From an uncultured Frankiaceae bacterium (lineage in GTDB: Bacteria; Actinomycetota; Actinomycetes; JAFAQI01): DNA of 64,000 nt. The notes beneath the pieces are model-generated. The model did no database searches, had not been told where the DNA came from, and saw only the letters and a program-made list of their open reading frames with translations. Of this stretch, positions 1 through 64,000 are shown in pieces. The stretch lies in assembly GCA_964395425.1 (NCBI GenBank), contig CAYNDD010000001.1:63-64062 (forward strand), given 5' to 3'. The position numbers and the translations under genes were made by a program. Within the stretch, counting starts at the first letter, position 1. Each line of letters starts with the position of its first letter.

Positions 1-1143
1 CCTCGCGACCTGCCGTCGCGCACGATCTCGCGGCGGACCGTTCTGGTCGGCGGTGCGGCGATCGCAGCAGGCGCGGTCGCCGGCGGCAGCACGGCCGTAG
101 CGGGCGCGCAGTCAACGCCCGACCAACCGGACCCTGCGGGCTGGTTCGCTCCCGCCGAGCATCTGCCGCATACCAGAACCTGGATGGCGTGGCCGGCCCG
201 TAAGGACATCTGGGGTAACGCTCTGCCTGGTGTTCGTCGTGACGTCGCTTCGGTCGCTCAGGCCATCGCGCGCTACGAGCCGGTCGCTCTGGTCGCACGA
301 CCTGACCAGGCGCGGCAGGCCGCCGGTGCGTGCGGTAAAGGCGTCGAGATCGTCCAACTCGTGAACGACGATCTGTGGATGCGCGACATGGGGCCGGTTT
401 TCCTGGTCGACGGCCGGGGAGGGCTGGCGGGCCTCGACCTGAACTTCAACGGCTGGGGTCACAAGCAGGTCCACCCCAACGACCACAAGATCGCTCGGGA
501 GGTCCTCGAGTTGCTCGGCGTTCGCCGCGTCGTGGCGCCCTTTGTCGCTGAGGGTGGCGCGCTGGAGTTCGACGGGCATGGCTCTGTCATGGCGACCGAG
601 AGCTCGATCATCAATCCCAACCGCAACCCGGGAAAGTCAAGAGCGACGTTGACGAGGGAGATCTGCGCGGCGCTTGGCGCCAAGAAGATGCTCTGGGTGC
701 CGGGGCTGAAGGGCCACGACATCACCGACGACCACATCGACAGTCTGGCGAGGTGGGTACGACCGGCAGAGGTGGTCGTTGACCAGCCGGCCGATCCGCA
801 TTCCATGGATGTCTGGGCCGTTTCCGAGCGGCAAGCACTGAGGGTCCTTCGGCGTTCGACCAACGCATCGGGCCAGCGGTTGAGGTGCCGGATCTCGAGA
901 GAGTCGGCGACGATCCCGAAGCACGAGAACCCCAACCTTTTCGTGAACGTCTACATCAACTGGTACCTGTGCAACGGTGCCGTGATGATGCCGAAGTTCG
1001 GTGATCACGCCGCTGATCACGCCGCACGCTCGTTGGTGCACGAGCTCTATCCCGACCGCGACATCGTCCAGCTTGCCATCAACAACCTGGCCGAAGGTGG
1101 CGGTGGCATCCACTGTGTGACGCAGCAGCAGCCGGCGGTGTGA
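1..1143 (+). CDS. Agmatine deiminase / PAD_porph family protein. 5'-partial, with a Tat-like signal peptide at the visible N-terminus.
   Basis: Frame-1 ORF is open from the window edge. The first visible residues are a twin-arginine-like signal, SRRTVLVGGAAIAAGAVAGG...AQS. DLWMRDMGP and the C-terminal GGGIHCVTQQQP catalytic-Cys motif are typical of agmatine deiminases. Confidence 0.8.
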   Translation, partial: PRDLPSRTISRRTVLVGGAAIAAGAVAGGSTAVAGAQSTPDQPDPAGWFAPAEHLPHTRTWMAWPARKDIWGNALPGVRRDVASVAQAIARYEPVALVARPDQARQAAGACGKGVEIVQLVNDDLWMRDMGPVFLVDGRGGLAGLDLNFNGWGHKQVHPNDHKIAREVLELLGVRRVVAPFVAEGGALEFDGHGSVMATESSIINPNRNPGKSRATLTREICAALGAKKMLWVPGLKGHDITDDHIDSLARWVRPAEVVVDQPADPHSMDVWAVSERQALRVLRRSTNASGQRLRCRISRESATIPKHENPNLFVNVYINWYLCNGAVMMPKFGDHAADHAARSLVHELYPDRDIVQLAINNLAEGGGGIHCVTQQQPAV

Positions 1144-1272
1144 CGGATCACGAATGATGCGACGGCGGCCGACCGGCCCGCGCTCGAGTAACGCGCCTTC
1201 CAGCCGGCGGGAGCAGCTGAACCACCAGTCGCTGTGCGTCGCGGTGCGAAATGCTTGGATGGGGTCGGCGAG

Positions 1273-2304
1273 GTGATTGACGTGGTGGTATCGCAGGACG
1301 TGTTGCCGCAGCGCGCAGGTGCGGCAATCTTCCTGGTGGCGACGGTGGAGGATGGCGCCGAATCGGATGTTCGCCAGTTGCTGGCGGATCTGTCGGGGCT
1401 GACGAGGTCGGTGGGCTTCCGCCTTCCGGACCGCGACTTGAGTTGCGTAGTGGGGATCGGCGCTGCCTTGTGGGATCGCTTGTTCGCAGGTCCGCGTCCG
1501 GCCTCGCTGCATCCGTTTCACGAGATTGCCGGCGCGCGCCACGTCGCCGTGTCGACGCCGGGCGACCTGCTCTTTCATCTGCGGGCGCACCAGATCGATG
1601 TGTGTTTTGAACTGGCGCGCCAGTTGACCCTCCGTCTAGGTGGCCGGGCGCAGATTGTCGACGAGGTCCACGGGTTCACGTACTTCGACCAGCGTGACCT
1701 GATGGGCTTTGTCGACGGCACCGAGAACCCGACCGGGGAGGCGGCCGAGGCGGCCGCGTTCATCGATGAGAGCGATCCGGACTTTGCCGGGGGCAGCTAT
1801 GTCATCGTGCAGAAGTATCTGCACGACCTCGACGCGTGGGACGCGTTGCCGGTTGAGCAGCAGGAGCAGGTTGTGGGGCGTACCAAACTCAGCGACATCG
1901 AGCTGTCCGATGAGACCAAGCCCTCGAACTCGCACGTCGCGCTGAACACGATCGTTAGTGAGGGCGGTGTGGAACGCCAGATCGTCCGGGAAAACATGGC
2001 ATTTGGTCGGCTCGGAGCCGGCGAGTTCGGCACTTACTTCATCGGGTACGCCGCGGATCCTGGGATCACCGAGTTGATGCTTCACAACATGTTCATCGGC
2101 AAGCCAATGGGGAACTACGACCGGATCCTCGACTTCTCGACGGCCGTGACCGGCGCGCTATTCTTCGTGCCGAGCGTTGACTTTCTCGACAATCTGCCCG
2201 GCGTGCCGACAACGGCGCTGCCGGGAGCGCAACCCGCGAACGATGACGATGTGCAACCGCTCGACCGATCCCTGCGGATCGGCAGTTTGAAGGGGACCAC
2301 CTGA
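1273..2304 (+). CDS. Dyp-type peroxidase, encapsulin cargo with C-terminal targeting peptide.
   Basis: Carries the GFVDGTENP DyP fingerprint. The C-terminal tail DRSLRIGSLKGTT matches the encapsulin cargo-loading peptide consensus (SLxIGSLK). Start is uncertain: GTG at 1234, 1273 and 1285 are all in frame; conserved DyP sequence begins near AAIFLVATV. Confidence 0.85.
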   Translation: MIDVVVSQDVLPQRAGAAIFLVATVEDGAESDVRQLLADLSGLTRSVGFRLPDRDLSCVVGIGAALWDRLFAGPRPASLHPFHEIAGARHVAVSTPGDLLFHLRAHQIDVCFELARQLTLRLGGRAQIVDEVHGFTYFDQRDLMGFVDGTENPTGEAAEAAAFIDESDPDFAGGSYVIVQKYLHDLDAWDALPVEQQEQVVGRTKLSDIELSDETKPSNSHVALNTIVSEGGVERQIVRENMAFGRLGAGEFGTYFIGYAADPGITELMLHNMFIGKPMGNYDRILDFSTAVTGALFFVPSVDFLDNLPGVPTTALPGAQPANDDDVQPLDRSLRIGSLKGTT

Positions 2305-3110
2305 TGGACAACCTGAACCGTGAGCTCGCGCCGATCGCTGACGCAGCCTGGGCCGAGATCGAGGCAGAGGCGCATCGCACCTTCGTCAGGCACGTCGCTG
2401 CGCGTCGAGTCGTCGACCTCGTCGGGCCGTCGGGCCCGACGTTGGCCGGCGTGGGGACCGGGCATGCCCGGGACCTCGACCCACCATCAGGCGGAGTGCT
2501 CGCCCGAAGCCGCGAGTTCGCGCCAGTTGTTGAGTTCCGGGTTCTGTTCACCATCGACCGGCGAGCGGTTGACGACGTGGAGCGTGGAGCCAAGGACTCC
2601 GACTGGCAACCGGTGAAGGATGCAGCCAAGCAGATCGCGTACGCCGAGGATGGTGCGATCTTCGCCGGCTATGCCGCCGCCGGTATCGAGGGGATCAGTG
2701 CCAGCACCTCCAACCCGGCAGTGGCGCTCCCGTCCGACGTCCGCGAGTATCCGACCGCGGTGGCGCATGCACTCAGTGGCCTTCGCCTGGCCGGTGTCGG
2801 TGGTCCCTACAGCCTGCTGCTCCCTGCCGAGATCTATACCGAGATCGCGGAGACCACCGATCACGGCTATCCGATCCGGGAGCACATCGCTCGCGTCATC
2901 GAGGGTGGCGACATCATCTGGGCGCCGGCTGCCGAGGAGGGATTCCTGCTCTCGACCCGCGGCGGCGACTACGAGCTGCACCTCGGCCAGGACCTATCGA
3001 TCGGCTATCTCTCACATGATGCCGACCACGTGACGTTGTACTTCCAGGAGTCACTGACCTTCATCGTCCAGACCAGCGAAGCGGGTGTCGTCCTCACCAG
3101 CGCCGGCTGA
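2304..3110 (+). CDS. Family 1 encapsulin shell protein (linocin M18-like).
   Basis: 268-aa protein collinear with mycobacterial encapsulin: MDNLNRELAPIADAAWAEIEAEA..., DVERGAKDSDWQPVKDAAK, HGYPIREH, DIIWAPA. Its ATG overlaps the DyP stop (TGATG), as in classic DyP-encapsulin operons. Confidence 0.9.
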   Translation: MDNLNRELAPIADAAWAEIEAEAHRTFVRHVAARRVVDLVGPSGPTLAGVGTGHARDLDPPSGGVLARSREFAPVVEFRVLFTIDRRAVDDVERGAKDSDWQPVKDAAKQIAYAEDGAIFAGYAAAGIEGISASTSNPAVALPSDVREYPTAVAHALSGLRLAGVGGPYSLLLPAEIYTEIAETTDHGYPIREHIARVIEGGDIIWAPAAEEGFLLSTRGGDYELHLGQDLSIGYLSHDADHVTLYFQESLTFIVQTSEAGVVLTSAG

Positions 3111-3196
3111 CTGACAAGGGGCGCTGACGAGGGGCGGACACCGGCACGATCGCGCCGGTCATAGAGATAGACCGACAAGCGAGAAGGAATGTGACG

Positions 3197-3331
3197 ATGG
3201 GCGACAGCGACTGGCTGACCACGAGGTTCGAGAAGCACCGACCGCGGCTCTCCGCACTGTCCCGCGACGAGGCGGTCAGCCACTCGACTCACCAGCGGCT
3301 TGGGTTCAGCCAGCCTGTCATCGGGGGCTGA
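3197..3331 (+). pseudogene. 44-codon ORF resembling the N-terminus of an ECF sigma factor (FE.HRPRL.A motif); likely a truncated remnant.
   Basis: RBS-like AGAAGGAA lies 8 nt upstream. The product MGDSDWLTTRFEKHRPRLSALSRDE resembles ECF41/SigJ-type N-termini, but the frame stops after 44 codons and no sigma continuation exists in any frame. Confidence 0.2.
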
Positions 3332-3413
3332 CCGTCCAAATCCTACCGTCGGGGACAGGAGTGCAGGTCGTGTGACTCTCGGAATCCGCTGCACGGATGG
3401 CACTGACGCCAAC

Positions 3414-4292
3414 TCATGATGCCGAACCGTGGTCGCCGTCGCCGCGGTAGTAAGGCAGCACCTTTCGGGCGAAGGACCCGAGAGCAGCTATGGTGCTATC
3501 GAGGTCAGCATTGCATTGCAGAATGACTGTATCGATGCGAGCAAGCAACAGCTGATCTAGTTGCTCGCGGACGGGATCGACGCCGAAGTCGGGTGCAAAT
3601 GCGATGCCGATCGCGATCTTTGTCTCAACAGGAAGTTCGGAGCGAAGCTCGCCCACCTTATGCGCCTCGCGTTGAGCGACGACTAAGCCGGTGGCCTTGC
3701 GACGAGCAAGGCTCACTGCGCGGGGGCTTGTCCCACCTATCCAGATGGGCAGTTCTGCTCGCTGCGGGGGGAGTGGTCGCGACACGACTGGCGGTACCTG
3801 CCAGTACGCACCGTCAAACTCGTACGGCGATGTCGCCCAGGCCGAACGCATCAACTCGATCGCTTCCTCGAGTCGCCCGGCCGGATGGTCGCTTGCCAGG
3901 CCCAGGATCTGCGCCTCCTCCTTGAGCCATCCTGCCCCCAGCCCGAGCTCAAGTCGTCCACCGCAAAGGCAGTCCAGCGTCGCTGCATCCTTGGCGAGTG
4001 CTACTGGATGGTGCGCCATAAGCGGGATCACACAGGTTGACAGCCTGACGGTGCTCGTGACTGCGGCAGCGTGGGCGAGCGTGACCATTGCGGTGCCGAA
4101 AGCCATGTGCTCGTAGAACTCGGGCTTGCCGGATGGGCTGTACGGGTAGCGGCTCTCGAAGCTCATCGGGATCGCCATGTGCTCAGAGCACCAGATCGAA
4201 CTGAAACCGAGTTCTTCTGCTGTTCGTGCGACGAGTCGCACGTAGTCACCGGAATATGCATCACCGTGACCCAGCCGGACTCCGAACCTCAC
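3414..4292 (-). CDS. LLM-class F420-dependent (luciferase-like) oxidoreductase.
   Basis: 292-aa TIM-barrel LLM family. Carries SIWCSEHMAIP, LELGLGAGW and IWIGGTSPRAV motifs typical of luciferase-like monooxygenases. Confidence 0.8.
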   Translation of the reverse strand: MRFGVRLGHGDAYSGDYVRLVARTAEELGFSSIWCSEHMAIPMSFESRYPYSPSGKPEFYEHMAFGTAMVTLAHAAAVTSTVRLSTCVIPLMAHHPVALAKDAATLDCLCGGRLELGLGAGWLKEEAQILGLASDHPAGRLEEAIELMRSAWATSPYEFDGAYWQVPPVVSRPLPPQRAELPIWIGGTSPRAVSLARRKATGLVVAQREAHKVGELRSELPVETKIAIGIAFAPDFGVDPVREQLDQLLLARIDTVILQCNADLDSTIAALGSFARKVLPYYRGDGDHGSAS

Positions 4293-4423
4293 GTCACCAT
4301 CACCTCGTATGGACGGTCGCTCACGGGATCTCTATGATATATGATACTGGTTCCTGTGAGCGGTAGCAGTGCTCCGAGGTCTTCGGGCGGGAATGGTCGA
4401 GGATCTGTAGGACATTGAATCTT

Positions 4424-5671
4424 TCAGAGCCCGAGGTCCCGTCCGATGACCTCGCGCATTATTTCGCTCGTACCCGCCCAGATGCGGCTAACGCGGGCGT
4501 CCATCCATGCTCGGGCGACGCGGTACTCCTTCATGTACCCATAGCCGCCCCAGAGCTGTACGCAGGCATCCACGACCCGGTTCTGCACTTCCGATGACCA
4601 CAGCTTCGCCTTCGCGGCATCGGTCGCCGACAGCTGACCACCCGCGTGAGCCGTCACTGCCTGATCCACGAAAGCTTGCGTGACATCGAGCTCTGTCACG
4701 AGGTCTGCCACTACGAACTTGTTGTGTTGGAATGAACCAACTGCGACCCCGAACGCTCGTCGTTCCCGGACCCATGCAAGCGTGTCCGATAGGGCTGCGC
4801 GGGCATGGGCAGTGTTGCTGACCGCAGATCCAAGCCGTTCCTGCGTGAGCCGTTGCATGAGGTACCCGAAGCCCTTTGAGCGCTCACCGATCATGTTCTC
4901 CAGCGGCACGCGCAGGTCATCGAAGAACAGTTCCGACGTATCAGATTCGGCCTGGCCGACCTTGTCCAGCTTCCGGCCGCGGGTGAAGCCGGTCGCACCG
5001 CTTTCGACCACGAACAGTGTGATGCCCTTCGACCGTGATCCCGGTTCGGTACGTGCAGCGACGATGACAAGGTCCGCAGAAGTGCCGTTGGTGATGAAGG
5101 TCTTGGCACCGTTGATGACCCAGGCGTCTCCGTCCAACCTCGCGGACGTGCGCAGTGCGGCGAGGTCGGACCCGCCCTCGGGCTCCGTGAGGGCGATCGC
5201 AGCCACCGACTCCCCGCTACAGAAGCGCGGCAACCATCGCTGCTTTTGCTCGTCGGTGGTGAGGTCGGTGAGGTATGGCGCCACGACGTCAAAATGGACG
5301 CCGAGGCAGGAGGCAAGTGCCGCGCTGGAGGTCGCAAGTTCCTCGAGCAGGACGGCGTTGTAGCGGTAGTCTCCGGCAGCGGAGCCGCCGTACTCCTCTG
5401 CCACGTTGAGTCCGAGGAATCCTTGCCTTCCTGCTTCCAACCACACCTCGACATCAATCCGCCGATCCTCGATGAACCGCTCTTGATTCGGGGTGACCGC
5501 GCGGGCTACGAACTGCTGGCAAGCCTGGCGGAATTGGCGATGCGCGTCTGTATAGATAGTGCGTTGCACTGAAGCCCCACCTTCTCCTTGCCGAGGGCGC
5601 TCGCGGCGGTCGGCGCGGCCTTCGTTGGCGACATCACACACAACGATCGTTTGGTAAAGTACCCCGGACAC
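4424..5671 (-). CDS. Acyl-CoA dehydrogenase.
   Basis: 415-aa ORF with ACAD N-terminal, middle and C-terminal domain signatures: YGGSAAGDY..., ALTEPEGGSDLAAL, QLWGGYGYMKEYRVARAWMDARVSRIWAGTSEIM. Confidence 0.85.
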   Translation of the reverse strand: MSGVLYQTIVVCDVANEGRADRRERPRQGEGGASVQRTIYTDAHRQFRQACQQFVARAVTPNQERFIEDRRIDVEVWLEAGRQGFLGLNVAEEYGGSAAGDYRYNAVLLEELATSSAALASCLGVHFDVVAPYLTDLTTDEQKQRWLPRFCSGESVAAIALTEPEGGSDLAALRTSARLDGDAWVINGAKTFITNGTSADLVIVAARTEPGSRSKGITLFVVESGATGFTRGRKLDKVGQAESDTSELFFDDLRVPLENMIGERSKGFGYLMQRLTQERLGSAVSNTAHARAALSDTLAWVRERRAFGVAVGSFQHNKFVVADLVTELDVTQAFVDQAVTAHAGGQLSATDAAKAKLWSSEVQNRVVDACVQLWGGYGYMKEYRVARAWMDARVSRIWAGTSEIMREVIGRDLGL

Positions 5672-5724
5672 TCGGCTGGGTCCGCGACGATTCCTTGCTG
5701 GCCGCCACGAAAGGCGACGACTGA

Positions 5725-6624
5725 ATGGAATCCTTCCTCCAGCAGCGAGGGATATCGGTCATCGACTGCATGGTCAACGTGGATCCGAACGGTGGGCTCA
5801 ATCTCGAGTACATCTCGAAGAGAGCCTTTCGTGACCAGGAGAGCCTGGATTCGTGGCCATCGCCCGGAGTTGTCAACTACCTGTTCAAGGGCGCGGCTAG
5901 CGATCGAGTCGTTAAGTCAAGTGACCCGCAGTACGTCGTTAGCTTGCTGGACGAGTGGAGCATCGAGCGAGCCGGCGTCATTGTGCAGTCGGACCGCGCA
6001 CCGGAGACCATCCGGACGCTGCAGAACGTCGGGGATCGCTGGTTCTTCTTTCTGCGGGTGGACCCGCATGATGGGATGCGCGCGGTGCGGAACGTCGAGG
6101 AGGTCGTCTCGGCATTCCCGATGGTGCGGGGGGTCGCGATATCGCCGCATGCCCTTGTGCCGACCATCCCACCGAACTCGAAGGAGTACTACCCGATATA
6201 CGCGAAGTGCGTGGAGCTTGATCTACCGGTATCGATCAGCGTCGGAATACCGGGTCCCCGGGTGCCCGGATGGACCCAGGATCCGATGCATCTCGACGAG
6301 GTGTTGTGGTTCTTCCCGGACTTAAAGATCGTGATGAAGCATGGTGGCGAACCGTGGGCTGACACCTGCGTGAAGCTCATGCAGAAGTGGCCAAATCTGT
6401 ACTTCGCCACATCGGGATTCGCGCCGAGGTACTATCCGGCGGCCGTGATCGACTACGCAAACACTCGCGGCTCCGATCGCGTAATCTTTGCCGGCTATTG
6501 GCCGCTGCTCAGTTACGACGAGACCTTTGCTCAGCTCGAAGACCTTCCGCTGCGCGATCACGTCTGGTCCAAGTTGTTCTCTGAAAATGCCCGCAGACTC
6601 TTTAAGTTGCCAACGCCGACCTGA
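5725..6624 (+). CDS. Amidohydrolase-2 family (metal-dependent TIM-barrel hydrolase / decarboxylase-like).
   Basis: 299-aa protein with amidohydrolase_2 architecture. Divergently transcribed from the ACAD gene. Confidence 0.65.
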   Translation: MESFLQQRGISVIDCMVNVDPNGGLNLEYISKRAFRDQESLDSWPSPGVVNYLFKGAASDRVVKSSDPQYVVSLLDEWSIERAGVIVQSDRAPETIRTLQNVGDRWFFFLRVDPHDGMRAVRNVEEVVSAFPMVRGVAISPHALVPTIPPNSKEYYPIYAKCVELDLPVSISVGIPGPRVPGWTQDPMHLDEVLWFFPDLKIVMKHGGEPWADTCVKLMQKWPNLYFATSGFAPRYYPAAVIDYANTRGSDRVIFAGYWPLLSYDETFAQLEDLPLRDHVWSKLFSENARRLFKLPTPT

Positions 6625-6751
6625 CGTGTTGGGCCGCACTCCGGCCACGTGGCGGACGCGACCCCGGTCGAGCGCCGAACCGCGCCGACCGTAGTGCAGG
6701 GCGCAAAGCCCTTAGCCTTGGCGAGAAGGTCTCCGACCAGGACGGATCGCA

Positions 6752-7435
6752 GTGGCTGAGCGTCAACGGAACACGAAGAGGTCGACCCAGGATGGGCGGG
6801 CATCCGATCGGCTACCCATCGACGGCGGTGGGAAGGAATCGAAGCAGTCACGACCTCGAAGCGAGGAGGTGATTGATGTTGCCGCCGAACTGTTTCGCCG
6901 CAAGGGTTTCCTGGGCACCAGTACCCAGGATCTGGCCGACGCCTTGGGGATGCTCAAGGGCAGCCTTTACTACTACATCGATTCAAAGGACGATTTGCTC
7001 TTCGCGGTCATGCAGAGTTCTCACGACCACATCCAACAGCGCCTAGCAGAAGCGAAGAACGAGACCGGACCCGTCGTAGACCGGCTGCACCGATTCATCG
7101 TAAGAAACCTTGAGTCAAACATCGCTGATCCTGACAAGTCGGCCGTGTTCAGTACGGAGTTCAGATACCTGAGCCGGGAGCGGCAGTCGGCCGTTCTTGC
7201 GCTCCGTGACCAATATGAGCACTTCGTTCGAAGTCTGCTCGAGGAAGGTCAAGCGAGTGGCGCCGTGTGCGCGAGCCTTGACCCCCGCGTCGCAACGGCA
7301 GGTGTGCTTTCCATGGTCAACGCCGTGGTCAACTGGTACCGGCCATCAGGGCGTACGCCGCGAGGGACCGTCATTTCGAACCTCGCCGAGATGGCGGTCA
7401 GGTCGGTGCAGTGTGGTCGGGACTGCACGCACTAA
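6752..7435 (+). CDS. TetR/AcrR family transcriptional regulator.
   Basis: N-terminal TetR HTH: VIDVAAELFRRKGFLGTSTQDLADALGMLKGSLYYYIDSKDDLLFAV. Confidence 0.85.
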   Translation: MAERQRNTKRSTQDGRASDRLPIDGGGKESKQSRPRSEEVIDVAAELFRRKGFLGTSTQDLADALGMLKGSLYYYIDSKDDLLFAVMQSSHDHIQQRLAEAKNETGPVVDRLHRFIVRNLESNIADPDKSAVFSTEFRYLSRERQSAVLALRDQYEHFVRSLLEEGQASGAVCASLDPRVATAGVLSMVNAVVNWYRPSGRTPRGTVISNLAEMAVRSVQCGRDCTH

Positions 7436-7567
7436 TTGCTCGGTCTGAAGCTCCTGGCGCCGTTTACGGCGGTCACTCCCCTGTTGTGCGCTCGCCGCCC
7501 GGGACCTTGCTGCCTCCAACATCGTGCGATAGCGTCACAACCAAACGTTCGGTTGGGACGCAGGTCC

Positions 7568-8761
7568 ATGGCCTGTGGTGAGGAGTTGAGCACCGTGCCG
7601 GGAAGTCTGATGATCGACACCGATAGCCACCTCAGCGAGCCCCCGGATCTGTGGACATCGCGACTGCCGTCGAAGTACCAGGAGATGGCTCCGCGAGTGA
7701 TCACCGATGAGCGGGCGGGAATCGACCGCTGGATCGTCGGCGACCGGAAGCTCACCGGCGTGGCCGGGTTCGCGACCGCCGGCTGGACCGAGCACCCGCC
7801 GAAGTTTCCTCCGACGCAGGCGCAAGCCGATCCGGCTGCCTTCAACGCGAAGGATCGCCTGAGGAGGATGGACGAGTTCGGAATCTACGCGCAGTGCCTC
7901 TATCCCAACCTCTTGGCATTCATGACATTCGCGTTTCGCAAGGTTCCAGACCCGGAGTTCGCCAAGGCCTGCATTCGCGCTTACAACGACTTTCTCGTCG
8001 AGTTCGCTGACATTGCGCCAGATCGGTTTATCGCCCTGTGTGTCCTCCCGTTCTGGGATCTCGAAGAGTCGGTACGAGAACTCGATCGAGCTCACCAGCT
8101 CGGACACCGGGGAGTTCTGTTCATCGGCAAGCCACACAAGCTGGACCTGCCTCCTCTCGACGATGACCACTGGGAGCCCTTGCTCAAGGCGGTGGAAGAG
8201 CGTGGGCTAGCGCTGAACTTCCACACCGGCTTCAGCGAATGGAATGAGGCTGAATTCCTTGGTCAACTGGGGCGCAACAACAGCCGTGCTGACTACGTCA
8301 AGAGCTCTGCGCTCAGCCAACTTGGCCTGGCTGAGACGTTGGCGGACCTGACCACCTCCCAACTGTGCGTGCGCTATCCCAACCTGAAGATCGTGATGGT
8401 TGAAAGCGGAGTGGGGTGGATTCGTTACTTCCTGGAGTTGCTGGACTGGCAGTGGCAGAACTCCGGTGCTCATCTTGTCTACCCCGACCGAGAGTGCCCC
8501 AGCTTCTACTTCCTTCGGCAGATCTATGGCTCGTTCTGGTTCGAGCGTGAATCAGTTTCTCGAATTATCGATCTCTACCAGGACAACATTCTCTTCGAAA
8601 CCGACTTCCCGCACCCGACCAGCTTGTCGCCCGGCCCGACGTCGACGTCCGGTACCCCGGGCGAAATGGCGGAGATCGCCCTTGCCGGCGTAGACCCGGT
8701 CATCAAACGCAAAGTGTTGTACGACAACGCCGCGAAGCTCTACCACGTGCGAGGAGCCTGA
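7568..8761 (+). CDS. Amidohydrolase-2 family protein.
   Basis: MIDTDSHLSEPPDLW..., FGIYAQCLYPNL and FHTGFSEW fit amidohydrolase_2. Start is ATG 7568 or ATG 7610; the 7436 start in the ORF track is probably too far upstream. Confidence 0.7.
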   Translation: MACGEELSTVPGSLMIDTDSHLSEPPDLWTSRLPSKYQEMAPRVITDERAGIDRWIVGDRKLTGVAGFATAGWTEHPPKFPPTQAQADPAAFNAKDRLRRMDEFGIYAQCLYPNLLAFMTFAFRKVPDPEFAKACIRAYNDFLVEFADIAPDRFIALCVLPFWDLEESVRELDRAHQLGHRGVLFIGKPHKLDLPPLDDDHWEPLLKAVEERGLALNFHTGFSEWNEAEFLGQLGRNNSRADYVKSSALSQLGLAETLADLTTSQLCVRYPNLKIVMVESGVGWIRYFLELLDWQWQNSGAHLVYPDRECPSFYFLRQIYGSFWFERESVSRIIDLYQDNILFETDFPHPTSLSPGPTSTSGTPGEMAEIALAGVDPVIKRKVLYDNAAKLYHVRGA

Positions 8762-8882
8762 TCCGACGACGGGCGTCTCCGGCGCGGCGGGCATCGACGG
8801 GTGAGCAAGGTGATGTGCACACGTCGAAGTGCTGCATGGTGCTGCCGGCCCTGACTGCGTGGCCCACGGGAGGGGGCGCGAA

Positions 8883-10601
8883 GTGACCACTCCGACGAAT
8901 TTGGTTGTGGCGAAGAACGTTGCTGTCCCGATGCGCGACGGGACCGTACTCCGTGCGGACGTCTATCGGCCGGCGGAGGGTAGGCATCCAGTGCTTGTCA
9001 TGCGCACGCCGTACTCGAAGGACGTGCCCTATGGACTCATGGTCGTGCTCAACTACGTACGTGCTGCCGAGGCCGGCTACGTCGTGGTGGTACAGGACGT
9101 GCGCGGTCGATTCCAGTCAGAAGGCGAGTTCGTGCCATTCGTCAACGAAGGCGCGGACGGTTACGACACCGTCGAATGGGCTGCCGCACAGGATTGGTCG
9201 TCCGGTTCTGTCGGCATGTTCGGTAGTTCGTACATGGCCGCTACCCAACTACAGGCAGCTGCTACTAGTCCGCCACATCTCTGTGCCATCGCCCCCATGG
9301 AGGGCAGTGCCGACTACTTCGAGGGACGTAGCTACAAGGGTGGTGCATTCGAGTTAGGCGCGCTCCTCTCCATATCGCTTTTTGCACTGTCGCCGGGGTC
9401 GATCCAGCGACGTGGGCTGCGAGGCGAGCCCTTCCGGCGGATTTGGCGCGACGTGCGAGCGTTTCTCGAGGACCTGCCCGGAATGGCGTCGACTGCGCCG
9501 TTGACCGACTTAAAGCAGACCGTCCTCGGCGAGTGGGCGCCGTTTTTCTTCGACTGGATGGACCATGATGCGCCGGACCCTTACTGGGATTCGATGTCGG
9601 TCGCTGCCGCCCACGAGAAGATCGCCGTGCCCGCGCTCCATGTGTCCAGCTGGTTCGACACGTATGCCGTCGGGGCCATTGCCAACTACCTCGGCATCAA
9701 ATCGAAGGGCGCGACGCTCGAGGCGCGCGAAAACCAGTATCTATGGCTCGGTCCATGGGGCCACTACATGCCTCGAACAGTCCTCAACGGAGTCGCTCGC
9801 CTCGGCGACATGAACTTTGGGCTCGGCGCTCTCGTTGACCTCGACCTTGTGCAACTCGCATGGTTCGATCGCTGGCTCAAGCACGATGTGACGGCGTGGT
9901 CGTTTCGTTCGCCCGTGCGCCTGTTCTTCCTCGGCGCGAATACCTGGCGTGAGGAGGCTGCCTGGCCGGTGCCGGCCGATGTCAAACCGTTCTTTCTCGC
10001 GCATGACGGCAAGCTGTCTGTTCGTCCGGCCTCGGCGTCGCCGCCCGACGTCTATCGCTCCGATCCGGCGCGACCCGTGCCGACCTTGGGTGGCGCCCAC
10101 CTGATGCTCGAAAGCGCCTTCCCACAGGGACCATGGCGTCAGAACGCGATCGAGGAGCGAGACGACGTCGTGGTCTACACGACCGACCCGCTGGCCGATG
10201 ACGTCGACGTCATCGGCGTCGTGACGCTTGAGGCTTGGGTGACGTCCTCGGCGCCGTCGACAGACGTGGCCGCGATGCTCAATGTTGTGCGTGCGGATGG
10301 CCGCTCGATCAACCTTGTCGACGGTATTCGCCGAGCAGAGCTGCCGGGAGATCAGCCGGCGAAGGTCATCGTCGAACTCGGGCCGATTGCCCATCGATTC
10401 AGCGCTGGCGAGAGGATCCGCCTACGTATCGCCGGGTCCAACTTTCCACGCCATGATCTCAACCCCCACACCGGGGGCCGACCCTCAACTGCGACGACGC
10501 GTCTCGTCGCCGAAGACCAGATCCATCACGACGACAGTCATCGCTCGGCCCTGCTGCTACCGGTCGTCGCGGGGACGCTCGACGGTCTTGAACATGCATA
10601 G
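8883..10601 (+). CDS. CocE/NonD family hydrolase (S15 X-Pro dipeptidyl-peptidase-like alpha/beta hydrolase).
   Basis: N-terminal PMRDGTVLRADVYRPAEGRHPVLVMRTPYSK and GSSYMA nucleophile elbow, plus a C-terminal beta-sandwich domain. GTG 8883 is preceded by a GGGAGGGGG RBS. Confidence 0.8.
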   Translation: MTTPTNLVVAKNVAVPMRDGTVLRADVYRPAEGRHPVLVMRTPYSKDVPYGLMVVLNYVRAAEAGYVVVVQDVRGRFQSEGEFVPFVNEGADGYDTVEWAAAQDWSSGSVGMFGSSYMAATQLQAAATSPPHLCAIAPMEGSADYFEGRSYKGGAFELGALLSISLFALSPGSIQRRGLRGEPFRRIWRDVRAFLEDLPGMASTAPLTDLKQTVLGEWAPFFFDWMDHDAPDPYWDSMSVAAAHEKIAVPALHVSSWFDTYAVGAIANYLGIKSKGATLEARENQYLWLGPWGHYMPRTVLNGVARLGDMNFGLGALVDLDLVQLAWFDRWLKHDVTAWSFRSPVRLFFLGANTWREEAAWPVPADVKPFFLAHDGKLSVRPASASPPDVYRSDPARPVPTLGGAHLMLESAFPQGPWRQNAIEERDDVVVYTTDPLADDVDVIGVVTLEAWVTSSAPSTDVAAMLNVVRADGRSINLVDGIRRAELPGDQPAKVIVELGPIAHRFSAGERIRLRIAGSNFPRHDLNPHTGGRPSTATTRLVAEDQIHHDDSHRSALLLPVVAGTLDGLEHA

Positions 10602-10709
10602 CGCGACCATGTGCCCGGCTCGCGCGGCAGCGACGTCGACGCGTCCGACACAAGGCGCCCGACCCGCCGGAAACTCCTTGTCCGGGACTAACCCTTGTGA
10701 TATATACGA

Positions 10710-10728
10710 TCTATCGAACATCGATAGA
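10710..10728. promoter_or_regulatory. Perfect 8-3-8 palindrome TCTATCGAacaTCGATAGA in an AT-rich patch of the long leader upstream of the ABC transporter operon; candidate operator.
   Basis: Read directly from the sequence. It is embedded in TTGTGATATATACGATC, locally AT-rich in a roughly 70% GC genome, about 280 nt upstream of the SBP gene start. Confidence 0.4.
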
Positions 10729-11011
10729 GGGCGGCGGAAGGGGGCGCCCAACGACTTGACCTACTCACTCAGACGACGTCGCTCGTTCAAAGAGCGGCAA
10801 CGTCAGCGAAAGGTTCGATCAGTGCGCGTAAAGACCGGGCTGTGGGTACCGTGACGGCAACTGCGCCACCTCTCTCTCGGTGCTGGTTATTCCGCGCCCT
10901 TCCGTACACCACGTGCGCGCGTACGTACCTATATCCAGGCACGGCATCCATGTTCGCGTTGGCCGCCTCTATGAGCGCCGACCCGAGACCTAGTCTGCGA
11001 GGAATAACGGC

Positions 11012-12250
11012 ATGAGGAAGCAGCTCTTCCAAAGGACGCTGGTACTGGCGGTCTGCGTTGCAGCAGTCGTTTCGGGTTGCAGCAGCTCGTCCAAAGGCAA
11101 CAGCACGAACAAGTCGGGCGGAACAATCACGCTCGGCTACATCACGGCCGAGACCGGTGCATCGGCCTCATCGTCGGGTGGCAGTGAGAAGGGCGCAGAA
11201 GCCTACATCGATGCCGTCAACGCAGCAGGCGGTGTGAACGGAAAGCAGATCAAGCTCATCGTCGAGGACGATGCATCGTCGGTGACGGGCAATCTGAATG
11301 CCTCCAAAGCGGTCGTGGCCAAGCACGTGTTGGGCGTCATCGAAGACACGCCCTTTGATGTCGGCGGGTACAAGGTCCTGCAGCAGGCGGGGATTCCGGT
11401 GACAGGATCTTGCTGCAACAACCCCGAGTGGGGCACGAAGCCAAACACGAACATGTTCGGGTACGGCGGCGATATCAATCCCGCTCAGAGCATCTACTCC
11501 TACACCCAGTTCGGACAGTTCTTCAAGCAACTCGGTGTGACGAACGCGGCGTTCCTGGCCTATGCGAACATTCCCGCATCCGATGTCGGGAGCGACGCGG
11601 TTGCAGCGTCCTTCAAGGCGGCGGGGATCAAGATCGGGTACACGAACAAGAATGTGCCCTTTGGGAATGCACCGATGAACACCTACGCGATCGCTATGAA
11701 GCGGGCGGGGGTGAACTTCGCGATCTGCTCGTGCGTCCAGGCGAACTCGGTGGCGATGCTCGTTGCTGCGAAACAGGCGGGTATCCACCTCGTGGCGTCG
11801 TTGTCCGCAGCCGGTGCTGACTCAAGCATCTTCACCGACCCGACTGCAACTGCCGCGGCTCAGGGAACCTACTGGCCGACGTACATCGTGCCGATTGATC
11901 TCAACGATCCTGCCACGAACACCTTCGTCGCCAACCTGACGAAGTACGACTCCGACTACCACGGTGGCTACCCGCCGGAAGGTACGACGGTCGCTTACCT
12001 CGGGGCAGCGCTGATGGTCAAGGGACTCGAGATGGCAGGATCAGGCGCGACCTCGGCGTCGGTGATCTCGAAGCTTCTGACGCTCACAAATTGGACGGCA
12101 AACGGGCTGCTGCCGACCGCCGCGGACTACAACCACTTCGGTACCTTCGGACCCAAGAGCTGCACCTACTTTGAGAAGGTTGAAGGCAAGAAGTTCGTCA
12201 CGGTGAACAACGGAAAGCCCGTCTGTGGGACGCTGCTCTCCTCGAGTTAG
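11012..12250 (+). CDS. ABC transporter substrate-binding lipoprotein (LivJ/AmiC-type, PBP1 fold).
   Basis: Lipobox LAVCVAAVVSGCSSS. Leu/Ile/Val-binding-protein family features. Confidence 0.8.
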   Translation: MRKQLFQRTLVLAVCVAAVVSGCSSSSKGNSTNKSGGTITLGYITAETGASASSSGGSEKGAEAYIDAVNAAGGVNGKQIKLIVEDDASSVTGNLNASKAVVAKHVLGVIEDTPFDVGGYKVLQQAGIPVTGSCCNNPEWGTKPNTNMFGYGGDINPAQSIYSYTQFGQFFKQLGVTNAAFLAYANIPASDVGSDAVAASFKAAGIKIGYTNKNVPFGNAPMNTYAIAMKRAGVNFAICSCVQANSVAMLVAAKQAGIHLVASLSAAGADSSIFTDPTATAAAQGTYWPTYIVPIDLNDPATNTFVANLTKYDSDYHGGYPPEGTTVAYLGAALMVKGLEMAGSGATSASVISKLLTLTNWTANGLLPTAADYNHFGTFGPKSCTYFEKVEGKKFVTVNNGKPVCGTLLSSS

Positions 12251-12408
12251 GAGCTCGGAGGACCATGACAGAAGGTTGATGTACGGCCGGCCCGCCAACG
12301 CTCTCAGGCTTTGGCGGGCCGACCGTTGTACGGAACAGGGTCTGCTCAACTTTCGCCGATGGCGTTCGAGCGCACGAGAAGGCACCATCGTGAGGCAAGA
12401 GGACTGAC

Positions 12409-15297
12409 GTGCTCCAATATGTTGTAGCGGGCCTCGTTCTTGGCGGCATCTACGCGATCGCTGCGGCTGGGATTGTCACCACGTATATCTCAGCCGGCAT
12501 TCTGAATCTCAGTTTCGGTGCGCTGGCCTTCGCGATCGCGCGGTTCTACTACTTCCTCCACACTCAACATCACATCAACCTGTTGGTGTCCGCGATAGTG
12601 GCGATCGTCGTCGCGGGCCCCGCATTGGGTGTTGCGCTGTATCTTCTGGTCTTCCGACTCCTTGGAATGCGATCACAGCTCGTGAAGCTGGTCGCCACGA
12701 TCGGTGTGGCGGTCGCGGTGCCTTCCGCTTGCGCCCTGACCTTTGGTACGCAGCCCATCAACCAGGCACCTGGTCTGGCACCCGAGCCGGTCAGGGTCTT
12801 TCACGTCTTCGGCGTAGCCGTAACGATGGACCAGGTGATCGCGTACGCCTGCGTGCTGGTGATCCTTGTCGTCGGTGCGGGCGTGCTCGGTTTCACGAGT
12901 GTCGGTCTTCGGGTCCGAAGCATGGTGGATTCCCCCGCGATGACTGCGTTGTCGGGTGTCAACCCTTCGTCGGTTGCACTAGGAGTGTGGGCCGTAAGCA
13001 TCGGCCTCGCCGGCTTGGCAGGTGTCCTCTCCGCTCCCATCATCGGGTTGGATTCGGGCGATTTCACCTTGCTGATGATCTCGGCGCTGGCTGCGGTTGT
13101 GGCTGGTCGACTGCGGAACCTGGGTGTGACGGTCTGCATCGCATTCCTGATCGGCATCTCGGACTCGATCGTCCAGTACTGGATCTCGCCAACGAGCTCC
13201 TTCGCAGCCGCCATCCTTCCGTCGATCCCCTTCATCTTCGCCGCGCTCTTTCTCGGGTACTTCGTCCTCCGTGGCGATGGCCGTGAGGGTGCTGGGAGAG
13301 TGGGCGGGTCGCTTGACCGCGCCATCGCGACGCACGACGACGGGTCGCATACGTCGAGTGGTCCCGCCGCGCGGCGGATCGGCGTGGTGCCGGCCATCGT
13401 TGCGTTCGGGATGACCTGCCTGTTGCCGGCCTTGATGAGCGACTTCTGGGTCGGCCTTGTCGCACAAGGCGTGTGCTACGGCATCATTTACCTGAGCTAC
13501 ACCCTCGTGACGGGCGAGGGCGGAATGATCTGGCTATGTATGTCAGCGTTCGCCGGAGTCGGCGGACTGTCGGCTGCGGTCCTGGCTGCCGACCACGGAG
13601 TTCCCGCACTGCTCGCGGTGGTTTGTGGCGGGTTGATCGCCGTTCCTGCGGGTCTGCTCATTGGCCTCCTCACGATTCGCATGGGCGATTTGTACGTCGC
13701 TATCGTCACGCTGATTTTTGCGCTGCTCATTGAGAACCTGGTCTTCAGCCGCCAGGTGTTCGAGAACTCAGGCTTGGGCGTTGCGATCAACCCCCCACAT
13801 GTCTTTGCTGGTCCTCGCGGCGAAGCATGGCTCTCGCTTGCGGTGTTTGCGGTGATCGCCGGTTGTATAGGCGTTCTGCGGCGTTCGACGACGGGACTAG
13901 GGCTCACCGCCGTCCGGTCTGCTCCGCGTGCCTCCGCAACGGTGGGCATCTCCGTTGTCAGGCTGAAGGTGGGGGTCGCGTGTGCTGCCGCCTTCACCGC
14001 GGGTATCGGCGGCGCAATGCTTGCCATGAACCTGAACGTGGCGCAGTCGGCCAACTACGACGCGCTGTTGGGTCTGGCGTGGCTGGCGGCGGTGGCAACC
14101 CTCGGCATTCGGTCGAACATGGGCGCCATACTTGCCGGCCTTGCGACGACGCTCTTGAGCGGAGTCATCCTTCAGTACCTTTCGGCCGGCTGGGACAATG
14201 TCCCGCCTATCTTGTTCGGGCTAGGAGCGATCGCGGTGGTCCGGTACCCCGACGGTACCTTGGCGACTCAGGCTCGTCAGGTCGCCGCCATTTGGACCAC
14301 GATCAGACGACGGCTTGCGGCGGCCCGAGGCGGATCCACTGCCGGGGGTGTTGATGCTCCAGCGCCGGATGCCCAACAAGGCAGGCACGAGTCGGACCTC
14401 GACATCGGTGGCGGACGAGCCCCTGGCTCGTCGCCGAGCGCGCTGGTTTCCGTTGTCGTGAAGCAGCCCGGCCAACACGATGAGCCGCCACTCCTTCGCT
14501 GTCGCGACGTGACCGTTCGCTTCGGTGGCGTCCGCGCCTTGAATGGGGTGACCGTATCCATTCCGCCGGGTGCGATCGTGGGCCTGGTCGGCCCAAACGG
14601 AGCCGGAAAGAGCACGCTGTTCGGTGTGTTATCCGGGCTTATCAAACCGGACGCCGGTGAGGTGTTCCTCAACGAGGAGGAGATCACGGGCGTCCGGCCT
14701 CAAGTACGTTCCCGGCTCGGGATCGCGCGTACGTTTCAGCAACCTGAGCTCTTTCTCGGGCTGACCGTCAGGGAGCATCTGATTCTCTCGCATCGGATGC
14801 GACACAAGGTAGGGCCGAACTGGCGTGGCGCCGGTGCAGGTGGCGCAGGGCGTGGAGTGCGGATCGCTGAGCGAGAACGCGTTGACGAGCTTATCGACGA
14901 GTTGTCGCTGGCCTCGGTCGCGGAGCAGCGGGTCGACTCCCTCCCTCTCGGCACGACACGTCTGATCGAGGTTGCGCGTGCACTCGCATTCGAGCCGTCA
15001 ATCGTGCTTCTTGACGAGCCGCTTGCCGGGCTGGACACGCAGGAGTCCGAGCGTCTCGGATCCGTCCTGCAGGCGACCTCCGCCGAAAGGGGCGTCGCCA
15101 TGCTGCTGGTCGAACATGATGTAGGCGCCGTCATGCGTCTTGCCCAACACATCTACGTGCTCGACTTCGGTTCAAAGGTGGCCGAAGGTCCGCCTGAGCG
15201 GATTCGCAGTAGCGAGGTCGTGCGCGAGGCATACCTCGGCTCCACCGGCAGCTGGGCCGTCCAAGTAGCCGAGGAGGACGGCCTTGGCCACCGCTGA
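12409..15297 (+). CDS. Fused branched-chain-amino-acid-type ABC transporter: LivH-like permease + LivM-like permease + LivG-like ATPase in one 962-aa polypeptide.
   Basis: Residues 1-290 are LivH-like (MLQYVVAGLVLGGIYAIAAAGI...). Residues about 330-650 are LivM-like. A low-complexity linker follows. The C-terminal roughly 290 aa is an ABC ATPase: GLVGPNGAGKSTLF Walker A, LSGGQ-like region, LLDEPLAGLD Walker B. No in-frame stops across the junctions. Confidence 0.8.
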   Translation: MLQYVVAGLVLGGIYAIAAAGIVTTYISAGILNLSFGALAFAIARFYYFLHTQHHINLLVSAIVAIVVAGPALGVALYLLVFRLLGMRSQLVKLVATIGVAVAVPSACALTFGTQPINQAPGLAPEPVRVFHVFGVAVTMDQVIAYACVLVILVVGAGVLGFTSVGLRVRSMVDSPAMTALSGVNPSSVALGVWAVSIGLAGLAGVLSAPIIGLDSGDFTLLMISALAAVVAGRLRNLGVTVCIAFLIGISDSIVQYWISPTSSFAAAILPSIPFIFAALFLGYFVLRGDGREGAGRVGGSLDRAIATHDDGSHTSSGPAARRIGVVPAIVAFGMTCLLPALMSDFWVGLVAQGVCYGIIYLSYTLVTGEGGMIWLCMSAFAGVGGLSAAVLAADHGVPALLAVVCGGLIAVPAGLLIGLLTIRMGDLYVAIVTLIFALLIENLVFSRQVFENSGLGVAINPPHVFAGPRGEAWLSLAVFAVIAGCIGVLRRSTTGLGLTAVRSAPRASATVGISVVRLKVGVACAAAFTAGIGGAMLAMNLNVAQSANYDALLGLAWLAAVATLGIRSNMGAILAGLATTLLSGVILQYLSAGWDNVPPILFGLGAIAVVRYPDGTLATQARQVAAIWTTIRRRLAAARGGSTAGGVDAPAPDAQQGRHESDLDIGGGRAPGSSPSALVSVVVKQPGQHDEPPLLRCRDVTVRFGGVRALNGVTVSIPPGAIVGLVGPNGAGKSTLFGVLSGLIKPDAGEVFLNEEEITGVRPQVRSRLGIARTFQQPELFLGLTVREHLILSHRMRHKVGPNWRGAGAGGAGRGVRIAERERVDELIDELSLASVAEQRVDSLPLGTTRLIEVARALAFEPSIVLLDEPLAGLDTQESERLGSVLQATSAERGVAMLLVEHDVGAVMRLAQHIYVLDFGSKVAEGPPERIRSSEVVREAYLGSTGSWAVQVAEEDGLGHR

Positions 15298-16012
15298 ACC
15301 GAAGCAAGCCGGCGGCTCACTGAGCGTGAGAAACCTCTGTGTCGGATATGGGGCCGTGCAGGCGCTCTCGGAGGTGTCGTTCGAGGTGGCCCCGGGTGAG
15401 GTCCTTGCTGTTCTTGGCTCAAACGGTGCCGGGAAGAGCACCCTCGGCCGGGCCGTCTCTGGGTTGGTGCCGGCAACGTCGGGCCACGTCGTCTTCGACG
15501 GCACGGACGTCAGCCGGTGGTCTCCCCATCGCATTCGGCGAGTAGGACTGGTCTACATCCCCGAGGGACGAGGCATCTTCCCGGGGTTGACGGTCCAGGA
15601 CAACCTTCGCATGGCGGCTCTGCAGATGAAGGGGAGTCGCCAACGGGAGGAGGCATTCAGTCGCGCGACCGATTTGTTTCCAATCCTTGGATCGCGCCGG
15701 AAGCAGATGGCCGGCAGCCTTTCCGGCGGCGAACAGCAGATGCTGTCAATGGCGCGCGCGCTGCTCGTAGACCCCAGGCTGATCATCGCTGACGAGATGT
15801 CGCTCGGACTTGCGCCATTGATGGTCGAGCAGGTCTTCGCCAGCCTGGAAGTGGCGAAGCAAAGCGGCATCGCGGTGGTCTTGATCGAGCAATTTGTGCA
15901 ACGCGCCCTCGAGTTCTCTCATTCCTGCCTGATCCTGTCGCGTGGGATCGTCGGATGGCGAGGGCCTGCCGAGCTTGCGGGCGCGGAGGTTCTCAAGCAG
16001 TATCTGGACTGA
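15284..16012 (+). CDS. ABC transporter ATP-binding protein (LivF-like).
   Basis: Carries GSNGAGKSTLG Walker A, LSGGEQQML signature and IIADEMSLGLAP Walker B. Start is TTG 15284 (overlapping the upstream gene by 14 nt) or GTG 15326. Confidence 0.8.
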   Translation: MATAEPKQAGGSLSVRNLCVGYGAVQALSEVSFEVAPGEVLAVLGSNGAGKSTLGRAVSGLVPATSGHVVFDGTDVSRWSPHRIRRVGLVYIPEGRGIFPGLTVQDNLRMAALQMKGSRQREEAFSRATDLFPILGSRRKQMAGSLSGGEQQMLSMARALLVDPRLIIADEMSLGLAPLMVEQVFASLEVAKQSGIAVVLIEQFVQRALEFSHSCLILSRGIVGWRGPAELAGAEVLKQYLD

Positions 16013-16073
16013 CTGAGCCGAAGTCGCTCCACCGACATGTGGGGCTCGATGAGCAAAGGCGTCTGGTAGATAG

Positions 16074-16832
16074 CTACCGGGGCCGGTCGATGACTGCGTC
16101 AAGCTCGTCGCCGATCCGTTCTTCCACGAGGGCGACGAAGTCGGCGACGTGTTCGCGCATCAGTCGTTCTGCTTTGGCGCCATCACCCTGGGCGATCGCG
16201 TTGGCAATATTGTCGTGTGCCTTGCAGGTCAACGCTCGCTTCTCACTCGGCGTACTCGGAAGTCGCTCCCGGTTCAAACCGAGTAACGCAGACGAGAAGA
16301 GGGAAATCACCCTGTTTCCGCTCGCGACCGCGATTGCTTCATGGAACGCCTCAGAGCTCCGCAGCCACTCGCTGCCGAGTGACCCGACCGCGCGGTGGTT
16401 GGCTTCGGCAGCCTCGAGCACCGCCGCCCTTGCCTCTTCCGACCCGCGGGTCGCGGCGCTTCTCGCGACGCCGGGCTCCAGGATCATCCGAGCCTCGAGA
16501 AGCTCGCGATATGTAGCTCGCGAGATGAAGAGCCAGACTGAGAGGTTCCGCGCGTAGTCGTCGGCGTCGATCGCATCAACCATCGGCCCACCGCGCTGGC
16601 CGGGCTTGATTCGAATAATTCCGTAAACCTCAAGAATACGAAGCGCCTCGCGCAGGGTGCCGCGTCCGATTCCGAGCTGCTCGATCATTGCGGTTTCGGA
16701 GGGAAGCATGTCGCCGGGATGCAGGTCTTCGTTGACGATGTGGTGAAGGATTCGCCGCGCGATGATCTCTGGCATCCGCTCTTGGCGCGGCTGCTGAAAT
16801 CCACGCTCCATCGGCACCGCTGGACCAGGCAT
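16074..16832 (-). CDS. GntR family (FadR/FCD subfamily) transcriptional regulator.
   Basis: wHTH MPEIIARRILHHIVNEDLHPGDMLPSETAMIEQLGIGRGTLREALRIL, followed by an FCD-type helical C-domain. Start candidates are 16832, 16811 and 16775; the 16955 start is probably too long. Confidence 0.8.
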   Translation of the reverse strand: MPGPAVPMERGFQQPRQERMPEIIARRILHHIVNEDLHPGDMLPSETAMIEQLGIGRGTLREALRILEVYGIIRIKPGQRGGPMVDAIDADDYARNLSVWLFISRATYRELLEARMILEPGVARSAATRGSEEARAAVLEAAEANHRAVGSLGSEWLRSSEAFHEAIAVASGNRVISLFSSALLGLNRERLPSTPSEKRALTCKAHDNIANAIAQGDGAKAERLMREHVADFVALVEERIGDELDAVIDRPR

Positions 16833-17225
16833 CTTGGCCAAACCAACTCCGCTGACGAATGAATGAACGGTGGCGAACAAGGTCGCACGCCCAGTTGCGA
16901 CGACAAGGTTGAACTCCGGCTGGAGAGTAGCACGGCACTGATCGCGCTTTCGCAAACGTGAATTGGCCTCTGCCAGATGGGATTGTGCGGGTTCATCAAG
17001 GTTGCCCGCGAGTCAGACGCACTGTCGCGACGTCTCCCCGCGCTGATGGTTTGGCTGCGTTCCGAGCGCTGCGGATCGGGGCGCATTGGGTTCACGAATA
17101 TTATTTTCGGCATGAGCGATCGAGATTGTCGGCGGCCAACTCGAGTCTTCGAAGCGCACTGTCGGGAGCACGGCCCTCGCACCTGATGACGGATCAGGGG
17201 CCCGAGTTTGAGAGGATTGACCCAT

Positions 17226-17258
17226 GAGGCTGATCATGGTTCGATACATACGCATACA
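17226..17258 (+). promoter_or_regulatory. Copy 1 of a conserved 33-nt AT-rich motif, GAGGCTGATCATGGTTCGATACATACGCATACA, upstream of the BVMO operon.
   Basis: 30/33 identical to a second copy at 22336-22368 in the same orientation. Both lie in intergenic leaders of plus-strand catabolic operons. Confidence 0.5.
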
Positions 17259-17502
17259 AAGGCGTCACAACGCGAGGTGACGACCCGAGTGGCGGCGCAG
17301 TGGTACTCGTTGGTGGCTGCGTTCCTCGGACGAGCCGGACATGCACTGCACGCTGCGACAGGTCGGCACCAAGATCGAGACCTGGAGTGATTCACGTGGG
17401 CAGCACCTACAGCGCGGGGTGGCCGGCGCGCCCTCCTGTATCGGCCCATCGCGTTGCCCGGCCGGGATCCGAGGGGCGCACCTCATGGTTGAGGAAACCC
17501 CG

Positions 17503-19164
17503 ATGACGAACTCACCGGCTCCGACTGCTGAGGCTGACGGGGAGACTACGCACATCGACGTTGTGGTGGTTGGCGCGGGCTTCTCCGGCCTCTACGCGAT
17601 ATACACGATGAGGTCGCTGGGCCTCACGGTTCAGTGTTACGAGCTGGGCGGGGGAGTCGGCGGGACCTGGTACTGGAATCGGTATCCCGGCGCGCGGTGT
17701 GACACGGAGAGTCTCCAATACTCATTCTCGTTCTCACCAGAGCTGGAGCAGGAGTGGGTCTGGTCGGAGCGCTTCGCAACCCAGCCAGAGATTCTCCGCT
17801 ATCTCGAGCACGTTGCCGAGCGATTCGACCTGCTTCCCGCCATCCAGCTAAAGACAAAGGTGACCGCGCTGACCTATCTCAACGAGCGCGGTCGATGGGA
17901 GGTCGAGACCGACCGGGCCGGGCGCGTCGAAGCGTCCTTCGTTGTGATGGCATCAGGCAACCTGTCGGTTCCAAATGCTCCTCAGTTGGAGGGTCTCTCG
18001 AGGTTCACGGGCGAGATCTTCCACACCGGAGACTGGCCTCATCAGGCCGTGGACTTCCGGGGCAAGCGCGTGGCAGTCATCGGGACCGGATCCTCCGGCA
18101 TTCAAGTCATTCCGCGGATCGCTGAACAGGCAGACCACCTCTACGTCTTCCAGCGCACTCCGCAATACAGCGTGCCGGCAAGCCGAGCACACCTGAGTGA
18201 CGAATACGTGGCAGACATCAAGGCGAACTACCCACGGATCCGTGAAGAGACGCGTCGGGCCGCGTTGACGAGCCTGCCATTCTTGAACCGCGAGTCCGCC
18301 AAGGAGGTAGATGCAGAGCGGCGAGAGCAGGTCTTTCAGGAACGGTGGGCCGATTGTCGAGGGGCGGCCCACTTCCTTACCGCCTTTAATGACCTCCTGG
18401 TCGATGACGAATCAAACGCCCTCGCCGGTGACTTCATCCGGTCGAGGATCCGAGAGACGGTGCGCGATCCCGAGACCGCCGAACGACTCTGTCCGATCGG
18501 GTATCCCTTTGGTTCCAAGCGACTATGCCTTGACATGGACTACTACGAGACATTCAACCGCGAGAATGTCACGCTGATCGATCTGCGTGAACAGGCACTC
18601 CAGAGCGTCGCTGAAGGCGCAGTCACAACGACCGCTGGAGCTTACGAAGTAGATGCCATCGTCCTTGCTACCGGCTACGACGGAATGACCGGCGCGCTGA
18701 CTCGAATCGATATTCGAGGCGTCGATGGATCGCTGCTGCGAGAGGTCTGGGCGCACGGTCCGCTGAACTACCTGGGCCTACAAGTTGCCGGATTTCCCAA
18801 CCTGTTCACCGTGACGGGACCGGGAAGCCCTTCGGTGATCGGCTCGGTCGTGACCTCGATCGAGCAGCACATCGAGTTCATCCGGGACTTGATGGTGTAC
18901 ATGCGCGCACGCGATCTCGCCACTGTGGAGGCGGACGAAACGGCGCAGAAGAACTGGGTCGAACATGTCAACGAGGTGGCCAACAAGACCCTGTTCGTCA
19001 AGGGTAACTCGTGGTGGCAAGGGGCCAATATCGAGGGCAAGCCGCGAATATTCATGCCGTACGCCGGCGGCGTTGGGCCGTACCGCACGATTTGTGAGGA
19101 TGTGGCCGCTGACAACTTCCGCGGATTCACGTTCGGCCCCGCCAGCCAGTTCACCGGCCAGTAG
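17503..19164 (+). CDS. Flavin-dependent Baeyer-Villiger-type monooxygenase (class B FMO/BVMO).
   Basis: Rossmann VVVGAGFSGLY, the BVMO fingerprint FTGEIFHTGDWP (FxGxxxHxxxW), and a second GxGxxG, VAVIGTGSSG. ATG 17503 fits the conserved N-terminus. Confidence 0.85.
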   Translation: MTNSPAPTAEADGETTHIDVVVVGAGFSGLYAIYTMRSLGLTVQCYELGGGVGGTWYWNRYPGARCDTESLQYSFSFSPELEQEWVWSERFATQPEILRYLEHVAERFDLLPAIQLKTKVTALTYLNERGRWEVETDRAGRVEASFVVMASGNLSVPNAPQLEGLSRFTGEIFHTGDWPHQAVDFRGKRVAVIGTGSSGIQVIPRIAEQADHLYVFQRTPQYSVPASRAHLSDEYVADIKANYPRIREETRRAALTSLPFLNRESAKEVDAERREQVFQERWADCRGAAHFLTAFNDLLVDDESNALAGDFIRSRIRETVRDPETAERLCPIGYPFGSKRLCLDMDYYETFNRENVTLIDLREQALQSVAEGAVTTTAGAYEVDAIVLATGYDGMTGALTRIDIRGVDGSLLREVWAHGPLNYLGLQVAGFPNLFTVTGPGSPSVIGSVVTSIEQHIEFIRDLMVYMRARDLATVEADETAQKNWVEHVNEVANKTLFVKGNSWWQGANIEGKPRIFMPYAGGVGPYRTICEDVAADNFRGFTFGPASQFTGQ

Positions 19165-19171
19165 GCAGGTC

Positions 19172-20152
19172 ATGACCGCGATTTCCGGCCGGTCTGCAGG
19201 TGATGAGAGGAGGGCTTCGGCAATCCTCCGGGATCCCGACTGGGCGATGGTCGAGCAGAGCCTTCGGTCTGCAGCTATCCCCGCACTCCACACGCGATCT
19301 GTGGAGGAAGCCCGGGCGATGGCTGACGCCGGTGTGTCAACTGCGCTCCCGTCATCGGTGAGTAGCACGGATTTTCGGCTTGAGACTGCCGACGGAGCCG
19401 TCCCGATTCGGGTCTACCGCCCGACGGGCGACGCTACGCGGCCGGCAATTCTTTACTTTCACAGTGGCGGCTGGGTGGTCGGATCAATCGCTACTTCTGA
19501 ATCCTTGGCGATTGAACTTGCCGTCCAGGCCCGTGCCGTTGTTGCGTCGGTCGACTATCGGCTTGCGCCGGAGCATCCGTTTCCCGCAGCCGTGGACGAC
19601 GCGTACGAGGCCGCGATCTGGCTCGCCGCAAACAGTGAGCACATCGGTGCTGTTCGGGGCCCAATCGCAGTGTGTGGTGACAGCTCCGGTGGCAATCTGG
19701 CAACGGTCACCGCGCTCAAGGCGCGAGATCAGCAAGGCCCGGCTATTGGCTGCCAAGCCTTGATCTATCCGGTGACAGACCATGACTTCACGCGGCGGTC
19801 TCATCGAGAGGCGCCGACCATCGGCGGCTTGCTCAGTTCGGCGGACATGGCTTGGTTCTGGGACAAGTACCTACCGGACCGGGATCAGCGTGACGATCCT
19901 CTGGCCTCGCCGCTTCGCGCACCGAGCCTGGCCGGCCTACCGCCGGCACTGGTGGTCACGGCGGAGCTCGATCCCCTTAGCGATGAAGGGGAGGCGTACG
20001 CAACCGCGCTGGCGCGCGAAGGTGTGCCGACCAGTCATCTCCGCTGCCATGGGCTGGGCCATGGCTTTGTTCGGATGCCGGCCGTACATCGGTCGACGTC
20101 TGTAATCGCGATGGTTGGCTCGTTCATCAGGTCGAGCCTGGTGAACGACTAG
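19172..20152 (+). CDS. Alpha/beta hydrolase, esterase/lipase (HSL family).
   Basis: HGGG-type oxyanion motif YFHSGGW and GDSSGG nucleophile pentapeptide. Sits directly downstream of the BVMO, the classic BVMO + esterase pairing. Confidence 0.8.
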   Translation: MTAISGRSAGDERRASAILRDPDWAMVEQSLRSAAIPALHTRSVEEARAMADAGVSTALPSSVSSTDFRLETADGAVPIRVYRPTGDATRPAILYFHSGGWVVGSIATSESLAIELAVQARAVVASVDYRLAPEHPFPAAVDDAYEAAIWLAANSEHIGAVRGPIAVCGDSSGGNLATVTALKARDQQGPAIGCQALIYPVTDHDFTRRSHREAPTIGGLLSSADMAWFWDKYLPDRDQRDDPLASPLRAPSLAGLPPALVVTAELDPLSDEGEAYATALAREGVPTSHLRCHGLGHGFVRMPAVHRSTSVIAMVGSFIRSSLVND

Positions 20153-20246
20153 GGGCCGCAAGCCGGTGCGGTGTCCAGGACCGGGCCGGCCGCCAAAGTC
20201 TGGGTTGGGCGCGGTGTCACCGGACCAGAGATGAGAGAGAGGCCAG

Positions 20247-21338
20247 ATGCGAGCGGCAGTGTTGGAGAGCTACGGGGGCCGATTTGAAGTTGAGGACGTC
20301 ATCGCGCCAGCACTGGGGCCACATGACGTCTCAATGCGGGTCGATGCCACTGGCGTGTGCCATTCGGACCTGACGATGCTGTCGGGGGACGGGTTTCAGT
20401 TTCAATTGCCCGTCATCCTGGGACACGAAGCTGCTGGAGTGGTGCTCGAGACCGGAGCTGAGGTAACCGCGCTCAAGCCAGGGGACACGGTGATTTCATC
20501 GTGGTGCCCACAGTGCGATGCATGTTTCTTCTGCCACCGCGGCGAGGCCTATCTTTGTGAGCGGCGCCCCGAACTGACAGACGAACGGCGAAACCCTACG
20601 ACTCGCGCGGATGGCACGGTTCTTTCGTCGATGGCATCCCTGGGCACCTTCGCGACGCAGGTGATCGCCGATGAGGCCCTGATCATTCCGGTGACGACCG
20701 ACCTCGCGGCGGAGCAGCTGGCGCTCATCGGCTGCGGGGTGACCACCGGATTCTTCGCGGCGCTCAACACCGCAGAGGTCACACCGGGCGCCTCGGTTGC
20801 CGTCATTGGATGCGGCGGTGTCGGGCTCTCGACGATCCAAGGCGCACGGGTCGCAGGTGCGGAGTGCATCATCGGGGTCGACCCGGTGCCCGCACGGCGT
20901 GAAGCAGCGACCGCGGCCGGGGCAACCCACGTGGTGGACCCGGCCAACGGCGGCTCCGTCGAGCAGATCCATGCGATCACGGCCGGCCGGGGCGCGGACT
21001 TCGTGTTCGAATCGATCGGAAGGCGTGACACCTACATCCAGGCCCGAGCGGCAACGATCATCGGCGGGACCACGGTCTACGTCGGAATGTATTCGCACTC
21101 GGCGGCAGCCCTCAGCTTCTCCATGGCGGACCTGCACCGACCCGGCCGGCTCGTCGGGTGTGCGTATGGATCGGCCAACGTACGTACCGACTATCAACGC
21201 CTCATCGGGTACGTCGAGTCGGGCGAGTTCAATCTTGCGGACATGGTCACAAAGACGCTCCCGTTGGACGACATCAACGAGGCTGTCGAGCTCTTGGAGG
21301 CTGGCATTGGAATTCGAACGGTGCTCGTCAATCCATGA
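20247..21338 (+). CDS. Zinc-dependent alcohol dehydrogenase (MDR family).
   Basis: GVCHSDL catalytic zinc motif, the structural-zinc Cys cluster CPQCDACFFC, and GCGGVG NAD-binding motif. Confidence 0.85.
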   Translation: MRAAVLESYGGRFEVEDVIAPALGPHDVSMRVDATGVCHSDLTMLSGDGFQFQLPVILGHEAAGVVLETGAEVTALKPGDTVISSWCPQCDACFFCHRGEAYLCERRPELTDERRNPTTRADGTVLSSMASLGTFATQVIADEALIIPVTTDLAAEQLALIGCGVTTGFFAALNTAEVTPGASVAVIGCGGVGLSTIQGARVAGAECIIGVDPVPARREAATAAGATHVVDPANGGSVEQIHAITAGRGADFVFESIGRRDTYIQARAATIIGGTTVYVGMYSHSAAALSFSMADLHRPGRLVGCAYGSANVRTDYQRLIGYVESGEFNLADMVTKTLPLDDINEAVELLEAGIGIRTVLVNP

Positions 21339-21438
21339 TGACTTCGACCGCGATCCCGAAGCAGCCGACGCCCGGTCGCCGTACGGCCGACACGGGGCGT
21401 GACGCTGGCCTCGCATCGACATCAGGCGGTGGACGCTC

Positions 21439-22197
21439 GTGACCAGCCTCGGCAGGATCCTCGAAGGACGAATCGCCATTGTCACCGGCGCCGGCCGGGG
21501 CCTTGGTCGCGCATTTGCTACTGCGATGGCGGCTGCTGGCGCGTCCGTCGTCGTCAACAGTCGAACGGAAGCGTCGGCAGCCGCCGTGGTCCAACAGATC
21601 GAGGGTGCCGGCGGACGAGCTATCGCCGTGAGTGGCGACATCGGCGAGCCGGGCTTCTTCGATCAGATGGTGAGTGTCGCGCTGGCCTCCTTCGGCACCA
21701 TCGACATCCTTGTTAACAACGCCGGTGTCTCAATCCCCGCGATGATCTGGAAGATGACGGACTCGCAGTGGGACGACGTTCTTCGCATCAACCTCACGTC
21801 GGTGTTCTGGGGTATTCGCGCAGTATGTCCGGTAATGATGGAAAACCGTTACGGGCGCATCATCAACGTCACATCAGCGGGCGGCATCGAGGGTTCTCCC
21901 GGCCAGGTCAACTACGGCGCCTCGAAGGCTGGGGTCATCGGACTGACCAAATCGGCAGCTCGGCAACTGGCGCGGTACGGAATCACGGTGAATGCCATTT
22001 CGCCAGTGGCTATCACTCCCATGACTGAGGTCATCGTCGAGACGCCAAAGTTTCTCGATAAGACGATCTCTCGGATTCCGCTCGGGCGGATGGCTGAAGC
22101 CGACGAAGTGGCGCCTGCAGTTGTGTTCTTGGCGTCGGATGCGGCCGCTTACACGACGGGGCACGTGTTGCTGGCCGACGGTGGAATGTCCATGTGA
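21439..22197 (+). CDS. SDR family oxidoreductase.
   Basis: TGAGRGLGRA cofactor motif, NNAG, and a YxxxK catalytic pattern (YGASKAG). Confidence 0.85.
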   Translation: MTSLGRILEGRIAIVTGAGRGLGRAFATAMAAAGASVVVNSRTEASAAAVVQQIEGAGGRAIAVSGDIGEPGFFDQMVSVALASFGTIDILVNNAGVSIPAMIWKMTDSQWDDVLRINLTSVFWGIRAVCPVMMENRYGRIINVTSAGGIEGSPGQVNYGASKAGVIGLTKSAARQLARYGITVNAISPVAITPMTEVIVETPKFLDKTISRIPLGRMAEADEVAPAVVFLASDAAAYTTGHVLLADGGMSM

Positions 22198-22335
22198 CGG
22201 AGATCGGTGGGAGCGCGAAGATGGCATGGACGTGCTCCGGTATCCGTTGAACAGCAACCCGCAACTCGAGTCTCCGGCAACCCGCCCATGCTGCGTTGTC
22301 CGTGCCTTCGGACTCAATTCCAAACCTTGCCGCAA

Positions 22336-22368
22336 GAGCCTGATCATGGTTAGATACATACGCATAGA
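22336..22368 (+). promoter_or_regulatory. Copy 2 of the conserved 33-nt AT-rich motif, GAGCCTGATCATGGTTAGATACATACGCATAGA, 50-60 nt upstream of the atuA-like operon.
   Basis: See copy 1 at 17226-17258. Contains the TGATCA palindrome. Confidence 0.5.
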
Positions 22369-22428
22369 CCAACGCAAGGCGGGCGACCTCGGGGCATCGA
22401 GATCGCGCTTTACGAAGTGAGATCGATC

Positions 22429-23766
22429 ATGACCGGCAACAGGTTCGTCATCGGTTCTGGTTCGGGCTTCAGTGATGACCTGCTGGATGGGGCCCAGCGA
22501 CTTGCCGATAGCGGCGTCGTCGACTGCATCGCCTTTGACCGGCTCGCGGAACGCACCCTCGCGCTGGCACAGCTCCGTCATCTCGAAGGTGGCGATGGTT
22601 TCGACCTTCACATTGACGAGATCGTGGAACGGTTCGGGGCGTTTGTCGCCCAAGGCGGCAAGCTCGTCGGCAACTTTGGCGCCGCGAATCCTGAAGGAGC
22701 GGCGGAACGATTCGCAGCCAGACTACGGGCGGGCGGCCTGACCGGGAAGGTCATCGGGGTCGTCACCGGCGACGACGTTCATGCCCAGGCCAAAGACTTG
22801 GACCTCGCGCTCCCCGAGATGGGCACGACGATATCCGAGCTCGGCGACAAGTTCGTGTCGGCTCATGCGTACATTGGCGCGGATTCCCTGATGGACTGCC
22901 TTGTGGCGGGAGCAGATGTCATCGTCGGCGGCCGGGTGGCCGATCCATCGCTCTGGGTTGCGCCGCTTTGCCACGCACGTGGCTGGTCGCTCGACGATTG
23001 GGATCAGCTGGCAAATGCAACCCTGGTGGCCCACATCCTCGAGTGCGGATCTCACCTCAACGGTGGCGGATTCTCGGATCCGCCGTTGCGGGAGGTTCCG
23101 GGCGCCGCGCATCTTGGCGCGCCGTATGGGGAGGTCAGCGAAGACGGCTCGTTGTTCATCTCACAGCTGGCCACAGACGCAGGCATCGTCAACAGAGACA
23201 CGATCCGTGGTCAGCTTGGCTACGAGATCTTTGATCCAAGCTCGTACATCACACCCGACGTCGTTGCCGATCTGAGCGACATCTCGCTTGAAGAGGTCGG
23301 GCCGAACAGGGTCCGTGTGGGTGGTGCGCGTGGCCGAAAGCGCCCGGACGAGCTCAAAGTACTAGTGGGCGTTGATCTCGGCTGGAAGACAGTCGGTGGT
23401 GCGTCCTGGGGTGGGCCGAACTGCGTCTCACGCGCGGAATTGGCGGCAGCATCCTTCGGGGAGAGGCTGGCTGGACTTGGTGACGAGGTCGTCGAGTATC
23501 GCCACGACCTGGTCGGGATCAACTCGCTGTTCGGTCAGTGCCTCGAAACCCGGCAATACGAGCCCAATGAGGTCAGGCTGCGCGTTGCGACGGTGACGAG
23601 GTCACGCGCCGGGGCTGAGGCGATTGGCGATGAGATCTGGGCTTTGTGGCGATACGCAGCCGGCGCTGGAGGCATGGAGAAAGTGCTGACGCGACACATC
23701 GGCGTCACTCCGGCGATGATTCCTCGGTCGGCGGTCACCGTGTCGTCGCGAACCCTAACCGTCTGA
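22429..23766 (+). CDS. AtuA-like (acyclic terpene utilisation family, DUF1446) protein.
   Basis: N-terminal RFVIGSGSGFSDD...VVDCIAFDRLAERTLALAQ resembles AtuA N-termini. About 445 aa. Confidence 0.6.
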   Translation: MTGNRFVIGSGSGFSDDLLDGAQRLADSGVVDCIAFDRLAERTLALAQLRHLEGGDGFDLHIDEIVERFGAFVAQGGKLVGNFGAANPEGAAERFAARLRAGGLTGKVIGVVTGDDVHAQAKDLDLALPEMGTTISELGDKFVSAHAYIGADSLMDCLVAGADVIVGGRVADPSLWVAPLCHARGWSLDDWDQLANATLVAHILECGSHLNGGGFSDPPLREVPGAAHLGAPYGEVSEDGSLFISQLATDAGIVNRDTIRGQLGYEIFDPSSYITPDVVADLSDISLEEVGPNRVRVGGARGRKRPDELKVLVGVDLGWKTVGGASWGGPNCVSRAELAAASFGERLAGLGDEVVEYRHDLVGINSLFGQCLETRQYEPNEVRLRVATVTRSRAGAEAIGDEIWALWRYAAGAGGMEKVLTRHIGVTPAMIPRSAVTVSSRTLTV

Positions 23767-23800
23767 GTACTGGAGAAGCGAGTTCATGAAGCTCCACTAA

Positions 23801-24148
23801 GTGGCGTTCTCGAGGTGCGGCGACAAAGGGAATCACGCCAACATCAGTGTGATCCCCTACCGGGACGAGGCGTATTCGCTGCTACTCCCGCAGCTCACCA
23901 CCGATCGTGTTGCCGAGCATTTTCGGGACATCCTCCTCGGTACCGTGACCCGATATGAGTGGGAGTCGATCTCCATTCTGAACTTTGTGCTGAACGATGT
24001 ACTTCACGGCGGCGTGTCGATGTCGCTGAAGCTTGATCCTCACGGCAAGTCGTTGCAGTCCCACATTCTCTCGATGGAGGTTGATCTTCCTGAGCGAATG
24101 AGGCCGGCAACGTTCCCCGCCTCTGTTGGTCATTCGGACATGGCATGA
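23801..24148 (+). CDS. Small DUF4387-like protein, the usual partner of AtuA-like genes.
   Basis: 115-aa ORF with a GTG start, SRCGDKGNHANISV, immediately downstream of the atuA-like gene. Confidence 0.5.
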   Translation: MAFSRCGDKGNHANISVIPYRDEAYSLLLPQLTTDRVAEHFRDILLGTVTRYEWESISILNFVLNDVLHGGVSMSLKLDPHGKSLQSHILSMEVDLPERMRPATFPASVGHSDMA

Positions 24149-25350
24149 GCAATGCCAGCGGCAGCAGCGAAGCCGACCTCGCCGAGACCCCCCAGGGTCT
24201 TTGGGGCGCACTGCGCGGCGTCCGGGTCCTGGAGTTGTGCCAAAACGCCGCTGGCCCCTTTGCTTCCGAGATCCTGGTCATGTTGGGCGCAGACGTCGTC
24301 AAGTTGGAATCGGGGCTTGGAGATGTGAGTCGGGCGATCGGGCGCCCAAGAGAAGGTGGAGTCTCCGCGGTCTACGCCACGCTCAATCATGGCAAACGAT
24401 CTGTGTCCCTCGACCTGAAGCATCCCGATTCGCGTCCCGTGCTTCAACGTCTCGTTCTCAACGCTGACGTCGTGCTTCAGAATCTGCGTCCTGGGACGGC
24501 GGCGCGTCTGGGCCTTGGCGTGGACGACGTACACGCGATAAATCCGACGGCGATCTACTGTTCCGTGGCGGGGCTCTACCCGAGCGAGGCAGACCGTCCC
24601 GGGTACGACGTGATAGCCCAGGCGGAGTCGGGGATCATGGACCGCATCGGTGAGGAAGGCTCACCACCGGCTCGAGTGCCCCTTCCGATGCTCGACTACG
24701 CAACCGCGATGTGGGCGGCTATTGGCATCCTTGCGGGGCTTAAGACGGAGCGACGCAATCTGGCCATCAATGTCACGTTGCTCGACGTCGCAATGGCCAT
24801 GCAGTGCGAAACCATCGCCGCCTATCTTGCAGATGGCGTCGTACCGCGGCGTCGTGGATCAGGGCTCGAGGCCGTCACGCCTCACCGGGCGTTCGCGACC
24901 AGCGACGGTCACATCTTGGTGGCGGCCGGCAACGACTCGTTGTACGGCCGACTTGCAGCAGTGCTCGGTTCACCACTTGACGATGCCCGCTTCTCGACGA
25001 CGAATGGTCGCATGACTCATCGCGACGAGCTCGAAGCCGCGATCTCAGAAAAGCTCTGCGTCGAGCCCACCGCGACGTGGTTCGAGATCCTCCATCGAGC
25101 CGGAATCCCCGTGGCACCGATTCGCGGCTTGAGCGACGCCGTCGACCGCCACATCGCCCATAGTTCAACCGGAGTGCGCCGAGCGGGGGGCTTCGACGTC
25201 CTCGCACCTCCGCTCGAAGTGTCTGGCAACAGGTGGGAGCCGCAACGGGATCCAGCGACACTTGGCTCGGACACGTCGGAGGTTCTGAGTGCGCTCGGCT
25301 TTACGGACAACGAAATCGGCGCGCTCATCGCGAGTGGCGTGCTTGCATGA
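24145..25350 (+). CDS. Family III CoA-transferase (CaiB/BaiF).
   Basis: GVRVLEL...GPFASEILVMLGADVVKLE N-terminal signature. Its ATG overlaps the upstream stop (ATGA). Confidence 0.8.
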   Translation: MSNASGSSEADLAETPQGLWGALRGVRVLELCQNAAGPFASEILVMLGADVVKLESGLGDVSRAIGRPREGGVSAVYATLNHGKRSVSLDLKHPDSRPVLQRLVLNADVVLQNLRPGTAARLGLGVDDVHAINPTAIYCSVAGLYPSEADRPGYDVIAQAESGIMDRIGEEGSPPARVPLPMLDYATAMWAAIGILAGLKTERRNLAINVTLLDVAMAMQCETIAAYLADGVVPRRRGSGLEAVTPHRAFATSDGHILVAAGNDSLYGRLAAVLGSPLDDARFSTTNGRMTHRDELEAAISEKLCVEPTATWFEILHRAGIPVAPIRGLSDAVDRHIAHSSTGVRRAGGFDVLAPPLEVSGNRWEPQRDPATLGSDTSEVLSALGFTDNEIGALIASGVLA

Positions 25351-26378
25351 ACCAGGCGCTCGAAGGCATCCGGGTCGTCGACCTCGCCCAGCAGACGCCT
25401 GGGCCGCTGTGTTCTCGCCTCCTTGCCGATCTTGGTGCAACGGTGATCAAGATCGAGCCACCCGGCGGCGAATGGGCGCGCAAGGCGCGAAGTCTTTATC
25501 GGCACCTGAACTCTTGCAAGACAGTGGTCGAGCTGGATTTGAAGACGCCCGCTGGACTTGCCGCGGCGCGTGAGCACCTCGAAGCCGCGGACGTGGTCCT
25601 CGAGGGCTTTCGACCGGGAGTCGCTGACCGTCTGGGTGTCGGCTTCAACGATGTCGCTGCGTTGTCCCCGCAGATCATCTACTGCTCGATCAGCGGGTAC
25701 GGCCAATCAGGACCGATGCGTGATGTCGCCGGACACGACATGTGTTACCACGCTCATGCCGGAGCGTTCAGCGCAGAGCTGACCTCCGGGGAAGGACCCA
25801 ACCGGCCACTCCTCCCGAATGCTGATCTCGCTAGTTCGCTGTTTGGCGCTTTCATGATCTTGGCAGCACTCCGCGACCCAGATCGCGTGGCGCAGCACAT
25901 TGACGTCTCAATGCAAGACGTCTGCGTCTTCTTGGCATTCAGCCGGTGGGGGGAGGCGTTGACCACTGGCCGGGACAGCCCGGTCGAGGAACTGTTGCAC
26001 CTCACGCCGGGCAACGACATCTACAGAACGGCCGACGGCGAGTACATCACGGTGTGCGCGGTAGAGGACAAGTTCTGGGTGAATCTCTGTACTGCGTTGA
26101 CCCGTCCCGACTTGGCCGAACCGCCGTTCGACAGCACGGCTGGCCGAATGGCCGCACGGACGCAACTCAATCAGCAGCTTAGCTTGACCATGGGTGCGCT
26201 CGCGTGCGGCGATCTCCTTACTCGCTTCGTGGAAGCAGATGTCCCTGCCATGCGCGTACGGCGGGCAAGCGAGGTACTGAATGATCCCGCTCTCAGGGCA
26301 TCTGGTCTCGTCCGGCCAGTCGCCGACGGATATGAGCTCGGCTTCCCGGTGAAGATCTCTGATCGACGCATGAGCTGA
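25347..26378 (+). CDS. Family III CoA-transferase (CaiB/BaiF), second paralog.
   Basis: GIRVVDLAQQTPGPLCSRLLADLGATVIKIEPP. ATGA start/stop overlap with the preceding transferase gene suggests translational coupling. Confidence 0.8.
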   Translation: MNQALEGIRVVDLAQQTPGPLCSRLLADLGATVIKIEPPGGEWARKARSLYRHLNSCKTVVELDLKTPAGLAAAREHLEAADVVLEGFRPGVADRLGVGFNDVAALSPQIIYCSISGYGQSGPMRDVAGHDMCYHAHAGAFSAELTSGEGPNRPLLPNADLASSLFGAFMILAALRDPDRVAQHIDVSMQDVCVFLAFSRWGEALTTGRDSPVEELLHLTPGNDIYRTADGEYITVCAVEDKFWVNLCTALTRPDLAEPPFDSTAGRMAARTQLNQQLSLTMGALACGDLLTRFVEADVPAMRVRRASEVLNDPALRASGLVRPVADGYELGFPVKISDRRMS

Positions 26379-26482
26379 GGGCGACGATCAATGCAGCGAT
26401 TGATCCGCTCGGCCGAAGCACACCCAGCGCGTCGGGACGCCGACACTCGCATCTCAGCGAACGTAGGGAGGTCAGAGAACAC

Positions 26483-28132
26483 GTGCCGGCAACTGTGAGC
26501 CTTCGGTTCAACAATCTCTGGGAGATGCTCGAACATCGGGTGCGTGCCTCGCAACAGCCGCAACTGTCGGTCGGCGGCGAGCAGATGGAGTGGGACGAGC
26601 TATTAGCAACAGCGCGAAGGTCTGCGGTCGTCCTCGCCGATCTCGGGGTTGCCAAGGGCAGCCGGGTTGCAACGTTCGGCGAGACGCGGGCCGACCTCTT
26701 GGCGGTCTCTCTCGGCCTGACCTGCTTAGGGGCTGTTGAGGTTCCGTTCAACACAGCGCTGAACGGAACCTTCCTCGAACGGCAATTGCAGAGTTCTGGC
26801 GTCAGCTTCCTGGTGGTCGTCGCGAGCTATCTCGCGTCGGTCGTTCCAGCCTTGAGGGAAAGCCGGGTAACGACGGTCATCGTTGTCGATGACAGCCCCG
26901 CTGACCGAAGCCTGACCGGTGTGCGCGTGGTCAGCCTCTCGAGCCTGGTTGCGAGGGCAGATGCCCAAGACGCGGTGCCGGCCACGGTGTGCCCCGATGA
27001 TCCGGCGCTCGTGATCTACACGTCTGGGACGACCGGACCGTCGAAGGGCGTGGTCCTCAGTCATGGCTACTTCCTTCACCATTCGATGAGGAAACAGGCA
27101 GACTTCGATCTGGGACCAGACGACGTGCTGTACTCCTGCCTTCCGCTATTCCACATCAATGCGCGGTTGGTGACGCTCTACGCTGCGATGAACTCAGGCG
27201 CCGGCGTCGTTCTCGATTCGCGTTTCAGCGCCTCGAACTTTTGGAGTCGGCTACGCGAGACCAGAACGACCGTGTTCACCTTCCTCGGCACGATGGCGGG
27301 CATCCTCTTGGAGCGCCCGGCCCATCCTGACGAATCCGCCCATACTGCGCGACTTGCATTTGGCAGCCCGATTCCGGTCGGCCGCTACGAGGAGTTCTGC
27401 GACCGATTCCGGGTCAAGGTATCGAACACCTTTGGCATGACTGAGTCGATGGGAGTTATCTTCAACCCGCCCGATGACTTCGTGCAGGGGAGTCTTGGAA
27501 AGGAGATCGCTGAATTCTCGCTTCGCGTCGTAAGCGTCGATGATCCATCGAGAACTTGTGAGGTCGATGAGGTCGGTGAACTCCTCTTTCGGCCTCAACT
27601 CCCATACTTGTTCATGTCGGAGTATCTCGACAACCCGGCGGCGACCGTTAAAGCCTGGCAGGATCTTTGGTTTCACACCGGTGACCTGGTCCATGTCAAC
27701 TCCGATGGAAACTACTTCCTGCATGGTCGTGCGACGGAAAGTATTCGACGGAAAGGCGAGAACATCTCGGCCTGGGAGGTGGAGTCCGTCGTGACCACGC
27801 ATCCGTCGGTCGAGGAGTGCGCCATGGTCGGCGTGCCATCGACGCTTGGCGAGGACGACATGAAGATTGTCGTCGTTGCGACTACCGGCGCAGAGGACAT
27901 CTCGATCTCGGCGCTGCATGCTGAGATCGACCGACTCCTGCCGCGCCACGCCCATCCGAGGTATCTCGAGGTTGTCGCCGCGCTTCCGAAAACGCCAACG
28001 ATGCGCGTGATGAAGCACGTTCTGGGGCGGGATTGGCGCACCCCGACAACCTGGGACTCAGACGTTGGATCCTTCCTGGATCAACCAGCAGACGCCTCAG
28101 CGTCTCGAGATCACAACGACGCGAACGAGTAG
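26483..28132 (+). CDS. AMP-dependent synthetase/ligase (acyl-CoA synthetase).
   Basis: AMP-binding motif IYTSGTTGPSKGVVLSH, plus the A8/A10 regions (GDLV...DGNYF..GR, RRKGENIS). Confidence 0.85.
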   Translation: MPATVSLRFNNLWEMLEHRVRASQQPQLSVGGEQMEWDELLATARRSAVVLADLGVAKGSRVATFGETRADLLAVSLGLTCLGAVEVPFNTALNGTFLERQLQSSGVSFLVVVASYLASVVPALRESRVTTVIVVDDSPADRSLTGVRVVSLSSLVARADAQDAVPATVCPDDPALVIYTSGTTGPSKGVVLSHGYFLHHSMRKQADFDLGPDDVLYSCLPLFHINARLVTLYAAMNSGAGVVLDSRFSASNFWSRLRETRTTVFTFLGTMAGILLERPAHPDESAHTARLAFGSPIPVGRYEEFCDRFRVKVSNTFGMTESMGVIFNPPDDFVQGSLGKEIAEFSLRVVSVDDPSRTCEVDEVGELLFRPQLPYLFMSEYLDNPAATVKAWQDLWFHTGDLVHVNSDGNYFLHGRATESIRRKGENISAWEVESVVTTHPSVEECAMVGVPSTLGEDDMKIVVVATTGAEDISISALHAEIDRLLPRHAHPRYLEVVAALPKTPTMRVMKHVLGRDWRTPTTWDSDVGSFLDQPADASASRDHNDANE

Positions 28133-28536
28133 GTGCAATGTCTCTCCGCAAATCGCCAGCCATCATCAGTGACGACGAACCGGTCGCGGTAGACGCCCAC
28201 TGTCTTGGGAAGAGCTACCGGCGCGGGCCGGGGAGATTCGCCTTCGTGCCCAAACACGAGGAAATATGCGGTCGAGGTGGCCTCGACCGAGCTCTTCACT
28301 TCGACTCGAATATTGGAGCAGATATGGCTTGTGATCCGTGCCGCGCCCGAGGCACCTTCAAAGCGCGCCCGAAGAGCGGCTTGGCCGATGCGCTCTTCGG
28401 TGGGAATCGTCCAAATCCCGTCTTGGGTAAACAGCTCCGGTATCCGGTGTAGTTCGCCCAGGTCGGCAAAATGGCTGTACTGAACAATAAGGTCGTGACA
28501 CACCCGGATTATGTGGTCTTCCTCATCCCGTTCCAT
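28111..28536 (-). CDS. NTF2-like / SnoaL-like small protein.
   Basis: About 140-aa product with the NTF2-fold pattern (SHICSNIRVE..., FVVTDDGWRFAERH). Convergent with the ACS gene, overlapping its 3' end. Confidence 0.5.
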   Translation of the reverse strand: MERDEEDHIIRVCHDLIVQYSHFADLGELHRIPELFTQDGIWTIPTEERIGQAALRARFEGASGAARITSHICSNIRVEVKSSVEATSTAYFLVFGHEGESPRPAPVALPKTVGVYRDRFVVTDDGWRFAERHCTYSFASL

Positions 28537-28659
28537 GTCGCTCCTGGGTGCGAACGAGTTCGAAAGTTTGGGGCGGATCGATCGCAAGGATACTACTTAT
28601 TGCCTTGTGTGCGTTGGGCGCGATCGCTTCAAATCCATCAATTCACTTGAGGAGCCCTC

Positions 28660-30150
28660 ATGACGGAACGCGACGAGTTATCCACCATTCTGCACCACGC
28701 CAGCCAGCTCTTTATCGGCGGCGAGTGGGTTCAACCGTCCTCAACGGCCATGGTTGAGGTCGTGGACTCGACCACCGAGGAGGTGTTCCTTTCCGTCGCG
28801 GAGGCAATGGAGAGCGACATCGCGCGTGCCGTTGGTGCGGCGCGTGCGGCTTTCGATAGCGGTCCCTGGCCGCGCATGACTCCGGCAGAACGCGCCGGCT
28901 ACATGCGTGAGTTCAGCGCGCTGTTGCGTGCGCGGACCGTTGGTCTGGGCCGGATCTGGCCCCGCGAGTTCGGAGTGTTGTATGCCATGGCCAAGAACAT
29001 GGCGGCAGATGCCGGCGGCGCATTCGAATATTACGCAGGGCTGGCCGACAGCTACCCGTTCGAGGAACCGGCCCGACCGTCGACCGGTCAGTACGGCGTG
29101 GTCGTTCGAGAACCAGTAGGGGTGGTCGGCGCCATCATCCCGTGGAATGGGCCCCTCGTCCTGATGGGTTACAAGCTGGCCCCAGCGTTGCTGGCCGGGT
29201 GCTGCGTCGTCGTGAAGTGCGCCCTGGAGTCGCCAGCCGCGGGCTATGTGGTCGCCGAGACTGCTGAGGCAGTTGGACTCCCTCCCGGAGTGATCAACGT
29301 CGTCACCGCCGACCGGGAGGCCTCCGAGTCGCTGGTTCGTGACTCCCGGGTCGACAAGATCACCTTCACCGGGTCCACCCTGGCCGGCCGGCGGATCGCG
29401 TCCCTCTGTGGCGAGCGGATCGCTCGGTGCACGCTGGAACTCGGTGGGAAATCCGCAGCTGTGATTTTCGACGACTTCGACATCACGACCGCTGCCGAGA
29501 GACTCGCGTCCGCCGAGTGCCTGATGACCGGTCAGGTCTGCTCGTCGCTTACCCGAATCGTCGTGAAGCGATCTCGGCACGACGAAATGCTCGAGGCTCT
29601 GGCTAGTGCGTTCTCCAAAGTACGAGTCGGGGACCCGTTCGATGCTGAGAGTCAGATGGGCCCGCTCGTGTCGGCACGTCATCGGGACCGGGTGGAGAGC
29701 TACATCGCCCGAGGCAAGGACGAAGGAGCGACCTTGGCAACGGGCGGCGGACGCCCCGCTCACTTAGACAAGGGTTACTTCGTGGAGCCAACGGTGTTCG
29801 GCAACGTGAACAACTCGCTAGCCATCGCGCAGGAGGAAATCTTCGGGCCGGTCCTTAGCGTCATTGCTGCAGACGACGAGGAACACGCTATAGAGATCGC
29901 GAACGACACGATGTATGGGCTGAACGCCTCGGTGTTCACAAATGACACCGATCGTGCCCGCGACGCGGCGCTCCGCTTGAGGTCCGGCAGGGTAGGCCAT
30001 AACGCGTGGACGAGATCCGAGTTCGGCTTTCCTTCCGGGGGATTCAAGCAGTCGGGCCTTGGTCGAGAGGGTGGCATTGATGGGCTGTTGGCCTTCCAGG
30101 AGACCAAGACCGTGATACTTGACGGCGTTCCGTCGAGCCTTCGCACCTGA
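28660..30150 (+). CDS. Aldehyde dehydrogenase family protein.
   Basis: 496 aa, with catalytic Glu and Cys regions: ELGGKSAAVIF and VCSS in QVCSSLTRIVV. Confidence 0.85.
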   Translation: MTERDELSTILHHASQLFIGGEWVQPSSTAMVEVVDSTTEEVFLSVAEAMESDIARAVGAARAAFDSGPWPRMTPAERAGYMREFSALLRARTVGLGRIWPREFGVLYAMAKNMAADAGGAFEYYAGLADSYPFEEPARPSTGQYGVVVREPVGVVGAIIPWNGPLVLMGYKLAPALLAGCCVVVKCALESPAAGYVVAETAEAVGLPPGVINVVTADREASESLVRDSRVDKITFTGSTLAGRRIASLCGERIARCTLELGGKSAAVIFDDFDITTAAERLASAECLMTGQVCSSLTRIVVKRSRHDEMLEALASAFSKVRVGDPFDAESQMGPLVSARHRDRVESYIARGKDEGATLATGGGRPAHLDKGYFVEPTVFGNVNNSLAIAQEEIFGPVLSVIAADDEEHAIEIANDTMYGLNASVFTNDTDRARDAALRLRSGRVGHNAWTRSEFGFPSGGFKQSGLGREGGIDGLLAFQETKTVILDGVPSSLRT

Positions 30151-30333
30151 TACATCGAGAGGGCTGATCCGCGCTCACCGTACTGGTGGTTTGGTTGGCT
30201 CGCGACAGGCGGGGCTGCACCCCTGGTCCGCTGCGGAGAAAGAACGGCACCCCGGGCCCAACGCCAGTTGTCGATCTCGACTCGGACCGCCGCAATCGTC
30301 TCCGTGGTGCTGTCAGCTCCAGCCGTGAGGCAC

Positions 30334-31623
30334 CTATCGCTTGGTGGTGAGCGATTTCTTTGCCGAGTGGGTGTGGCCGGCCTTGTTGGTGGCGACGGCG
30401 TGGATCTTGTAGCCGGTATGGCCGCTGAGACCGTGCAGCGTGAGATGGACGGTGCTGGTGGTGCGTCCGCTGCCGGCGGAGACAGTGGGTGAGGTGACGT
30501 GCTTGCCGCCGCCGGTGGCGACGAGCTTCACGGTGGTGCTCAGCCCTTCGGGGTTGACCCGGACCGTCAGGTGCGCGGTGTGGGCGTTCTTTCGGGTGAT
30601 CGTCAGCGCGTGGGTAGTCGGCTTTTGGAGGAACTCGTACGCGCCGATGTCCGGGGCGGGCCCGAGGGTGCGGGGATTGCCCGCGAGGTCGGTGCCGGCT
30701 GCCGGGTCGGTGGCGCCGGCGTTGATCGTTGGCGAGCCGGCCTTCTCTTGGTAGTTACCGGCTGCCGGGTGGATGAACTTCGGTGCCGCCGCGATGTCGG
30801 TCGCGCCGCCAGTGATGACCCCGGTACCCAGGCCCGTCTTCGACGTCGCGGTCGCTCGGTAGTCGCTGTGAACCAGATTCACCGAGGCGGTGCCCCCTGA
30901 CGCCGCGATGGTGGCGATGTCATCACCGGCACCATGGATGATCGAGTTGGTCACCGTCACATTCACGGTGTTGGCGGAGTCAATCTCATCGGCCAGCCCG
31001 ATCCCCCCTGATCCGGTTGCCTCAGCGGTCACTCCGCGCACGATCGCAGACTGGTCAGTGCCACTGTCCTGAAATTCCAGTGCGGGATCGTCGGTGCCGC
31101 TCGTCGTGCACAGCGAGTCGCGCAACGTTCCGAATACGCCGCACGCACCGTAGAGAGCACCGGTCGAGCGCACGATCACGTGATCGACCACGCCGCCGAT
31201 GTCCGCCACGCCGTTCTCACCCCCAGAGGAGTGCAGGTCGATCCGACTGAGGTCAGATCCGTCGAAGAAGAAGATTCCACTACTCGCTGACGAATAGATG
31301 ACCGGTACGGGTGCACCCGGCTCGCCATACACATCCAGGGCCCCGTGGCCGCCGACGTCGGTCAGCTCGGTCGTGATCGGAGCACCAGCGGAACCATAGG
31401 TGCCAGGTTCGATCTCCACGCGATCGCCCGCCACTGCGTCGTTGACCGCTGTCACGATGTCACACGGTGCACTGTGCGGGCAGGAGCTCGACGCGGTGCC
31501 CGAAGGACTCGCGTAGCGCGTGACCGGTCCGCTCGCGCGCGCCGGCGTCATTCCACCGCCCGCACCAGATCCGACCAACAGAGCGGCAGCGATTAACGCC
31601 AATGGAAGTGACCTGACCTTCAT
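30334..31623 (-). CDS. Secreted right-handed parallel beta-helix protein with a C-terminal Ig-like tail.
   Basis: Signal peptide MKVRSLPLALIAAALLVGSGA. Gly/Thr/Asp-rich beta-helix repeats, and a DIGAYEF motif near the end of the helix domain. Confidence 0.6.
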   Translation of the reverse strand: MKVRSLPLALIAAALLVGSGAGGGMTPARASGPVTRYASPSGTASSSCPHSAPCDIVTAVNDAVAGDRVEIEPGTYGSAGAPITTELTDVGGHGALDVYGEPGAPVPVIYSSASSGIFFFDGSDLSRIDLHSSGGENGVADIGGVVDHVIVRSTGALYGACGVFGTLRDSLCTTSGTDDPALEFQDSGTDQSAIVRGVTAEATGSGGIGLADEIDSANTVNVTVTNSIIHGAGDDIATIAASGGTASVNLVHSDYRATATSKTGLGTGVITGGATDIAAAPKFIHPAAGNYQEKAGSPTINAGATDPAAGTDLAGNPRTLGPAPDIGAYEFLQKPTTHALTITRKNAHTAHLTVRVNPEGLSTTVKLVATGGGKHVTSPTVSAGSGRTTSTVHLTLHGLSGHTGYKIHAVATNKAGHTHSAKKSLTTKR

Positions 31624-31788
31624 GTCTCCGAAACGTACTTGCTACGACGCGGGCTGTCAGTGGTACCAGCGCTCGACCCGCTCGACATGCGGAAGAGAAA
31701 AGGGGGCTGATCCGGATCTGGTCCGAACTGATCATTGTGGTTATGTTGTGCGGCTGGTCGACTTGGCATCCTGACAGCGGGGGGCGTG

Positions 31789-33105
31789 ATGGGCTGGGCT
31801 CGGCGGTTGTCGCTCGCAGTAGTGGCCGCGATGTGGATTTCCTGCGTGCCGGTGGGCTGGTTCGGTCCGTCGCCCGTGAGCGCGGCAACTGCACCCGCCT
31901 GCACGGCCGACACGACCCACTTCCCATCGGATAGTTGCTCGGTGACCGCGCTGACCGATCACTCGATGACCGAGTCGTTCACGACTGTGCCGAAGTACCC
32001 GACCTGCCAGAACGGCGCGCCTGACCCGTGCACGTTCGAGATGTTCGGCCAGTTCGCCTTGTCGATGGCGGGCCCCGGCGCCGGCGCCGACGACGTCAAA
32101 ATATCGGGCTCCTGTCCCGACGCGGACGCCAACATGACCTTCACCACGCCGACTGACTACGTCGGTGATTTCAACGCGGAGCCGCAGACCTGCTCGATCA
32201 CCTGGACCTGGAATGCCGCGACCGAGTTTCCGCTTGACAGTGCCATCAACATGACGGAGGAGGACGGTGAGGCGATCACCGACTCGCCGATGGCGGATCA
32301 CACCTTCGGCGTGACGCTGCCCCCGCCGGGCCCGGTCGCGGACTTCACGGCAACACCGTCGAACAGCGATCCGGGCGAGTTCACCTTCACCGACAAGAGC
32401 TACTCAGTGATCTCGAACGTCACGATCAAGCATGAGGCCTGGTCGACCAGTGACGGCGACTCCGGCACCGGAAAGACTTGGGACCACACCTTCGCCGCGA
32501 TCGGCACCTACCAGGTCGATCTCACCGTCACCGACAGTAACGGCAAGACGGCAAGCACCTCCCAGCACGTGAAGGTGACAGGCGTCGGTGGGGGGTCAGC
32601 CTCGATCTCCGTGAAGGAGGCGTTGTCGCCGGTCGGCGACCAGGGCCGGTTCGACCTGTACGTCGGTACCAAGCTCGTCAAGGCCAGCGCAGGTGACGGT
32701 GATCACGGGGTCGCGCACGTGACGCCCGGCCGGTACCTAGTGGTGCAGCGGGCTATGACGGTTGGCCTGACTCATTACGGCATCCGGCTGTCGTGCACGA
32801 AGAACGGTCGACACGATTTCACCACCGCGTCCTACGGCGCGACCGTGAAGGTCTCGGCCGGCGATGCCGAGGTCTGCACTTTCACCGATACCCGGTCGAC
32901 TGCGAACCACTGCGACGTCCCCCAGCTGGCGGGCAGGTCCCTGCCCGCCGCTAAGCGGGCGTTGCGCGCCGCGGACTGCGCGGTCGGGAAGATCCACCGG
33001 CACAAGCACGCGAAGCCGTCTTCGCTTGTGGTCCGGTCCACCGCACCGCAGGCGTTCGCGGTGACCAAGGCGCGTCGACCGGTGTCAATCGTGATGGGGA
33101 CGTAG
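31789..33105 (+). CDS. Secreted protein with a PKD-like domain and a C-terminal PASTA-like domain.
   Basis: Signal peptide MGWARRLSLAVVAAMWIS. A PKD-like segment, TWDHTFAAIGTYQVDLTVTDSNGKT. A C-terminal CDVPQLAGRSLPAAKRALRAADCAVGKI resembling a PASTA fold. Confidence 0.55.
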   Translation: MGWARRLSLAVVAAMWISCVPVGWFGPSPVSAATAPACTADTTHFPSDSCSVTALTDHSMTESFTTVPKYPTCQNGAPDPCTFEMFGQFALSMAGPGAGADDVKISGSCPDADANMTFTTPTDYVGDFNAEPQTCSITWTWNAATEFPLDSAINMTEEDGEAITDSPMADHTFGVTLPPPGPVADFTATPSNSDPGEFTFTDKSYSVISNVTIKHEAWSTSDGDSGTGKTWDHTFAAIGTYQVDLTVTDSNGKTASTSQHVKVTGVGGGSASISVKEALSPVGDQGRFDLYVGTKLVKASAGDGDHGVAHVTPGRYLVVQRAMTVGLTHYGIRLSCTKNGRHDFTTASYGATVKVSAGDAEVCTFTDTRSTANHCDVPQLAGRSLPAAKRALRAADCAVGKIHRHKHAKPSSLVVRSTAPQAFAVTKARRPVSIVMGT

Positions 33106-33416
33106 GGCGAACCGGAGCCGCACGACTTACACAAAGTTCCTGACAGACCCACGGACCCGGACCGCGGGTCCTACGGCAATGTGCTCACCTGGTTCACCTT
33201 GGATCCTTCCGACCTTGGCGGCTTGTGTTGGCGCGTTGGACCGGCCGAGATCGGTAAAGAGGAAGGTCCTCTTGCGACATGCGAACCACGATCGAATGCA
33301 GGGCCGCGAGAGGTTCACCACGCGGGCACGCCGGGTCGGGTCCAACGGCCCTGGTGGAGGAGGCTAGTTGGGGGTAACTTCCAGATTATTGGTACTGCCA
33401 TTTGGAGGTCACTTCT

Positions 33417-34967
33417 ATGAAGCCTGGTATGGGCCGGAGGTGGTGGGCGCTCGGGGCGCTCACCCTGGCGGTGCTGGCGATCGGTCTTGATGGCACGGTG
33501 CTGAGCGTGGCGTTGCCTACCCTGAGCGTGGCGCTGCATGCGTCGGAGTCCGACCTGCAGTGGTTCTCCTCGGGGTACCTGCTGGTGCTGGCGGCCGCGA
33601 TGCTTCCTGCCGGTCTGCTCGGTGACCGTTACGGTCGCAAACCGGTGCTCCTCGGCTCCCTCGCCGTGTTCGGTGTGGGTTCCGCCCTGTGTGCCTACTC
33701 GAGTTCGGTGGGGGAGTTCTTGGCCGCTCGAGTGCTGCTCGGCGTTGCCGGGGCCGGTGTGATCGTGATGGCCCTGTCGTCTTTGACGGTGCTGTTCTCG
33801 AAGGAGGAGCGGCCCAAGGCGGTCGGGATCTGGGCTGCGGCTAACTTCGTGGCCCTGCCGATCGGCCCGATCCTGGGTGGCTGGCTGTTGACCCATTACT
33901 GGTGGGGCTGGGTGTTCCTGATGAACGTCCCGGTGGCCCTGCTCGGGCTCGCCGCTGCGTGCATTCTCATCCCGGCGTCTCGGGCGTCGACGCCGCCGGG
34001 GCTCGACCCGGTCGGGGTAGGGTCCTCGGTCGCGGGGCTGGTCGCGGTGACCTATGGCCTGATCGAGGCCGGGGAGTACGGCTGGGCCAACCGCGCGGCT
34101 TGGACGCTGATCGTCACAGGGGTGGTCGTGCTGGGCGGTTTCTTCGGCTGGGAGCGTCGGCTCAACCGGCGTCCCGGTGGCCAGCCCCTTCTCGATCTCG
34201 GGTTGTTCCGGTCGGCGTCCTACCTGTGGGGAGTGATCCTCGCCACGATCGCGGTCCTGGCCATGATGGGGGTGCTGTTCACCATGCCGCAGTACTTCCA
34301 AGGTGTGCTCGGTACGAACGCGATGGGGTCGGGCCTGCGGTTGTTGCCGCTGGTCGGCGGGTTGGTGCTCGGCGCGGTACCGGCCAGTCAGGTCGCCGAG
34401 TGGGTTGGGGCCAAGCTGGCCGCAGCCGCCGGGTTCGCGTTCCTGATCATCGGTCTGTTCCTCGGCGCCACGACCGGCCTGGGCTCACCGGGTGGGTTCG
34501 TCGCGGCGTGGATGGCGATCACCGGTCTGGGTATGGGGCTGGCGATGGCCACCGCATCCTCCGCTGCGCTGTCCGAATTGACCGAGGACCAGGCCGGGGT
34601 CGGGTCGGCCGCGATGCAGGCCCTGAACAAGCTCGGAGGGCCGTTCGGCGCGGCCATTCTCGGGAGCGTGCTCAGCGCCGGGTACCTCGCCCGCCTCAAC
34701 CTCACCGGTCTCCCTGGACCGTCCGCTACCGCCGCCCGGCAAAGTGTGTTCGGTGGCGTCGCGGTAGCCCACAAGATCGGCTCGACGGTCTTGCTGCACT
34801 CGGTCCGAGCCGGCTTCGTGCACGGCATGGACATCGCACTCACCGTCTCGGCCGGCTTCGCTGTTCTCGGTCTCCTCGTCGCACTGGCCTTCCTGCCCAC
34901 GACCAGCGCGTCAAGTGATCAGCAGCCCGCCGCCACGACCCCGGAGGCCGTCGTTGCCGTCAGCTGA
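33417..34967 (+). CDS. MFS transporter, DHA2 (EmrB/QacA-type, 14-TMS) drug:H+ antiporter family.
   Basis: LGDRYGRKPVLL motif A. 14 predicted hydrophobic segments. ATG 33417 follows a GGAGG RBS. Confidence 0.8.
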   Translation: MKPGMGRRWWALGALTLAVLAIGLDGTVLSVALPTLSVALHASESDLQWFSSGYLLVLAAAMLPAGLLGDRYGRKPVLLGSLAVFGVGSALCAYSSSVGEFLAARVLLGVAGAGVIVMALSSLTVLFSKEERPKAVGIWAAANFVALPIGPILGGWLLTHYWWGWVFLMNVPVALLGLAAACILIPASRASTPPGLDPVGVGSSVAGLVAVTYGLIEAGEYGWANRAAWTLIVTGVVVLGGFFGWERRLNRRPGGQPLLDLGLFRSASYLWGVILATIAVLAMMGVLFTMPQYFQGVLGTNAMGSGLRLLPLVGGLVLGAVPASQVAEWVGAKLAAAAGFAFLIIGLFLGATTGLGSPGGFVAAWMAITGLGMGLAMATASSAALSELTEDQAGVGSAAMQALNKLGGPFGAAILGSVLSAGYLARLNLTGLPGPSATAARQSVFGGVAVAHKIGSTVLLHSVRAGFVHGMDIALTVSAGFAVLGLLVALAFLPTTSASSDQQPAATTPEAVVAVS

Positions 34968-34974
34968 CCGACCG

Positions 34975-35553
34975 GTGGACGGGCTCCGCGAACGCAAGAA
35001 GGCCAGGACCCGGGCCGAGATCCAAAGCCACGCCCTCAGGCTGTTCCGCGCGCAAGGTTACGACGCCACCACCGTCGCCCAGATCATCGAGGAAGCCGAG
35101 GTCTCCCAAAGCACGTTCTTCCGCTACTTCCCGACCAAGGCCGACCTGGTGCTCACCGATGAGTTCGACCCGGTGATCGTGGCGGCGTTTCAGGCCCAAC
35201 CAGCCGACCTAGGCGTCATCCCCGCCCTGCGGGCCGCATTTCGCGTGGCCCTCTCCCAGCTCTCCGAATCCGAGCTCGCCGACCAGCGCGAGCGCACCGC
35301 GCTCAGCCTCTCGGTTCCAGAGCTGCGAGGAGCCATGCTCGACCAGTTCGCCTCCGCGATGACCCTGCTCGCCGACATCGTCGCCGAGCGGACCGGTCGA
35401 CCGACCCAGGACCCGGCCGTCCGAACCCTCGCCGGCGCCGTCGTCGGCGCCGCCGTCGCCGTCATCTTCGCCGGCGCTGACGACCCGTGGGCTGACCTGC
35501 CCGACCAGCTCGACGACGCCCTGGCCCGCCTTGAAACAGGGCTGGTCCTGTAG
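34975..35553 (+). CDS. TetR family transcriptional regulator.
   Basis: ERKKARTRAEIQSHALRLFRAQGYDATTVAQIIEEAEVSQSTFFRYFPTKADLV. Confidence 0.8.
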   Translation: MDGLRERKKARTRAEIQSHALRLFRAQGYDATTVAQIIEEAEVSQSTFFRYFPTKADLVLTDEFDPVIVAAFQAQPADLGVIPALRAAFRVALSQLSESELADQRERTALSLSVPELRGAMLDQFASAMTLLADIVAERTGRPTQDPAVRTLAGAVVGAAVAVIFAGADDPWADLPDQLDDALARLETGLVL

Positions 35554-35562
35554 GGCGAAGCC

Positions 35563-35775
35563 TCACCCGCCCAATCGCGGCCGCAGTCGCCCGCAAACCG
35601 TCGTGACGTCGGATTCCGGGATGTCGTCATAGCGCACCACGACGGCTTGGCCTGCGAGTGCCACGACTTCGGTCAGGCAGCCGTTTGCGTCGACGTACAT
35701 GTTTTGGCTCAGGTAATCGTCTGGCATGGAAGGACCGTAGTGATTTCGGCCGGTTGTCTCTCTCGTTGTCCACAA
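35563..35775 (-). CDS. Small hypothetical protein (70 aa) downstream of the anti-sigma gene.
   Basis: ORF only; no recognisable family. Could be co-transcribed with the sigma/anti-sigma pair. Confidence 0.2.
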   Translation of the reverse strand: MWTTRETTGRNHYGPSMPDDYLSQNMYVDANGCLTEVVALAGQAVVVRYDDIPESDVTTVCGRLRPRLGG

Positions 35776-35837
35776 GGCCTGAATCTGGAACGCCGGACGC
35801 GAGGACTTTCAGTGTCCAGGCCGGCAATGGCTTGCCG

Positions 35838-36602
35838 TCACGCGACCACACCGCGTAGCACGCTGTGGGAGGAGTGTGTTCCGTGGTCGGCGGGTGTCTG
35901 GATGCTGACGTCGAGCGCGTCGAAGCCCGTCAGCTCACTGACCGGGAGTGGGAAGGTGGCGGTCATGACACGCCCGGTGGTGGCGGGCATTGTTCCGATG
36001 GCGCGGGTTCGTCCGGTACGGGTGTTGAGCAGCCAAACCTCCACAGTGTCGTGTGAGGAGGGAAGGGTCAGACCGGACAGGGTCACCTGCATCTTCTGCC
36101 CGGCGCCAGATCCGACCATGCGAGCGGCTCCTGTCGCCGGGGTTGGAGGTTGGCCGATGGCCGCAAGCCTGACTTCTGCCGTCGGATGTTTCGACGCCTG
36201 GGACAAGTGCCCGATCGCGATCCCACCGGCCAGTGCGGCGACCAGCGCGCCCGCGGCGGCCAATGCGAAGCGACGGTTGACCGGTGGGCGCCTAGGTGCG
36301 GTGGCCGCGGCGGACTGGTACTTCCCTGGCGAGCCGACGTCGGTCGGTTGGATCACTGGTGGACTCGGCATGGGCGCGGAGGCTTTGAGGGCGGCGAGGT
36401 TGAGTGGAGGGACCTCAGAGGGGTCGACCGGCCTGTGCCGTCCGGCGTCCTTGAGCTCGCCGACGGCTGCGGCAGTCTCGGCGAGCTGATCACGGCAGTA
36501 GTTGCAGCCGCGGACATGGTCAACGGTGACAGCACGCTCGGCCGGGAGGAGCTCGCCGCTGAGTAGTCCGACCAGGTCGACGTGATCGCTGCCTCTGGTC
36601 AT
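35838..36602 (-). CDS. Zinc-finger (zf-HC2, HxxxCxxC) anti-sigma factor with a transmembrane/extracytoplasmic C-terminal region.
   Basis: N-terminal VDHVRGCNYCRDQLAE motif. Its ATG overlaps the sigma-gene stop (ATGA). A hydrophobic helix (FALAAAGALVAALAGGIAIG) follows a Pro-rich stretch. Confidence 0.75.
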   Translation of the reverse strand: MTRGSDHVDLVGLLSGELLPAERAVTVDHVRGCNYCRDQLAETAAAVGELKDAGRHRPVDPSEVPPLNLAALKASAPMPSPPVIQPTDVGSPGKYQSAAATAPRRPPVNRRFALAAAGALVAALAGGIAIGHLSQASKHPTAEVRLAAIGQPPTPATGAARMVGSGAGQKMQVTLSGLTLPSSHDTVEVWLLNTRTGRTRAIGTMPATTGRVMTATFPLPVSELTGFDALDVSIQTPADHGTHSSHSVLRGVVA

Positions 36603-37132
36603 CGCGGGACTCCTTCCAGCGCTGCAGCGAGTGCGCGTAACCCTCGCGCGGCTCGTGCCTTGACGGTGCCCAGCGGCGCGCCGACCCATTCGGCGACCTG
36701 CGGCAGGCTCAGGTCGTCGAAGTAGACCAGCACGAGCACTTGGCGTTGTTCTGGGCTGATCATGGCTAGCGCGTCCCGGACCTGCTGAGAGCGGGTGAAT
36801 CGTTCAGCCAGGTCGTCGTCGGCGATGAGCGCGGGGTCCTGCGGCAGGTCCGCGACGGGTTCGGGCCGCCTGGCGCGGAGCTGGTCGGCGGCGCGATGCT
36901 TGGCGATTCCCATCACCCAGCCCGCGAGCGGCCGGTTGGCGTCGTATTGGTCTCGGCAGCGCCAGACGTCGAGGAAGGTGCGCTGCAGGACGTCTTCTGC
37001 GTCGCCCGGTGAGACCACCCGACGGAGGTAGCCGAGCACTATCGGCGCAAGCAGGGCGTACGCCTGCTCGATCGCTTCGTCATCGACCGCCAGCCGTGCG
37101 GCGATGTCGCTGATCGCAGGCCCGGCGTCCAT
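36599..37132 (-). CDS. ECF (sigma-70 family) RNA polymerase sigma factor.
   Basis: Region 2 (LLAPIVLGYLRRVVSPGDAEDVLQRTFLDVWR) and region 4 (LSPEQRQVLVLVYFDDLSLPQVAEWVGAPLGTVKARAARGLRAL). The start is internal to the long ORF in the track, at MDAGPAIS. Confidence 0.8.
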   Translation of the reverse strand: MDAGPAISDIAARLAVDDEAIEQAYALLAPIVLGYLRRVVSPGDAEDVLQRTFLDVWRCRDQYDANRPLAGWVMGIAKHRAADQLRARRPEPVADLPQDPALIADDDLAERFTRSQQVRDALAMISPEQRQVLVLVYFDDLSLPQVAEWVGAPLGTVKARAARGLRALAAALEGVPR

Positions 37133-37264
37133 CCCCACACTCTCTATGCGTATCGATGTCCGTGTGCGGTTGCATCGGCGGGTCGGTGCAACCGTTCGGC
37201 TGCCGCGAGCCGCATACCTGCACAGGAGTGGGCAACAGGCCCGCCCACCGTCAAGGAGGACACC

Positions 37265-37897
37265 GTGCCAGTCAAACATCGTTTCGTCGCCGTCGCGGCC
37301 GGGTGCGCGTTGGTGCTCACCGGCTCGTCTCTCGGTGTGACTGCTGCCACCGCGCACCCAGCGGTAGCTGCTCACCCCGTGGCAAAGCACCATCCCGCAA
37401 CGCTGATTGTGTTCACCGGCGGGGTCACGATGCTCAAGCTGGCGCCCTCGACCGCCTCGGCACTGAGTTCTCACGGCGTGTCGGTTGCCCCGGCAAGCGA
37501 GGCGACAGTGGTCTCCTCAGGCATCGCGTTTCCGATCCAGGGCGGCCTGATCAACGCCAAGACCTTGGCCGGCACGATCACCCACGACGGCGGGCTTACC
37601 TTCACCGCCGGGACCAAGACCCTCACCATCCGGGACTTCACGGTCAACACCGCCACCGGCACCCTGTCCGCCTACGCCGACCAGGCGGCCGCGCGGATCA
37701 CAGTCTTAGACCTGAGCCTGCGCAAGGCGAAGATTGTGGCCGGCCGGCACACCCTCGTAGTCGGTAACGTCACCGCGACGCTCGACGCCGCCGCCGCCAA
37801 GGCGCTGAACAAATACTTTTCGACGACCCTCTTCACCAAGGGCCTGCCGATCGGGACAGTACGGGTCAGCGCCAAGATTCGCGAGGTCAAGAGCTGA
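37265..37897 (+). CDS. Secreted hypothetical protein.
   Basis: Signal peptide VAVAAGCALVLTGSSLGVTAATAHP. Gly/Thr-rich. Divergent from the ECF sigma operon. Confidence 0.5.
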   Translation: MPVKHRFVAVAAGCALVLTGSSLGVTAATAHPAVAAHPVAKHHPATLIVFTGGVTMLKLAPSTASALSSHGVSVAPASEATVVSSGIAFPIQGGLINAKTLAGTITHDGGLTFTAGTKTLTIRDFTVNTATGTLSAYADQAAARITVLDLSLRKAKIVAGRHTLVVGNVTATLDAAAAKALNKYFSTTLFTKGLPIGTVRVSAKIREVKS

Positions 37898-38000
37898 CGA
37901 GACCGCCGATACAGATCTCCGGCAGTGGCGGGAACGAACCTGCGTCCCCGCCACTGCCGGTCGACGTTCCGTCGCCCTCAGAGTCCACTAAGGCGGGCCG

Positions 38001-38531
38001 TCACGGAGTGCCACCACCCGCCGGTAGTGAGTTAAGGACGCCCGTCATCTGCGCAACCGTTCGGTCCGCTAGCCGCTCGAGGCTCGACCTCAAGAACGGC
38101 GCGACGAGCGCCGCCACACCATGGAAATCGAACGTCGCAGCGTAGGTGATCGAGGTCGACGAGCCGTCGGGCGTAAAGGTCAGGTCGTCGGTGGAGGTGA
38201 CGGTCTTGTTGCGACCCGTGAAGACAAGGTGGCGGCCAGCCTCGGTGTGGCTCAGTTCGTAGTCCAGCTCGGTCTGACGGCCGCGGAACTCCGAGACATT
38301 GTGGAAGCGTGCACCGACCTCGAGCGGGCCGTCATCAATGCGTGTCGTCCGGATTGTGCCCGGGTCCCAGCGCTCGGTGTTGGTGAAGTCGACCAGGAAG
38401 TCATACACCTCTGCCGGCGAACGGTCGACCGTGAACCTGCGGCTGACCCTCAACACCGGGGCGCCCTCCGGGACCTGAAGCCGAGCCTCGGCCAGCGGCG
38501 CTGTCCTCGACGGCACGGCGAGTGCTCTCAA
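38001..38531 (-). CDS. SRPBCC (polyketide cyclase/dehydrase-like) family protein.
   Basis: 176-aa ORF with SRPBCC-like pattern: SRRFTVDRSPAEVYDFLVDFTNTERWDP. Confidence 0.6.
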   Translation of the reverse strand: MRALAVPSRTAPLAEARLQVPEGAPVLRVSRRFTVDRSPAEVYDFLVDFTNTERWDPGTIRTTRIDDGPLEVGARFHNVSEFRGRQTELDYELSHTEAGRHLVFTGRNKTVTSTDDLTFTPDGSSTSITYAATFDFHGVAALVAPFLRSSLERLADRTVAQMTGVLNSLPAGGGTP

Positions 38532-38758
38532 CCTTATCCGTCACGACTCATGGCCCCTAGCCGCCGTCGTCGACGAAACGCGGTGGCCCTGCTGGTGATC
38601 GCCGGCTCGCGGTCTTGTCCAGCTCACCCGGTGGCCTGGCGTCTGGCTCGGAGTGCAGATGGGGATGGTTGCCGTCGCGGTGGAGGTGGTCGGTGTCCGG
38701 ATATGCATGGACGTCCGACCACAAGGATCGGCGCCGCTCGTCGCCGCTCGGCCAGCGG

Positions 38759-39133
38759 TCAGCTCTTGCGGGTCGAACGCCGCGTGGCGTTTGACGCGGT
38801 CCGCTTCGGGGGTCTGGTCGCTGAGATCGGTGCGGTCCTCAGCCACTGATGCTCCTTCCTCTCTGCCCGAAGTTCGGCGTTTTGTGCTTCCAGGTCCAAG
38901 ACCATGGCGATCCCGGCAAGGTTCAACCCCGCTTCAAGAAGGTCGCCGATGTGTCGGAGCCGGTCGAGGTCCTCGGCGCTGTATCGGCGGGTACCGCCCT
39001 CGGTGCGGGTCGGTGCGAGCAACCCCCGGGACTCATACAGACGGAGGTTCTGCACTCCGATGCCCACCAGCTCGGAAGCGACCGAGATGCCATAGACACC
39101 GCGGTCGCCGGCCGGACTGGGCACTCCCGCCAT
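38759..39133 (-). CDS. MerR family regulator, HspR-like heat-shock repressor.
   Basis: YGISVASELVGIGVQNLRLYESRGLLAPTRTEGGTRRYSAEDLDRLRHIGDLLEAGLNLAGIAMVLDLE is collinear with mycobacterial HspR. Confidence 0.8.
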   Translation of the reverse strand: MAGVPSPAGDRGVYGISVASELVGIGVQNLRLYESRGLLAPTRTEGGTRRYSAEDLDRLRHIGDLLEAGLNLAGIAMVLDLEAQNAELRAERKEHQWLRTAPISATRPPKRTASNATRRSTRKS

Positions 39134-39214
39134 GAGCCGTCCTTCCGCCAGCAGTCACGCAAAATCACTCTTGCGATAGCATCCCACATGTGGTAAAAGA
39201 AATCTATAGCGTAT

Positions 39215-39238
39215 GCCATAGATAACCTGGTCTATGGC
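39215..39238. promoter_or_regulatory. 8-N8-8 inverted repeat GCCATAGA-taacctgg-TCTATGGC between the divergent hspR-like and hsp20 genes; candidate operator. A CACATGTG palindrome lies 25 nt upstream.
   Basis: Read directly from the sequence. It sits in an AT-rich patch of the divergent promoter region. It does not match the canonical HAIR consensus CTTGAGT-N7-ACTCAAG. Confidence 0.4.
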
Positions 39239-39266
39239 CCTACCTGGAGCATCACGAGAGGAGACG

Positions 39267-39713
39267 ATGGAGGTGGACACGATGCTGATGCGCACTGACC
39301 CGTTCCGTGAACTGGACCGACTCACCCAACAGGTCTTCGGCACCAATGGCACCCTCGCCCGCCCGTCGGTCATGCCGATGGACGCGTGGCGAGACGGCGA
39401 CACCTTCCACGTGGAGTTCGACCTTCCCGGGGTCAATCCGGACTCGATCGACCTCGATGTGGAGCGCAATGTGGTCACCGTCAAGGCGGAGCGGCCGGCC
39501 CGAGCCAGCGACGCCGAGCTGTTGGCGGCCGAACGGCCCCGGGGGGTGTTCAGTCGTCAGCTGGTCCTCGGCGACAACCTCGACACCGAGAAGATCGGCG
39601 CGAGCTACGACGATGGTGTTCTCACCTTGCGGATTCCGGTCGCCGAGCAGGCCAAGCCCCGCAAGATCTCGATCACCAGCAAGGCCGAAGACCGGCAGGC
39701 CATCGACGTCTGA
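39267..39713 (+). CDS. Hsp20 / alpha-crystallin family small heat-shock protein.
   Basis: [20 protein letters not shown]-terminus and an alpha-crystallin domain ([33 protein letters not shown]...GVLTLRIPV). GAGAGGAG RBS before ATG 39267. Confidence 0.85.
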
Positions 39714-39727
39714 GCGGGTGATGCGCG

Positions 39728-40036
39728 ATGCGAACCCAGACCCTCGACGGCGACCGGTTGGACTGCGCGCGCAGTACCAACGAGCAGTTCCTCGACCTCA
39801 TCTGCCGCGACGTTGAGTTGTTGCGCGCCGAGTTTGACGCCATCATCACCGCGCAATGGCCTGGCTCGCCTGCGGGTCGGCCAGGCTGCGGCGGGTTGAG
39901 GTCTTGGCGCCCGCAGAACTCCCTTCGCGGCGCTATCAGCCGCGCCAATCCGAGGCCAACCGGACCACCGATCCTGCATCGACTGACGGGGTGGCCACGC
40001 CCGCCGCCGACTGAACGCCGCTGTTGCGGCCGTTAG
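39728..40036 (+). CDS. Hypothetical protein (102 aa) downstream of hsp20.
   Basis: ORF only. The C-terminal half is low-complexity and Pro/Arg-rich. Confidence 0.25.
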   Translation: MRTQTLDGDRLDCARSTNEQFLDLICRDVELLRAEFDAIITAQWPGSPAGRPGCGGLRSWRPQNSLRGAISRANPRPTGPPILHRLTGWPRPPPTERRCCGR

Positions 40037-40169
40037 CCCTAGCAGCTCAGTTCTGGCATCAGTCCGACGTGACGCACGCGCAGCACCGACGTTGTGCCGT
40101 TGTGTTCGGAGGTCTCATTGCCGGACCGTGGCCTCGTACCACTTGGGGTCTCCAGTGCGCTCCGCGCAG

Positions 40170-40469
40170 GACTTCCTATTCCTCACCACCCGAGGCCCGC
40201 ATCCGATGCGCGGGAACTTCGGCCGCGACGTCCTCAAAGCCGCCACCGGCAGAGCCGGGCTGGGGGACCGGCACATCACCTGGCTCACCCTGCGGCACAC
40301 CGCCGCATCCCTCATGTTCGACGCCGGAATGACCATCTTCGAAGTCCAACACCGCCTCGGCCACAAAAGCCCGACCATGACCGCCGAGGTCGACACCCAC
40401 CTCATGCGCGAACGATTCAACGAAGGCCGCACCCGACTGGAGACCTACATGAGTGAGCATCGGGATTAG
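40170..40469 (+). pseudogene. Tyrosine recombinase / phage integrase C-terminal fragment, truncated and with the catalytic Tyr replaced.
   Basis: FLFLTTRGPHPMRGNFGRDVLKAATGRAGLG...LRHTAASLMFDAGMTIFEVQHRLGHKSPTMT aligns to the box II region of integrases (LRHT...HRLGH). The expected catalytic Y in the ...YTHL motif is D (EVDTHL). No N-terminal or core-binding domain is present. Confidence 0.6.
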
Positions 40470-40544
40470 CAGCCTCGGGGCACCTGTGACACCCATCATC
40501 CCGATATCCCCACTGAGAGGGTTTAACTGGAGTAGCATTGTCCA

Positions 40545-41348
40545 ATGGCTGCCGGTATCTCATCGACATCTAGGTCAGATCTCGCCCGTCTTACCGGTCG
40601 CGGTCAGCGGTTCATCGTGGTCGCGGACGCCGAGCGCGAGCTTGGATTGGATCGTGAGGGTGCTCGCCGGCGGCTTGTTCGGTGGGCGGAGCAAGGCTGG
40701 CTGCGCCGGGTTCGCCGCGATCTGTATATCCCGGTGCCTGTCGACGCAGAGCACCCTGAGTCATGGGGCGCCGATCCGGTGGTGCTCGCCGATGAGGTGT
40801 GGGGACCGTGTTACGTCTCGGGCTGGACAGCGGCGAACCACTGGGGTCTGAGCGAGCAGAGCTTCCGTACCACGGTGATCAGGACCACCAGACGTGTCCG
40901 GCAATCCACCCAACGATTGTTGGACAATGAATTTCTCCTCGCACACGTCGCGCCGGAGAACATGACTTGGGGACTACGTCGTGAGTGGCGAGACGAGAGG
41001 CGGATCCAGTTCGCCGACCCAGCGAGGACCCTCGTCGACATGCTTGACGATCCCGCGCTCGGCGGCGGCGTTCGATTGGTAACCGAGTGCCTTGGTGCCT
41101 ACCTCGAGAGCGAGGATGTCGGGGCCCTGATAAGCGCTGCGGATCGGCTGGGGAATCGTGCGGTATTCAAGCGGCTCGGTTACCTCGCGGAACAGATCGG
41201 CGCTGAGGAGCACATCCTCGACGCGAGTGAGGCTCGGCTGTCGCAAGGCTTCGCGTTGCTCGACCCGACCCAGTCAACCGGAGGCTCTCGCTCACGACGG
41301 TGGCGGATCGTGGCGAATGTTCAGGTCGACGCGACCGAGCCGTCATGA
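40545..41348 (+). CDS. abiEi: AbiEi family antitoxin / transcriptional regulator (type IV TA, abortive infection).
   Basis: N-terminal wHTH: SDLARLTGRGQRFIVVADAERELGLDREGARRRLVRWAEQGWLRRVRRDLY. The C-terminal domain matches AbiEi_4 architecture. Paired with a DUF1814 toxin gene. Confidence 0.7.
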   Translation: MAAGISSTSRSDLARLTGRGQRFIVVADAERELGLDREGARRRLVRWAEQGWLRRVRRDLYIPVPVDAEHPESWGADPVVLADEVWGPCYVSGWTAANHWGLSEQSFRTTVIRTTRRVRQSTQRLLDNEFLLAHVAPENMTWGLRREWRDERRIQFADPARTLVDMLDDPALGGGVRLVTECLGAYLESEDVGALISAADRLGNRAVFKRLGYLAEQIGAEEHILDASEARLSQGFALLDPTQSTGGSRSRRWRIVANVQVDATEPS

Positions 41349-42316
41349 TCCCTGCCCGCGAGGTGCTCGCACTGCGCACCGAGTGGTCGCTTCGTGCCGA
41401 TGTCATCGAGAAGGACTGGGCCCTGGGATGGGTGCTCGCAGGAATCGCGGCGCACCCGCAATTGTCAACGTGGATCTTCAAAGGCGGGACATGCCTGCGC
41501 AAGTGTTTTTACGAGACCTACAGGTTCTCCGAGGACCTTGACTTCACCGTCGTCGGGGATGGACCGGAAGAGCCCGAAGAAATCATCCCGATCTTCCGGG
41601 AGGTGGCCAGTTGGCTCGCCGATGAAGCCGGTCTCGAGATGCAGATCGACGACCGATCGTTCATTCGACGACGCAACCTGCAAGGCGTGTCCACAACGCT
41701 CGGACGGGTGGCCTACCGGGGGCCGTCAAATCCCCTGACGATGACGACCCCACCAAAGCTGAAGATCGACCTGACCTCCGATGAACTGATCGTGAACCGA
41801 CCAGTTCGACGCGGCGTGATGCACCCGTACTCCGACGCACCACAGCCTCTCGCAGCGATCAACTGCTATTCGATCGTCGATCTGTTAGCCGAGAAACTAC
41901 GCGCGTTGGCGCAACGCTGCAGGCCGCGTGATCTGTACGACGTCGTGTTTCTGTTCCGTCACCCCGACCTGCTCGGGCGCGCGCCGGCCGTCGCTAGTTC
42001 GCTTGCACGCAAGTGCACCCACGTTGGCATCGATCCGCCGACACTGGCCAGCATTCATGCAACGCCTTACCGGGCCGAGGTGGAGACAGAGTGGGCCAAC
42101 ATGCTCGATCATCAGCTTCCGAGCCTGCCGGCGTTCGGTCACGTGTGGGCAGCCTTGGAGGAGCTATTCGGTTGGCTCACAGGACAGATCGCGCTGCCAA
42201 GCCTGCCCCGCGCCGAGTCCAGCGGTCTCACCGACTGGCGCGCGCCACGGTCGATGACTTCCTGGCGCACCGGAGCACCTCTTGAGCTGATCCGCTTCGC
42301 TGGCGCCAACCGCTAA
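41345..42316 (+). CDS. abiEii: AbiEii/AbiGii family nucleotidyltransferase toxin (DUF1814).
   Basis: Hallmark motif FKGGTCLRKCFYETYRFSEDLDFTV (KGGTAL...RFSEDiD). ATGA overlap with abiEi. Confidence 0.8.
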   Translation: MIPAREVLALRTEWSLRADVIEKDWALGWVLAGIAAHPQLSTWIFKGGTCLRKCFYETYRFSEDLDFTVVGDGPEEPEEIIPIFREVASWLADEAGLEMQIDDRSFIRRRNLQGVSTTLGRVAYRGPSNPLTMTTPPKLKIDLTSDELIVNRPVRRGVMHPYSDAPQPLAAINCYSIVDLLAEKLRALAQRCRPRDLYDVVFLFRHPDLLGRAPAVASSLARKCTHVGIDPPTLASIHATPYRAEVETEWANMLDHQLPSLPAFGHVWAALEELFGWLTGQIALPSLPRAESSGLTDWRAPRSMTSWRTGAPLELIRFAGANR

Positions 42317-42522
42317 AGGTCGAGATCGACTACCGACCTGAGACCGGCCGAGCCGGTCGCAGGATCGTGGAGCCCTACTCGTTTCGCCGCACGAGAGACG
42401 GCAACATTGTTCTGCTCGTCATCAACCATCACGGACAGCTGCGCTCCTATCGCACGGACCGTATTGCGGCGGTCTCCGTCACTCGGGATGCATACCGACC
42501 ACGACGCCAGGTCGAGTTCTAG
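42286..42522 (+). pseudogene. Start-less WYL-domain-like fragment immediately downstream of abiEii.
   Basis: Frame +2 relative to abiEii reads (TGA)ADPLRWRQPLKVEIDYRPETGRAGRRIVEPYSFRRTRDGNIVLLVINHHGQLRSYRTDRIAAVSVT. This follows the WYL pattern: xIxYxxxxGxxxxRxVEPYxLxxxxGxWYLxAxxxxxxxxRxFRxDRI. There is no ATG/GTG near its 5' end and no HTH N-domain. Confidence 0.45.
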
Positions 42523-42863
42523 AACCCGGCTTGCCGATCTCGGTGGTAGTCGAGCCCTGGCCCCGGACGCCCAACCTGTCGGATACGCGGACGTCTGGTG
42601 AAAATTCGCGCCGCTGGGCAACGCAGTCCACACGCACGCCGTGGGTGCATTCACCGCAGCCATGGCCGACAGGTACCGCGTCGTCGCCGCTGTCCTGCTG
42701 GTCGCTGCGGCCGGGGTCGGGGAGGGACTTCGACACCCCGCTCGATGGCTCGTGCCGTCAGGCAAGACCGCCATTACGACTGAGGGCGGGTGAGCCGAAG
42801 ACCAGTCGTAGCGGCGGCGGCAGTGGAGGCGTGGACAGTATTCGTCGATCACGGAGCTATAAA

Positions 42864-42897
42864 ACCAGGGTCGGCCTAGGGTCGCGCCCTCGGGACA
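42864..42897 (+). promoter_or_regulatory. Copy 1 of a conserved 34-nt element, ACCAGGGTCGGCCTAGGGTCGCGCCCTCGGGACA, containing tandem GGGTCG half-sites 11 bp apart. It lies 31 nt upstream of the membrane-protein gene.
   Basis: Near-identical copy at 47694-47728 (one indel, three mismatches), in the same orientation and at the same distance from an ATG. Confidence 0.5.
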
Positions 42898-42927
42898 TTC
42901 CGATTGGATTGCCATTGGCTGTGACCC

Positions 42928-43680
42928 ATGGACAGCTCGATCGATTTCGCCAGTCTCAGCAACTCACTCACAGCCGATCCTTCCGATGGTGTCGAGCGGA
43001 TCCATGCGGGTGCGAAGACGCGGTCCCGGCTGCTTGCTATCTCCTTGCCGATTGCCTCCGGGTTGTACGTCGCCGCTGTAGCTCTGAACCCGAAGGGCAC
43101 CGATCAGGTCATTACGAGCATGGCCACGGCGGCCACCCTCCTGTCGATTGCGGGGAAGCACACGACTCAGCTCTACATCTCGGGCGCCCTGACGGTCCTC
43201 GCACTCGGCGCCCTGGCGATCGCATATGCCGCTATCGCGACGCTGGCGAGCAGACGCGGCGCCGGCCTCGCCACGGTCGCCGCAGTCATCGGGATAGTCG
43301 CCAACTTCAGCGGTGCTGTCTACAACGTTCTGGTCGGATTCAACCTCGCCGCTGCGGCCTCGGCACCGATATCGCGTGAGGCAGCTGCTCGGTTCCTGGT
43401 CACAACCTTCGACTCTGGATTCGCGACGGCGTTCTCTTATGTCTATTTCGTTGGCATATACCTTGCGCCGATCCTGATGGGAATCGCCTTGTGGCGTGGC
43501 CGAAGCGTGCCCCGTTGGCTCGCGATCTTCTTCATCCTCGCTCTGGAGGTCGCTCAACAAGCACCAGCCAAGGGCGTTGTTGCGGCCGCCTACACGGTGC
43601 CTTTCATGGTCGTGATGGTGATTCTCGCCACCCGGATATGGCGCTCGTCAGCGCAAGAGCGCAGTGAGCTCTCGTCGTGA
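42928..43680 (+). CDS. Integral membrane protein, about 6 TMS (DUF4386-like), function unknown.
   Basis: 250-aa ORF with six long hydrophobic segments. Its 3' end overlaps the 3' end of the convergent LAL regulator gene by about 33 nt. Confidence 0.55.
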   Translation: MDSSIDFASLSNSLTADPSDGVERIHAGAKTRSRLLAISLPIASGLYVAAVALNPKGTDQVITSMATAATLLSIAGKHTTQLYISGALTVLALGALAIAYAAIATLASRRGAGLATVAAVIGIVANFSGAVYNVLVGFNLAAAASAPISREAAARFLVTTFDSGFATAFSYVYFVGIYLAPILMGIALWRGRSVPRWLAIFFILALEVAQQAPAKGVVAAAYTVPFMVVMVILATRIWRSSAQERSELSS

Positions 43681-46347
43681 GGTGATGTCGAGCTTCATGT
43701 AGCTATTGCGGAGGTGGTATTCAACGGTCTTCACGGACAGGTAGAGCCGGCTGGCCACCTCCCGATTGGTCAGGCCGGTAGCGACGAGTCGGGCGACGGC
43801 GAGCTCGGCGCGGCTCAGGCCGAGGATGGTTGCTGGGCTGGCGGTCGCTGCGCTCACTCGTAAGGTGGCAAGCTCCTCCGCACACGCCTGAACGTAGGGA
43901 TCTGCGCCCATCGCTGAGAAGAAGCGATGCGCGCGCTCCAGCTGTGTGATGGCTGCTGCTGGATTACCCGTCTGGTGCAGGTGTCGGCCGTGATGAAGCC
44001 CTAAGAGTGCATGTTCAAAGGGCATCGACACCTGCGCCTCAATCGCATGCGCCGCAACGAAGGCCTGATCCGCTTGAGTGTCGTTGCCGCGGGCTGCGGC
44101 GAGATTGCCGCGGCAGCGTGCGATGGACACCGCTGCCGAGGCCAGACCGTCGTCAGGGATGGCGTTCTCGAACTCCTCAAGCGCTGATTCGGCCTCGTCA
44201 AAGCGACCTAGTCCGATCAGCGCATCGACCTCGGTCGACCTCCAGTTGAAGACGCCGGGTCGGCCCCCGACGCCCAGCAGGTTGGTCGCGCGGATCCGCT
44301 CGGCCGCGACGAGGACCCCTGGCAGGTCGGTTCGCGATGCTGCGAGAGCCACGGCGGCTGTTCCTGATGCGGCCACGGGGAGAACAAGCGGAAGCCGCTC
44401 AGCGGCCGCCCTCGCGGCAGCGACATGCAGCTGTGCAGCGTCCCACTGGCCGCGGCAGGCCAGGACTTGCGCTGCCCGACCATGTGCCCGAGCCAGGTCG
44501 ACTGGCCGATCATTGTCCTGCGCCAACGACGTCGCGAGCTGGGCGTGCGCCACCGCCGCGTCCCAGTCGCCGCGACGGAAGTGGGCGTCGCTCAGTGCCG
44601 CTAAGCACGGCACCGGATAAGTGGACGGCAACCCCGCCTGCAGGCGCGCCGCGGCGACGCCGAGGTCGGCGATCGCCCCGGCGAGGTCATCCGAGTACAC
44701 CTTGACGATGCCGCGCATGATCAGGGCGTCAGTGGAAGTGAGCGGCACCTCGTTGCCAGCGGCGGGAAGGAAGCTCAGTACGGCAAACCCTTCCGGGCTG
44801 CGGCCGTCGGCCGCGAACGCATAGGCCTGCCCGGTACGCGCCATCGCACGCAACGCTGAACCCTCGACCGTGCCGGCCACCGCACGGTCGGCCCAGACGA
44901 GCGCTTCGTCGGGCCGACCGGAGATCACCATCCAGTTCGTCAACGATGTGGCAGCACGCGCCCCGATATCAGGCTCGGCCACCGGATCGTGGCCGCGCCA
45001 GGCGGCCAACAGACGGTCCTCGGCAGTGAGTGAACCCGTGAAGACCTCCAGCAGCCCAACCAGCGCGTCACGACGAGCGCTCGACACCTGGCAAGACTCA
45101 AGGACCCTCGCCGCCGCCAACGTGTCAGCCGCGTTGAGCAGGATCGCCGCCGCGTCGAGCAAGCGACGCTCCCGGTCAGCCGCACCGGGCGACAGGGCAG
45201 CAGCCTGCTCGATCGCCCAGGCAGCCGCAGCCGAGTCACCGGCCGGCGAGGAGGCGGAGGCAGACGCTTCGAGTTCGGCAGCGAGCGCCTCATCAGGTCC
45301 CACTGTCGCCGCAACCAAGTGCGCGAGCCTGACGCGCCCGGCAACGAGGCCAGCAGCTCGGGCATGCAGCTCGCGACGGCGCGTTGCGGACAGATCAGCG
45401 TAGATCGCGGCCCGGTACAACGGGTGAGCAAAACTCGCCTCGGACCGCAGCGGTCCTTCGGTCAACAGGCCAGCCACGACCGCGTCATCCATCTCGGGCT
45501 GTGCATCAGCGAGCTGCGCCACGGTCGCGATCGCCGAGAGCAATCCGTGCTGACCAACCACCGATGCTGCCCCCAGGAAGGCCTGAGTCGCTGACGAGAG
45601 TGCAGCGACGCGGGCCAGGATGACAGCGGACAGTTCACGCGGCGCCGGCAGGTCACCCTCCCCGGCACGGTTGAGACCTGCGACGCCGATCTCGTCGAGC
45701 AACGCCCGGCAATACAGCGCGTTGCCCCCGGCGTGGACCAACAAGCGCGACGCACCCTGAGCCGACAACGATCCCAGCCCGAGCCGGCTGGCCAGCTCGC
45801 TGAGGTCATCCGCGCTGAGCCCGCCCAGCCTGATCTGAGTCACCCGAGGATCCCCAGCGACGAACCGGGCCCAGCCGGGATCGACCACCTCACCAATTCG
45901 CGTCGACACGATGGTCAGGACTCGATCTGCCCGCAGCCGCCGGAGCGCGAACAGCACGGCACGTGACGATGGCCGGTCAGCCCATTGCAGGTCGTCGATG
46001 CTCAGCACTGCCACGCGCTCGTCGGCTTGCAGGTCGTCGAGCCGGGCCAGCAGCTGCGCCCCGACAGCCATCGGGTCGATCCCCGGATCCGTCGCCCCAG
46101 GCGTGAGTTGGTCGATGACCCCGTAGGAGAGCAGCACCTCCTCTTCGTCGCCGCCAGCCTCGAGGACGACCGCATCCGTCAGTGAACCCAGGAAGCGAGC
46201 GAGCAGGCTCGACTTGCCCGATCCCGGGTCGCCCTCGACATAGACGACCTGCGGGTGACCTTCTCGCGCCGCAGCCAGCCTGTCGTCCAGAACGTGGAGT
46301 TCGGGCAGCCGCCCAACGAAGTCGGCTGGGGCACTCACAACACTCAC
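43648..46347 (-). CDS. Large ATP-binding LuxR-family (LAL) regulator: N-terminal AAA/P-loop NTPase, helical TPR-like middle, C-terminal LuxR HTH.
   Basis: Walker A VVYVEGDPGSGKSSLLARFLG and Walker B VLSIDDLQWAD. About 500 aa of Ala/Leu-rich helical repeats. C-terminal LSRAELAVARLVATGLTNREVASRLYLSVKTVEYHLRNSYMKLDITSRREL. Likely GTG start at 46347 (VSVVSAPADFVGR). Confidence 0.8.
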   Translation of the reverse strand: MSVVSAPADFVGRLPELHVLDDRLAAAREGHPQVVYVEGDPGSGKSSLLARFLGSLTDAVVLEAGGDEEEVLLSYGVIDQLTPGATDPGIDPMAVGAQLLARLDDLQADERVAVLSIDDLQWADRPSSRAVLFALRRLRADRVLTIVSTRIGEVVDPGWARFVAGDPRVTQIRLGGLSADDLSELASRLGLGSLSAQGASRLLVHAGGNALYCRALLDEIGVAGLNRAGEGDLPAPRELSAVILARVAALSSATQAFLGAASVVGQHGLLSAIATVAQLADAQPEMDDAVVAGLLTEGPLRSEASFAHPLYRAAIYADLSATRRRELHARAAGLVAGRVRLAHLVAATVGPDEALAAELEASASASSPAGDSAAAAWAIEQAAALSPGAADRERRLLDAAAILLNAADTLAAARVLESCQVSSARRDALVGLLEVFTGSLTAEDRLLAAWRGHDPVAEPDIGARAATSLTNWMVISGRPDEALVWADRAVAGTVEGSALRAMARTGQAYAFAADGRSPEGFAVLSFLPAAGNEVPLTSTDALIMRGIVKVYSDDLAGAIADLGVAAARLQAGLPSTYPVPCLAALSDAHFRRGDWDAAVAHAQLATSLAQDNDRPVDLARAHGRAAQVLACRGQWDAAQLHVAAARAAAERLPLVLPVAASGTAAVALAASRTDLPGVLVAAERIRATNLLGVGGRPGVFNWRSTEVDALIGLGRFDEAESALEEFENAIPDDGLASAAVSIARCRGNLAAARGNDTQADQAFVAAHAIEAQVSMPFEHALLGLHHGRHLHQTGNPAAAITQLERAHRFFSAMGADPYVQACAEELATLRVSAATASPATILGLSRAELAVARLVATGLTNREVASRLYLSVKTVEYHLRNSYMKLDITSRRELTALLR

Positions 46348-46532
46348 CTGCCGACGCTCTCGTGCAGGACTATTCTCGCGCGTACCGCTCGGACCCTGCG
46401 GGAAGCACAAGCGTACTGATCTCAGCCATCGAGGTGCGGCCGCCAGCCGACGCGGTCGCGATCGGTGAGCACCGGCAAGGGACGATCGTGACCGCCAGCC
46501 GAGGCACGCCGGGCGAATCAGTTCGGTGGCGC

Positions 46533-47705
46533 ATGCTCGCGATCGTCAGCTTGGGTGTCGTCGCACTCACGTTGAACTGGTTCGACATCGCCACTGCGTT
46601 CCCGCCCATCGGCGCGGAGTTCAAGGTCGGGCTCGGGTCACTGAGCTTCCTGATCTCGCTGTTCATCGTCGGTTACGGGCTCGCGCACCTACCTGCAGGC
46701 ACGCTCGCCAAGGCCATCGGGATGAAGAAGGTTCTCGTCCTCGGGTTGACGGTGCAGGGAGTCGCCGGGATCATGTCCGGGCTGTCCTACAACTTCACCG
46801 AGCTCGAGCTCTTCCGCATTCTCAGTGGAATCGGCGGTTCCCTTTTCGCCACCGTCGGCTTCTCCGCAGTCGTCGTGTGGTTCCGCGGCAAGGACGTCAC
46901 CCTCGCGCTCGGGATCTTCGGTGGCGCCGCCTTCAGCGTCGGCGCCGCCTTCGCTCTCTATGTATGGGTCTACCTGCAACGCGACACGAGCTGGCACGCA
47001 TCGTTGATCATCGCCGGCGTCATCGAGCTGGTCGTGGTGGTCGCAACGATCGTCGTTTTCCGGGTTCCGGCTGGTGCCGCTCCGCTGGGTGGCGCCCGGT
47101 TCGACCGGGCCGCCATGCGCGCGTCACTCGCAAGCAGGGACCTGTGGATCTACGGCGTCGCGCTGCTCGGGGGCTACGGCGCCTACTTCACCGTCTCTCA
47201 GCTGTTCTCCGCCTACGCCACTACCGACCGGCACTTGGACCCATCGACCGGCGGGCTGTTGTCGGCGCTGATCGTGCTCGCCGGGATCCCGGGCAGCCTG
47301 CTCGGTGGCTACTGGGCTGACCGCAGCCGCCACCTGCGCGTCTTCATCGTCGGACCCCTGATCGCGGTCGCCGCGCTGCTGGCCCTGATCCCCGCCGTGC
47401 CGACCGGTGCGCTCTGGGTCATCGGGATCGGGATCGGCTTCTTCACCATCTTCGGATTCGCCGGCTGGTCGGCGGCACCAGCTCGCGTGGCCAACATCGA
47501 ACCCGACTACATCGCCGCCGCAACCGGCCTGATGCTCACCCTGGCTGCCATCGGTGGCTTCTTCATCCCGATCATCTTCGGGCACATCGTGCCGCACCAC
47601 GGCTTCACCGCCGGCTGGATCTTCCTTGCCATCGTGTCCTTGGCGTTCGCCCTGGTTGGCCTCGCTGGCCGCAACCCGCCCGATCGGTGCAGAACCAAGG
47701 GTTGA
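46533..47705 (+). CDS. MFS transporter (12-TMS).
   Basis: Hydrophobic 12-TMS profile. Divergent from the LAL regulator gene. ATG 46533 is chosen over the long upstream ORF extension. Confidence 0.7.
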   Translation: MLAIVSLGVVALTLNWFDIATAFPPIGAEFKVGLGSLSFLISLFIVGYGLAHLPAGTLAKAIGMKKVLVLGLTVQGVAGIMSGLSYNFTELELFRILSGIGGSLFATVGFSAVVVWFRGKDVTLALGIFGGAAFSVGAAFALYVWVYLQRDTSWHASLIIAGVIELVVVVATIVVFRVPAGAAPLGGARFDRAAMRASLASRDLWIYGVALLGGYGAYFTVSQLFSAYATTDRHLDPSTGGLLSALIVLAGIPGSLLGGYWADRSRHLRVFIVGPLIAVAALLALIPAVPTGALWVIGIGIGFFTIFGFAGWSAAPARVANIEPDYIAAATGLMLTLAAIGGFFIPIIFGHIVPHHGFTAGWIFLAIVSLAFALVGLAGRNPPDRCRTKG

Positions 47706-47728
47706 CCTAGGGTCGCGCCCTGGGGACA
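47694..47728 (+). promoter_or_regulatory. Copy 2 of the 34-nt GGGTCG-direct-repeat element, ACCAAGGGTTGACCTAGGGTCGCGCCCTGGGGACA. It overlaps the last codons of the MFS gene and lies 31 nt upstream of a small ORF / DUF4260-mmpL.
   Basis: See copy 1. Includes a TTGACC hexamer. Confidence 0.5.
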
Positions 47729-47758
47729 ACAGCGGCCCAGTCCCGTTCGATGTGAGTC

Positions 47759-47965
47759 ATGGGCACATCGAACGCAACGAGCCAACCGATCAGGCTCCTG
47801 GTCGACGTCATCCGAACACCCGACGGGCGCCTCGAAGGCCGCATCTGCCCGGGCTCCTCCGACGCGGGACACGACTTTTCCGGCGTCCTCGAGTTGCTCA
47901 AGGTGCTCGAAGACCTCCTCGACGCCGACTCTGCTGCCGGTGCATCCGAAAGCCACGGAAAATGA
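47759..47965 (+). CDS. Candidate small protein (68 aa) positioned like the membrane-protein gene relative to the conserved upstream element.
   Basis: ORF only. Its stop overlaps the DUF4260 start (ATGA). Support comes from the conserved spacing to the 34-nt element. Confidence 0.25.
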   Translation: MGTSNATSQPIRLLVDVIRTPDGRLEGRICPGSSDAGHDFSGVLELLKVLEDLLDADSAAGASESHGK

Positions 47966-48348
47966 CGACCGGGCGACCGTTGTGGTGGCTTCGAGCTGAG
48001 GGTCTCGTCCTTCTTGTCACCGCGTTGGCTCTCTACGGGTCGACCCACCAGCACTGGTGGCTCGTACCCACCGCCATTCTGCTGCCCGACCTGCTGATGG
48101 CCGGCTATCTCGGCGGGACCACCGTCGGAGCGGCGGCCTACAACCTCGCTCACGCCTACCCGCTTCCGGCCGGCCTGGCATTGATCGGGATCGGCCGGCA
48201 CGAGCCGCTCGTATTGGCGCTCGGATTGATCTGGCTTGCCCACATCGGCGTGGACCGCGCCATGGGCTACGGCCTGAAGTACGACGACCACTTCCAGCAC
48301 ACCCACCTCGGCCAGATCGGCCACTCCCAGAACGAGGCGATGTCATGA
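47962..48348 (+). CDS. DUF4260 family small membrane protein.
   Basis: WWLVPTAILLPDLLMAGYLGGTTVGAAAYNLAHAYPLPAGLALIG...IWLAHIGVDRAMGYGLKYDDHFQHTHLG matches the DUF4260 signature (HIGxDRxLGYGLKY...THLG). Confidence 0.7.
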   Translation: MTTGRPLWWLRAEGLVLLVTALALYGSTHQHWWLVPTAILLPDLLMAGYLGGTTVGAAAYNLAHAYPLPAGLALIGIGRHEPLVLALGLIWLAHIGVDRAMGYGLKYDDHFQHTHLGQIGHSQNEAMS

Positions 48349-50585
48349 CCAAGACCGCGAACAACGCATCCGCGACGCCTCGCCCGACGTTTGAGGCGTG
48401 GGGCCACCTGCTGTATCACCGTCGCCGCCTCGTCCTCATCATCGCCGCGCTCGCTGTCGTGTTCGCAGGCGTGTGGGGGACCGGCGTGTTCGCCCACCTT
48501 CAGACTGCCGGCGGCTACACCGCACCGCACAGCCAGAGCCAACGTGAGGAGAGCCTCGCGACGCAGGCCTTCGGGCGCAACGGCGGCGACGTCGCGGTGC
48601 TGTACTCGAGCAAGACCTTGACGACCGCATCGCCAGCATTCAAGTCCGCGGTCACTGCGACGCTCGCCAAGCTGCCGCACGATCGGGTCGAGTCGGTGGC
48701 GACGTACTGGTCGACCGGCTCGTCGCAGTTCGTCAGCGCCAGCGGGCACCAGACGTACGCCGTGATCGAGCTCACCGGCGCCGGCGACACCGGACGCATC
48801 GCGAGCTACAACGCGATCAAGGACTCGCTGTCCGCGCCAGGGCTGACGACCCAGGTCGGCGGAGTGATCCCCACCGAGTCCGCGATCAACACCCAGGTCA
48901 GCTCCAACATCGGCCGGGCCGAAGGCCTGTCGTTGCCGATCCTGCTGATCCTCCTGCTCATCATCTTCGGCAGCCTCGCCGCCGCCAGCCTGCCGCTGGC
49001 GATCGGAATCGTGGGCATCCTCGGATCATTCACCGCTCTCCGGCTGCTCACCGAGGTGACATCCGTCTCGAACTACTCGGTCAACATCACCACCATCCTC
49101 GGGCTCGGGCTCGGAATCGACTACGGGCTGTTCATGGTCACCCGGTACCGCGAAGAGCTGCACCGACAGGCCACCGTCGAAGATGCCGTCGCCCGGACCA
49201 TCGCCACCGCCGGCCGTACCGTCGTCGTGTCCGGGATCACGGTCGCGGTCGCCCTCGGCGCGCTGATGCTGTTCCCGGAGACCTTTCTCCGGTCGATGGG
49301 CTACGGCGGAGTCGCGACCGTTCTCGTCGACATGATCGCCGCGCTGACCATCATGCCGGCGCTGCTCGCCGTGCTCGGACCCAACGTCAACGCGTTGCGG
49401 ATCCGCCGTTCGGTGCAGCGTGCACCGGTCGCTGAGCAGGAGGGCGGCTTCTACCGGCTCGCCACCCGCGTCATGCGCCGGCCGGCCGTCTACGCGGTCG
49501 TGATCGTGGTGGCGCTGCTCGCGCTCGCCGCGCCGCTGTTGCACGTCAGCTGGGGCGGCGTCGACGCCACCGCGCTTCCGGCCGGCTCGGCACCGCGGAC
49601 CGTGACCGAGGCGCTGAACCACGACTTCCCCGGCAACCCGACGGCACCAATCGAAGCCGTCGTGAGCTTCCCGGGACCGATCGCCGGCTCACCCGCCCGA
49701 ACCGCCGAGCTGACAACGTACGTCACCCGGCTCGGGAGCGTTCCCGGCGTCAGCCACGCACAGCAGACAGGCATCCACGGCAACGACGCCCGGATCGACC
49801 TCAGCTATGACGCGAGCCTCAACTCACCGGCAGCTCGCAGCCTCGTCGCCCAGGTCCGTGATGTGTCGCCACCCGCGGGAGCGACGTCGTCCGTCGGTGG
49901 CCAGACCGCCGACCTCGTCGACGAGCTGTCCAGCCTCGGACACACCCTGCCGTGGATGGCGTTGGTGGTCCTGCTGGCGACGTTCGTGATGCTGTTCCTC
50001 GCCTTCGGCTCCGTGGTGCTGCCGGTCAAGGCGATTATCATGAACCTGTTGTCGCTCTCGGCGATGTACGGCGCGATCGTGCTGATCTTCCAGGACGGAC
50101 ATCTGTCCCGCCTGCTGCACTTCACCTCCAACGGCACCATCAGCCCGACCACGCCGATCCTGATGTTCGCGATCATGTTCGGGCTCTCGATGGACTACGA
50201 GGTGTTCCTGCTGTCGCGGATCCGCGAGCGTTATGACGTCACCGGCGACAACACCGCCGCGATCGCCAGCGGTCTGCAGCGGACCGGAGGAGTCATCACC
50301 AGCGCCGCACTACTGCTCCTGATCGTGGTCGGTGCGTTCTCCGCCTCCGGTGTGACCTTCATCAAGCTGCTCGGCGTCGGCATGATCATCGCGCTGATCA
50401 TCGACGCCACCATCGTCCGGATCCTGCTCGTGCCCGCGACCATGCGGCTGCTCGGCGACAAGAACTGGTGGGCACCGAAGCCACTCCGTGGCCTGTACGC
50501 CCGGTACGGCATCCACGAGGAGAGCGAGTCCGCGCTGGCCGACGTGGACCTCACGCCGGCAGTCGCCGAGCCGCTGCCGGTCTAG
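48345..50585 (+). CDS. MMPL family (RND-superfamily) membrane transporter.
   Basis: 746 aa. Two 6-TMS bundles with intervening extracytoplasmic domains. MMPL-like GxxxDYxxF regions (GLGIDYGLFMV, GLSMDYEVFLL). ATGA overlap with the DUF4260 gene. Confidence 0.8.
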   Translation: MTKTANNASATPRPTFEAWGHLLYHRRRLVLIIAALAVVFAGVWGTGVFAHLQTAGGYTAPHSQSQREESLATQAFGRNGGDVAVLYSSKTLTTASPAFKSAVTATLAKLPHDRVESVATYWSTGSSQFVSASGHQTYAVIELTGAGDTGRIASYNAIKDSLSAPGLTTQVGGVIPTESAINTQVSSNIGRAEGLSLPILLILLLIIFGSLAAASLPLAIGIVGILGSFTALRLLTEVTSVSNYSVNITTILGLGLGIDYGLFMVTRYREELHRQATVEDAVARTIATAGRTVVVSGITVAVALGALMLFPETFLRSMGYGGVATVLVDMIAALTIMPALLAVLGPNVNALRIRRSVQRAPVAEQEGGFYRLATRVMRRPAVYAVVIVVALLALAAPLLHVSWGGVDATALPAGSAPRTVTEALNHDFPGNPTAPIEAVVSFPGPIAGSPARTAELTTYVTRLGSVPGVSHAQQTGIHGNDARIDLSYDASLNSPAARSLVAQVRDVSPPAGATSSVGGQTADLVDELSSLGHTLPWMALVVLLATFVMLFLAFGSVVLPVKAIIMNLLSLSAMYGAIVLIFQDGHLSRLLHFTSNGTISPTTPILMFAIMFGLSMDYEVFLLSRIRERYDVTGDNTAAIASGLQRTGGVITSAALLLLIVVGAFSASGVTFIKLLGVGMIIALIIDATIVRILLVPATMRLLGDKNWWAPKPLRGLYARYGIHEESESALADVDLTPAVAEPLPV

Positions 50586-50622
50586 ACACCCGATGTTCGC
50601 AGCTAAGAACCAGGAGCACGCC

Positions 50623-51582
50623 ATGAAGCTCGACACGCTCGAAGCAGTACAGCTGGGCGGGACCACACAGTGGATCCGCGTTCGTGGCACCGATGCCGCC
50701 AACCCGGTTCTGCTGCTGATCCAACAAGGCCCCGGCCTGCCGATGCTCAACGACGCCAGCCGCTTCGACCGGCTGCTGGGTCTGGAAGAAGACTTCACCG
50801 TCGTCTACTGGGACCAGCGCGGCTGCGGCCGCTCACTGCGCAGACCCCAGGACCGAACTGACATCAGTACGGAACGGATGGTGGCTGACACCATCTCCTT
50901 GCTCGAGCTTCTCCACGACCGCTACCACCGACACACCTATGTGGCCGGGTTCTCCTTCGGCGCGACCGTCGGCGCGTACGCAGCGGCCCAGCGTCCCGAC
51001 CTCGTCGCGACCCTGGTCGCGGTCGGCATGGACATCGACGGCACCGCGGCTGGCAACGCCGCCTACCACTTCGCGCTTGACACTGCCCGTGAGCGTGGCA
51101 ACCGGCGGGCGATCCGGCAGCTCGAAGCGATCGGCCCACCGCCACACCTCGACGGGAAGCAGTTCGCCACCCGGGTCCGGTGGGCGACCACCTTCGGAGG
51201 CGTCTCGACCAACGAGACATACGGCAGCCTGGTGCGCGGATTGCTCGCCAGCCTGATCCGATCCTCCGACTACTCAGCCGGTGACGTCCTGCGCACCGTG
51301 CGTGGTGTCACCGCGACACAGGCCGCGCTGCTGCCCGAACTCGCCAGCATGGACCTGGTTCGTGACCTACCCCGGATTGACGTGCCCGTGATCATGGCGC
51401 AGGGCCGGCACGACCACGTCGCGCCCGGTGACGCCGCACAGCGGTACTTCGACGCGCTCACCGCACCGAGCAAGCAGCTCGTCTGGTTCGAGAACTCAGC
51501 GCACACACCGCAACTCGAGGAACCGGAGAGGTTCCGCAACCTGCTCATGTCAGCCCGAGCCCGCCAGCTCGCCACCGCCTGA
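50623..51582 (+). CDS. Alpha/beta hydrolase (proline iminopeptidase-like).
   Basis: GFSFGA nucleophile elbow and WDQRGCGRS motif, typical of the prolyl aminopeptidase/epoxide-hydrolase-like subfamily. Confidence 0.75.
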   Translation: MKLDTLEAVQLGGTTQWIRVRGTDAANPVLLLIQQGPGLPMLNDASRFDRLLGLEEDFTVVYWDQRGCGRSLRRPQDRTDISTERMVADTISLLELLHDRYHRHTYVAGFSFGATVGAYAAAQRPDLVATLVAVGMDIDGTAAGNAAYHFALDTARERGNRRAIRQLEAIGPPPHLDGKQFATRVRWATTFGGVSTNETYGSLVRGLLASLIRSSDYSAGDVLRTVRGVTATQAALLPELASMDLVRDLPRIDVPVIMAQGRHDHVAPGDAAQRYFDALTAPSKQLVWFENSAHTPQLEEPERFRNLLMSARARQLATA

Positions 51583-51592
51583 CCCGCAGTCC

Positions 51593-51613
51593 GCTACTTC
51601 GCTACTTCGCTAC
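51593..51613. repeat. Short tandem repeat (GCTACTTC) x2.6 in the intergenic leader.
   Basis: Read directly: ccGCTACTTCGCTACTTCGCTACgcg. Confidence 0.6.
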
Positions 51614-51634
51614 GCGACCCGACGGGAACACGAC

Positions 51635-52615
51635 ATGAGCACAGGCGCAACCTGGATGCTGTACGGCGCCGCCGGCTACACCGGCGCACTCATCGCCCAA
51701 CACGCACTCGACCAGGGCCACCACCCCATACTCGCCGGACGCAACGCGTCGGCGCTGTCAGCCCTAGCGGCCAAGCTCGACGTGCCATACCGGGTCCTGA
51801 GCCTCGACGACCGAGCCGCACTCAGCCCTGCGTTTGCCGATGTGGACCTGGTTCTTAATGCTGCCGGCCCGTTCCTGCACACCGCGATGCCGCTTGCCGA
51901 GGCCTGCCTCGCCGCCGACGTGCACTACCTCGATATCAGCAATGAGCTTCAAGTCTTCCGCGCCCTCTACGACCTCAACCCGCGCGCCCAGAACGCCGGC
52001 GTCGCGATCATCCCTGGCGTCGGGTTCGGTGTTGTCGCCACCAACTGTCTCGCACGCTACGTCAGTGACGCCGTCGGCGGCGCGACGCACCTCGAGGTCG
52101 CGAGCAAAGCCGCGACAGCAGAAGCTGGGCCGGGTGTCGCCGCCACGAGGCAAGTGAGTCTCCCGTTCGGTGGCTGGGTTCGCCGCAACGGTGGGCTCGA
52201 GGCGCTTGCGCTCGGATCAGGCATCACCGCGATCAGCCTGCCGGACGGAACGTGCACGGTGATGCCACTGCCCACCGGTGACCTGGAGGCCGCCTTCCAC
52301 GCCACCGAGGCGCCCAACATCACCGCATACGCGGCCATCCCCACCGCTGACGAACCGCAGAGTCTCCGGTCACATGGCTGGGCACGAGCCACCAGTGCCG
52401 ACGGCGCGACCGCCCAAGCCTGGCTCGAGACCGGTGAGTCGTACGCCTTCACCGCGGCCGCCAGCGTCCGCGCTGTCGAGGAGACGTTGAGCCGGTCGTT
52501 GCGTGGATCGTTCAGCCCCGCCGCAGCATTCGGTGCCGAGTTCGCGTTCACCATCGACCACACAACCCGGATCGAAGCACTCGCCGCACAGCCCGTGCTG
52601 ACGACCGGGATCTAA
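51635..52615 (+). CDS. Saccharopine dehydrogenase NADP-binding domain protein (enoyl-reductase-like).
   Basis: N-terminal WMLYGAAGYTGALIAQHA Rossmann motif. Confidence 0.7.
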   Translation: MSTGATWMLYGAAGYTGALIAQHALDQGHHPILAGRNASALSALAAKLDVPYRVLSLDDRAALSPAFADVDLVLNAAGPFLHTAMPLAEACLAADVHYLDISNELQVFRALYDLNPRAQNAGVAIIPGVGFGVVATNCLARYVSDAVGGATHLEVASKAATAEAGPGVAATRQVSLPFGGWVRRNGGLEALALGSGITAISLPDGTCTVMPLPTGDLEAAFHATEAPNITAYAAIPTADEPQSLRSHGWARATSADGATAQAWLETGESYAFTAAASVRAVEETLSRSLRGSFSPAAAFGAEFAFTIDHTTRIEALAAQPVLTTGI

Positions 52616-52655
52616 GACCCCGAAACCACAAGCCTCAACAAGGAAGGCACACATC

Positions 52656-53612
52656 ATGTCGCACGTCATCGTGGGAGCAGGAACCGTCGGTCAGGCGACC
52701 GCACTGGTTCTCGCCGACCAAGGACACCAGGTTCGTCTCCTCTCACGTCGAGGACAAGGTCCCGACCACCCCGGCATCGAGAACCTGGCAGTCGACGCCA
52801 CCGATGCCGACGCCTTGACGCACGCGAGTGAGGGCGCGGCTGCTCTCTATAACTGTGCGAGCCCGCGTTCATACGCGCAGTGGGCGAGCGAGTGGCCGCC
52901 GATGGCCGCCGGAATCCTCGCTGCCGCCGAACGATCCGGAGCAGTGCTCGTCACGCTGTCCAACCTCTACAGCTACGGGCCGGTCGATGCACCGATGACC
53001 GAGGACATGCCAGCCGCATCGACAGGGAAGAAGGGCCGCATCCGCGCCGGCATGTGGACCGACGCTTACGCCGCCCACCAGGCAGGACGGATCCATGCCG
53101 CCGAAGCCCGGGCGTCGGACTACTTCGGCCCCGGGTTCACCGACACCGCCACCATGGGCAGTCGCACCGTGCCCCTCGTTCTGAGCGGTCGAACCGTCCG
53201 GGTGATCGGCGACCCAGACCTTCCTCACACCTGGACCTACGTCGACGACGTCGCGAGCACCCTGGCCACGCTCGGCAGCAACGAAAGGGCCTGGGGCAAG
53301 ATCTGGCACGTGCCGAGCGGCCCGCCGCGCAGCCAGCGCGAGATGATCACTGCGTTCGCCGAGGCCGCTGGAGTAGCGACCCCCAAGGTGAGCACCATCC
53401 CAAACTGGTCGATGCGCGCGATTGGCCTGATCTCACCCGTCGTGCGTGAGCTCGGTGAGGTGCGCTATCAGTTCACGGCACCGTTCGTCATGGATTCCTC
53501 CGCGTTCACCACAGCCTTCGGCCTCGACGCCACACCGCTCGACGAGGCCGCGGCAGCTACCGTCGCCTGGTGGCAAGACCGCAGCCGGACCCGTCCAGCA
53601 GTGGCGGCATGA
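52656..53612 (+). CDS. NAD-dependent epimerase/dehydratase family protein.
   Basis: VIVGAGTVGQATALVLADQGHQVRLLSRR N-terminal Rossmann fold. Extended-SDR architecture. Confidence 0.75.
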   Translation: MSHVIVGAGTVGQATALVLADQGHQVRLLSRRGQGPDHPGIENLAVDATDADALTHASEGAAALYNCASPRSYAQWASEWPPMAAGILAAAERSGAVLVTLSNLYSYGPVDAPMTEDMPAASTGKKGRIRAGMWTDAYAAHQAGRIHAAEARASDYFGPGFTDTATMGSRTVPLVLSGRTVRVIGDPDLPHTWTYVDDVASTLATLGSNERAWGKIWHVPSGPPRSQREMITAFAEAAGVATPKVSTIPNWSMRAIGLISPVVRELGEVRYQFTAPFVMDSSAFTTAFGLDATPLDEAAAATVAWWQDRSRTRPAVAA

Positions 53613-54340
53613 CCACAAAGCCAGTGCTTTCCAGTAGCTCGCGAACGATCGGAATGATCGGAGGCATGAGCTGGGAAAGCACCGCGGAGTACTACCGCCT
53701 CGCCAACGTCCTGACCCGCGAACGACTCGGCGGCCTGCATTCAGCTCGGATCGTGCTCGACTCCGTGGACTTCGCGGACATCGAAGCACTTCAAGCCTCC
53801 GGCCAATGGGACGAGGCCGGCCAGGTCTTGGCCGGGGCAGCACAACGCCTCGAGGCCGCCGGCGCTGACCTACTACTGATCTTCACCAACACCATGCACA
53901 TCGCAGCCGAGCAGGTGCAGGCCGCGGTTGGCATCCCGCTCCTTCACATCGCCGACGTCGCAGCATCCGCGGTGACCTCGGCTGGTCTCACGACAGTGGG
54001 ACTGCTCGGCACGGCGTTCACGATGGAGCAAACGTCATACCGCGACCGGATCGAAAGTCACGGACTGAAGCTGCTCGTCCCACCCGACGACGATCGTGCA
54101 GCCGTCCACCGCATCATCTACGACGAACTCTGCCTGGGAGTACTACGAGACGAATCCCGCCAGCTCTATCGGGACGTCATCGGTCGCCTGATCGCCGCCG
54201 GCGCGCAGGGCATCATCCTCGGTTGCACCGAGATCGAACTTCTCATCTCCGACGCGGACAGTGCTGTTCCGACCTTCCCCACGACGCGTCTCCACGTCAT
54301 GGCCGCCCTCGACGCTGCGCTCGCAACCGATGAAACATGA
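53609..54340 (+). CDS. Aspartate/glutamate/hydantoin racemase family protein.
   Basis: IGMIGGMSWESTAEYYR, LIFTNTMH and ILGCTEIELL motifs (Asp/Glu racemase two-Cys type). ATGA overlap with the epimerase gene. Confidence 0.8.
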   Translation: MTTKPVLSSSSRTIGMIGGMSWESTAEYYRLANVLTRERLGGLHSARIVLDSVDFADIEALQASGQWDEAGQVLAGAAQRLEAAGADLLLIFTNTMHIAAEQVQAAVGIPLLHIADVAASAVTSAGLTTVGLLGTAFTMEQTSYRDRIESHGLKLLVPPDDDRAAVHRIIYDELCLGVLRDESRQLYRDVIGRLIAAGAQGIILGCTEIELLISDADSAVPTFPTTRLHVMAALDAALATDET

Positions 54341-54639
54341 GACGACCAGACGGCCGCGCACGGTAGCGAACCCGCCGACAGGACGTTGCCTGCATGCACA
54401 TTTCGGAGACCCGCAGGGTTCCGTGGGCGCGCACGCGGCCAACTACCGCTCCCGCCTCCGTGGGCAATTGCGCAGGTTTACGAATGGAACGCCACGGCGC
54501 TGACCTGGGAAAACGTGTGCGGCCGAGCGCGCGAGCGCCGAGATTCGCGGATCAGCTGCGGGAAGGCTGTGGGAAGACCAGCTTCCGAAATGATCTTCGT
54601 TCAATCCAACAACCGGCTTTGACCTGCGGTTTCACAAAG

Positions 54640-54711
54640 TGCCCCCGGCAGGATTCGAACCTGCGCCACCGCCTCCGGAGGGCGGTGCTCTATCCCCTGA
54701 GCTACGGGGGC
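54640..54711 (-). tRNA. tRNA-Arg (anticodon CCG).
   Basis: Reverse complement reads GCCCCCGTAGCTCAGGGGATAGAGCACCGCCCTCCGGAGGCGGTGGCGCAGGTTCGAATCCTGCCGGGGGCA. Cloverleaf has a 7-bp acceptor, D-arm, anticodon loop CTCCGGA (CCG), and GGTTCGAATCC T-arm. No encoded CCA. Confidence 0.85.
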
Positions 54712-54861
54712 GGGGACCCGCCGAGGTTAGCAGCGGTACGCCGCCGGATGCGGGAAGGGACGGCGCCGCCGGATCGAGATCCGGAGTAGACGTTCCGGTT
54801 CGTAATAGGCTTCGCGGGAAGCGGAGCCGACACTCCGGTTAAGCGGTCAGGGGGACCGACG

Positions 54862-56334
54862 GTGACCGAGCAACCCGAGCGCGCTCACTACCAGGCGACA
54901 TTCGCGGTGCTCGCAACCGCAGTGGGCGCCTACGCGCTCCTTCAATCGTTGGTGATCCCGGTCCTGCCGACCATCGAGCGCGGCCTGCACACCACGCAGA
55001 ACACCGCGACCTGGGTGCTCACTGCGTACCTGCTCTCGGCCTCGATCTTCACGCCGATCATCGGCCGCCTCGGCGACATGTGGGGCAAGCAGCGACTGTT
55101 CGTGGTGGCACTGGCGGCGCTCGCAGCCGGGACGCTGTTGTCCGCGCTCGCCGGCTCGATCGGTGTGATGCTCGCGGGTCGCGTGATCCAAGGAGTCGGT
55201 GGAGGTGTGGTTCCCCTCGCGTTCGGCATCATCCGCGACGAGTTCCCCGCCGAGCGGGTGCCGGGGGCGGTCGGCGTGATCGCCGCGCTGGCCGCAGCAG
55301 GCGGCGGCCTCGGCATCGTGCTCGCCGGCCCGATCGTCGAAACCTTCGACTACCACTGGCTGTTCTGGATCCCGATGGTGATGCTCGTGCTGGCCGGGAT
55401 CGCCGCCCGCATCGTCATCCCCGAGTCGCCGGTCCGGCAGCCCGGCAAGCTTGCGTGGGGATCTGCGGTTCTGCTGTCGGCGTGGCTGGTCGCGTTGCTG
55501 TTGCCGGTGAGTGAGGCGCCGACCTGGGGTTGGGGTTCCGGCCGGGTCATCGCCCTGCTGGTGATCGCCATGTTGCTCGCGGCGGCCTGGGTGCTCGCGG
55601 AGACCCGATCGACACGGCCGCTCATCGACATGCGGATGATGCGAATTCCAGTGGTGTGGACGGCGAACCTGGTCGCTCTGATGTTCGGCGTCGGAATGTA
55701 CGCAACGTTCGCGTTCCTGCCGGAGTTCCTCCAGACCGCACCGTCGGCGGGCTACGGCTTCGGCGCGAGCATCACTCACTCCGGCCTGATCCTGCTGCCG
55801 TCGAGCGCGATGATGTTCGTCTTCGGTGCCGCGTCCGGACGGCTCACGCTCCGGTACGGCGGCAAGGCGGTCCTGATCACGGGCGCGACGATCAGCGTCC
55901 TCCCGTTCATCCTGCTGGTCGTCGCGCACGACCACCAGTGGCAGATCGTGCTCGCGACGACGCTGATGGGGATCGGCTTCGGGTTGGCGTTCTCGGCGAT
56001 GTCCAGCCTCATCGTCGAAGGTGTCCCGCCCGGTCAGACCGGCGTCGCGAGCGGGATGAACGCAAACATCCGCACCATCGGTGGCTCGATCGGCGCCGCC
56101 GTGATGAGCAGCATCGTGACCTCGACCGCGCGGGCAGGCGGCCTGCCCCGCGAGTCCGGCTACACCCACGGGTTCGAGCTGCTGACCGCGACCGCAGCGG
56201 CCGCCGCGCTTGCGACCACCCTGGTCCCGAAGCGGCACCGCGCGCTGAGCCAACCCGAGCTTCGGGACGCGCTGCCACACGCGGAGCTCGGCATGATCGC
56301 GGCCGGCACCCTGGTCGGGGACGAGCCCGAATGA
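54862..56334 (+). CDS. MFS transporter, DHA2/EmrB family (14-TMS).
   Basis: GRLGDMWGKQRLF motif. 14 hydrophobic segments. Stop overlaps the TetR start. Confidence 0.8.
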   Translation: MTEQPERAHYQATFAVLATAVGAYALLQSLVIPVLPTIERGLHTTQNTATWVLTAYLLSASIFTPIIGRLGDMWGKQRLFVVALAALAAGTLLSALAGSIGVMLAGRVIQGVGGGVVPLAFGIIRDEFPAERVPGAVGVIAALAAAGGGLGIVLAGPIVETFDYHWLFWIPMVMLVLAGIAARIVIPESPVRQPGKLAWGSAVLLSAWLVALLLPVSEAPTWGWGSGRVIALLVIAMLLAAAWVLAETRSTRPLIDMRMMRIPVVWTANLVALMFGVGMYATFAFLPEFLQTAPSAGYGFGASITHSGLILLPSSAMMFVFGAASGRLTLRYGGKAVLITGATISVLPFILLVVAHDHQWQIVLATTLMGIGFGLAFSAMSSLIVEGVPPGQTGVASGMNANIRTIGGSIGAAVMSSIVTSTARAGGLPRESGYTHGFELLTATAAAAALATTLVPKRHRALSQPELRDALPHAELGMIAAGTLVGDEPE

Positions 56335-56963
56335 GCCGGGCAGCCGCGATCGCGACCCGGCCGCATCTGCGCCGCGACGCCGCGGCGAACCGCCAGCACC
56401 TGATCGACGCCGCCTGGCAGGTCTTCGCGGACCGCGGGCTCGACGCGAGCGTCGAGGAGATTGCGCGGGTCGCGGGGGTCGGCGTCGGCACCCTCTACCG
56501 CCGGTTCAGCACCAAGGACGCGCTGGTCGCCGCCCTCGTCCAAGACGTGCTCGACGCCATGCTCGCCTTCGCCGAGGACGCCGCCGAGCAACCCGACGGC
56601 GGTGGGCTCGAGCGCTACCTCGAGGCGGCGAGCGCCTACCAGGCTGAGCACAGCGGCTGCCTTCCCCGGCTGTGGAACACCGACGTCGACAACCCGTCGA
56701 TCCACCGACTCCGTACGACGGTCGGCGGGTTGCTCGAGGACGCCAAGCGCCACGGCCGGGTGCGGGCCGACCTCACCAGCACCGATCTGACCGTGATCAT
56801 GTGGTCGATCCGGGGCGTGATCGAGACCACCCGGGGGGTGGCGCCCGAAGCCTGGCGCCGGCACCTCGGGATCGTCCTGGCCGGGATGCGGCCGGCCGAG
56901 CAGCCACTGGCACACCGGCCGTTGAGCCGGCCGCAGGTCGACAAGATCATCGCCGGCGACTAA
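56331..56963 (+). CDS. TetR family transcriptional regulator.
   Basis: RQHLIDAAWQVFADRGLDASVEEIARVAGVGVGTLYRRFSTKDALVAALV. Confidence 0.8.
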   Translation: MSRAAAIATRPHLRRDAAANRQHLIDAAWQVFADRGLDASVEEIARVAGVGVGTLYRRFSTKDALVAALVQDVLDAMLAFAEDAAEQPDGGGLERYLEAASAYQAEHSGCLPRLWNTDVDNPSIHRLRTTVGGLLEDAKRHGRVRADLTSTDLTVIMWSIRGVIETTRGVAPEAWRRHLGIVLAGMRPAEQPLAHRPLSRPQVDKIIAGD

Positions 56964-57006
56964 CAACCCGCGGGCTGTTTGAACGGCCAAACGATAACCT
57001 CGGAGG

Positions 57007-58668
57007 GTGACCCCCGGCGATCTTGCTGGCGCCGTCCTGTCCGCGATTCGAGCCGCGGTCACCGACGGCGACCTCGCCGTGCCCGTCCCGGACAGCGTGG
57101 TCATCGAGCGCCCTAAGAACAAGGAGCACGGCGACTACGCGACGAACGCCGCACTGCAGCTCGCCAAGCCGGCCGGCCGGCCGCCGCGGGAGGTAGCCGA
57201 GGTCATTGCCGGCCGACTGCGGTCGGCGGACGGCATCGACGCGGTCGAGGTCGCAGGCCCGGGGTTTCTCAACATCACGCTCTCGCACGGCGCTCAGGGC
57301 GAGCTGGCCCGGCTGATCGTGGCGGCCGGCACCGAATACGGCCGCAGCGACGTGCTGGCCAAGGAGCGGATCAACCTGGAGTTCGTCTCGGCCAACCCGA
57401 CCGGCCCGGTGCACATCGGCGCCGTGCGGTGGGCAGCCGTCGGCGACGCGCTGGGCCGGGTGCTGAGCGCGGCCGGTGCCGACGTCGCCCGGGAGTACTA
57501 CTTCAACGACGCGGGATCCCAGGTCGACCGGTTCGCCCGGTCACTGCTCGCCTCGGCTCGGCACGAGCCGATCCCAGAGGGCGGGTACGTCGGGGACTAC
57601 ATCGACGACATCGCCGCCGCGATCGTCGCCAGCCGGCCCGGGATTCTCGACCTCCCCGACGACGAGGCCCAGGAGGCGTTCCGCAGCGACGGGGTCGAGC
57701 TGATGTTCGCCGAGATCCGGCAGTCGCTGGCCGACTTCGGCGTTGTCTTCGACGTGTACTTCAACGAAAAGTCGCTGCATGACAACGGAAAGCTCGACGT
57801 CGCACTCGCGCGGCTGACCGAGCTGGGTCGCGTCTACGAGGACGGCGGCGCGCTCTGGCTGCGGACGACCGACTTCGGCGACGACAAGGATCGGGTGTTG
57901 CGCAAGGGCGACGGCGAGTGGACCTACTTCGCCGCCGACTGCGCCTACTACCTCGACAAGCGGGAGCGCGGGTTCGACCGGCTGATCTACATGCTGGGCG
58001 CCGATCACCACGGGTATGTCGGCCGGCTTCGCGCGGTTGCCGCGTGCTTCGGCGACGACCCGGACCAGACCGTCGAGGTGCTGATCGGTCAGATGGTCAA
58101 CCTGGTCACCGACGGCGAGCCGGTCCGGATGAGCAAGCGGGCCGGCAACGTCGTACTGATGGCCGACCTGGTCGACGCCATCGGGGTCGACGCCGCGCGC
58201 TACGCGCTTGCCCGCTACAGCAGCGACTCGCCGATCGACCTCGACCTCGGTCTGTGGGCCCGGCAGACCAACGACAACCCGGTGTTCTACGTGCAGTACG
58301 CCCATGCCCGGGTCTCCTCTCTATTGCGCAACGCCGCCAGCCTCGGGATCGAGCGCGGCGCCGACGCGGACTTCGACCCCGCCCTGCTGGCCGACCCGCA
58401 TGAAGGCGCGCTCCTCGGCGCGCTCGGCGAATACCCGCGGATCGTGATCGGCGCCGCGGAGCTCCGCGAGCCGCACCGGGTCGCGCGCTACCTCGAGGAG
58501 CTCGCGGCCACCTACCACCGGTTCTACGACGCCTGCCGGGTCCTGCCGATGGCCGACGAGCCCGCCACCGACCTCACCCGCGCGCGGCTGTGGCTGGTCG
58601 AGGCCACCCGGATCGTGCTCGCGAACGGCCTCGGCCTGCTCGGCGTGACCGCTCCGGAGCGGATGTGA
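57007..58668 (+). CDS. argS: Arginine--tRNA ligase.
   Basis: [10 protein letters not shown]... N-terminus collinear with mycobacterial ArgS. Class I HIGH-like [16 protein letters not shown] and KMSKR-like RMSKRAGN. Confidence 0.9.
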
Positions 58669-60050
58669 GGGCGCACCCGGCCGGTGCCCTGCACGGCGAC
58701 GTCTCGGCGCCGCCGCACCCGCTCGGCCCGCCTCCCGAGGATCTCGGCCGGCTCGATCCCGCGGTCTGGCCGGTCGGCACCGAGCGCCTGGGTGGTGTCA
58801 TGCAGCTCGGCGGATGCGATGTGCGCGACCTCGCGGCCGCGCATGGCACCCCGGCGTACCTCATCGTCGAGGACGACGTGCGGGCCCGCTGCCGGGCCTA
58901 TCGCGCCGCCTTCGGACCCGACACCGACATCTATTACGCCGCCAAGGCGTTCCTGTCGAAACAGGTGGCACGCTGGATCCTCGACGAGGACCTGTCACTC
59001 GACGTCGCGACCGGCGGCGAGCTTGAGACCGCGCTTGCGGCCGGCGTGCCGGCCGAGCGAATCCTGTTGCACGGCAACAACAAATCGATCGCCGAGCTTC
59101 GTGCCGCGATCGAGTCCGGCGTCAGCCGGATCGTGCTGGACAGCGACCTCGAGATCGCTCGCCTCGCCTACGTGGCAGAGGCAGCCGGGGTGCGGCCGAA
59201 GGTGCTCGTGCGGGTCACGGTCGGCGTCGAGGCCCACACGCACGAGTTCATCGCGACCGCACACGAGGACCAGAAGTTCGGCTTCTCGCTGACCAGCGGC
59301 GCGGCCCTTGAAGCGGTGCGCCGGGCCTCGATGCTGCCGTCGCTCGAGCTGGTCGGGCTGCACAGCCATATCGGCTCGCAGATCTTCGACACTGCCGGTT
59401 TCGACGTTGCCGCACACCGGGTGATCGGCCTGCTCGGCACGATTCGCGACGCGCTCGGCATCACGTTGCCGGAGCTCGACCTCGGTGGCGGCCTCGGCAT
59501 TGCCTATACCTCCGACGACGACCCGGCTGACGTCGCCGAGGTCGCGAAGCAGCTTCGCACGATCGTCGACCGCGAGTGCGCTGCCCAGTCGTTGCCGGTG
59601 CCGCGGCTCGCGTTCGAGCCGGGCCGGGCGATCATCGGACCGGCCGGCGTGACCCTCTACGAAGTCGGCACGATCAAGGATGTCGACCACATCCGCACCT
59701 ACGTCAGCATCGACGGCGGGATGAGCGACAACATCCGAACCGCGTTGTACGACGCCGAATACACCTGCGTGTTGGCCTCACGGACGAGCGATGCCGAGCC
59801 GATGCTTGCTCGTGTGGTCGGCAAGCACTGCGAGGCGGGCGATATCGTCGTCCGCGACACCTGGCTGCCCGGCGACCTGGCACCCGGCGACCTGCTCGCC
59901 ATCGCCGCGACCGGCGCCTACTGTCGATCGATGGCGAGCAACTACAACGCCGTACCCCGTCCGCCGGTCGTCGCCGTGCGGGCCGGGGAGAGCCGCGTGC
60001 TGATCCGCCGCGAAACCGCTGCCGACCTGCTCGCATTGGACCAGGGATGA
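58665..60050 (+). CDS. lysA: Diaminopimelate decarboxylase.
   Basis: PLP-dependent fold III decarboxylase: YAAKAF (Lys-PLP), [27 protein letters not shown] start overlaps the argS stop. Follows conserved argS-lysA synteny. Confidence 0.85.
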
Positions 60051-61354
60051 CCGACCGGACGCTACGAGTCGCGCTGCTCGGTTGTGGCGTGGTCGGCACC
60101 GAGGTGGTCCGCCTGCTGCAGCTCCAGCGCGATGACCTCACTCAGCGGATCGGCGCCTCGCTCGAGCTGGTCGGGATCGCCGTCCGCCGGCCCGGCCGGG
60201 CCCGCGACCTGCCGGTCGACCCGGCGCTGTTCACCTCCGACGCCGCGGCACTCGTGGCGCGGGAGGACGTCGACGTCGTGATCGAGGTGATCGGCGGCAT
60301 CGAGCCGGCCCGGTCACTGCTGGTCGCCGCCCTCGAGCGCGGCGTCTCGGTGGTGACCGCCAACAAGGCGTTGCTCGCCGAAGACGGCGCAACCTTGTAC
60401 GACGCAGCCCGTCGTGGCAACGCCGATTTGTATTGCGAGGCCAGCGTCGCGGGCGCGATCCCGCTGCTCCGGCCGCTGCGCGAGTCACTGGCCGGCGACC
60501 GGGTGACCCGGGTGACCGGCATCGTCAACGGCACCACCAACTACATCCTCAGCCAGATGGACTCCACCGGCGCCGGGTTCGACGAGGCGCTCGAGGAAGC
60601 CCAGGCGCTCGGGTATGCCGAGGCCGATCCGTCCGCGGACATCGATGGCTTCGACGCGGCGGCGAAGGCGGCGATCCTGGCCGGGCTCGCCTTCCACACC
60701 CGGGTCACCGCAGCCGACGTCTACCGCGAGGGCATCGGGGAGGTGACCGCGAGCGACGTCAGGACCGCCCGCGACATGAACGGGGTCGTCAAGCTGCTCG
60801 CGATCGCCGAACGCGGCCCCGACCACTCGGGACGCGACTCGATCGGCGTGCGCGTGCACCCGGCGATCCTGTCGAGGACCCACCCGTTGGCCGGTGTGCG
60901 GGATGCCTACAACGCGGTGTTCGTCGAAGCCGATGCGGCCGGCCAGCTGATGTTCTACGGGCGTGGCGCCGGCGGCGCACCGACCGCCAGCGCAGTGCTC
61001 GGCGACCTGGTTGCGGTCTGCCGCAACCGGTTGAGTGACGCGCGCGGCGCCGGCGACTCGTCGTATGCGCAGCTGCGGATCCGCCCGATGGGGGAGACCG
61101 TCACGCGCTACCACGTCAGTCTCGACGTCGCCGACAAGGCGGGTGTGCTGGCGAGCGTCGCGCAGGCGTTCGCGGTCCACGACGTGTCGATCCAGACCGT
61201 GCACCAGGAAGGTCACGGCGACGAAGCGACATTGGTGCTCGTCACGCACGAGGCAACCGATGCGGCTCTGTCGGCGACCGTCGAGGAGGTCCGCCGGCTC
61301 GACTCGGTGCGGGCGGTGGCAAGTGTCATGAGGGTCGAAGGGGGCGTCGAATGA
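60047..61354 (+). CDS. hom: Homoserine dehydrogenase.
   Basis: NAD-binding [14 protein letters not shown], a catalytic domain, and a C-terminal ACT domain. ATGA overlap with lysA. Confidence 0.9.
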
Positions 61355-62424
61355 CCGCGACCATCGCGCGCACGTCGCCGTGGCGAGGGGTGATCGAGGA
61401 GTTTCGCGACCGGCTTCCGGTGACGTCGACCACGCCGGTCATCACCTTGCTCGAAGGCGGTACGCCGCTCCTGACCGCGCCGCGGCTGTCCGCCGCGACC
61501 GGCTGCGACGTGTTCCTCAAGGTTGAAGGCATGAACCCGACCGGTTCGTTCAAGGACCGCGGCATGACGCTCGCGATCAGCAAGGCGGCCGAGGAAGGCT
61601 CGAAGGCGGTCATCTGCGCCTCGACCGGCAACACCTCAGCCAGTGCAGCGGCGTATGCAGTCCGGGCCGGGATGATCTGCGCGGTGCTGGTGCCGAGCGG
61701 CAAGATCGCGATGGGCAAGTTGGCGCAAGCGCTCGTGCATGGCGCGCGGCTCCTGCAGGTCGACGGCAACTTCGACGACTGCCTCAACCTTGCCCGCGAC
61801 CTTGCCGAGCATCACCCGGTCTCGCTGGTCAACTCGGTCAACGCGTACCGGATCGAAGGTCAGAAAACCGCCGCGTTCGAGATCTGCGACGCCCTCGGCG
61901 ACGCACCGGACGTGCACTGCCTGCCGGTCGGCAACGCCGGCAACATCACGGCGTACTGGAAGGGCTACACCGAGTACGCCGCCGACGGCACCGCGACGAT
62001 GCGGCCGGTGATGCGCGGCTTCCAGGCGGCCGGCGCGGCACCGATCGTGCGCGGCGAGGCCGTGCCGAACCCGTCGACGATCGCCACCGCGATCCGGATC
62101 GGCAACCCCGCCTCGTGGCAGCAGGCGCTCGCCGCGCGCGATGAGTCGGGTGGTGCGATCGAGGCGGTCACCGACCGCGAGATCCTCTCGGCGTACCGGC
62201 TGCTGGCCCGCGAAGAGGGCGTGTTCGTCGAGCCGGCGAGTGCGGCAAGCGTCGCGGGATTGCTGCAGGCACACGCAAACGGATCGATCCGGCCGGGCAG
62301 CAAAGTGGTCTGCACCGTGACCGGCAACGGCTTGAAGGACCCCGAGTGGGCGATCGCCGGCGCGCCGGTGCCCATGACGATCGCCGCTGATGTCGCCGCC
62401 GCGGCCGCGGCGCTCGAGCTGTAG
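61351..62424 (+). CDS. thrC: Threonine synthase.
   Basis: PLP-lysine motif [14 protein letters not shown] overlap with hom. Confidence 0.9.
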
Positions 62425-62439
62425 TCGCGGGACACCCTG

Positions 62440-63363
62440 ATGGCCCGACGCGGCGGCCCGGCGTTCCGAGCGGCACCGCTGCGCGTGAAGGTACCGGCGA
62501 CCAGTGCAAACCTCGGTCCCGGCTTCGACGCGCTCGGCCTCGCCTTGGGCCTGTACGACGACGTCGTGGTGCGGGTGACCGATGAGCCGGGTCTCAGTGT
62601 CGATGTGGCCGGCATGGGCGCGGCAAGCGTGCCGCGCAACGCGCGCCATCTCGTGGTCAAGTCGATGCGGGCCGCGTTCAAGGTCCTCGGCGGGGCACCG
62701 AAGGGCTTGGAAGTTGTGTGTGCGAACCGAATCCCGCATGGTCGTGGCCTCGGCTCGTCTGCGGCGGCGATCGTCGCCGGTGTCGTTGCAGCACGTGGCC
62801 TGGTCGTCGGCGGCGCCGAGCGGCTCGACAACGCCGGCGTCCTCGAGCTGGCTGCATCGCTGGAAGGGCATGCGGACAACGTCGCGGCCTGCCTGCTCGG
62901 CGGGTTGACCGTGGCGTGGATCGATGACGGGGGCGCCAAGGCAGTATCTGTGCCGGTGACCACCTCACTTTCGCCAGTCGCGTTCGTGCCGGGCGCGAGC
63001 TCGTCGACCCGGGCCGCGCGACGGCTGCTGCCGGAGTCGGTGAGCCACGGCGATGCGGCGCGGAACGCCGGTCGCGCGGCCCTACTCGTCGCGGCGCTGC
63101 GCTCGGAGCCGGACCTTCTGATGGCCGCAACCGAGGACGCGCTGCACCAGTCGTACCGGGAAGCGGCCATGCCGCGCAGCGCGGCATTGCTCCGCGAACT
63201 CCGGGACGCCGGTGTGCCGGCCGTGATCTCCGGTGCCGGTCCGACCGTGCTTGCGTTGACCACCGCGGACACCCGCGAGCACGCGATGGGATTCGCCCGA
63301 CGCGGTTGGTCCGCGCTGCCGCTCGAGGTCGATCGAGGCGGGGCTCAGGTCGTCGCGCTGTAG
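62440..63363 (+). CDS. thrB: Homoserine kinase.
   Basis: GHMP kinase motif PHGRGLGSSAA. N-terminal VPATSANLGPGFDALGLAL. Confidence 0.9.
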   Translation: MARRGGPAFRAAPLRVKVPATSANLGPGFDALGLALGLYDDVVVRVTDEPGLSVDVAGMGAASVPRNARHLVVKSMRAAFKVLGGAPKGLEVVCANRIPHGRGLGSSAAAIVAGVVAARGLVVGGAERLDNAGVLELAASLEGHADNVAACLLGGLTVAWIDDGGAKAVSVPVTTSLSPVAFVPGASSSTRAARRLLPESVSHGDAARNAGRAALLVAALRSEPDLLMAATEDALHQSYREAAMPRSAALLRELRDAGVPAVISGAGPTVLALTTADTREHAMGFARRGWSALPLEVDRGGAQVVAL

Positions 63364-63689
63364 GGAAGCGGGACGCGGTCACCCGACACGCGGAACAAAG
63401 CGATTTTGTGAATTGTTGGCATCGACAGGCAGCGACCACTACGCTGTAGGTTGCGACAGCCGCCCCGACGGGGCGAGGTCCTCGCGAATTGCGCACCGAA
63501 ATCAGATGACATCCTTTAGTGAGGAAATCGTTTTCTGACTCCGTCGCGACCCCGCAGTCAACAACCGCGGGTGCACTGCGAGAGAACCCCTCCCGGGAGT
63601 GGCTCCACACACGTCCGCTGCACAGGCGGACCACGGTGCCGCCAGGCCGAAGTCGGCCGGCCGCACCACACCAGTAAGGAAGGATCCTT

Positions 63690-64000
63690 GTGAGCGAAAC
63701 TCACGATGTCGAGTCCGGCACTGCCACTGTCACGGCAGTCGGGGCCTCGACCCACAACTCTTCCGAGTCGTCCAACGGCTCGGGTGGCGGCACCCGCCGC
63801 CGCACCGCCGGTCTCTCGTCGAAGCTGCTGCCCGAGTTGCAGCAACTGGCCGGTGACCTCGGTATCTCCGGCACCGCGAAGCTGCGCAAGAACCAGCTGA
63901 TCGAAGCGATCCAGGCGGCCCAGTCGGGCGGCAAAGCCGGCTCGGTCACCGAGCCGGCTCGCGCCGACGCGGACGCTACGACGCGCACCCGCGCCGCCGG
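63690..64000 (+). CDS. rho: Transcription termination factor Rho, 3'-partial, with an N-terminal low-complexity extension.
   Basis: AAGGAAGGA RBS then GTG. LSSKLLPELQQLAGDLGISGTAKLRKNQLIEAIQAAQ matches the Rho N-terminal domain. Conserved thrB-rho synteny. Confidence 0.8.
   Translation, partial: MSETHDVESGTATVTAVGASTHNSSESSNGSGGGTRRRTAGLSSKLLPELQQLAGDLGISGTAKLRKNQLIEAIQAAQSGGKAGSVTEPARADADATTRTRAA

Follow-up and report, generated by a model that had tools for sequence, protein, structure and literature searches.

The locus and its two element copies

The window, by which we mean the whole 64,000-nt stretch of DNA analysed, contains two copies of a short sequence element in the same orientation. 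One precedes the gene for a DUF4386-like membrane protein of 250 aa (42928..43680, plus strand). The other precedes a small ORF of 68 aa (47759..47965, plus strand), the first gene of an operon with DUF4260 (47962–48348) and MmpL (48345–50585; together 47962..50585, plus strand), the three being joined by 4-nt overlaps. Following the DUF4386-like gene lie the genes for an 899-aa LAL regulator with AAA_16, TPR and GerE HTH regions (43648..46347, minus strand) and for an MFS transporter (46362..47705, plus strand), which is ancestrally divergent from the LAL gene and has no element copy before it. The gene identities proposed in an earlier note on this DNA were borne out by Pfam (weak DUF4386, AAA_16+TPR+GerE, MFS_1, DUF4260 and MMPL), the DUF4386 match (E 2e-4) falling under the family cut-off, and DUF4260 and MmpL also appear among the genes called on identical contigs. 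The small ORF is a real coding sequence, as judged by its codon-position entropies (0.585/0.45/0.918 over 105 sequences) and by an alignment that runs from Met-Asp. It represents an orphan family, with no match in Pfam or NCBIfam, and its AlphaFold model (pLDDT 78) found no significant fold match in the PDB (best E 0.29). Two further features were noted in the surroundings: an integrase/AbiE island remnant just upstream of copy 1, and an ECF sigma/anti-sigma pair at 35.8–37.1 kb, which is 6 kb away and not in the conserved cluster.

Copy 1 (ACCAGGGTCGGCCTAGGGTCGCGCCCTCGGGACA, 42864–42897) and copy 2 (ACCAAGGGTTGACCTAGGGTCGCGCCCTGGGGACA, 47694–47728), both on the plus strand, were found where the earlier note had placed them and differ, as it said, by one indel and three substitutions. 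Also as described, an ATG lies 31 nt past the end of each copy (30 nt between), at 42928 and 47759. Searching the 64 kb with a 23-nt core (≤3 mismatches) returned exactly these two sites, as did a 31-nt gapped pattern, and neither matched anywhere in 100 shuffles of the window (0 expected by chance). With a core profile, the window copies score 41–42 bits and the next-best site in the window <4 bits.

Other parts of that first description stand in modified form. The tandem GGGTCG is present twice in copy 1, but copy 2 has GGGTTG plus GGGTCG; the spacing of one helical turn is 11 bp in the window's clade, but 12 bp in most relatives. The 34-nt element is real, but the likeness between the copies runs on downstream. 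Past a dissimilar 17-nt spacer, both share TT(G/C)G(C/A)T-GTGA-NNC-ATGG-CA, and the 34 nt are the upstream part of a module of ~90 bp, hereafter the cassette. Upstream of the A-tract, no similarity was found between the window copies.

In copy 1, the A-tract AAAAC (42861..42865, about −67 to −63 from the ATG) is followed by box 1, AGGGTC (42867..42872, −61 to −56), and its direct repeat box 2, CTAGGGTC (42876..42883, −52 to −45). Then come box 3, CTCGGGACA (42889..42897), whose −35-like GGGACA occupies −36 to −31, and the −10-like hexamer TTGGCT (42915..42920, −13 to −8), all on the plus strand. The counterparts in copy 2, on the same strand, are the A-rich tract AGAAC (47691..47695), which aligns with the AAAAC of other copies, box 1 AGGGTT (47698..47703, −61 to −56), box 2 CTAGGGTC (47707..47714, −52 to −45), box 3 with its −35-like sequence CTGGGGACA (47720..47728) and the hexamer TTCGAT (47746..47751), which is preceded by a G (cGTT). 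The stop codon of the MFS gene (47703–47705) falls within copy 2 and overlaps box 1. On the minus strand of copy 1, a terminator-like match at 42879–42865 is box 1 and then the A-tract, read backwards.

Anatomy and distribution of the cassette

The same layout recurs in 116 distinct copies on ~140 contigs from MAGs and metagenomes, every one of them from a single uncultured lineage of actinobacteria in peat and bog soils. Its consensus is AAAAC-N2-AGGGTC-N4-CTAGGGTC-N8-GGGACA-N17-(G)TTNNCT-N7-ATGGAC. Most copies were gathered by a pattern fixing many core positions, and invariance at these positions is partly an artefact of collection. However, nine distinct loci were reached through proteins and not through the DNA pattern (the window, L007, L009, L010, L152, L154, L156, L157 and L158), and all nine carry the element. 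The conserved unit among relatives is (C)YAGGGTC, present as two direct repeats with midpoints at about −58 and −48. A further box related to these, CT(S)GGGAC at about −39/−32, coincides with the −35-like GGGACA, and the spacing along the cassette is 11–12 bp and then 13 bp. Box 1 is the most variable box in the protein-anchored loci (AGGGTC, AGGGTT, AGGGCT, GGGGTT), and box 2 is retained in 12/12 protein-anchored copies, with one variant, CCAGGGTC. GGGACA is fixed by the search pattern, yet it is also invariant in all protein-anchored loci. An AAAAC-like tract is present in nearly all copies, and may be an UP-like tract or part of box 1.

Downstream of the boxes the geometry, counted over the 112 regular copies among the 116, is tight. 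The spacer from GGGACA to the hexamer is 17 nt long in 110/112 copies, inside the 16–18 nt taken as the norm for a leaderless promoter, and its letters are not conserved. A TTNNNT hexamer is found in 112/116 copies (as TTGACT, TTAACT, TTAGCT, TTCGAT or TTGGCT), with a G directly before it in 109/112, giving cGTT(G/A)(A/G)C. The gap from the hexamer to the start codon is 7 nt in 99/112 copies, 6 nt in 11, and 6–8 nt in 111/112, and the ORF begins with ATGGAC in 97 copies.

Copy number is low throughout. A GTDB-wide scan found the element in 20 genomes, in one copy each and in two in one genome, and at least 118 metagenome loci all have it in the same gene cluster. The genome-wide search, raised in the earlier note, thus gave 1–2 strict copies per genome, neither scattered over unrelated loci nor part of a longer dispersed repeat. 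True copies score 35–50 bits with the profile and everything else in the window and the loci <6 bits, with no intermediates; weak or degenerate further copies, sought there with an nhmmer profile, were not found. The element's principal site is ahead of the small-ORF/MmpL operon. Additional copies stand before a DUF4386-like gene (copy 1 of the window), an ABC exporter and a hydrolase, all of which start at the cassette ATGGAC.

Presumed start site, probable core promoter and candidate binding protein

The cassette has the layout of an activator-dependent promoter, with repeated boxes upstream of and overlapping the −35 and imperfect core hexamers (GGGACA matches TTGACA at 4/6 positions). We consider it probable, with some reserve, that each copy forms the upstream half of a ~90-bp cassette that acts as an activator-type promoter. 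Activation rather than repression is a presumption here, the sequence being compatible with both.

The transcript would begin at the start codon and be leaderless, a reading that we favor because of the geometry, the near-absence of Shine-Dalgarno sequences and the in-frame stop just upstream. RNA polymerase is predicted to start at, or within 1 nt of, the A of the ATG, so that the ATGs of the DUF4386-like gene and of the small ORF would both be transcription starts. Only 4/112 copies have a Shine-Dalgarno-like tetramer in the 20 nt upstream. Both window ATGs have an in-frame TGA two codons before them (42922–42924 and 47753–47755), and in most relatives the hexamer TTGACT holds an in-frame TGA of its own. 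Furthermore, four unrelated proteins begin exactly at the cassette ATG, namely the small ORF, the DUF4386-like protein, an ABC exporter (L024) and an alpha/beta hydrolase (L140), and the first ~8 codons are conserved, third positions included. In L010, L024 copy 2 and L156 the actual ORF start is 11–29 nt later. In L010 and L024 copy 2 this later ATG has a GAGG ~6 nt ahead of it, which fits a transcription start that has not moved.

The −10-like hexamer departs from the canonical actinobacterial TANNNT, as no copy has an A at position 2 in register. Because of this missing A, a simple sigma-70 scan of the window calls neither copy. TAGGGT within box 2 is a perfect TANNNT and could serve as an alternative −10, with a leader of ~40 nt. 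TANNNT accounts for 73% of the start sites of M. tuberculosis, in a study that also found leaderless mRNAs to be common in actinobacteria and most mycobacterial promoters to show no −35 motif (PMC3898074). The cassette resembles these leaderless promoters in its start codon 6–8 nt after the −10-like hexamer, the missing Shine-Dalgarno and the in-frame stop upstream. What sets it apart is TTNNNT in place of TANNNT, together with the boxes upstream and a −35-like element that is conserved.

As for the protein that binds the boxes, genomic adjacency makes the neighboring LAL the most likely candidate. Its translation gives AAA_16 (E 4e-14, residues 31–165; the Walker A GDPGSGKS is seen), GerE (E 1.7e-13, residues 865–917 of the 920-aa ORF) and TPR_2/TPR_12 matches under their cut-offs, and its PDB matches are to LuxR-type HTH domains only. 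It thus combines an N-terminal P-loop NTPase, a TPR-like middle and a C-terminal LuxR/GerE HTH in ~900 aa, as LALs do. By architecture we would class it as MalT-type, yet not as MalT; as a MalT equivalog it was rejected, PRK04841 (NCBIfam) scoring 25.5 bits against a cut-off of 537 and over the C-terminal 190 residues only. DosR-like recognition of GGGAC was likewise set aside, as the recognition-helix residues differ.

An LAL orthologue lies ≤2.3 kb upstream of the element in 70/82 non-redundant loci. It stands directly upstream (65–73% identity) in all genome loci with enough flank, bar L022. The order LAL(+)-element-small ORF is found in 78/118 metagenome loci, and another 10 have LAL(−) upstream, the adjacency persisting across at least three gene orders. 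Within the cluster no regulator but the LAL is conserved, and it is present in ~85–90% of loci. In the remaining 12/82 loci (~15%) the element is intact and the adjacent LAL is missing or truncated (L022/L072/L100, which are one strain, L068, L144, L113/L118, L062, L085, L090 and L124). Two of these, the related loci L113/L118, have a HisKA_3 kinase and a NarL-type LuxR response regulator directly upstream, in the LAL's place. One sublineage has in its cluster an 1180-aa SARP+NB-ARC+TPR+LuxR regulator that is without counterpart in the window. The profile finds no copy between LAL and MFS, and the box hexamers are not enriched in 36 LAL-MFS intergenic regions, so that there is no sign of autoregulation.

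The mechanism that we propose is as follows. The boxes would be sites of a transcription factor, most likely the 899-aa LAL (STAND ATPase, TPR and LuxR HTH), which, by analogy with MalT, would oligomerise on asymmetric repeated boxes reaching into the −35 region and so make up for the weak core elements. Its primary target would be the small-ORF/(DUF4260)/MmpL operon. In the window's lineage a second copy of the cassette, first codons included, would have been placed before the DUF4386-like gene. The earlier note had suggested sites that tie the membrane protein and DUF4260-MmpL to the LAL. This idea gains from the complete, conserved cassettes and the LAL orthologue linked to them in most relatives, but the 34 nt on which it was built do not span the whole of the ~90-bp module.

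Competing readings and known systems

Several other explanations deserve weighing, of which two leave the promoter in place and change the protein that governs it. The core could be a promoter of the sigma-H/sigma-E ECF type, with the sigma factor and not the LAL as the main determinant and the boxes accessory or otherwise bound. The G before the hexamer in 109/112 copies makes cGTT(G/A)(A/G)C resemble the sigma-H/sigma-E −10 (cGTT or t/cGTTgaa), and GGGAC is one base off the −35 GGAAC (PMC10012870). Such a promoter would account for a hexamer lacking the A of TANNNT, it would also put the start at or beside the ATG, and an envelope-stress sigma driving an MmpL exporter is plausible. However, sigma-H/sigma-E-type promoters of M. 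tuberculosis read GGAAYR-N17-18-GTT (PMC4803200), whereas all copies lack the critical GGAA core, having GGGACA without its AA dinucleotide, and GGGACA-N16-GTT (GTT in 109/112) is spaced 1 nt short of the published N17-18. Nor does such a promoter account for box 2, box 1 and the A-tract. Upstream of the ECF sigma gene, which lies 6 kb away and outside the conserved cluster, there is no similar motif, and among GGGAC-N-CGTT sites the window has copy 2 only, so that the sigma/anti-sigma pair was rejected as the cognate. We regard control by such a sigma as unlikely. Alternatively, the boxes could be the operator of another protein: a repressor or global regulator, a NarL-type response regulator, or a SARP-type binder of direct repeats. 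Direct repeats at 11–13-bp periodicity that reach the −35, as found here, are a hallmark of SARP and OmpR-type proteins. Loss of the LAL leaves the element intact, the kinase and LuxR-type response regulator stand directly upstream in L113 and L118, and one sublineage has the SARP-containing hybrid in its cluster. Against this, none of the alternative regulators is kept throughout the lineage, the SARP hybrid being confined to the loci of few lineages and absent from the window, and the two-component system to two related loci, while the LAL is the sole regulator in ~85–90% of loci and in every gene order. Another binding protein is, in our view, quite improbable.

The remaining two take the copies for something other than promoters. 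If they were a cis-acting RNA (riboswitch, attenuator or leader), read through from upstream, e.g. from the LAL or MFS gene, one could point to AGGGT-N3-ACCCT, which is able to form a short hairpin, to single-sequence folds slightly stabler than shuffles (z −1.1 to −1.9) and to the frequent location of the element 16–140 nt past a co-oriented gene. But no Rfam family matched, either at gathering or at E≤10, and RNAalifold on 23 diverse copies gave −4.85 kcal/mol (covariation term −0.11) and found 0 compensatory pairs. The hairpin is disrupted in natural variants (e.g. L009 copy 1, L015 and L019), and the single-sequence folds of the two window copies disagree. A spacer of fixed length (17 nt) and free sequence is a promoter signature and not that of an RNA, and we hold an RNA element to be very improbable. 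Lower still do we rate the idea that a 4.8-kb module was inserted with the copies as its terminal direct repeats (target duplication or recombination scars), which the earlier note also considered, or that they belong to a dispersed repeat family. The same-orientation pair does bracket three genes, and the integrase/AbiE remnant lies just upstream of copy 1. Yet single-copy loci (>100) keep the element at the ancestral copy-2 position before the small ORF, and LAL and MFS are its ancestral neighbors. When relatives were compared for presence or absence of the segment at the repeats, as the earlier note had proposed, none showed either, and no empty site was seen. Copy 1 comes with a complete promoter geometry and a start codon of its own, the other extra copies each stand before a single gene from another family, each genome has 1–2 copies, and there is no likeness upstream of the A-tract.

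The activator-type promoter, which we prefer, is best compared with those of MalT and the actinomycete LALs. MalT boxes are arranged as direct repeats reaching the −35 of promoters with weak core elements. They are short and asymmetric, unlike the sites of palindrome-binding LuxR proteins (PMC9628970). The likeness extends to a regulator with a P-loop STAND ATPase, a TPR-like sensor region and a C-terminal LuxR HTH, and to short asymmetric direct-repeat boxes, here candidate sites, that reach the −35 of a weak core as in the MalT promoters of E. coli. The differences are that the MalT box GGA[TG]GA is unrelated to CYAGGGTC, that the cassette transcript is apparently leaderless, and that the target is an MmpL exporter operon, not sugar catabolism or an antibiotic cluster. 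SARP promoters (AfsR, ActII-ORF4 and PimR; heptamers with 11-bp periodicity) share the direct repeats at about one turn and the overlap of the proximal repeat with the −35. Unlike them, the cassette has a periodicity of 11–12 bp and then 13 bp, and its adjacent regulator has a LuxR HTH without a SARP (OmpR-type) domain. PimR itself is described as a SARP-LAL hybrid in PMC3367932, and a hybrid of this kind occurs here in one sublineage only. Promoters of the sigma-H/sigma-E (ECF) type, GGAAC-N17-18-cGTT, resemble the cassette in cGTT at −10, GGGAC at −35 and a predicted start at the ATG, and are set apart by the one mismatch in their GGAA core and by the spacing.

The cassette is a real, tidy regulatory element of a familiar kind, and our literature searches found neither this motif nor an MmpL operon under LAL control described before. 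To our knowledge, very few LAL-type (MalT-like STAND) regulators have known DNA targets, and these are mostly degenerate. The present element, by comparison, is an exceptionally well-defined candidate operator, with three boxes, fixed geometry and >100 natural variants. It comes with a start that can be predicted precisely and is probably leaderless, and this makes it directly testable. It would define a small regulon in abundant uncultured peat and bog actinobacteria, comprising an MmpL exporter, an orphan small protein, DUF4260, a DUF4386-like protein and hydrolase/dehydrogenase genes. Practical importance is limited, the organisms being uncultured and activator boxes in a promoter being a textbook principle.

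More tentatively, and with doubt on our side, the evolving unit might be a portable ~90-bp module of operator, core promoter and start codon, possibly with unusual initiation. Ending in ATGGAC, sometimes with several codons more, the module may have been copied before unrelated genes. Every copy would then create, in a single step, an N-terminal fusion in frame and a leaderless mRNA, and thereby bring the gene under an LAL-type sensor as a member of its regulon. Both the invariant gTTNNCT and the conservation, at nucleotide level, of the first ~25 bases of the transcript could reflect an unusual initiation mechanism, for which an uncharacterised sigma specificity and replacement of sigma region 4 at GGGAC by the LuxR domain of the LAL are possibilities.

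Several gene arrangements bear on the movement of genes relative to the cassette. A distant DUF4386 homologue beside a two-component system (L012/L013) has no element upstream. In other lineages the DUF4386-like gene is part of the same operon, and in L010 and L021 the orthologue lies inside the MmpL operon without an element of its own. The cassette shows how genes can enter or leave an operon by duplication of a promoter plus its start codon, and the alpha/beta hydrolase of L140 even retains MDTSPTP.

A promoter-like layout shared by both copies

The 34-nt element occurs twice in the window, in both cases on the plus strand, at 42864-42897 (copy 1) and 47694-47728 (copy 2). Alignment of the two regions bears out what an earlier note had read from the sequence, namely these positions, one indel and three substitutions between the copies, and an ATG 31 nt after each of them (at 42928 and 47759, respectively). 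The tandem GGGTCG repeats that it also described hold for copy 1, which has two, and not for copy 2, which has GGGTTG and GGGTCG. Within the 64-kb window, only these copies match the 23-nt core (≤3 mismatches) or a 31-nt gapped pattern, and shuffled sequences gave zero matches to either. Both copies score 41-42 bits against the core profile, the next best window site less than 4 bits.

The likeness goes past the 34 nt. GGGACA is followed by a dissimilar 17-nt stretch and then by a second conserved block, TTGGCT-GTGAccc-ATGGACA in copy 1 and TTCGAT-GTGAgtc-ATGGGCA in copy 2. Because the aligned copies share this block, they have a common layout of GGGACA, N17, TTNNNT, N7 and ATG.

Related loci were gathered as close syntenic relatives, by a DNA pattern scan of GTDB genomes and of metagenome contigs, and, for a further set, through proteins. 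Both copies are kept in place in the close syntenic relatives L007 (89% protein identity) and L009 (77%). The validated pattern matches 20 loci in GTDB species-representative genomes, all of them uncultured Actinomycetota MAGs from bog, palsa, SPRUCE peat or Danish soils (one copy each, two in one genome), and at least 118 metagenome contigs. The collection pattern used for most copies fixes AGGGT, CYAGGGTC, C-C-CT and GGGACA; since it imposed those positions, their invariance is informative only in nine distinct protein-anchored loci. Spacer length, hexamer, distance to the start codon, ATGGAC, A-tract and gene context are free of the pattern. The element is present in all six of the further protein-anchored loci (L010, L152, L154, L156, L157 and L158), where box 1 varies (AGGGTC, AGGGTT, AGGGCT, GGGGTT) but each locus retains CTAGGGTC, GGGACA, a spacer of 17 nt and a TTNNNT hexamer.

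The statistics cover 116 distinct copies, 112 of them with the regular layout. Among the latter, the spacer is 17 nt in 110, and the start codon lies 7 nt from the hexamer in 99 and 6 nt in 11. The hexamer is TTGACT in 48 copies, TTAACT in 30, TTAGCT in 20, TTCGAT in seven and TTGGCT in three, with a G directly 5' of it in 109 copies; the ORF starts with ATGGAC in 97, and an SD-like tetramer lies within 20 nt upstream in four. The consensus, AAAAC-N2-AGGGTC-N4-CTAGGGTC-RCRCCCTS-GGGACA-N17-gTTNNCT-N7-ATGGAC, can be read as three direct units C(A/T)(A/G)GGG(T/A)C at steps of 12 and 13 bp (11 and 13 in the window), the third of which coincides with the -35-like hexamer. Many copies also hold an overlapping inverted repeat, AGGGT-N3-ACCCT. 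Taken together, the element is very probably a conserved promoter/operator cassette.

The spacer, although variable, frequently reads NNNCCGCGYYGCCCGCG (e.g., L026, L028 and L030), which may reflect common descent or a constraint (a GC-rich spacer or a small inverted repeat, for example). In a few copies (L075 247-330, L040, L133 and L042), the start is mutated (ATAGAC, ATAAGC, ATCGAC) or the downstream ORF absent, which suggests decaying small ORFs or cassettes.

Start codon, sigma factor and other readings

Several observations concern the ATG. An in-frame TGA lies two codons 5' of it in both copies (42922-42924 and 47753-47755), and in most relatives falls within TTGACT itself; the small ORF, a 68-codon gene at 47759-47965, therefore has no upstream extension. 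No Shine-Dalgarno sequence precedes the ATG in either window copy. The cassette ATG is the start of four unrelated proteins; L157 begins with an in-frame GTG. Conservation of about the first eight codons extends to synonymous sites, and the presumed initial transcribed sequence therefore belongs to the conserved module. Actinobacteria commonly produce leaderless mRNAs (PMC3898074), and it is likely, as read from these sequences, that the ATG serves as both start codon and transcription start. In L010, L024 copy 2 and L156, the true ORF begins 11-29 nt later with ATGGAC or GTGGAC still kept, and GAGG stands about 6 nt before the later ATG in the first two. These cases look like a leaderless-to-leadered transition, with a fixed transcription start and a newly gained short leader. 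The retained ATGGAC or GTGGAC opens an out-of-frame uORF of 4-13 codons (L010 3571-3612, L024 copy 2, L156 3990-4003).

With its 17-bp spacer and 7-nt discriminator, the cassette has an ideal geometry for a sigma-70-type promoter, and GGGACA shares four of its six positions with TTGACA. Unlike TANNNT, however, the hexamer has no A at position 2 in any copy. The core also resembles an actinobacterial sigma-H/sigma-E-type promoter. With the conserved G in front of it, the hexamer reads cGTT(g/a)(a/g)c, which, together with GGGAC, recalls the consensus given as GGAAC-N17-18-cGTT (PMC10012870) or GGAAYR-N17-18-GTT (PMC4803200); against this, the GGAA core is broken in the cassette and the spacing is 1 nt short. 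Under both readings, the predicted transcription start is the ATG. A further possibility is that TAGGGT in box 2 acts as the -10 of a transcript whose leader would be about 40 nt long, but this would leave both the spacer-length constraint and the missing Shine-Dalgarno sequence unexplained. A gene for an ECF sigma factor, followed by one for a membrane anti-sigma factor with a zinc-binding HxxxCxxC motif (HVRGCNYC), lies about 6 kb upstream of copy 1 (35838-37132, minus strand); no cassette-like motif was found upstream of the sigma gene.

Readings other than a promoter were also considered. An RNA element was rejected: Rfam scans up to E≤10 gave no match, RNAalifold returned -4.85 kcal/mol with no compensatory pair for 23 diverse copies, and the only plausible hairpin is broken in natural variants. 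So was a dispersed or terminal repeat, as the search for copies beyond the window, which the earlier note had proposed, returned only one or two per genome, all in this gene cluster, among the matches listed. In addition, profile scores are all-or-none, and the alignment of copies 1 and 2 shows no similarity upstream of the A-tract.

The neighbouring regulator as candidate binding protein

Pfam confirmed the identities proposed for the neighbouring genes, in order a DUF4386-like membrane protein (42928-43680, a weak match), the large LuxR-type regulator LAL (43648-46347, AAA_16/TPR/GerE), an MFS transporter between LAL and copy 2, the small ORF, which is without family, DUF4260 and MmpL. One correction is that LAL lies on the minus strand. 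The stop codon of the MFS gene (47703-47705) is contained in copy 2. The window proteins are also encoded on peat and bog metagenome contigs, and tblastn with them gave the common order MFS(-), LAL(+), element, small ORF, (DUF4260), MmpL, which is probably ancestral; a hydrolase, saccharopine-dehydrogenase-like, NAD-binding, racemase and DUF4386-like genes often follow. Among the matches listed, LAL(+)-element-small ORF occurs in 78 of 118 metagenome loci, in nearly all of which the ORF starts 31 nt after GGGACA. Ten more have LAL(-) upstream, either divergent at 121-168 nt or with MFS in between, as in the window and L156.

LAL is the only regulator consistently present near the element, within 2.3 kb upstream in 70 of 82 non-redundant loci (those with ≥1.2 kb of upstream sequence), and the two have stayed adjacent through several rearrangements. 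In architecture (P-loop STAND ATPase, TPR, LuxR HTH), LAL corresponds to the MalT-like activators, which bind short asymmetric boxes (MalT box, PMC9628970); these repeated boxes reach the -35 region of promoters whose core elements are weak. A MalT equivalog test ruled out LAL as a MalT equivalog. Two facts count against LAL as the binder: in 12 of the 82 loci the element is intact but the LAL next to it is absent or truncated (reduced to about 40 C-terminal codons in L068 and L144), and the LAL-MFS intergenic region has neither an element copy nor box enrichment. In one strain (L022/L072/L100) the 900-aa LAL is deleted, and an 1180-aa hybrid regulator (N-terminal SARP, NB-ARC/P-loop, TPR repeats, C-terminal LuxR HTH; L100 4153-7692, minus strand) is found next to the MFS gene instead. 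Present in loci from a few lineages and located downstream of the MFS gene, this hybrid stands next to an intact LAL in L016, L091, L123 and L127. In the related L113 and L118, a HisKA_3 kinase and a NarL/LuxR-type response regulator (L118 324-2290, plus strand) take LAL's place directly upstream of an intact element; the upstream DNA of L062, L085, L090 and L124 is unrelated. L012 has a distant DUF4386 homologue and then a similar two-component pair, without the element. On balance, we give LAL an even chance, or marginally better, of being the protein that binds the boxes, and regard the model as a whole as rather probable. In its proposed mechanism, the element resembles an activator-dependent promoter of the MalT/LAL or SARP type, joined to an actinobacterial leaderless start. 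A literature search found no prior description of this element, whose novelty lies in its box sequence, its TTNNNT hexamer and its regulon.

Reuse of the cassette and its surroundings

LAL and MFS are ancestral neighbours of the element, and the 4.8-kb segment from copy 1 to copy 2 is therefore no insert bounded by terminal repeats, as the earlier note had alternatively proposed. On gene order, copy 2 is the ancestral copy and copy 1 the extra one. In L010 and L021, the DUF4386-like gene is part of the MmpL operon and lacks an element of its own; in the window clade and L077, it has its own cassette. Other extra copies precede a 586-aa ABC exporter starting MDNNP at the cassette ATG (L024, between LAL and the operon) and an alpha/beta hydrolase whose start, MDTSPTP, equals the small ORF's first seven residues (L140); they would drive these two genes, respectively. 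Most unusual is that the cassette is reused as a whole, together with its start codon, which would place different genes under the same control.

The small ORF is, by its codon pattern, a real gene, because the third position is the most variable across 105 distinct sequences (entropy 0.585/0.45/0.918). Its protein alignment starts at Met-Asp and has the invariant motifs PDGRLEG and FSGVLELLKVLE. The family is an orphan one, with 117 clusters, every one from MAGs or metagenomes, and no Pfam or NCBIfam match. The AlphaFold model (three strands and one helix, pLDDT 78) gave no significant fold match in the PDB.

Copy 1 is directly preceded by the remnant of a mobile island, with an integrase fragment, AbiEi antitoxin and AbiEii toxin (40545-42316). 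In L007 (3906-7156), the integrase is full-length at 398 aa and AbiEii is longer, with a weak WYL match, so the window AbiEii may be truncated. A 200-aa ORF annotated by public gene callers (42313-42915, minus strand) overlaps copy 1; it matches no family, L007 has no called gene at the corresponding site, and the ORF is probably spurious, a product of high GC content. At the other end, a tRNA gene (54640-54711, minus strand; Rfam 70.8 bits) lies just past the racemase gene, the last of the conserved cluster.
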